From NCBI GenBank assembly GCA_964016885.1, contig OZ024748.1:44764001-44828000 (forward strand): DNA of 64,000 nt, written 5' to 3'. A model generated the notes under the pieces. The model did not search any database. It was not told where the DNA came from and was given only the letters and a program-made list of their open reading frames with translations. The translations under genes were made by a program, and so were the position numbers. How positions within the stretch are numbered: the first letter of the stretch is position 1; each line of letters starts with the position of its first letter. This stretch comes from Eledone cirrhosa (Eukaryota). Positions 1 to 64,000 of this stretch are shown piece by piece.

Positions 1-160
1 AAATGTTACACAACAGAGGAATATTTGACCAATCCAAATATGTAATATATAATATATATTAGGTGTATTAGTATATATACAGCATTACTATATATACTGT
101 ATGTATATACATATATATATATATTGAATATTATGCAAGAAAATCCAAAAGTCACTAGAC

Positions 161-253
<93 letters not shown>

Positions 254-320
254 TATGTGTGTGTATATATATGTGTATATAGATGTATATGTATGTATAT
301 ATATATGTACATATATTATT

Positions 321-552
321 TCCTTGAGCAAGACACTTTATTTCACATTGCTCCAGTTTACTCAGCTGTAGAAATGAGATGATAGGGACTATCGTGGAGG
401 TGCCACGGCAAAAAAGCACCCAGACCACACTGTAAATGAGGTTGGTGTTAGGAAGGGCATCCAGCTGTAGAAATCAAGCCAGAGTCAGTTCCCGTCCCAC
501 CCTTGCAAGCAGGGAAAAAGCGGATGTAAAATGAAATGATGATGATGATGAT
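321..552 (+). mobile_element. SINE family A (CORE-like body, RTE-type tail), 5'-truncated
   Basis: CCTTGAGCAAGACACTTTATTTCACATTGCTCCAGTTTACTCAGCTGTAGAAATG resembles the CORE domain. Tail ...GGAAGGGCATCCAGC...CCCTTGCAAGCAGGGAAAAAGCGGATGTAAAATG(AT)GATGAT. Matches copies at 10476, 44121 and 44999. Confidence 0.85.
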
Positions 553-613
553 ATACACACATATATATACAATGATATTAAATAAATGGAAACTATATTT
601 ATAAAACCATATT

Positions 614-674
614 TATTCTATTATATATATTTCAAGGGTACCAAAACTTTGGTACGCTCTCATCAGATAAAATA
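614..674 (-). ncRNA. Minimal type-I hammerhead ribozyme motif
   Basis: Minus strand: UAUUUUAU-CUGAUGA-[GAGCGUACCAAAG/UUUUGGUACCCUU stem II]-GAAA-UAUAUA-UA-AUAGAAUA. Stem I pairs and stem III is palindromic. Confidence 0.75.
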
Positions 675-771
675 CAAAGTTTGTTTTATAAATGTTGACA
701 TACCCAGGAATGAGATCTTAACGGTTCGAGTTTTTCTTGGATAGAAAAACTTGAACCGTTAAGGTATCTTT

Positions 772-847
<76 letters not shown>

Positions 848-852
<5 letters not shown>

Positions 853-940
853 GAAGTAATTCCGTCGGAAAAGTCCAGGAAAAAAGAGTGCTCTATGTAG
901 GTAACAGAGCTTAATAGTTATGTAATAAACAACATAATGC
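848..940. repeat. Short dispersed element (second copy at 16741-16856)
   Basis: AATGAA..ATTCCGT.GGAAA...AGAGTGCTCTATGTAGG..ACAGAGCTT..TAGTTATG.AATAAACAACATAAT is shared by both loci, each directly after (TA)n. Confidence 0.7.
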
Positions 941-1038
941 AATTATTCCATTTACCAGTGGTTTCTTAAAAGCAAAAAATTTTGCTTTCAATCCTCAGAA
1001 TGAAAATATCCTGGTCTGTTTATTAAATTTGAAATTTT

Positions 1039-1082
<44 letters not shown>

Positions 1083-1282
1083 CACATACACTCACACACA
1101 TACATATATAAGGTCACTAGATCATTATATAATATATATATATATATATGTATGTATATATTATGTATGTGAGATACAAGTCGTCACCAACAACCTGTCC
1201 AGTTAAGTACTGACCTGTTCTGTGATGACCAGTCAAACCCCTGCTAACAGGGAAAACAGATGCTATGTGTGTGTGTGTGTGT

Positions 1283-1333
<51 letters not shown>

Positions 1334-1409
1334 TGGATATATATATATAGATAGATAGATACTTGTAAATACACATGCATACATACATACATATATATAT
1401 GTATATATG

Positions 1410-1440
<31 letters not shown>

Positions 1441-1483
1441 CTCTATATATATATATCTCTATATATATATCTATATATATATA

Positions 1484-1522
<39 letters not shown>

Positions 1523-1854
1523 GTATCTATATATATATATATATCTATATATATATACATACATATTTATATTTATAAATATCTGTACTGTAATATATAG
1601 TGTATGTATATACATGTGTGTATATATTTATGTTGTGTGTATGAATCAGAGAATGTGTGTATATATATCTATATATATATATATAATAGTTAACTTTTGA
1701 TTATAAGCATATAATATAAAATAAGAAAGATAGTCATTTTATACATACATCCACACTCACACACACATATATATATATACACACTGACATATATAGTCGT
1801 ATACACACATATATATATATATAAATAGTGTCCACTCTTATGAAACACAAAGCA

Positions 1855-1920
1855 TGAGCAAGACACGGTCACCCATCCCAATTTGCCTCAAGTGGGACAA
1901 ACCTGTCCAACCCATGCTGT
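1855..1920 (+). mobile_element. Isolated RTE-type 3' tail fragment
   Basis: GAGCAAGACACGGTCACCC...TTGCCTCAAGTGGGACA...TCCAACCCATGC matches 54898-54951. Confidence 0.7.
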
Positions 1921-1945
1921 ATATATATATATTATATATATATAT

Positions 1946-2057
<112 letters not shown>

Positions 2058-2119
2058 CATGGAATATCTACAATGTGAAGACTGGGTAGAGCACAAATCA
2101 GGGTAGTATACATACATGC

Positions 2120-2202
<83 letters not shown>

Positions 2203-2849
2203 TATGTATATTTATATATATCAACATATATACTCTATTACACACACATACACATACATACATCCATACACAGACACATACATACACAGACACACAGACA
2301 CACACACACATGTATACACTCACAGATGTATACACACATTTGTACATACATATATATACATACACGTATACATACACAAACAAACAAACAAACACACATA
2401 CATCATACATACATACATACATACATAGATACATACATACATAGATACATACATAGATACATACATAGATACATACATACATACACACATGCATGCATGT
2501 AAAACTACACACCTGAGAACATCCAGGATTCTGTCCCACATGGTAACCATGTCGCTCTCTACATGTTCCATAATTTAGTGATGCTACTACACACCATTAT
2601 ATTAGCCTGGACCACTTGTCCGTCCGTAGATTATCACATCAGCACCAGTACCAGTGCCAACGACCGCAGCACCAACATCAATAGCACAAGCTCTCCTTAT
2701 TCTCCGTCTTCTTCTCTATGAAGCGGTAAGAGATGACTCTGCCAAATATATATCTGGGACACATGCCAACACTACACCGAAACCGCTGACCAAACCAATA
2801 ACAATAAAATAATAAACACAAGTGTAATGTTTTTACTAATATATATATG

Positions 2850-2907
<58 letters not shown>

Positions 2908-2908
2908 T

Positions 2909-2950
<42 letters not shown>

Positions 2951-2985
2951 CCTGTTTATATATATATATTTATCTGCTATGTATA

Positions 2986-3045
<60 letters not shown>

Positions 3046-3047
<2 letters not shown>

Positions 3048-3118
3048 GTCTAACCCATGCTAACGGAGGAAAATGGACGTTAAACAAAGATAATGGTGAT
3101 GATGATGATGATGATGGT
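3046..3118 (+). mobile_element. Isolated RTE-type 3' tail fragment
   Basis: CCGTCTAACCCATGCTAACGGAGGAAAATGGACGTTAAA followed by (GAT)n, embedded in (TA)n. Confidence 0.7.
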
Positions 3119-3128
3119 GATATATCTG

Positions 3129-3205
<77 letters not shown>

Positions 3206-3468
3206 GAGAAAATAGAGTGTACACATGTATGTACATGTATAAGATATATACATACATACATACATACATACATACATACATACATACATACATACACACA
3301 TATATATATATATATATATTCCCACATATATATATATTCACACATACATATATATATATATGCATATATATGAGTTATGTAATTGTGTGTATACACATGT
3401 ACTTTAGTTTTTCAGTTTGCCTTAGTCATCATGGCTGTTTATGCATATATATATGTATAAATATACAC

Positions 3469-3501
<33 letters not shown>

Positions 3502-3521
3502 AAAATGTGTGTGCGTGTAGT

Positions 3522-3566
<45 letters not shown>

Positions 3567-3567
3567 G

Positions 3568-3730
3568 TCATCATCATTAACATTTAACGTCTGTTCTCCA
3601 GGCTTACATGGCATAGACAGTCTGTCATATTATATGACCAGACAGGTCAGCTGACTATACCTTACTCATTACATTCCATTTGGGGCTTAGGTTACTCTGG
3701 CTTGATGCCCTTCCTTAATGACAACCCCTT
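3568..3730 (-). mobile_element. Diverged RTE-type 3' tail anchoring minisatellite array 1
   Basis: Reverse complement reads GGTTGTCATTAAGGAAGGGCATC...AGACGTTAAATG...ATGATGATGA. Confidence 0.7.
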
Positions 3731-6700
3731 CACAGTGTGTAAAGGAAGCTTTTTGTCATGGCACCAACCCTACCACTTTACAGGGTGGAAAGAGGGCTTT
3801 TTGTGAAAGCATCAGAACAAGCACTTTACAGGGTGGAAAGAGGGATTTTTGTCATAGCATCAGAATAACCACCTTACAGGGTAGAAAGGGGGCTTTTTGT
3901 CATAGCATCAGGACAACCACCTTATAGGGTGGAAAGGGGGCTTTTTGTCATAGCATCAGACCAACCACCTTGCAGGGTGGAAAGGAGGCTTTTTGTCATA
4001 GCATCAGGACAACCACCTTATAGGGTGGAAAGAGGGCTTTTTGTCATAGCATCAGAATAACCACATTACAGGGTGGAAAGGGGGCTTTTTGTCATAGCAT
4101 CAGAATAACCACCTTACAGGGTGGAAAGAGGGATTTTTGTCATAGCATCAGAACAACCACCTTGCAGGGTGGAAAGGAGGCTTTTTGTCATAGCATCAGG
4201 ACAACCACCTTATAGGGTGGAAAGGGGGCTTTTTGTCATAGCATCAGAATAACCACCTTACAGGGTAGAAAGGGGGCTTTTTGTCATAGCATCAGGACAA
4301 CCACCTTATAGGGTGGAAAGGGGGCTTTTTGTCATAGCATCAGAATAACCACCTTACAGGGTGGAAAGAGGGATTTTTGTCATAGCATCAGAACAACCAC
4401 CTTGCAGGGTGGAAAGGAGGCTTTTTGTCATAGCATCAGAATAACCACCTTACAGGGTGGAAAGGAGGCTTTTTGTCATAGCATCAGAATAACCACCTTA
4501 CAGGGTAGAAAGGGGGCTTTTTGTCATAGCATCAGGACAACCACATTACAGGGTGGAAAGGAGGCTTTTTGTCATAGCATCAGAATAACCACATTACAGG
4601 GTGGAAAGGGGGCTTTTTGTCATAGCATCAGAATAACCACCTTACAGAGTGGAAAGAGGGATTTTTGTCATAGCATCAGAACAACCACCTTGCAGGGTGG
4701 AAAGGAGGCTTTTTGTCATAGCATCAGAATAACCACCTTACAGGGTGGAAAGGGGGCTTTTTGTCATAGTATCAGAACAACCACCTTGCAGGGTGGAAAG
4801 GAGGCTTTTTGTCATAGCATCAGAACAACCACCTTGCAGGGTGGAAAGGAGGCTTTTTGTCATAGCATCAGAATAACCACCTTACAGGGTGGAAAGGGGG
4901 CTTTTTGTCATAGCATCAGGACAACCACCTTGCAGGGTGGAAAGGAGGCTTTTTGTCATAGTATCAGAATAACCACCTTACAGGGTGGAAAGGGTTTTTT
5001 TTGTCATAGCACCAGGATCACCACCATACAGGGTGGAAAAGGGGCTTTTTGTCATAGCATCAGAACAAACCCCTTACAGGGTAAAGGGGGCTTTTTGTCA
5101 TAGCACCAGAACAACCATCTTACAGGGTGGAAAGGGGGCTTTTTGTCATAGCATCAGAACAACCACCTTACAGGGTAAAGGGGACTTTTTGTCATAGCAC
5201 CAGAACAACCATCTTACAGGGTGGAAAGGGGGCTTTTTGTCATAGCATCAGAATAACCACCTTACAGGGTGGAAAGGAGGCTTTTTGTTATAGCATCAGA
5301 ACAAACCACCTTACAGGGTGGAAAGGGGGCTTTTTGTCATAGCATCAGAACAACCACCTTACAGGGTAAAGGGGGCTTTTTGTCATAGCACCAGAACAAC
5401 CATCTTACAGGGTGGAAAGGGGGCTTTTTGTCATAGCATCAGAACAACCAGCTTACAGGGTAAAGGGGACTTTTTGTCATAGCACCAGAACAACCATCTT
5501 ACAGGGTGGAAAGGGGGCTTTTTGTCATAGCATCAGAATAACCACCTTACAGGGTGGAAAGGAGGCTTTTTGTTATAGCATCAGAACAAACCACCTTACA
5601 GGGTGGAAAGGGGGCTTTTTGTCATAGCATCAGAACAACCACCTTACAGGGTAAAGGGGGCTTTTTGTCATAGCACCAGAACAACCATCTTACAGGGTGG
5701 AAAGGGGGCTTTTTGTCATAGCACCAGGATCACCACCATACAGGGTGGAAAGGGGGCTTTTTGTCATAGCATCAGAACAAACCCCTTACAGGGTGGACAG
5801 AGTGTTTTCTGTCATAGCACTAGCATGTTCCCCTTACAGGGTGGACAGAGTGTTTATTGTCATAGCAGTAACATGTTCCCCTTACAGGGTGGACAGAGTG
5901 CTTTCTGTCATAGCACTAGTGTTACATGGTGGACAGAGTGCTTTTTGTCATAGCACCAGCATGTTCCTCTTACAGGGTGGACAGAGTGTTTTTTGTCATA
6001 TACTAGAATGTTCCCCTTACAGGGTGGACAGAGTGTTTTTTGTCATAGCACCAGCATGTTTCCCCTTACAGGGTGGACAGAGTGCTTTTTGTCATAGCAC
6101 TAGCATGTTCCCCCTTACAGGGTGGACAGAGTGTTTTTTGTCATAGCACTAGCATGTTCCGCCTTACAGGGTGGACAGAGTGTTTTTTGTCATAGCACCA
6201 GCATGTTCCCCCTTACAGGGTGGACAGAGTGCTTTTTGTCATAGCACTAGCATGTTCCGCCTTACATGGTGGACAGAGTGTTTTTTGTCATATATTAGCA
6301 TGTTCCCCTTACAGGGTGGACAGAGTGTTTTTTGTCATAGCACTAGCATGTTCCCCTTACAGGGTGGACAGAGTGTTTTTTGTCATAGCACTAGCATGTT
6401 CCCCTTAGAGGGTGGACAGAGTGTTTTTTGTCATAGCACTAACATGTTGCCCTTACAGGGTGGACAGAGTGTTTTTTGTCATAGCACCAGCATGTTCCCC
6501 TTACAGGGTGGACAGAGTGTTTTTTGTCATATACTAGACTGTTCCCCTTACAGGGTGGACAGAGTGTTTTTTGTCATATACTAGAATGTTCCCCTTACAG
6601 GGTGGACAGAGTGCTTTTTGTCATAGCACCAACATGTTTCCCTTACAGGGTGGACAGAGTGTTTTTTGTCATAGCACTAACATGTTCCCCTTAGAGGGTG

Positions 6701-9700
6701 GACAGAGTGTTTTTTATCATAGCACCAGCATGTTCCCCTTACAGGGTGGACAGAGTGTTATTTGTCATATACTAGCATGTTCCCCTTAGAGGGTGGACAG
6801 AGTGTTTTTTGTCATAGCACTAACATGTTCCCCTTAGAGGGCGGTCAGAGTGCTTTTTGTCATAGCACTAGCATGTTCCGCCTTACAGGGTGGACAGAGT
6901 GTTTTTTGTCATATACTAGCATGTTCCCCTTACAGGGTGGACAGAGTGTTTTTTGTCATAGCACCAGCATGTTCCCCTTACAGGGTGGACAGAGTGCTTT
7001 TTGTCATAGCACCAACAAGTTTCCCTTACAGGGTGGACAGAGTGTTTTTTGTCATATACTAGACTGTTCCCCTTACAGGGTGGACAGAGTGCTTTTTGTC
7101 ATAGCACCAACAAGTTCCCCTTAGAGGGCGGTCAGAGTGCTTTTTGTCATAGCACTAGCATGTTCCCCCTACAGGGTGGACAGAGTGTTTTTTGTCATAG
7201 CACCAGCATGTTCCTCTTACAGGGTGGACAGAGTGTTTTTTGTCATAGCACTAACATGTTCCCCTTACAGGGTGGACAGAGTGCTTTTTGTCATAGCACC
7301 AACATGTTTCCCTTACAGGGTGGACAGAGTGTTTTTTGTCATAGCACTAACATGTTCCCCTTAGAGGGTGGACAGAGTGTTTTTTATCATAGCACCAGCA
7401 TGTTCCCCTTACAGGGTGGACAGAGTGTTATTTGTCATATACTAGCATGTTCCCCTTAGAGGGTGGACAGAGTGTTTTTTGTCATAGCACTAACATGTTC
7501 CCCTTAGAGGGCGGTCAGAGTGCTTTTTGTCATAGCACTAGCATGTTCCGCCTTACAGGGTGGACAGAGTGTTTTTTGTCATATACTAGCATGTTCCCCT
7601 TACAGGGTGGACAGAGTGTTTTTTGTCATAGCACCAGCATGTTCCCCTTACAGGGTGGACAGAGTGCTTTTTGTCATAGCACCAACAAGTTTCCCTTACA
7701 GGGTGGACAGAGTGTTTTTTGTCATATACTAGACTGTTCCCCTTACAGGGTGGACAGAGTGCTTTTTGTCATAGCACCAACAAGTTCCCCTTAGAGGGCG
7801 GTCAGAGTGCTTTTTGTCATAGCACTAGCATGTTCCCCCTACAGGGTGGACAGAGTGTTTTTTGTCATAGCACCAGCATGTTCCTCTTACAGGGTGGACA
7901 GAGTGTTTTTTGTCATAGCACTAACATGTTCCCCTTACAGGGTGGACAGAGTGCTTTTTGTCATAGCACTAGTGTTACATGGTGGACAGAGTGTTTTTTG
8001 TCATAGCACCAGCATGTTCCTCTTACAGGGTGGACAGAGTGTTTTTTGTCATAGCACTAACATGTTCCTCTTACAGGGTGGACAGAGTGTTTTTTATCAT
8101 AGCACCAGCATGTTCCCCTTACAGGGTGGACAGAGTGTTATTTGTCATATACTAGCATGTTCCCCTTAGAGGGTGGACAGAGTGTTTTTTGTCATAGCAC
8201 TAACATGTTCCCCTTAGAGGGCGGTCAGAGTGCTTTTTGTCATAGCACTAGCATGTTCCGCCTTACAGGGTGGACAGAGTGTTTTTTGTCATATACTAGC
8301 ATGTTCCCCTTACAGGGTGGACAGAGTGTTTTTTGTCATAGCACCAGCATGTTCCCCTTACAGGGTGGACAGAGTGTTTTTTGTCATAGCACCAGCATGT
8401 TCCTCTTACAGGGTGGACAGAGTGTTTTTTGTCATAGCACCAGCATGTTCCCCCTTACAGGGTGGACAGAGTGCTTTTTGTCATATCACTAGCATGTTCC
8501 ACCTTACATGGTGGACAGAGTGTTTTTTGTCATATATTAGCATGTTCCCCTTACATGGTGGACAGAGTGTTTTTTGTCATAGCACTAGCATGTTCCCCTT
8601 ACAGGGTGGACAGAGTGTTTTTCGTCATAGCACTAGCATGTTCCCCTTACAGGGTGGACAGAGTGTTTTTTGTCATAGCACCAGCATTTTCCCCCTTACA
8701 GGGTGGACAGAATGTTTTTTGTCATAGCACGAACATGTTCCCCTTACAGGGTGGACAGAGTGTTTTTTGTCATAGCACCAGCATGTTCCCCTTACAGGGT
8801 GGACAGAGTGTTATTTGTCATATACTAGCATGTTCCTCTTACAGGGTGGACAGAGTGTTTTTTGTCATATACTAGCATGTTCCCCCTTACAGGGTGGACA
8901 GAGTGTTTTTTGTCATAGCACTAACATGTTCCCCTTACAGGGTGGACAGAGTGTTTTTTGTCATAGCACTAACATGTTCCTCTTACAGGGTAGACAGAGT
9001 GTTTTTTGACATAGCACCAGCATGTTCCCCTTACAGGGTGGACAGAGTGTTATTTGTCATATACTAGCATGTTCCCCTTAGAGGGTGGACAGAGTGTTTT
9101 TTGTCATAGCACTAACATGTTCCCCTTAGAGGGCGGACAGAGTGTTTTTTCTCATAGCACTAACATGTTCCCCCTTACAGGGTGGACAGAGTGCTTTTTG
9201 TCATAGCACTAGCATGTTCCACCTTACAGGGTGGACAGAGTGCTTTTTGTCATATACTAGCATGTTCCCCTTACAGGGTGGACAGAGTGTTTTTTGTCAT
9301 AGCACCAGCATGTTCCCCTTACAGGGTGGACAGAGTGTTTTTTGTCATAGCACTAACATGTTCCCCTTACAGGGTGGACAGAGTGCTTTTTGTCATAGCA
9401 GTAACATGTTCCCCTTACAGGGTGGACAGAGTGTTTTTTGTCATAGCACCAGCATGTTTCCCCTTACAGGGTGGACAGAGTGCTTTTTGTCATAGCACTA
9501 GCATGTTCCCCCTTACAGGGTGGACAGAGTGTTTTTTGTCATAGCACTAGCATGTTCCACCTTACAGGCTGGACAGAGTGTTTTTTGTCATAGCACCAGC
9601 ATGTTCCCCCTTACAGGGTGGACAGAGTGCTTTTTGTCATAGCACTAGCATGTTCCGCCTTACATGGTGGAAAGAGTGTTTTTTGTCATATATTAGCATG

Positions 9701-10300
9701 TTCCCCTTACAGGGTGGACAGAGTGTTTTTTGTCATAGCACTAGCATGTTCCCCTTACAGGGTGGACAGAGTGTTTTTTGTCATAGCACTAGCATTTTCC
9801 CCCTTACAGGGTGGACAGAGTGTTTTTTGTCATAGCACCAACATGTTCCCCCTTACAGGGTGGACAGAGTGTTTTTTGTCATAGCACTAACATGTTCCCC
9901 TTACAGGGTGGACAGAGTGTTTTTTGTCATAGCACTAGCATGTTCCCCTTACAGGGTGGACAGAGTGTTTTTTGTCATAGCACTAGCATGTTCCCCTTAG
10001 AGGGTGGAGAGAGTGTTTTTTTGTCATAGCACTAGCATGTTCCCCTTACAGAGTGGACAGAGTGTTTTTTGTCATATACTAGCATGTTCCGCCTTACAGG
10101 GTGGACAGAGTGTTTTTTGTCATAGCACCCTTAGAGGGTGGACAGAGTTTTTTTTGTCATAGCACTAGCATGTTCCCCTTACAGGGTGGACAGAGTGTTT
10201 TTTGTCATATACTAGCATGTTCCGCCTTACAGGGTGGACAGTGTGTTTTTTGTCATATACTAGCATGTTCCCCTTAGAGGGTGGACAGAGTGTCATATAC
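3730..10300 (-). repeat. Minisatellite array 1, 48-bp unit, about 137 copies
   Basis: Plus-strand units are CATAGCATCAGAATAACCACCTTACAGGGTGGAAAGGGGGCTTTTTGT (to about 5780), then CATAGCACTAGCATGTTCCCCTTACAGGGTGGACAGAGTGTTTTTTGT. Register recurs every 240 bp (3901, 4141, 4381). Confidence 0.95.
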
Positions 10301-10475
10301 TAACATTACTGGTATAATTAATGATATGGTCATCAATAATGTGATCATTATCTTCTGTTTATTAATCTACATTTATAGCTGATTGATTCTACTCCTACTG
10401 TAATTGGAGTATTGATTATTACTATTAATTCTTCTTTCTTAATCCTCCATTATATATTAACCTTAATCCCTGTTA

Positions 10476-10839
10476 ATCATCATTTCATCATCATTTCATT
10501 TTACGTCCACTTTTCCCTGCTTGCAAGGGTGGGACGGGAACTGATGCTGGCTTCATTTCTACAGCTGGATGCCCTTCCTAACACCAACCTCATTTACAGT
10601 GAGTGCTGGGTGCTTTTTTTGCCGTGGCACCTCCACGTCCACTTTGCAGTGGAATGATAGGGACTGGGGTCCCTATCATTCCACTGCTGAGTCCCTATCA
10701 TTTCTACTGCTGAGTAAACTGGAGCAATGTGAAATAAAGTGTCTTGCTCAAGGAAACAACACATCACCCTGTCTGAGAATTGAACTCACAACCTTTCGAT
10801 TGCAAGGCCAATGCTCTAACCACTAAGCCATGTGCCTCC
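10476..10839 (-). mobile_element. SINE family A, full-length
   Basis: tRNA-like head (GGAGGCACATGGCTTAGTGGTTAGAGC...GAGTTCAATTC) with A and B boxes, CORE-like body, RTE-type tail and (GAT)n. Confidence 0.9.
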
Positions 10840-11242
10840 ATATATATATTTCCACATATAGGCATTATATTTCCACATCCCACCAATCCTCGGTCTATCT
10901 ATACTGTACCGTCATTAACAGTATGACCACCATTAGTATTATAACTATTAGTATTATCGTTAGTATTATAATTATCAATGTTTTTCTAATTATTGAAACA
11001 ATCATTATCGGTGGTTATATCTATAGTCTACCACTTGTAATAGTACATTTAGTATCACTGTCATTACATCTAATATATTGTATTATATATAATGTGTGTG
11101 TGTCACATTCCTAACATATTGTTATTACTCTCAGTTATAATTTATCAATTTATCGATATCATCTCATTGAGTGCTTCATGCCCGCTTCTGAAGATTCATT
11201 TCGAAAAATTCTAATTGTAGCGACAACTTCGATTTTACTCAC

Positions 11243-11276
<34 letters not shown>

Positions 11277-11277
<1 letters not shown>

Positions 11278-11598
11278 CCAGCATTTTGTTGAAAGATGGG
11301 TGAGAGAAGCAAGTATGGCCCGAATGAATGGGCCTTCTCTGAGTATGTGTCTGTAAATTAAAGGTGGAAAACTGGGAGAGGGCACTTGCCCTGGTGGTCA
11401 GGGCCACTGTGGTCTTTTAATGGGCTTTCTCCACAAATGTCCCTCGGAAGTCTCCCCCCTATTGGGGAATTTTTCTTTGTTATTTTATTTCATCCTCTGT
11501 TTTTTTACACGCAGAAATGCCCATTTGTACCGTCCTGTATTGTCCTGTACTGTCCTTAATGTCTACTTTATGTAAACCCTTGTGGTTAATAAAGAAAA

Positions 11599-11600
<2 letters not shown>
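11277..11600 (+). mobile_element. 5'-truncated Tx1-like retrotransposon (sister family), inserted in (ATT)n
   Basis: Translates HFVERWVREASMARMNGPSLSMCL* versus RFYERWVKVARMARVNGPSLYIRL* at the end of ORF2. 3' UTR ends AATAAAGAAAAC, with (ATT)n on both sides. Confidence 0.85.
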
Positions 11601-11643
<43 letters not shown>

Positions 11644-11651
11644 TATTATTA

Positions 11652-11858
11652 AGGGCGGTGAATTGGCAGTATCGGTAGAGGGTCGGACGCCATGGTTGGC
11701 AGCTTAGAGTTACAGCCCTTTATGGTCTGAGTTCAAATCCCGCCGAGGTTAACTTTGCCTTTCATCCTTATGGGGTCGATAAATTAAAGTACCAGTAATG
11801 AACTGAGTATTTGCTGGCCTTGTGCCAAAAGTAGAAACAATTATTATTATTATTATTA
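11652..11858 (+). mobile_element. SINE family B (tRNA-derived head, Meta/Nin-like central domain, (ATT)n tail)
   Basis: B box GAGTTCAAATCC, central GCCTTTCATCCTTATGGGGTCGATAAATTAAAGTACCAG, 3' end TGTGCCAAAAGTAGAAACAATTATTATT. The domain name is from recall and not verified. Confidence 0.8.
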
Positions 11859-11860
11859 CA

Positions 11861-11892
<32 letters not shown>

Positions 11893-13886
11893 CCACACCA
11901 CCCTTACTCTGTAAAATTATGTTGGTACCACAAAAAGCACCCAGTCCACACTGTAAAGTGGTTGTGTAGGTGTCACAACAAAATGCACCCAGTCCACATG
12001 GTAAAGTGGTTGTGTAGGTGTCATGACAAAAAGTACCCAGTTCACACTGTAAAGTGGTCATGTAGGTGTCATAACAAAAAAAAACACCCAGTCCACATGG
12101 TAAAGTGGTCGTGTAGGTGTCATAACAAAAAAACACCCAGTCCACACTGTAAAGTGGTCATGTAGGTGTCATGACAAAAAGTACCCAGTTCACACTGTAA
12201 AGTGGTTGTGTAGGTGTCATAACAAAATGCACCCAGTCCACATGGTAAAGTGGTTGTGTAGGTGTCATGACAAAAAGTACCCAGTTCACACTGTAAAGTG
12301 GTCATGTAGGTGTCATAACAAAAAAACACCCAGTCCACACTGTAAAGTGGTCGTGTAGGTGTCATAACAAAAAAAAACACCCAGTCCACATGGTAAAGTG
12401 GTTGTGTAGGTGTCATGACAAAAAGTACCCAGTTCACACTGTAAAGTGGTCATGTAGGTGTCATAACAAAAAAACACCCAGTCCACACTGTAAAGTGGTC
12501 GTGTAGGTGTCATAACAAAAAAAAACACCCAGTCCACATGGTAAAGTGGTTGTGTAGGTGTCATAACAAAAAAACACCCAGTCCACACTGTAAAGTGGTC
12601 ATGTAGGTGTCATGACAAAAAGGACCCAGTTCACACTGTAAAGTGGTTGTGTAGGTGTCATGACAAAAAGTACCCAGTTTACACTGTAAAGTGTCGTGTA
12701 GGTGTCATAACAAAAAAACACCCAGTCCACACTGTAAAGTAGTCATGTAGGGGACATGGCAAAAAGCACTCAGCACACACTGTAAAGTGGTCATGTAGGA
12801 GGCATGGCAAAAAGCACCCAGCACACACTGTAAAGTGGTCATGTAGGAGACATGGCAAAAAACACCCAGCACACACTGTAAAGTGGTCATGTAGGATACA
12901 TGGCAAAAAACACCCAGCACACACTGTAGAGTGGTCATGTAGGAGACATGGCAAAAAGCACCCAGCACACACTGTAAAGTGGTCATGTAGGATACATGGC
13001 AAAAAACACCCAGCACACACTGTAGAGTGGTCATGTAGGAGACATGGCAAAAAGCACCCAGCACACACTGTAAAGTGTCATGTAGGAGACATGGCAAAAA
13101 GCACCCAGCACACACTGTAAAGTGGTCATGTAGGAGACATGGCAAAAAACACCCAGCACACACTGTAAAGTGGTCATGTAGGATACATGGCAAAAAACAC
13201 CCAGCACACACTGTAGAGTGGTCATGTAGGAGACATGGCAAAAAGCACCCAGCACACACTGTAAAGTGGTCATGTAGGATACATGGCAAAAAACACCCAG
13301 CACACACTGTAGAGTGGTCATGTAGGAGACATTGCAAAAAGCACCCAGCACACACTGTAAAGTGTCATGTAGGAGACATGGCAAAAAGCACCCAGCACAC
13401 ACTGTAGAGTGGTCATGTAGGAGACATGGCAAAAAGCACCCAGCACACACTGTAAAGTGGTCATGTAGGATACATGGCAAAAAACACCCAGCACACACTG
13501 TAGAGTGGTCATGTAGGAGACATGGCAAAAAGCACCCAGCACACACTGTAAAGTGTCATGTAGGAGACATGGCAAAAAGCACCCAGCACACACTGTAAAG
13601 TGGTCATGTAGGAGACATGGCAAAAAGCACCCAGCACACACTGTAAAGTGGTCATGTAGGATACATGGCAAAAAACACCCAGCACACACTGTAGAGTGGT
13701 CATGTAGGAGACATGGCAAAAAGCACCCAGCACACACTGTAAAGTGTCATGTAGGAGACATGGCAAAAAGCACCCAGCACACACTGTAGAGTGGTCATGT
13801 AGGAGACATGGCAAAAAGCACCCAGCACACACTGTAAAGTGGTCATGTAGGAGATATGGCAAAAAGCACCCAGCACACACTGTAAA
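11893..13886 (+). repeat. Minisatellite array 2, 48-bp unit, about 41 copies
   Basis: Units are GTAGGTGTCATAACAAAAAAACACCCAGTCCACACTGTAAAGTGGTCAT (to about 12740), then GTAGGAGACATGGCAAAAAGCACCCAGCACACACTGTAAAGTGGTCAT. Confidence 0.95.
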
Positions 13887-14050
13887 TGTGGTTGGCATTA
13901 GGAAGGGCATCCAGTCATAGAAAACCAGCCAGAAACAGTCCTATATAAGCGAGACATGGTTACCCTATCCAACTTGCCTCAAATGGGACACACCCATCTA
14001 ACCCATGCTAGCGTGGAAGATAGATGTTAAATGATGATGATGATGATGAT
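13887..14050 (+). mobile_element. RTE-type 3' tail terminating array 2
   Basis: GTGGTTGGCATTAGGAAGGGCATCCAG...CTTGCCTCAAATGGGACAC...AACCCATGCTAGCGTGGAAGATAGATGTTAAATGATGATG is colinear with 54841-55000. Confidence 0.9.
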
Positions 14051-14629
14051 ATATAGTTGTAGGGAGGATGGGTGGGGGTTGATTAACTGATTTCATCACT
14101 TCTTCACTAAGCATCTAATATGTTTCAAAACATATTTATTTATTTAATGTTTGATATATAATGTGGGTAACTGTAGAGGTATTATTTCTAGTATCACCAT
14201 CATTGTCTTCATTATTGTAAACAGTGTTGTTGTTATTGCTGTTATTGTTGTTGTTGTTGGTGTTGACCATAACAGTGGTAATACCACCATCATCAAAGCA
14301 AGCCACAACGCCTTGCCTATTCTGTCCTCTTTGCTAGACTTACTAGTACCAGAGTTGCTCTGACTAATGGCAAAGGAAATGTGATGAGTAGAAGAACTAA
14401 GGACTACAGAAGAAGTAAGAGACCACAAGCTGAGAAGTACCAGTAAATCTCTCAACAATTTAGTATAGGAACTTTACTGGGAGCTTACAAAATCAACCAA
14501 TGAGAAGTCTGATACAACTACTACTAGAACTTATTAAGGAATCCATATGTCTGCTGGCATCACAACTGGATGATAATACATGACCAGCGACATATCCTAA
14601 TGATTGTATAACTACACCTATGATTACAT

Positions 14630-14684
14630 AAGCACCTGATGAAGTCACATGAATAACAATGTAACAGAAATATATATCATACAA
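14630..14684 (+). ncRNA. Hammerhead ribozyme motif (stem I degraded) in an about 150-bp element (14575-14725)
   Basis: CUGAUGA-A-GUCACAU/AUGUAAC-A-GAAA-UAUAUA-UC. A homologous element lies on the minus strand at 17225-17370. Confidence 0.55.
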
Positions 14685-15005
14685 TAAACAATTATGGTGA
14701 AATAACCCCATCTTAACTACTCTTATTTGATATATATATATAGAGAGAGAGATATATATATATCTATATATATCTATCTATATATATATATATATATGAA
14801 AACAGGGAGAAAAAGACGATTATTAGGAAGAAAAATATATTTTTTTCCCTTTTTATTTCTTTCTCTCTTTTTTTCTGGGTTAGAAAACGATTAAAACGAA
14901 ATATTTTACTTTGTGTGAAGTGTTAAGGTATTAGTTAATTTATTTATTAATTAACAATCGCATTTATTTATTTATTTATATATTTTATATATATATATAT
15001 ATACA

Positions 15006-15043
<38 letters not shown>

Positions 15044-15259
15044 CTTGGAAAATAGTAAAATAGTTAATAAGATGAAAAAATATAACAAAATTAAAAATAG
15101 AAAGAATTTATTTGTTTTGTTTGTTCACCTGAAGCTGTTTGAAGCGGTGTGTGTCGTGTTCAGGGATGTGTGGTGTATCGCTGTCTGTAGAATTGTTGGA
15201 AAAATAACAGCAGAGTTCTGACGAAACAGTTTACTGAAATTATAGAAGAATTAGATAGA

Positions 15260-15610
15260 ATGAGTGAGAGTGAGTGAGTGAGTATGGGTGAGTGAGTGGT
15301 AGATAAACTGAGTGAGCGAGTGAATATAGGTGAGTGTGGGTAAGTGTTTGAGTGAGTGTAGGCAAGTAAGTGCAGGTGAGTGTTGGCAAGTAAGTGTAGG
15401 TGAGAGTGAGAGAGTGAGTGAGTATGGGTGAATGAGTGGGAGATAAATTGAGTGGGCGAGTGAATATAGATGAGTGTGGCTAAGTGTTTGAGTGAGTGTG
15501 GGCGAGTAAGTGTAGGTGAGGGAGTGAATGTGGGTAAGTGGGAGATACATTGAGTGGGTGAGTGAGTGTGGGTGATTGAGTGTAGGTGAGTGAGATTGAC
15601 TGAGTGCAGG
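15260..15610. repeat. Degenerate (GAGT/GTG)-rich minisatellite
   Basis: Recurrent GAGTGAGTG..GGTAAGTG motifs with an internal duplication of about 130 bp. Confidence 0.7.
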
Positions 15611-15704
15611 GTAAGCGTTACCATTAAGACCAACTAGACATCCATCTAGGGAGGGTGCCGGCCTCAGAGAGAGAGAGGGTGTATATGTGTGTGTGAGAAA
15701 GCAT

Positions 15705-15872
15705 ATCATCATCACCATCATCATCATCATCATCATCATCATCGTCATCATCATCACCATCATCACCATCATCACCATCATCACCATCATCACCATCATC
15801 ATCATCATCACCATCATCACCATCATCATCATCATCATCATCATCACCATCATCACCATCATTGTCATCATC
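15705..15872. repeat. (CAT/CAC)n microsatellite
   Basis: Direct reading. Confidence 0.95.
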
Positions 15873-15930
15873 AGTTCTATATCTGCTTCTCCATACTTGC
15901 ATGAGTTGGTTGAATTCTCTCCAGTCACAG

Positions 15931-16300
15931 CATTTGACCTCTTGTTACATACATTTGACCTCTTGTTACATACATTTGACCACTTGTTACATACATTTCA
16001 CCTCTTGTTACATACATTTGACCACTTGCTACATACATTTGACCTCTTGTTACATACATTTGACCACTTGTTACATACATTTGACCACTTGTTACATACA
16101 TTTGACCACTTGTTACATGCATTTGATCTCTTGTTACATACATTTGACCACTTGTTACATACATTTGACCACTTGTTACATACATTTGACCTCTTGTTAC
16201 ATACATTTGACCACTTGTTACATACATTTGACCTCTTGTTACATACATTTGACCACTTGTTACATACATTTGACCACTTGTTACATACATTTGACCTCTT
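15931..16300. repeat. 21-bp minisatellite, about 17 copies
   Basis: Unit CATTTGACC(A/T)CTTGTTACATA. Confidence 0.95.
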
Positions 16301-16319
16301 CTCGTCCAGTCCCAACATA

Positions 16320-16510
16320 CTGAGATCAGCTCCCATTACTTCTGTCCAGATACTTCTGTAATCTTTGGTCTTCCTATTCTGTGGCTTCCCTCCACTCAGA
16401 ATTCCTTGCATTTATACACCCAACAAACAACATCCATACGTATTACATGTCGATACCAGCACAACTGTTTCTCTTATATACTATATATGATTCCTTTTTT
16501 CCTCTCAACT
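16320..16510 (-). mobile_element. Old RTE LINE fragment (ORF C-terminus)
   Basis: Reverse strand resembles the WYRHVIRM...GR.K..W region of the RTE at 54420-54550. Degenerate. Confidence 0.55.
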
Positions 16511-16667
16511 CATCCGTGTTTCATGGGCGTTAATATTACACTTCTATATATATATATGTATAACGATAAATATGTATATCTGTATACATGTATATCTATA
16601 TATGTACATCTGTATATTTGTATATATATATATTTGTATATCTCTATCTCTCTCTCTTTCTCTCTCA

Positions 16668-16709
<42 letters not shown>

Positions 16710-16740
16710 ATCTATCTATCTATCTATCTATATATATATA

Positions 16741-16856
16741 AATGAATTATTTCCGTAGGAAAGGTAAAGGAAAAGAGAGTGCTCTATGTAGGCTACAGAG
16801 CTTTTTAGTTATGCAATAAACAACATAATTATCTTATGTTGTTTATTACATAACTA
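16741..16856. repeat. Short dispersed element with terminal 23-bp inverted duplication
   Basis: Homologous to 848-940. Arms at 16806-16828 and 16834-16856 (1 mismatch). Confidence 0.75.
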
Positions 16857-16860
16857 TCTA

Positions 16861-16901
<41 letters not shown>

Positions 16902-17129
16902 TCTCCTCACTACTTTTCCCCTTTTCTTCTTTTCTTTCCCTCCTGGGCGTTTGATTGATAAAAGGCCTTGGGTGCTCTGCTGATCGCTTTTAGATGTCCT
17001 GTATTAGGCGCCGATCTCGGTTTTACAGCTGATGAAGGATTTTTTTTCTTCTCCTGTTTCGTACATACTACCATCTTAAACTTTGTTTACAGTAACCACA
17101 CACCTCCTTTCGTTTCTTATATATATATG

Positions 17130-17226
<97 letters not shown>

Positions 17227-17264
17227 GTAGTTAAGACGGGATTAAATCACCATAATTGTTTATT

Positions 17265-17315
17265 ACGTTATATATATTTCTGTTACATGTTTATTCATGT
17301 GACTTCATCAGATGT
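17265..17315 (-). ncRNA. Hammerhead ribozyme motif
   Basis: Minus strand: ACAU-CUGAUGA-A-GUCACAUG/CAUGUAAC-A-GAAA-UAUAUA-UA-ACGU. Confidence 0.6.
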
Positions 17316-17424
17316 TTACGCAATCATCGGTGTAGTTATGCAATAATTGTGATATGTCGGTCGCCATGCACGTCCATCCATCAGGATGGATTCAGTTAGA
17401 AACTGGTTGGATCAGCTCTAATAA

Positions 17425-17760
17425 CTTTTGTCCAAATCTTCCTTGGCCTTCCTTTACTGCAGCTTCCTTCCATGAGATTTCTTTGCCCTTCTCCATATGC
17501 ATCACATGTCGATACCAGCACAGATTTCTTTCGTACACATTACATCTGATTCCTCTTATATTCAGTATTTCTTTAGCTCAACCATGCCCTGTCGTTCATG
17601 CACATTAACAATGCACATGCATCGGAACGTGCTTGCTTCAGTTTTCTCTAGCCTTCATATTTCCCCTGCATTCACTGCTCATCTCTCTCTACCATGCAGC
17701 ATCATACTTTGCACACAAGCATCATAGAGTCAACTATGATTTCAGAGAGAGAAACCTTTT
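17425..17760 (-). mobile_element. Old RTE LINE fragment
   Basis: Reverse strand shows IRGIRC...WYRHVMHMEK...GRPRK-like remnants with indels. Confidence 0.6.
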
Positions 17761-17820
17761 GTTGTCAACAGAGCTAGTAACTTTACACACACATACACAC
17801 ACACACACACATATATATAT

Positions 17821-17873
<53 letters not shown>

Positions 17874-18658
17874 TATATATATGTGTATGTGTGTGTATGT
17901 GTATATATTTACATATATTTACCCAAACTGCGATTCTGTGTTTTTCTCTCTCTCTTACTGTTCCCCCATTCTCTCTGTTTCTCCTACTTTCTTTCGCCCC
18001 CCCCCCTGTCATGTCAGTTAGCTCTTCCTCACACTTTCACTCACTCACTGTTTTTCCTCTCTTTGCTTCATCCTGTACACGACGAAAGCTATATTTTTCT
18101 CTCTTCTCACATGGCCCTCGTTCGTGTCAGGTCTTTTTTCTAAAGCGCTCATATATTCACCTAGCTTATGCTAAACAGAATAATTATGAAGCTTGTTTCA
18201 TTCCCCTACGGTTAGCTATACTCTTTGTTGTTCTCCTGTCTCACTCGCTTTACGCGTTTTAATTGTCCTAATAACTTATTTTAGTTATTATTGCACCGAC
18301 GTGAGGTATATGATTTTTAATGCAATGAAATATCTATGATCGTCGGCAAATCACTGATGAGGGACTCATTTTATTACATGTTATCCATGCGCTACCTGCA
18401 GTATTTTTCTCCATATTTTATTATATATATATATATATTAATAAATGGAAAGATGGACACACGCGTATAACTTGCTGAGTAAGTTCTGTTTAAATTTTTA
18501 TAGAAATTCTTGTCTGATAACTTTAATTTTTGTACCATTTTGTAGAGGGACTGCCAGGTCAAACTTTGATCTGGTCAGTCTCTCAAAATATTCTACGCCT
18601 TTAGGCGAAATAGTTAAAAAAAAAGTTTTTTCTTGTTGAAAAGTCAATATTTTTTTAA

Positions 18659-20446
18659 ATGGCCGAAGCTTCTTCACCAAAATTCGAAGGAGGAAAGGGG
18701 AAGATGAACTTACAGCTTCCCCCTGCCACTGTCACAGTAGCAGAGGTCAAGAAGATAGGTCAGCCAGAGGAAGAATTCTCTCCACCTGTTAACCGACAAC
18801 TTGACGTTGCCATGGCAACAACCCAAAGAACCAGCAGCAACAGCAACAACAACAACAATGCGACGGACGAAAACAACACCAATAACAATAACAATAACAA
18901 CAACAAGACCAATAACGGTGACAACAACAACAATGATAACAACAACACCACCAACGACAACAACAACACAAACAAACAAAATTTCTCCTTCGCCGAGACG
19001 ACAAGGAAAACCCTCGACTATCTGCCAGTAGATATAACAAAAGCGAAGGAGCTACTGGCGGATGCGAAAAAATATATAGTGTACGGGGAAAATGGTTCAT
19101 TCACAATCCATTCCTCCCCGGAACTAAAAAGCCAGAGACTCCTAAACACGGTCATGTTTAGGACAATCTCGAACAAAAGTAAAAAACCAGCTCAACCATC
19201 ACAGAGCGAGATAGAGCTGGTTTTAAAAGACGTCATGAAGGACATCACCTTCATTCAGAAGGATAGACTCTACGGGAGTCTATCCATTCTCATGAAGGAC
19301 AGGGACACAGCAGTGAAACTGTCCATCAAACCAATCACATCCACCGCATACACCTTCTACCCTACGTACATGGGTAGAAGAACACAAAAAATAAAAATCC
19401 ACACCATCCTGCCGATTATGGACATATGGTGGGTTTTGACAGGTTTTCTGGACCTGGAGGATGACATGCTGGTGTCCATGGGAAAGGCATCGGGTGACGC
19501 GTTCAGTGGAACGAGCCTCGAACTTGTAGTTCAAATGAGGCCCGAAAGGATCGCCCAGATCCCTGAACGCGTCATACTGGATGATCTAACCTTCATCAAC
19601 ATTACCGTTGAGGGTAGACGGCCCTCGTGTTACCTCTGCGGAACCAGAGGTCACCTGAGGGCTGTCTGTCCCCAACTTAATAAGAAAACCCCAATCCTGC
19701 CTACACCACCAACAACTGTACAACCAACACAATCACCACAACTACCACTACAAAAACAACCACCACAGCTCAAACCAAAACAAAACAATGTCCAACCCAT
19801 CCCCTCCACTCAAAAAACAAAAACAATTTCCAAAACACCCGTACCGCAAACACAACCCGAAAATATACCCCTCCCCTCCAACGCGGAAGATGACCCTAGT
19901 TCGTCGTCAGACGAGGAGGAGCACTTCCACACAATCAAAAGAAAAAAAAGAAAACACACCTCAGACACACAAATGAAAAAAACCCCTCCCCAAAACATAA
20001 CACAGACACCAACACAAAAGAGCTCACAACAGCAAACAAAAAACACCACACAAAAACAAAAACATGCATACACATACATAAATACAAGAAACAAAAAACT
20101 GTTAAACATTGTGTACAACAACAATCTAATAAAAACACAAGGGCCTAACTTCACCCAGGCAGGGGATTTCCCCCACCTCAAAATGATTAAGGCCCCACAG
20201 GACACCTATAAAACTTTAAAAAACAATTTTAAAGAGGACGTGGGTCCCCCCTGCGTCGGGCCCATTAACCGCGTCCTCCTAAAAAACTATCCCACCCCCT
20301 CCCCAAACACCCTCACAACTCCAAGCTCCCCAACCACACAACACACTGATGCCCCCACACTTCCACAAACCACCACCCCACCCAACAACCCATCCCCCAC
20401 CCTAATGGAAATTGTGCAGCCCGATACCCGGGACGCAGAGAGGTAA
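18659..20446 (+). CDS. Tx1 ORF1p, nucleic-acid-binding protein with CCHC zinc knuckle
   Basis: 595 aa. Contains CYLCGTRGHLRAVC (CX2CX4HX4C), a poly-Asn tract, a Pro/Gln/Thr-rich region and a basic KRKKRK motif. Confidence 0.9.
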   Translation: MAEASSPKFEGGKGKMNLQLPPATVTVAEVKKIGQPEEEFSPPVNRQLDVAMATTQRTSSNSNNNNNATDENNTNNNNNNNNKTNNGDNNNNDNNNTTNDNNNTNKQNFSFAETTRKTLDYLPVDITKAKELLADAKKYIVYGENGSFTIHSSPELKSQRLLNTVMFRTISNKSKKPAQPSQSEIELVLKDVMKDITFIQKDRLYGSLSILMKDRDTAVKLSIKPITSTAYTFYPTYMGRRTQKIKIHTILPIMDIWWVLTGFLDLEDDMLVSMGKASGDAFSGTSLELVVQMRPERIAQIPERVILDDLTFINITVEGRRPSCYLCGTRGHLRAVCPQLNKKTPILPTPPTTVQPTQSPQLPLQKQPPQLKPKQNNVQPIPSTQKTKTISKTPVPQTQPENIPLPSNAEDDPSSSSDEEEHFHTIKRKKRKHTSDTQMKKTPPQNITQTPTQKSSQQQTKNTTQKQKHAYTYINTRNKKLLNIVYNNNLIKTQGPNFTQAGDFPHLKMIKAPQDTYKTLKNNFKEDVGPPCVGPINRVLLKNYPTPSPNTLTTPSSPTTQHTDAPTLPQTTTPPNNPSPTLMEIVQPDTRDAER

Positions 20447-20470
20447 GTGCCTTTTCTCTTCACCACCAAC

Positions 20471-23400
20471 ATGGCTATGCTAAGAGTAGGCTGTTTAAAT
20501 GCGCGTGGCCTGGGCTCAACTTGGAAGCAAGCAATGCTTCTAAATGACCTCAGGTCACAACGTATAGATGTGATGGTTATTTGCGAGGCCCGGATCAGCA
20601 ACGTGCGACAGCTGGCCCCCACCTTTGATGACTTTGAGATGCACGCATCTCTCTGTCAGCCCGGAGGTGGGGGTGGAGTTGTCGTTCTGCTGCAAAAACA
20701 TCTGGGTCTCGCAACACAGATGGTACATTTGGACCCGGAGGGTCGACTAGTGGTTCTGGACCTTGGCAGTGGTAAAGGCGGAGCGTTTAGGTTGGTAGCC
20801 GCCTACGGCCCTTTCGGGTCAATGCGGCCGGACTTCTTCCATCGTCTGGAGACTTTTCTAGGGACGTCCCGCTCCTTGCTATTAGTGGGGGACTGGAATG
20901 GTATCCTAGATGCACGCTGGGACTACGTAGGGGCCTGCCCCGATAGAGAGGGGTGTAATAGCCTCAAAGGGTTAATCGGTCGATTTGACCTGGCCGATAG
21001 ATATCGACTAGATTTTCCGACTGCGCCAACCTGGACTTGGGCAAATCGTAGCGGATCATCTAGGTCGTACCTAGATAGGTTCTTAGTTAGAATTAAGGAT
21101 AAGGACTTTTTAAGTTGTCCAAAAATGCGCATTGTTGGCTATTCAGACCACAAATTAGTGACCTGCATGGTCAACCTTGACAGAACTCATAGACAGGGCC
21201 CCGGTTACTGGAAGCTCAACTTGTCCTTGCCGGCAAGTAGAGCCTACAGGAATCGGATTAGTACGTTAGTTAAGGAACGGTTGACTGGAGCGATCGTCAA
21301 CAGCAGGTGGTGGGTATCTCTAAAGAGAGAGATTAGAGTAGTCTCGATAGAATTTAGTAAGGTTCTAGCTGCGGATAGGAATAGGAAGGAAAGGGAGCTA
21401 ATAGATAGAGTAGAAGAGGCAATTAGAAGCGGCGACGTGGCCAGAGTGCTAGCGTCGAGAACGGCTTTGAGCCAGTATTTCGACGCGAAGCACGAAGGCT
21501 GCGTTGTCCGAAGTAAAATACGTGCTCTAGGGAACGAGGGGACCAAAGCTGTTAGCTGGGCCCGCGTGACAGAGGCCAACAGTGGAACTAAATCCACCAT
21601 CCGGTCTTTGCGAGACCTGGATGGACGGGCGATTCTTGAGCCTAAGCAGATGTGTGAGGCCTTTCAAAGGCACTTTGCCCGACTGTTCGGGAGGGGCGGG
21701 GAGCCGGTTGGGAACGTGGACTTCGGTCCATACCTCGACGGCCTGCCGCGCCTCTCGGACAGGGAGGCGAAGTCCTGCGAGGAGCCGATTTCGGCCGCTG
21801 AGATAGAGGACGTGCTGAGCCAATGCGGCAAACGCAAATCCCCGGGTCTCGATGGTCTTCCTTACGAATTATATCTAGCTATGCCGGACTTGTTCCCCGA
21901 TCTCCTCGAGGCGGTCTACTGCAACTGGCAACAGAACGGGAGAATTCCCTGTACTGTGACCAAGGGCGTAGTCACGCTAGTGAGGAAGGACGAGAACAAG
22001 GGGGACGAAATAAGTAACTTCAGGCCCATAACACTGCTAAATACAGAGTTACAGATTTTGGCCAAGGTGCTAGCAAAGAGGTTGGCGCTTGTCGTGGGCA
22101 ACCTGGTGGGAGATGCGCAGACATGCGCTATCCCGTCCAGGTCCATCCATGACAACCTCCACCTCATGCGATACATCATAGAGAGGGTTGGGAACGAACC
22201 CGGCTTTGGTGGGGCTCTGATCAACTTGGATCAATCTAAGGCGTTCGATAGGGTCGACCATGGTTACCTGGATGCGGTGCTAGCGGCGGCAGGCTTCGGA
22301 CCCGTTTTCAGGGGCTGGATCACTGCTATGCACAGCAGCCGCATCTGCTCTAGGGTCAAGGTGAACGGCTACCTCTCGGAGCCGTTCAAAATCGCGCGGT
22401 CCATCCGACAAGGGTGCCCTCTCTCCTCCCTTCTGTATGTGTTGACTCTCGAGCCACTACTGCGGAAGTTGGAGTTGTTGCAGGGCATCCCTTTGGAACC
22501 GGGATTGCGGAAAGCGGTGTCGGCCTACGCCGATGACGTGACAGTAATGGTGTCGACGGCCTCCGAAATCGAGGCGGTCGGCACCTTACTGGAGGAGTAC
22601 GAAAAGTTCACAGGGGCTAAGCTGAACCGGGACAAGTCGATCGGTTTGCAACTCGGCACGTGGAGGGGCAGACCGATGCCCTCCGATAGCGTCGTCGGAC
22701 GCTGGACGGAGGGCCCGGTGAAGTTGCTCGGGGTCTGGTTCGGACCGGACCTCCAGGTGGAGAAAAACTGGGCGGAGGTTACGAACAGGGTGTTTGCACT
22801 GACCCAGAAGTGGGCCAGTTGCAAACTATCCCTGAAAGGTCGGGCGGAGGTGGCGAACACCTACATAGCGTCCGTCATCTACTACCGCCTGACCGTAGTG
22901 CCCTGCCCAAGGGAAACCCTCACCAAGATGGAGCGCGCGCTCTTCCAATTCCTTTGGAAGAGGCGGGCTCCTATGGTGAGGAGATCCATCTGCTGTCAAC
23001 ACCCTTCGAAAGGAGGGCTGGGGATGCCGTGGCTAATGATGCGTAAACACGCATTAAGGCTACGGCACCTCTACGTATTCCTCACCGGACAACCGGTGTG
23101 GGCCTCGTTTGTGAGACGAACCTTTCCCAGACTCGTCTCACTCACCGAGCTGCAATCCTGGGTCAAGCAAAGACCGAGAAAACTGGGCGCCTGGCACACT
23201 GAGTGTGCCCAGGCGCTCACCGCCCTCTGGCAGGCGGATCCGGTTATCAGTGGAGACTCCACCGCAACATTCTATAGAGGGCTGGTACGCAGCAGGTGCG
23301 ACGACGCCCTCGGAGAAGCCCTAGACATGGAGGAGGACGAACTGGCCAGCCTGTTCGGTAGGACATTCAGCCCGGGACCTATGGACAACTTCCAGAAGTC

Positions 23401-23908
23401 CCTGGCCTGGCAGTGCTACCGAGGGGCTTTACCCGTTCGAGAAAGGCTCTACAGACACGGGCGCCCGGGTAGGGACCCCGCCAAAAAGATCTGTCCCAGA
23501 TGCGTGTGCGACGAGGAAACCGTTGCACACGCATTAGTACACTGCTCGGGCGTAGCCGATCTGTGGGGCTATGTCGAACAACTGCTGTCAAGGGTGGGAC
23601 CGATCCGGTTGACCACCGAGTCTATTGTAATGATCAAGCCGCCTCCCCCCTTCAAAGATGAAGCAGAGGCGGTGTTTCTGTGCGTAATAGCCATGGCGAA
23701 AGAGGTTGTATGGTGGACGCGTCTGAAAGGACTGAGGTCGGGCACCTTTCTCTCTGGCCAACAACTGGTCCATTTCTTCCGATATCATTTCGGAAGAAGG
23801 ATCAGGATGGAGAGAGAGGTGCTGCACCCCAGCCGTTTCTATGAAAGATGGGTGAAAGTGGCGAGAATGGCCCGTGTGAATGGGCCTTCACTCTACATCA
23901 GACTATAG
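20471..23908 (+). CDS. Tx1 ORF2p, APE endonuclease + reverse transcriptase + C-terminal Zn finger
   Basis: EN motifs LNARGL, GDWN, LDRF and SDH. RT motifs KSPGLDG, FRPITLLN, LDQSKAFDRVDH, IRQGCPLS and YADD. C-terminal CPRC..ETVAHALVHC. The first ATG at 20471 is in strong context (AACATGG). Confidence 0.96.
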   Translation: MAMLRVGCLNARGLGSTWKQAMLLNDLRSQRIDVMVICEARISNVRQLAPTFDDFEMHASLCQPGGGGGVVVLLQKHLGLATQMVHLDPEGRLVVLDLGSGKGGAFRLVAAYGPFGSMRPDFFHRLETFLGTSRSLLLVGDWNGILDARWDYVGACPDREGCNSLKGLIGRFDLADRYRLDFPTAPTWTWANRSGSSRSYLDRFLVRIKDKDFLSCPKMRIVGYSDHKLVTCMVNLDRTHRQGPGYWKLNLSLPASRAYRNRISTLVKERLTGAIVNSRWWVSLKREIRVVSIEFSKVLAADRNRKERELIDRVEEAIRSGDVARVLASRTALSQYFDAKHEGCVVRSKIRALGNEGTKAVSWARVTEANSGTKSTIRSLRDLDGRAILEPKQMCEAFQRHFARLFGRGGEPVGNVDFGPYLDGLPRLSDREAKSCEEPISAAEIEDVLSQCGKRKSPGLDGLPYELYLAMPDLFPDLLEAVYCNWQQNGRIPCTVTKGVVTLVRKDENKGDEISNFRPITLLNTELQILAKVLAKRLALVVGNLVGDAQTCAIPSRSIHDNLHLMRYIIERVGNEPGFGGALINLDQSKAFDRVDHGYLDAVLAAAGFGPVFRGWITAMHSSRICSRVKVNGYLSEPFKIARSIRQGCPLSSLLYVLTLEPLLRKLELLQGIPLEPGLRKAVSAYADDVTVMVSTASEIEAVGTLLEEYEKFTGAKLNRDKSIGLQLGTWRGRPMPSDSVVGRWTEGPVKLLGVWFGPDLQVEKNWAEVTNRVFALTQKWASCKLSLKGRAEVANTYIASVIYYRLTVVPCPRETLTKMERALFQFLWKRRAPMVRRSICCQHPSKGGLGMPWLMMRKHALRLRHLYVFLTGQPVWASFVRRTFPRLVSLTELQSWVKQRPRKLGAWHTECAQALTALWQADPVISGDSTATFYRGLVRSRCDDALGEALDMEEDELASLFGRTFSPGPMDNFQKSLAWQCYRGALPVRERLYRHGRPGRDPAKKICPRCVCDEETVAHALVHCSGVADLWGYVEQLLSRVGPIRLTTESIVMIKPPPPFKDEAEAVFLCVIAMAKEVVWWTRLKGLRSGTFLSGQQLVHFFRYHFGRRIRMEREVLHPSRFYERWVKVARMARVNGPSLYIRL

Positions 23909-24173
23909 GTGAGGAAGATGAAAGACCAAGGGAGCACCCCTTCTCTGTGCTCCTGAGGAGAAGGGTTGCACACTTTTTTCGGGGGTGTGTGCGACCCCCC
24001 AAGGCGCCTCCTCTCTATTGAGGATTTTGTTAAAAATTTTATTTTTTGTTATATCTTATTTTATTTTTATATTTTGTTATTGCCTCCTCCTTATTGAGGA
24101 CGCCTTTTTGTGTAAACTCCCCCCTTTGTACTTGTCCCACTTTTGATCCCCTAGTGGCAAATAAAAGAAATAT

Positions 24174-24343
24174 ATATTTATAAAACAATAATTATTTTAT
24201 TATATATATTTCAAGGGCAACCAAGGAAATCTTGGCGCGTTTTCATCAGATAAAAGCGCACCAAGAATGCCTTGGTTGTCCTTGAAATATATATAATAAA
24301 ATAATTATTGTTTTATAAATATAGTTTTCATTTATTAATATAT
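24174..24343. repeat. Palindromic hammerhead-bearing element (left arm interrupted by Tx1)
   Basis: Arms at about 24174-24238 and 24256-24323 are inverted. The rest of the right arm (to 24343) matches 18433-18451. Confidence 0.85.
24195..24255 (-). ncRNA. Minimal type-I hammerhead ribozyme motif
   Basis: Minus strand: UUUUAU-CUGAUGA-[AAACGCGCCAAG/CUUGGUUGCCCUU]-GAAA-UAUAUA-UA-AUAAAA. Same family as 614-674. Confidence 0.7.
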
Positions 24344-24433
24344 TGAATATTTACTCCAGTAAACTGTTGAGTGCTTTATACCAGTTATAAACTTTTAAGC
24401 TTGTTGGAATCCCAACAAATTAAATATAACTTC

Positions 24434-24468
<35 letters not shown>

Positions 24469-24589
24469 TACATTAAGGGGACGTTTGAAACAGTTCAAAT
24501 TTTTCCAATAGAAAAAGACCAAAAGAAAGAAAAAGATGAAAGAACTGAAATATTTCTGGAGCCAGTGGGATTATGGTGTAAGGATGTGA

Positions 24590-24590
24590 A

Positions 24591-24681
<91 letters not shown>

Positions 24682-24718
24682 TATATATATATACCTATAT
24701 ATATATACATACTTACAT

Positions 24719-24763
<45 letters not shown>

Positions 24764-24886
24764 CATATATATATATATATAGACACACAAACAGATATAT
24801 ATACATACATACACACATATATATATATATAGACACACACACACACACACACATATATATACTTATATATATATACATACTTACAT

Positions 24887-24953
<67 letters not shown>

Positions 24954-25310
24954 GACACACAAGCACATATATATATACATACATACACACATATATATAT
25001 ATAGACACACACACATATATATACATACATAAATACACATACACACATATATATATATATAGACACACACACACACATATATATATATATACATACACAC
25101 ATATATATAGACACAAACACACATATATATATATACACATACATATACATATACATATATAACATATATATATATATAGACACACACACACATATATATA
25201 TATATACACACACACATACATATATATATAAAACACACACATACACATACATATATAGACACACACATACATATATATATAGATACACACACACACATAT
25301 ATATATACAT

Positions 25311-25369
<59 letters not shown>

Positions 25370-25395
25370 CATACACATGCACACATATACTCACA
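24590..25395. repeat. (CA)n/(TA)n compound microsatellite
   Basis: Direct reading. Confidence 0.95.
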
Positions 25396-25445
25396 TTTCG
25401 AACGAATAAAGCAATTATTAAAATGTCTTTAAACTTTCACTGATT

Positions 25446-26057
25446 GTGATGTTGGTGGTGTTGGTGTTGGTGGTGGTGGTGGTGTTGGTGGTGGTGGTGG
25501 TGTTGGTGTTGGTGGTGGTGGTGGTGTTGGTGTTGGTGGTGGTGGTGGTGTTGGTGTTGGTGGTGGTGTTGGTGTTGGCGGTGGTGGTGGTGTTGGTGTT
25601 GGTGGTGGTGGTGGTGTTGGTGTTGGTGGTGGTGGTGGTGTTGGTGGTGTTGGTGGTGTTGGTGGTGGTGTTGGTGGTGTTGGTGGTGTTGGTGGTGGTG
25701 TTGGTGGTGTTGGTGGTGGTGTTGGTGTTGTTGGTGGTGGTGGTGTTGGTGGTGGTGTTGTTGGTGGTGGTGGTGTTGGTGGTGGTGTTGGTGGTGTTGG
25801 TGGTGTTGGTGGTGGTGGTGTTGGTGGTGGTGTTGGTGGTGTTGGTGGTGGTGTTGGTGGTGTTGGTGGTGTTGGTGGTGGTGTTGGTGTTGTTGTTGGT
25901 GGTGGTGTTGGTGGTGGTGTTGGTGGTGTTGGTGGTGGGGTTGGTGGTGTTGGTGGTGTTGGTGGTGGTGTTGGTGGTGTTGGTGGTGGTGGTGTTGGTG
26001 GTGGTGTTGGTGATGGTGTTGGTGGTGTTGGTGGTGTTGGTGGTGTTGGTGGTGGTG

Positions 26058-26089
<32 letters not shown>

Positions 26090-26360
26090 GGTGGTGGTGG
26101 TGGTGGTGGTGTTGGTGTTGGTGGTGTTGGTGGTGGTGTTGGTGGTGTTGGTGGTGGTGTTGGTGGTGTTGGTGGTGTTGGTGGTGGTGTTGTTGGTGGT
26201 GGTGGTGGTGGTGGTGGTGGTGGTGGTGTTGGTGGTGGTGGTGTTGGTAGTGGTGGTGTTGGTGGTGGTGTTGGTGGTGGTGTTGGTGGTGTTGGTGGTG
26301 GTGGTGTTGGTGGTGGTGTTGATGGTGGTGTTGGTGGTGTTGGTGGTGTTGGTGGTGGTG

Positions 26361-26392
<32 letters not shown>

Positions 26393-26846
26393 GGTGTTGG
26401 TGGTGATGGTGTTAGTGGTGTTGGTGGTGTTGGTGGTGTTGGTGTTGGTGGTGGTGTTGGTGGTGTTGGTGGTGGTGTTGTTGGTGGTGGTGGTGGTGGT
26501 GGTGGTGGTGGTGGTGGTGGTGTTGGTGGTGGTGGTGTTGGTGGTGTTGGTGGTAGTGGTGGTGGTGGTGGTGTGGGTGGTGGTGTTGGTGGTGATGTTG
26601 GTGGTGGTGTTAGTGGTGTTGGTGGTGTTGGTGGTGGTGGTGTTGGTGGTGGTGTTGGTGGTGGTGTTGGTGGTGTTGGTGGTGTTGGTGGTGGTGTTGT
26701 TGGTGGTGGTGGTGGTGGTGGTGGTGTTGGTGGTGATGTTGGTGGTGGTGTTAGTGGTGTTGGTGGTGTTGGTGGTGGTGGTGTTGGTGGTGGTGTTGGT
26801 GGTGGTGTTGGTGGTGTTGGTGGTGTTGGTGGTGTTGGTGGTGGTG

Positions 26847-26878
<32 letters not shown>

Positions 26879-28146
26879 GGTGGTGGTGGTGGTGGTGGTG
26901 TTGGTGGTGGTGGTGTTGGTGTTGGTGGTGTTGGTGGTAGTGGTGGTGGTGGTGTTGGTGGTGGTGGTGTTGGTGTTGGTGGTGTTGGTGGTAGTGGTGG
27001 TGGTGGTGTTGGTGGTGATGTTGGTGGTGGTGTTAGTGGTGTTGGTGGTGTTGGTGTTGGTGGTGTAGGTGGTGGTGTTGGTCGTGGTGTTGGTGGTGGT
27101 ATTGGTGGTGGTGGTGTTGGTGGTGGTGTTGGTGGTGTTGGTGGTGTTGGTGGTGGTGTTGGTGGTGGTGGTGGTGTTGGTGGTGGTGTTGGTGGTGGTG
27201 GTGGTGGTGTTGGTGGTGTTGGTGGTGTTGGTGGTCGTGGTGTTGGTGGTGGTGTTGGTGGTGGTGGTGGTGTTGGTGGTGGTGTTGGTGGTGTTGGTGG
27301 TGTTGGTGGTGGTGTTGGTGGTTGTGGTGTTGGTGGTGCTGTTGGTGGTGTTGGTGGTGGTGGTGGTGGTGGTGGTGTTGGTGGTGGTGGTGGTGCTGTT
27401 GGTGGTGTTGGTGGTGGTGGTGGTGGTGGTGCTGTTAGTGGTGGTGGTGGTGGTGGTGGTGGTGTTGGTGGTGTTGGTGGTGTTGGTGGTGGTGGTGATG
27501 GTGGTGGTGGTGGTGGTGTTGCTGTTGGTGGTGGTGTTGTTGTTGTTGTTGTTGGTGGTGGTGGTGTTGGTGGTGGTGTTGTCGGTGGTGGTGTTGGTGG
27601 TGGTGGTGGTGTTGGTGGTGGTGTTGTCGGTGGTGGTGTTGGTGGTGGTGATGGTGGTGTTGGTGGTGTTGGTGGTGGTGTTGGTAGTGGTGTTGGTGGT
27701 GGTGGTGGTGGTGTTGGTGGTGGTGGTGTTGGTGGTGTTGCTGGTGTTGGTGGTGATGGTGGTGGTGGTGTTGGTGGTGCTGTTGGTGGTGTTGGTGGTG
27801 TTGGTGGTGGTGGGGTTGGTGGTGGTGGTGGTGTTGGTGGTGTTGGTGGTGTTGGTGGTGGTGTTGGTGGTGGTGTTGGTGGTGGTGGTGTTGGTGGTGG
27901 TGTTGGTGGTGGTGTTGGTGGTGGTGTTGGTGGTGGTGGTGGTGGTTTTGGTGGTGCTGGTGGTGTTGGTGGTGGTGGTGGTGGTGGTGGTGTTAGTGGT
28001 GGTGGTAGTGGTGGTGTTGGTGGTGGTGGTGGTGTTGGTGGTGGTGTTGGTGGTGTTGGTGGTGGTGTTGGTGGTGGTGGTGGTTGTGTTGGTGGTGGTG
28101 GTGGTGGTGGTGTTGGTGGTGGTGGTGGTGGTTGTGTTGGTGGTGT
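25446..28146. repeat. 2.7-kb (GGT/GTT)n trinucleotide tract
   Basis: Direct reading. It produces the spurious poly-V and poly-G ORFs. Confidence 0.95.
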
Positions 28147-29023
28147 CTATTATTATTGTCCAATAATTAATGTTGTTGTTGTTGTTATTGTTGTTGTAGT
28201 TGTTGTTATTGGTACCAGTATTAGTAGTAGTAATAGTAGTTCCCCCTCCTTATGTATCTCACTCATGTACATACACCAATACATACACACACACACACAG
28301 TCACATGTGTAGATACACTGACACACACACGCACAAACACACACTTACACATACTCACACACACATACTCACACCCACCCACCCAAACACACACACACAC
28401 ATACTCACACACACATACTCATACACATGCACACATACTCACAAACACACAGTCACTTATGAAGATACATCAACCCACACAGAAACACACACTCACACAA
28501 ACGCATATACACACACACACTCAAACACACACACATACCCCCCCCCCCACACACATAATCCCCCACACACATACTCCCACACACACATACTCACACATAC
28601 ACACACACAATCACATATGAAGATTCACCAACACACACACATTCACACACACACACACACATACTCCCACACACACATACACTCACACATACTCCCACAC
28701 ACACACACACACACACATACCCCCATACAAACAAACACACACATACACACACAGACACACACAAACACACACACATACACATACTACCACACATACATAC
28801 ACTCACACATACACACATATAGTGCCCCTCCCCCCACACAAACAAACACACACACAAACACACACACACACACACACACAGATACAGTGACACACAGAAA
28901 ATTTTAATAAGTATGATAATCAGGAGACTGTGTGACATTAAAGGTAAAAATACAGGTGATAATTAGCAGAGTTCATTAAATTTCTAATTAGTTGTTCTGA
29001 GATATATATGTTATATTGACTTT

Positions 29024-29388
29024 ATCATCATCATAATCATCATCATCACCATCATCATCACCATCACTGCCACCATCACCATCATCACCATCACCACCAT
29101 CATCATCATCATCACTGTCATCATTAATATCATCACCACCACCATCATCATCACCATTACCACCACCACCACCATCACCACCACCATCATCATCATCGCC
29201 ATCACCACCACCACCACCATCAGCATCACCACAATCATCATCATCACCATCACCATCACCACCATCATCACCATCACCACCATCATCATCACCACCATCA
29301 TCATCACCATCAACCATCACTGTCATCATCACCATCAACACCACCATTTCCACCACCACCACCACCATCATCATCATTGTCATCACCT
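29024..29388. repeat. (CAT/CAC)n microsatellite
   Basis: Direct reading. Confidence 0.9.
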
Positions 29389-29394
29389 TTCTAG

Positions 29395-32300
29395 ATGTGG
29401 TGACAGTAAAATGTACCCAGTACACTCTGTAGAGTGTTAATGCTGGTGACAGTAAAATGTACCCAGTACACTCTGTAAAGTATCAATGCTGGTGACAGTA
29501 AAATGTACCCGGTACACTCTGTAAAGTATCAATGCTGGTGACAGTAAAGTGTACCCAGTACACTCTGTAAAGTATCAATGCTGGTGACAGTAAAGTGTAC
29601 CCAGTACACTCTGTAAAGTATTAATGCTGGTGACAGTAAAGTGTACCCAGTACACTCTGTAAAGTATCAATGCTGGTGACAGTAAAATGTACCCAGTACA
29701 CTCTGTAAAGTATTAATGCTGGTGACAGTAAAGTGTACCCAGTACACTCTGTAAAGTATTAATGCTGGTGACAGTAAAGTGTACCCAGTACACTCTGTAA
29801 AGTATCAATGCTGGTGACAGTAAAATGCACCCAGTACACTCTGCAAAGTATTAATGCTGGTGACAGTAAAGTGTACCCAGTACACTGTGTAAAGTATCAA
29901 TGCTGGTGACAGTAAAATGTACCCAGTACACTCTGTAAAGTATTAATGCTGGTGACAGTAAAATGTACCCAGTACACTCTGTAAAGTATCTATGCTGGTG
30001 ACAGTAAAATGTACCCAGTACAGTCTGTAAAGCATCAATGCTGGTGACAGTAAAGTGTACCCAGTACACTCTGTAAAGTATCAATGCTGGTGACAGTAAA
30101 GTGTACCCAGTACACTCTGTAAAGTATCAATGCTGGTGACAGTAAAATGTACCCAGTACACTCTGTAAAGTATTAATGCTGGTGAGTGTAAAGTGTACCC
30201 AGTACACTCTGTAAAGTATTAATGCTGGTGACAGTAAAGTGTACCCAGTACACTCTGTAAAGTATCAATGCTGGTGACTGTAAAGTGTACCCAGTACACT
30301 CTGTAAAGTATTAATGCTGGTGACAGTAAAGTGTACCCAGTACACTCTGTAAAGTATCAATGCTAGTGACAGTAAAGTGTACCCAGTACACTCTGTAAAG
30401 TATTAATGCTGGTGACAGTAAAGTGTACCCAGTACACTCTGTAAAGTATCAATGCTGGTGACGGTAAAATGTACCCAGTACACTCTGTAAAGTATCAATG
30501 CTGGTGACAGTAAAATGTACCCAGTACACTCTGTAAAGTGTTAATGCTGGTGACAGTAAAGTGTACCCAGTACACTCTGTAAAGTATCAATGCTGGTGAC
30601 AGTAAAATGTACCCAGTACACTCTGTAAAGTGTTAATGCTGGTGACAGTAAAATGTACCCAGTACACTCTGTAAAGTATCAATGCTGGTGACAGTAAAAT
30701 GCACCCAGTACACTCTGTAAAGTATTAATGCTGGTGACAGTAAAATGTACCCAGTACACTCTGTAAAGTATCAATGCTGGTGACAGTAAAATGTACCCAG
30801 TACTCTCTGTAAAGTATCAATGCTGGTGACAGTAAAATGCACCCAGTACACTCTGTAAAGTATTAATGCTGGTGACAGTAAAATGTACCCAGTACACTCT
30901 GTAAAGTGTTAATGCTGGAGACACTAAAATGTACCCAGTACACTCTGTAAAGTATCAATGCTGGTGACAGTAAAATATACCCAGTACACTCTGTAAAGTA
31001 TTAATGCTGGTGACAGTAAAGTGTACCCAGTACACTCTGTAAAGTGTTAATGCTGGAGTCACTAAAATGTACCCAGTACACTCTGTAAAGTATCAATGCT
31101 GGTGACAGTAAAATGTACCCAGTACACTCTGTAAAGTATTAATGCTGGTGACAGTAAAGTGTACCCAGTACACTCTGTAAAGTATCAATGCTGGTGACAG
31201 TAAAATGTACCCAGTACACTCTGTAAAGTGTTAATGCTGGTGACTGTAAAATGTACCCAGTACACTCTGTAAAGTATCAATGCTGGTGACAGTAAAATGT
31301 ACCCAGTACACTCTGTAAAGTGTTAATGCTGGTGAGTGTAAAATGTACCCAGTACACTCTGTAAAGTATCAATGCTGGTGACAGTAAAATGTACCCAGTA
31401 CACTCTGTAAAGTATCAATGCTGGTGACAGTAACATGTACCCAGTACACTCTGTAAAGTATCAATGCTGGTGACAGTAAAATGTACCCAGTACACTCTGT
31501 AAAGTATTAATGCTGGTGATAGTAAAATGTACCCAGTACTCTCTGTAAAGTATCAATGCTGGTGACAGTAAAATGTACCCAGTACACTCTGTAAAGTGTT
31601 AATGCTGGTGACATTAAAGTGTACCGAGTACACTCTGTAAAGTATCAATGCTGGTGGCAGTAAAATGTACCCAGTACACTCTGTAAAGTGTTAATGTTGG
31701 TGACAGTAAAATGTACCCAGTACACTCTGTAAAGTATCAATGCTGGTGACAATTAAAATGCACCCAGTACACTCTGTAAAGTATTAATGCTGGTGACAGT
31801 AAAATGTACCCAGTATACTCTGTAAAGTGTTAATGCTGGAGACACTAAAATATATCCAGTACACTCTGTAAAGTATCAATGCTGGTGACAGTAAAATGTA
31901 CCCAGTACTCTCTGTAAAGTATCAATGCTGGTGACAGTAAAATGCACCCAGTACACTCTGTGAAGTATTAATGCTGGTGACAGTTAAATGTACCTAGTAC
32001 ACTCTGTAAAGTATCAATGCTGGTGACAGTAAAATGTACCCAGTACACTCTGTAAAGTGTTAATGCTGGTGAGTGTAAAATGTACCCAGTACACTCTGTA
32101 AAGTATCAATGCTGGTGACAGTAAAATGTACCCAGTACACTCTGTAAAGTATCAATGCTGGTGACAGTAACATGTACCCAGTACACTCTGTAAAGTATCA
32201 ATGCTGGTGACAGTAAAATGTACCCAGTACACTCTGTAAAGTATTAATGCTGGTGACAGTAAAATGTACCCAGTACACTCTGTAAAGTATCAATGCTGGT

Positions 32301-35300
32301 GACAGTAAAATGTACCCAGTACACTCTGTAAAGTTACAATGCTGGTGACAGTAAAGTGTACCCAGTACATTCTGTAAAGTATCAATGCTGGTGACAGTAA
32401 AATGTACCCAGTACACTCTGTAAAGTATTAATGCTGGTGACAGTAAAGTGTACCCAGTACACTCTGTAAAGTATTAATGCTGGTGACAGTAAAGTGTACC
32501 CAGTACACTCTGTAAAGTATCAATGCTGGTGACAATAAAATGCACCCAGTACACTCTGTAAAGTATTAATGCTGGTGACAGTAAAGTGTACCCAGTACAC
32601 TCTGTAAAGTATCAATGCTGGTGACAGTAAAATGTATCCAGTACACTCTGTAAAGTATTAATGCTGGTGACAGTAAAGTGTACCCAGTACACTCTGTAAA
32701 GTATCAATGGTGGTGACAGTAAAATGTACACAGTACACTCTGTAAAGTATTAATGCTGGTGACAGTAAAATGTACCCAGTACACTCTGTAAAGTATCTAT
32801 GCTGGTGACAGTAAAATGTACCCAGTACACTCTGTAAAGTATCAATGCTGGTGACAGTAAAGTGTACCCTGTACACTCTGTAAAGTATCAATGCTGGTGA
32901 CAGTAAAGTGTACCCAGTACACTCTGTAAAGTATCAATGCTGGTGACAGTAAAATGTACCCAGTACACTCTGTAAAGTATTAATGCTGGTGAGTGTAAAG
33001 TGTACCCAGTACACTCTGTAAAGTATTAATGCTGGTGACAGTAAAGTGTACCCAGTACACTCTGTAAAGTATCAATGCTGGTGACAGTAAAATGTACCCA
33101 GTACACTCTGTAAAGTATTAATGCTGGTGAGTGTAAAGTGTACCCAGTACACTCTGTAAAGTATCAATGCTGGTGACAGTAAAGTGTACCCAGTACACTC
33201 TGTAAAGTATTAATGCTGGTGACAGTAAAGTGTACCCAGTACACTCTGTAAAGTATCAATGCTGGTGACGGTAAAATGTACCCAGTACACTCCGTAAAGT
33301 ATCAATGCTGGTGACAGTAAAATGTACCCAGTACACTCTGTAAAGTGTTAATGCTGGTGACAGTAAAATGTACCCAGTACACTCTGTAAAGTATTAATGC
33401 TGGTGACAGTAAAGTGTACCCAGTACACTCTGTAAAGTATTAATGCTGGTGACAGTAAAGTGTACCCAGTACACTCTGTAAAGTATCAATGCTGGTGACA
33501 GTAAAGTGTACCCGGTACACTCTGTAAAGTATCAATGCTGGTGACAGTAAAATGTACCCAGTACACTCTGTAAAGTATTAATGCTGGTGACAGTAAAATG
33601 TACCCAGTACACTCTGTAAAGTATTAATGCTGGTGACAGTAAAGTGTACCCAGTACACTCTGTAAAGTATTAATGCTGGTGACAGTAAAGTGTACCAGGT
33701 ACACTCTGTAAAGTATCAATGCTGGTGACAGTAAAATGTACCCAGTACACTCTGTAAAGTGTTAATGCTGGTGACTGTAAAATGTACCCAGTACACTCTG
33801 TAAAGTATCAATGCTGGTGACAGTAAAATGTACCCAGTACACTCTGTAAAGTGTTAATGCTGGTGAGTGTAAAATGTACCCAGTACACTCTGTAAAGTAT
33901 CAATGCTGGTGACAGTAAAATGTACCCAGTACACTCTGTAGAGTATCAATGCTGGTGACAGTAACATGTACCCAGTACACTCTGTAAAGTATCAATGCTG
34001 GTGACAGTAAAATGTACCCAGTACACTCTGTAAAGTATTAATGCTGGTGACAGTAAAATGTACCCAGTACTCTCTGTAAAGTATCAATGCTGGTGACAGT
34101 AAAATGTACCCAGTACACTCTGTAAAGTGTTAATGCTGGTGACATTAAAGTGTACCGAGTACACTCTGTAAAGTATCAATGCTGGTGGCAGTAAAATGTA
34201 CCCAGTACACTCTGTAAAGTGTTAATGTTGGTGACAGTAAAATGTACCCAGTACACTCTGTAAAGTATCAATGCTGGTGACAATTAAAATGCACCCAGTA
34301 CACTCGGTAAAGTATTAATGCTGGTGACAGTAAAATGTACCCAGTATACTCTGTAAAGTGTTAATGCTGGAGACACTAAAATATATCCAGTACACTCTGT
34401 AAAGTATCAATGCTGGTGACAGTAACATGTACCCAGTACTCTCTGTAAAGTATCAATGCTGGTGACAGTAAAATGCACCCAGTACACTCTGTAAAGTATT
34501 AATGCTGGTGACAGTTAAATGTACCTAGTACACTCTGTAAAGTATCAATGCTGGTGACAGTAAAATGTACCCAGTACACTCTGTAAAGTGTTAATGCTGG
34601 TGAGTGTAAAATGTACCCAGTACACTCTGTAAAGTATCAATGCTGGTGACAGTAAAATGTACCCAGTACACTCTGTAAAGTATCAATGCTGGTGACAGTA
34701 ACATGTACCCAGTACACTCTGTAAAGTATCAATGCTGGTGACAGTAAAATGTACCCAGTACACTCTGTAAAGTATTAATGCTGGTGACAGTAAAATGTAC
34801 CCAGTACACTCTGTAAAGTATCAATGCTGGTGACAGTAAAATGTACCCAGTACACTCTGTAAAGTTACAATGCTGGTGACAGTAAAGTGTACCCAGTACA
34901 TTCTGTAAAGTATCAATGCTGGTGACAGTAAAATGTACCCAGTACACTCTGTAAAGTATTAATGCTGGTGACAGTAAAGTGTACCCAGTACACTCTGTAA
35001 AGTATTAATGCTGGTGACAGTAAAGTGTACCCAGTACACTCTGTAAAGTATCAATGCTGGTGACAATAAAATGCACCCAGTACACTCTGTAAAGTATTAA
35101 TGCTGGTGACAGTAAAGTGTACCCAGTACACTGTGTAAAGTATCAATGCTGGTGACAGTAAAATGTATCCAGTACACTCTGTAAAGTATTAATGCTGGTG
35201 ACAGTAAAGTGTACCCAGTACACTCTGTAAAGTATCAATGCTGGTGACAGTAAAATGTACACAGTACACTCTGTAAAGTATTAATGCTGGTGACAGTAAA

Positions 35301-38300
35301 ATGTACCCAGTACACTCTGTAAAGTGTCAATGCTGGTGACAGTAAAATGTACCCAGTACACTCTGTAAAGTATCAATGCTGGTGACAGTAAAGTGTACCC
35401 TGTACACTCTGTAAAGTATCAATGCTGGTGACAGTAAAGTGTACCCAGTACACTCTGTAAAGTATCAATGCTGGTGACAGTAAAATGTACCCAGTACACT
35501 CTGTAAAGTATTAATGCTGGTGAGTGTAAAGTGTACCCAGTACACTCTGTAAAGTATTAATGCTGGTGACAGTAAAGTGTACCCAGTACACTCTGTAAAG
35601 TATCAATGCTGGTGACTGTAAAGTGTACCCAGTACACTCTGTAAAGTATTAATGCTGGTGACAGTAAAGTGTACCCAGTACACTCTGTAAAGTATCAATG
35701 CTGGTGACAGTAAAGTGTACCCAGTACACTCTGTAAAGTATTAATGCTGGTGACAGTAAAGTGTACCCAGTACACTCTGTAAAGTATCAATGCTGGTGAC
35801 GGTAAAATGTACCCAGTACACTCCGTAAAGTATCAATGCTGGTGACAGTAAAATGTACCCAGTACACTCTGTAAAGTGTTAATGCTGGTGACAGTAAAAT
35901 GTACCCAGTACACTCTGTAAAGTATTAATGCTGGTGACAGTAAAGTGTACCCAGTACACTCTGTAAAGTATTAATGCTGGTGACAGTAAAGTGTACCCAG
36001 TACACTCTGTAAAGTATCAATGCTGGTGACAGTAAAGTGTACCCGGTACACTCTGTAAAGTATCAATGCTGGTGACAGTAAAATGTACCCAGTACACTCT
36101 GTAAAGTATTAATGCTGGTGACAGTAAAATGTACCCAGTACACTCTGTAAAGTATCAATGCGGGTGACAGTAAAGTGTACCCGGTACACTCTGTAAAGTA
36201 TTAATGCGGGGACAGTAAAGTGTACCCAGTACACTCTGTAAAGTATTAATGCTGGTGACAGTAAAGTGTACCCAGTACACTCTGTAAAGTATCAATGCTG
36301 GTGACAGTAAAGTGTACCCAGTACACTCTGTAAAGTATTAATGCTGGTGACAGTAAAGTGTACCCGGTACACTCTGTAAAGTATCAATGCTGGTGACATT
36401 AAAGTGTACCCAGTACACTCTGTAAAGTATCAATGCTGGTGACAGTAAAGTGTACCCGGTACACTCTGTAAAGTATCAATGCTGGTGACAGTAAAGTGTA
36501 CCCGGTACACTCTGTAAAGTATTAATGCTGGTGACAGTAAAGTGTACCCGGTACACTCTGTAAAGTATCAATGCTGGTGACAGTAAAGTGTACCCAGTAC
36601 ACTCTGTAAAGTATCAATGCTGGTGACAGTAAAATGTACCCAGTACACTCTGTAAAGTATCAATGCTGGTGACAGTAAAATGTACCCAGTACACTCTGTA
36701 AAGTAGCAATGCTGGTGACAGTAGGATGTACCCAGTACACTCTGTAAATGATCAATGCTGGTGACAGTAAAGTGTAACCAGTACACTCTGTAAATGATCA
36801 ATGGTGGTGACAGTAAAATGTACCCAGTACACTCTGTAAAGTGTTAATGCTGGTGACAGTAAAGTGTACCCAGTACACTCTGTAAAGTGTTAATGCTGGT
36901 GACAGTAAAATGTACCCAGTACACTCTGTAAAGTATCAATGCTGGTGACAGTAAAGTGTACCCAGTACACTCTGTAAAGTATCAATGCTGGTGACAGTAA
37001 AGTGTACCCAGTAAACTCTGTAAAGTATCAATGCTGGTGACAGTAAAGTGTACCCAGTACACTCTGTAAAGTGTTAATGCTGGTGACAGTAAAATGTACC
37101 CAGTACACTCTGTAAAGTATCAATGCTGGTGACAGTAAAGTGTACCCAGTACACTCTGTAAAGTATCAATGCTGGTGACAGTAAAGTGTTCCCAGTACAC
37201 TCTGTAAAGTGTTAATGCTGGTGACAGTAAAGTGTACCCAGTACACTCTGTAAAGTGTCAATGCTGGTGACAGTAAAATGTACCCAGTACACTCTGTAAA
37301 GTATCAATGCTGGTGACAGTAAAATGTACCCAGTACACACTGTAAAGTATCAATGCTGGTGACAGTAAAGTGTACCCAGTACACTCTGTAAAGTATCAAT
37401 GCTGGTGACAGTAAAGCGTACCCAGTACACTCTGTAAAGTATCAATGCTGGTGACAGTAAAATGTACCCAGTACACTCTGTAAAGTATCAATGCTGGTGA
37501 CAGTAAAATGTACCCAGTACACTCTGTAAAGTATCAATGCTGGTGACAGTAAAGTGTACCCAGTACACTCTGTAAAGTATCAATGCTGGTGACAGTAAAG
37601 TGTACCCAGTACACTCTGTAAAGTATCAATGCTGGTGACAGTAAAGTGTACCCAGTACACTCTGTAAAGTGTTAATGCTGGTGACAGTAAAGTGTACCCA
37701 GTACACTCTGTAAAGTGTTAATGCTGGTGACAGTAAAATGTACCCAGTACACTCTGTAAAGTATCAATGCTGGTGACAGTAAAGTGTACCCAGTACACTC
37801 TGTAAAGTATCAATGCTGGTGACAGTAAAGTGTACCCAGTACACTCTGTAAAGTATCAATGCTGGTGACAGTAAAGTGTACCCAGTACACTCTGTAAAGT
37901 GTTAATGCTGGTGACAGTAAAATGTACCCAGTACACTCTGTAAAGTATCAATGCTGGTGACAGTAAAGTGTACCCAGTACACTCTGTAAAGTATCAATGC
38001 TGGTGACAGTAAAGTGTACCCAGTACACTCTGTAAAGTATCAATGCTGGTGACAGTAAAGTGTACCCAGTACACTCTGTAAAGTGTTAATGCTGGTGACA
38101 GTAAAATGTACCCAGTACACTCTGTAAAGTATCAATGCTGGTGACAGTAAAATGTACCCAGTACACTCTGTAAAGTATCAATGCTGGTGACAGTAAAGTG
38201 TACCCAGTACACTCTGTAAAGTATCAATGCTGGTGACAGTAAAGTGTACCCAGTACACTCTGTAAAGTATCAATGCTGGTGACAGTAAAGTGTACCCAGT

Positions 38301-64000: not shown

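What the first reader, a model, noticed from the sequence alone, without database searches (positions are those of the whole stretch)
18433..24343. Intact Tx1 retrotransposon inserted inside a hammerhead palindrome, with the empty site in the same window
Seen: the left flank ATATATTAATAAATGGAAA (18433-18451) and the right flank TATATTTATAAAAC (from 24173) rejoin to give the uninterrupted ATATTAAATAAATGGAAACTATATTTATAAAAC at 575-607. The reverse complement of the palindrome's other arm (24311-24343) gives nearly the same junction. The insertion is about 23 nt 3' of the ribozyme and antisense to it. The element's end, AATAAAAGAAA, mimics the target AATAAATGGAAA, so it is either a diverged TSD or priming homology. 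Established: many Tx1-clade elements are target-specific for multicopy sequences (DNA transposons, snRNA/tRNA genes, microsatellites). Inference: this family may target a ribozyme element. One insertion cannot show specificity.
Basis: partly seen in the sequence, partly recalled or inferred. Interest (0 to 1): 0.75.

Follow-up and report, generated by a model that had tools for sequence, protein, structure and literature searches.

The report
Microsatellite-seeking LINE landed off-target in ribozyme repeat
An intact 5.7-kb LINE retrotransposon sits inside a hammerhead-like inverted repeat exactly as described, but thousands of sister copies in the same genome lie in (TATC)n microsatellites, so this copy is most likely a rare off-target hit and not evidence that the family seeks ribozyme elements.

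Summary
The insert (18452-24172, +) is an intact LINE. ORF1 has a CCHC knuckle. ORF2 has an APE endonuclease, an RT and a zinc-binding tail, and is collinear with L1 ORF2p.

The own genome (3.0 Gb) holds at least 374 full-length 5' ends and 3,300 3' ends of this family, 99.2-99.9% identical to the window copy. In one contig, 52 of 55 5' ends follow TATC/CTAT repeat units. Of 100 3' ends, 88 are followed by TATC. The normal target is therefore a (TATC)n microsatellite, nicked at C^TAT.

The window copy lies at C^TATAT in a repeat present about 64,000 times. Two other copies, both 5'-truncated, hit the same nucleotide with identical 18-bp target duplications. A crude motif count would allow 5-9 such hits by chance, so I see no enrichment.

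AATAAAAGAAA is the family's own 3' end, not a target duplication.

The host repeat does carry a plausible type-I hammerhead with a one-pair helix III. Core, helices and covariation fit, but no Rfam model matches it. It looks like the terminal repeat of a Penelope-like element.

Verdict: anatomy right, ribozyme targeting not supported. This is a new member of the known microsatellite-specific LINEs.

The parts
18433..18451 (-). Left stub of the host repeat: the last 19 nt of the hammerhead-bearing terminal repeat, cut off from the rest by the LINE. It is preceded by (TA)n.
   Evidence: The same AATAAATGGAAAC end is seen in 14 other arms, and the 27-mer around it occurs 64,388 times in the genome at up to 3 mismatches.
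18452..24172 (+). Full-length LINE of 5,721 bp, starting GATGGACACACG and ending AATAAAAGAAATA. No target-site duplication; one C of the target is missing.
   Evidence: 99.2-99.9% identical to other copies. The 3' end is fixed by the TSD-bearing copies.
18452..18658 (+). 5' UTR of the LINE.
   Evidence: 34 other copies are listed at 100% identity over the whole 249-nt query 18452-18700, which covers this UTR and the start of ORF1. The exact 24-mer of the 5' end occurs 374 times.
18659..20446 (+). ORF1, 595 aa, with an N-rich low-complexity stretch and one CCHC zinc knuckle (CYLCGTRGHLRAVC).
   Evidence: open frame. (no Pfam family). (weak hits of residues about 317-354 to zinc-knuckle proteins).
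20471..23908 (+). ORF2, 1145 aa: APE-type endonuclease, reverse transcriptase and a zinc-binding tail.
   Evidence: Exo_endo_phos 5e-8, RVT_1 5e-26, zf-RVT 4e-5 (24.7 bits, below the cut-off of 27.5); residues 8-857 are collinear with human LINE-1 ORF2p, E = 3e-48.
23909..24172 (+).
   Evidence: 3,300 genomic ends carry it. (the element ends directly before the TSD).
24173..24343 (.). Remainder of the host structure: two 5'-truncated repeat copies head to head, forming an inverted repeat.
   Evidence: 90% self-complementarity over 164 nt. (other genomic pairs of arms lie 0.3-3.8 kb apart).
24193..24257 (-). Hammerhead-like motif: helix I (6 bp), CUGAUGA, long helix II, GAAA, a 1-bp helix III with loop UAUAUA, UA, predicted cleavage site, then helix I.
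   Evidence: No Rfam match.
24344..24436 (.). One-sided 'tail' sequence shared with other copies of the host repeat, followed by (TA)n at 24437-24468.
575..700 (.). Uninterrupted paralogous copy of the host repeat. The target 27-mer is at 581-607 and the hammerhead-like motif at 614-674 on the minus strand.
16705..16728 (.). (TATC)6 tract: an unoccupied example of the family's usual target, 1.7 kb upstream of the insertion.

Best explanation
The window holds an intact, very young copy of a high-copy L1/Tx1-type LINE whose sister copies lie overwhelmingly in (TATC)n microsatellites. This copy most likely arose when the element's endonuclease nicked a look-alike site, C^TATAT, inside an abundant hammerhead-bearing repeat.

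Shown: the anatomy of the element; the flank statistics; the position of the 3' junction; and two further independent insertions at the same nucleotide with an identical 18-bp target duplication.

Inferred: the endonuclease nicks the bottom strand at 5'-ATA^G (top strand C^TAT). The freed ...ATA-3' end would prime reverse transcription on the RNA end ...GAAAYA. The second nick would usually fall 18 bp downstream at this site, whereas in the window copy it fell at or 1 nt before the first nick, losing one C and leaving no duplication.

The host repeat is probably the 3'-terminal repeat of a Penelope-like element, present here as two 5'-truncated copies head to head. Its ribozyme motif plays no detectable part in attracting the LINE.
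For: Element: (two open frames; APE + RT + zinc tail; collinear with L1 ORF2p).

Youth and abundance: 374 exact 5' ends and 3,300 3' ends. Median identity to the window copy is 99.2% over 5' pieces and 99.8% over 3' pieces, for 29 loci each.

5' flanks:
- 28 of 29 top-hit loci have at least 2 CTAT units in the last 60 nt, and the 29th has tatctatct.
- 219 of 374 5' ends are preceded by TATCTNNGG.
- On contig C1, of 55 5' ends, 30 have TATCTNNGG and 22 of the other 25 have at least 3 CTAT units. L088 follows another copy's end plus a short TATC stretch. L072 and L073 are off-target.

3' flanks:
- 1,604 of 3,300 ends are followed by exact CTATCTATC.
- Of the first 100 ends on C1, 88 are followed by TATC, 11 by TATA and 1 by TATT.
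- 357 of 3,300 are followed by TATA.

The window-type 5' junction occurs nowhere else at up to 2 mismatches. The window-type 3' junction occurs in 2 other places, on C12 and C19. Both are 5'-truncated copies (about 139 and 362 nt) in different copies of the repeat, each flanked by TATATTTATAAAACCATA. In all three insertions the element ends ...GAAAYA with no TATC unit, so the TATC repeats are target and not element tail.

Site abundance: 64,388 hits. CTATA and CTATAT frequencies from the window give an expectation of 5-9 hits among the 357 TATA-class ends, against 3 observed.
Against: The 3' pattern used for counting includes TAT of the target, so ends followed by other letters are not counted (for example L002...GAAAC|CTATATAT).

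Many 3' flanks hold only one or two TATC units before unrelated DNA: 40 of the 61 flanks on C1 that are not followed by exact CTATCTATC. The recognised target may therefore be shorter than a microsatellite.

The chance expectation rests on k-mer counts from a single 64-kb window.

The nick position is inferred from junctions, not measured.

Three hits at one nucleotide with identical TSDs could also reflect some preference for this site that my crude background hides.

The allelic empty site was not recovered.
Confidence: 0.85

Rival explanations
1. One reading: the LINE family specifically targets the hammerhead-bearing repeat. It would do so through recognition of that sequence or through homology between its 3' end (AATAAAAGAAA) and AATAAATGGAAA.
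For: Three independent insertions lie at exactly the same nucleotide, two with the same 18-bp TSD. The 13 nt upstream of the nick resemble the element's last 13 nt.
Against: Only 3 of 3,300 3' ends lie there, and only 1 of 374 full-length 5' ends. The site exists 64,388 times, and chance alone would give about 5-9 hits. The usual target (CTAT)nC has no resemblance to AATAAAAGAAA upstream of the nick, so that homology is not needed for insertion.
Confidence: 0.04
2. The family has no real target preference. (TATC)n would be its own 3' tail, and the (CTAT)n seen upstream would be tails of older copies in tandem arrays.
For: 9 of 29 top-hit 5' flanks are preceded within 120 nt by another copy's 3' end. 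Head-to-tail arrays with 5,764-bp spacing exist (L022-L024). Many 3' flanks have only 1-2 TATC units.
Against: Many 5' flanks pass from unique DNA straight into (CTAT)n of very different lengths (for example L010-L013, L066, L069, L075). In the window copy and the two TSD-bearing copies the element ends ...GAAAYA with no TATC unit, so the repeat is not templated by the element.
Confidence: 0.08
3. The arrangement is not a de novo insertion. It would be a product of recombination or assembly error between a LINE copy and copies of the abundant repeat.
For: Both partners are high-copy repeats. There is no TSD at the window copy.
Against: Both flanks continue the two halves of one repeat arm with only 1 nt missing. 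The 3' junction nucleotide is the same as in two TSD-proven insertions. The element is complete from its normal first base to its normal last base.
Confidence: 0.03

Closest known systems
Kibi and Koshi, and the crocodilian Tx1 families: Tx1-clade LINEs specific for (TC)n, (TTC)n and (TTCC)n/(TTTC)n microsatellites. Sources: passages read in PMC4494074 and PMC3812793, which cite Kojima & Fujiwara 2004 (not read).
   Same: An APE-type LINE of the L1/Tx1 architecture in an animal genome. Flanks are dominated by one microsatellite unit, far above the 20% criterion used in PMC4494074. Head-to-tail arrays form in the target.
   Different: The repeat unit is TATC (CTAT/GATA), which does not appear among the targets listed in the passages I read. 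Clade membership was not tested by phylogeny.
Tx1L of Xenopus laevis inserted in the Tx1D DNA transposon, and Tx1-9_AMi inserted in Harbinger transposons (passages in PMC4494074).
   Same: A LINE found at one fixed position inside another mobile element.
   Different: For those families the transposon is the main target. Here the repeat accounts for 3 of 3,300 ends, and I read it as a look-alike of the real target.
Waldo and Mino (ACAY, AC) and Dong (TAA), microsatellite-specific LINEs of other clades (passage in PMC3812793).
   Same: Sequence-specific insertion into short tandem repeats by an APE-type endonuclease.
   Different: I recall these as R1-group elements; this was not checked here. 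The ORF2 here is collinear with L1 ORF2p over EN + RT.
Type-I and minimal hammerhead ribozymes in the terminal repeats of Penelope-like elements. Sources: Cervera & de la Pena 2014, PMC4209133, passages read; Craig et al. 2021, PMC8557442, passages read.
   Same: The host repeat has CUGANGA, GAAA, a long helix II, a 1-bp helix III with a mostly palindromic 6-nt loop, and helix I of 6-8 bp. It occurs as inverted 5'-truncated pairs, abuts (TA)n and has a one-sided tail. Longer copies hold an ORF with RT-like and GIY-YIG-like motifs.
   Different: Pair 10.1-11.1 is A-U or G-U instead of the G-C called highly conserved in PMC4209133. No Rfam hammerhead model matches it. Pfam finds no domain in the ORF.

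Membership tests
L1/Tx1-type LINE (L1 superfamily) | ORF2 with an N-terminal APE-type endonuclease, a reverse transcriptase and a C-terminal zinc-binding region | tested here: met
   Exo_endo_phos at 23-227 (33.3 bits, cut-off 24.5) and RVT_1 at 512-755 (92.1 bits). zf-RVT at 976-1032 scores 24.7 bits, just under its cut-off of 27.5.
L1/Tx1-type LINE (L1 superfamily) | Closer to L1 ORF2p than to other LINE groups over EN + RT | tested here: met
   human LINE-1 ORF2p E = 3e-48 over residues 8-857. R2 proteins score E = 1e-19 at best and match the RT only.
Tx1 clade | Phylogenetic placement of the RT with named Tx1 elements rather than with L1 | not tested
   No named Tx1 sequence came back (named hits: an ascidian pol-like protein and plant L1-like proteins) or (generic cluster names). 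No reference could be brought in.
Tx1 clade | Target-sequence preference, common but not universal in the clade (PMC4494074 passage) | tested here: met
   (TATC)n flanks.
Target-specific LINE, by the criterion of PMC4494074: one sequence type in more than 20% of flanks | The same repeat in more than 20% of flanks | tested here: met
   5' side: 52 of 55 on C1. 3' side: 1,604 of 3,300 with exact CTATCTATC.
LINE family targeting the hammerhead repeat | A substantial share of copies at one position of that repeat | tested here: not met
   3 of 3,300 3' ends and 1 of 374 5' ends.
Hammerhead ribozyme, type I | Conserved core C3-U4-G5-A6-N7-G8-A9, G12-A13-A14, A15.1-U16.1 and H17 | tested here: met
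   the core is invariant in 11 of 11 aligned copies except N7, which is U, G, A or C. H17 is A.
Hammerhead ribozyme, type I | Helices I and II supported by pairing and covariation | tested here: met
   91.4% of cells paired, against 41-53% when partners are slid. 5 pairs in helix II change on both sides. Helix I has 97.7% of cells paired, with only one-sided changes. The sample is small (11 sequences).
Hammerhead ribozyme, type I | G10.1-C11.1 pair, highly conserved according to PMC4209133 | tested here: not met
   columns 18/48: A-U in 9 copies and G-U in 2.
Hammerhead ribozyme, type I | Match to a curated Rfam hammerhead model | tested here: not met
   no hammerhead family at the gathering score or at E up to 10.
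Hammerhead ribozyme, type I | Self-cleavage | not testable with these tools
   Needs transcription of monomeric and dimeric constructs.
Penelope-like element (host repeat) | ORF with RT and GIY-YIG endonuclease | tested here: inconclusive
   A 566-aa frame lies between two arms. Pfam finds nothing at E up to 1. The Atlas look-alikes score 0.92-0.95; the three best carry only HTH_animal on 29-38% of members, and RVT_1 (76-79% of members) and GIY-YIG (11-31%) appear on lower-ranked clusters. I read the YRDD and VVY...YVGST motifs by eye.
Penelope-like element (host repeat) | Inverted 5'-truncated copies, a one-sided tail and microsatellite flanks (PMC8557442 passages) | tested here: met
   arms in inverted pairs 0.3-3.8 kb apart. 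By my reading of the printed flanks, 8 of 14 arms abut (TA)n and 4 of 14 carry the shared tail.

The most novel reading that the evidence does not exclude
This is a currently active LINE with a target specificity I did not find described in the papers I searched: (TATC)n microsatellites, read by an endonuclease that nicks at C^TAT. At a non-repeat look-alike site it places the second nick exactly 18 bp downstream. Its thousands of near-identical copies would make it a natural, self-limiting 'safe-site' integrator.
Probability: 0.45. Interest if true: 0.45.

Novelty: new member of a known kind. Interest (0 to 1): 0.35.

Why it matters
The attractive idea that a retrotransposon homes to ribozyme-bearing elements does not survive a census of its sister copies. 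That saves follow-up effort.

What remains is still useful to people who study mobile DNA. It is a very young, probably active, high-copy LINE with strict preference for a tetranucleotide microsatellite. Three off-target insertions at a non-repeat site reveal the exact first-nick position and an 18-bp offset of the second nick, which insertions inside a microsatellite cannot show. The family also explains part of the interruption and tandem structure of (TATC)n loci in this genome.

The host repeat adds one more very abundant hammerhead-like motif, about 64,000 sites, that curated RNA models miss.

Tried and rejected
1. The first genome search, with the last 153 nt of the element, gave only 3 matches. 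This briefly suggested a low-copy family. Longer queries and exact patterns showed thousands. The tool skips very common words.

2. Rfam at the gathering score and at E up to 10 over both repeat copies, and over a third motif, found no hammerhead family, only hairpin-like miRNA models. I did not take this as proof of absence, because the manual core and helix test and the covariation count are positive.

3. Naming the clade: one search returned 95 relatives, none named Tx1. One search gave generic cluster names.

4. Pfam on the ORFs of the host repeat found nothing.

5. Looking for the allelic empty site or polymorphism in public runs: the contigs are short and dominated by other copies of the repeats. 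No joint bridging 18451 to 24173 was listed, with 225 joints not shown. No conclusion can be drawn. Near-identical LINE pieces also occur in runs labelled as two other organisms (X1, X2).

6. Literature searches for a (TATC)n/(GATA)n-specific LINE (and passages) found none. Repbase and subscription papers are not covered.

7. The search of earlier findings had nothing for this genome.
Full report
**Observation.** The left flank is ATATATTAATAAATGGAAA at 18433-18451. The right flank TATATTTATAAAAC starts at 24173. The joined form is at 575-607, and the reverse complement of 24311-24343 gives nearly the same. The stretch 24173-24343 matches its own reverse complement at 90% over 164 nt and matches 575-672 at 81-83%. 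The 'empty site' is therefore a paralogous copy of a repeat, not the allele without the insertion.

**The insert.** Two long frames lie between the junctions: ORF1 at 18659-20446 (595 aa) and ORF2 at 20471-23908 (1145 aa).
- ORF2 carries Exo_endo_phos, RVT_1 and a near-threshold zf-RVT.
- ORF2 is collinear with human LINE-1 ORF2p over residues 8-857 (E = 3e-48). R2 proteins match only the RT.
- ORF1 has no Pfam family but has one CCHC knuckle.

This is an L1/Tx1-type LINE. I could not test the Tx1 clade itself, because no named Tx1 relative came back.

**Sister copies.** The window lies in a 3.0-Gb assembly.
- The exact first 24 nt of the element occur 374 times.
- The 3' end GTGGCAAATAAAAGAAAYATAT occurs 3,300 times.
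- The 29 + 29 best loci are 99.2% and 99.8% identical (medians) to the window copy.

The family is very young.

**5' flanks.** In 28 of 29 top-hit loci the last 60 nt before GATGGACAC hold at least 2 CTAT units, and the 29th has tatctatct. Genome-wide, 219 of 374 5' ends are preceded by TATCTNNGG. I also took a position-ordered census of all 55 5' ends on contig C1:
- 30 have TATCTNNGG.
- 22 of the other 25 have at least 3 CTAT units.
- One follows another copy's end plus a short TATC stretch.
- Two (L072, L073) are off-target.

The window-type 5' junction occurs nowhere else at up to 2 mismatches.

**3' flanks.** 1,604 of 3,300 ends are followed by exact CTATCTATC. Of the first 100 ends on C1, 39 are of that kind. 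Of the other 61, 49 go on with TATC, 11 with TATA and 1 with TATT. Genome-wide, 357 of 3,300 go on with TATA. One caveat: the counting pattern includes TAT of the target, so ends followed by other letters are missed (L002).

**The same site elsewhere.** The window-type 3' junction, at up to 3 mismatches, was found 12 times. Apart from the window, two are true same-site cases, on C12 and C19. Both are 5'-truncated copies (about 139 and 362 nt) in different copies of the repeat. Both are flanked by the same 18-bp duplication, TATATTTATAAAACCATA. This has three consequences:
- The element ends ...AATAAAAGAAAYA and carries no TATC unit, so (TATC)n is target and not tail.
- The first nick falls at C^TAT, the same dinucleotide step as in ...TATC^TATC...
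- AATAAAAGAAA is element sequence, not a diverged TSD.

The window copy has the same 3' junction but no duplication, and one C of the target is missing.

**Is the repeat a preferred target?** The 27-mer around the site occurs 64,388 times at up to 3 mismatches. The frequency of CTATA or CTATAT in the window, scaled to the genome, makes these sites about 1.5-2.6% of all such motifs. With 357 TATA-class ends, that predicts 5-9 hits, against 3 observed. This is a crude background, but it gives no sign of enrichment. An unoccupied (TATC)6 lies 1.7 kb upstream of the insertion.

**The host repeat.** Rfam finds no hammerhead. On the minus strand, however, every copy I examined reads as follows:
- helix I 5' strand UAUUUU(A/G)U
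- CUGANGA, where only N7 varies and all four bases occur
- a long helix II
- GAAA
- a 6-nt loop, UAUAUA in 7 of 11 copies
- UA, then the predicted cleavage site
- helix I 3' strand AU(A/G)AAAUA

On 11 aligned copies, 91.4% of cells pair, against 41-53% when partners are slid. Five helix II pairs change on both sides. This matches the architecture described for metazoan type-I and Penelope-element hammerheads: a short helix III with a palindromic loop, a long helix II, and probable action as dimers (PMC4209133, passages). The exception is pair 10.1-11.1, which is A-U or G-U here rather than G-C.

The arms occur as inverted pairs 0.3-3.8 kb apart, usually abut (TA)n, and carry a one-sided tail. 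These are the features reported for Penelope-like elements (PMC8557442, passages). One 3.8-kb copy holds a 566-aa frame with RT-like and GIY-YIG-like motifs that I read by eye. Pfam is silent on it. The Atlas look-alike clusters score 0.92-0.95: the three best carry only HTH_animal on a minority of members, and RVT_1 and GIY-YIG appear on lower-ranked clusters. I therefore read the 'hammerhead palindrome' as two 5'-truncated terminal repeats of a Penelope-like element, head to head. Cleavage is untested.

**Mechanism.**
- Shown: the junction positions, the TSD and the flank statistics.
- Inferred: the APE endonuclease nicks the bottom strand at 5'-ATA^G. The ...ATA-3' end primes on the RNA end. 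Second-strand cleavage is 18 bp downstream at the look-alike site. In the full-length window copy it fell at about the first nick.

**Comparison and novelty.** Microsatellite-specific APE-type LINEs are known: Kibi (TC)n, Koshi (TTC)n, crocodilian Tx1 (TTCC/TTTC), Waldo and Mino (ACAY, AC), and Dong (TAA) (PMC4494074 and PMC3812793, passages). I found no paper describing a (TATC)n/(GATA)n-specific LINE. Repbase and subscription journals were not searchable. I file this as a new member of a known kind.

**Verdict.** The anatomy is largely right, including a credible hammerhead-like motif. The inference that the family targets a ribozyme element is not supported.

Noticed in passing
window 42370-42444 (+): A second, unrelated hammerhead-like motif: CUGAUGA, a 36-nt helix II hairpin, GAAA, the palindromic loop UGCGCA, UA, and a 6-bp helix I. 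No Rfam hammerhead match.
   Followed up: partly
window 16705-16728: An unoccupied (TATC)6 tract, the family's usual target, lies only 1.7 kb from the off-target insertion.
   Followed up: no
window 56500-61300: A long array gives many overlapping matches at about 72-77% identity to the N-rich low-complexity part of ORF1 (element nt 365-528). It is probably an AAT/AAC-type simple repeat rather than homology.
   Followed up: no
G000 C3:217897502-217909278 (L022-L024): Three full-length copies lie head to tail at exactly 5,764-bp spacing, joined by short TATC stretches. Nested and 5'-truncated copies directly follow other copies' 3' ends (L003, L048, L058, L059).
   Followed up: partly
G000 C1:108821956-108827672 (L073 and L154): Another full-length off-target copy, inserted in a satellite of roughly 50-bp units (unit ...caatatttctaatgaaagacac.gcctatgtcat...). 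It keeps ATCTCTGG before GATGG, although no TATC repeat is upstream.
   Followed up: no
5' junctions in L005-L033 and L065-L089: Most copies have 1-2 extra G, and often CT or CTCT, between the (CTAT)n flank and GATGGACAC. The window copy and a few others (L067, L072, L074, L079) lack them. The origin is unexplained: non-templated addition or slightly different 5' ends.
   Followed up: no
window 18359-18446 and L167 (reverse complement) 6928-7022: The DNA just left of the (TA)n that precedes the host repeat is itself repeated, at 77% identity, at the C12 locus. The (TA)n may belong to yet another element.
   Followed up: no
runs X1 and X2: Contigs from runs labelled as two other organisms carry pieces of this LINE with 0-5 differences over 200-1,600 nt. 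The young family may therefore be shared with close relatives.
   Followed up: no
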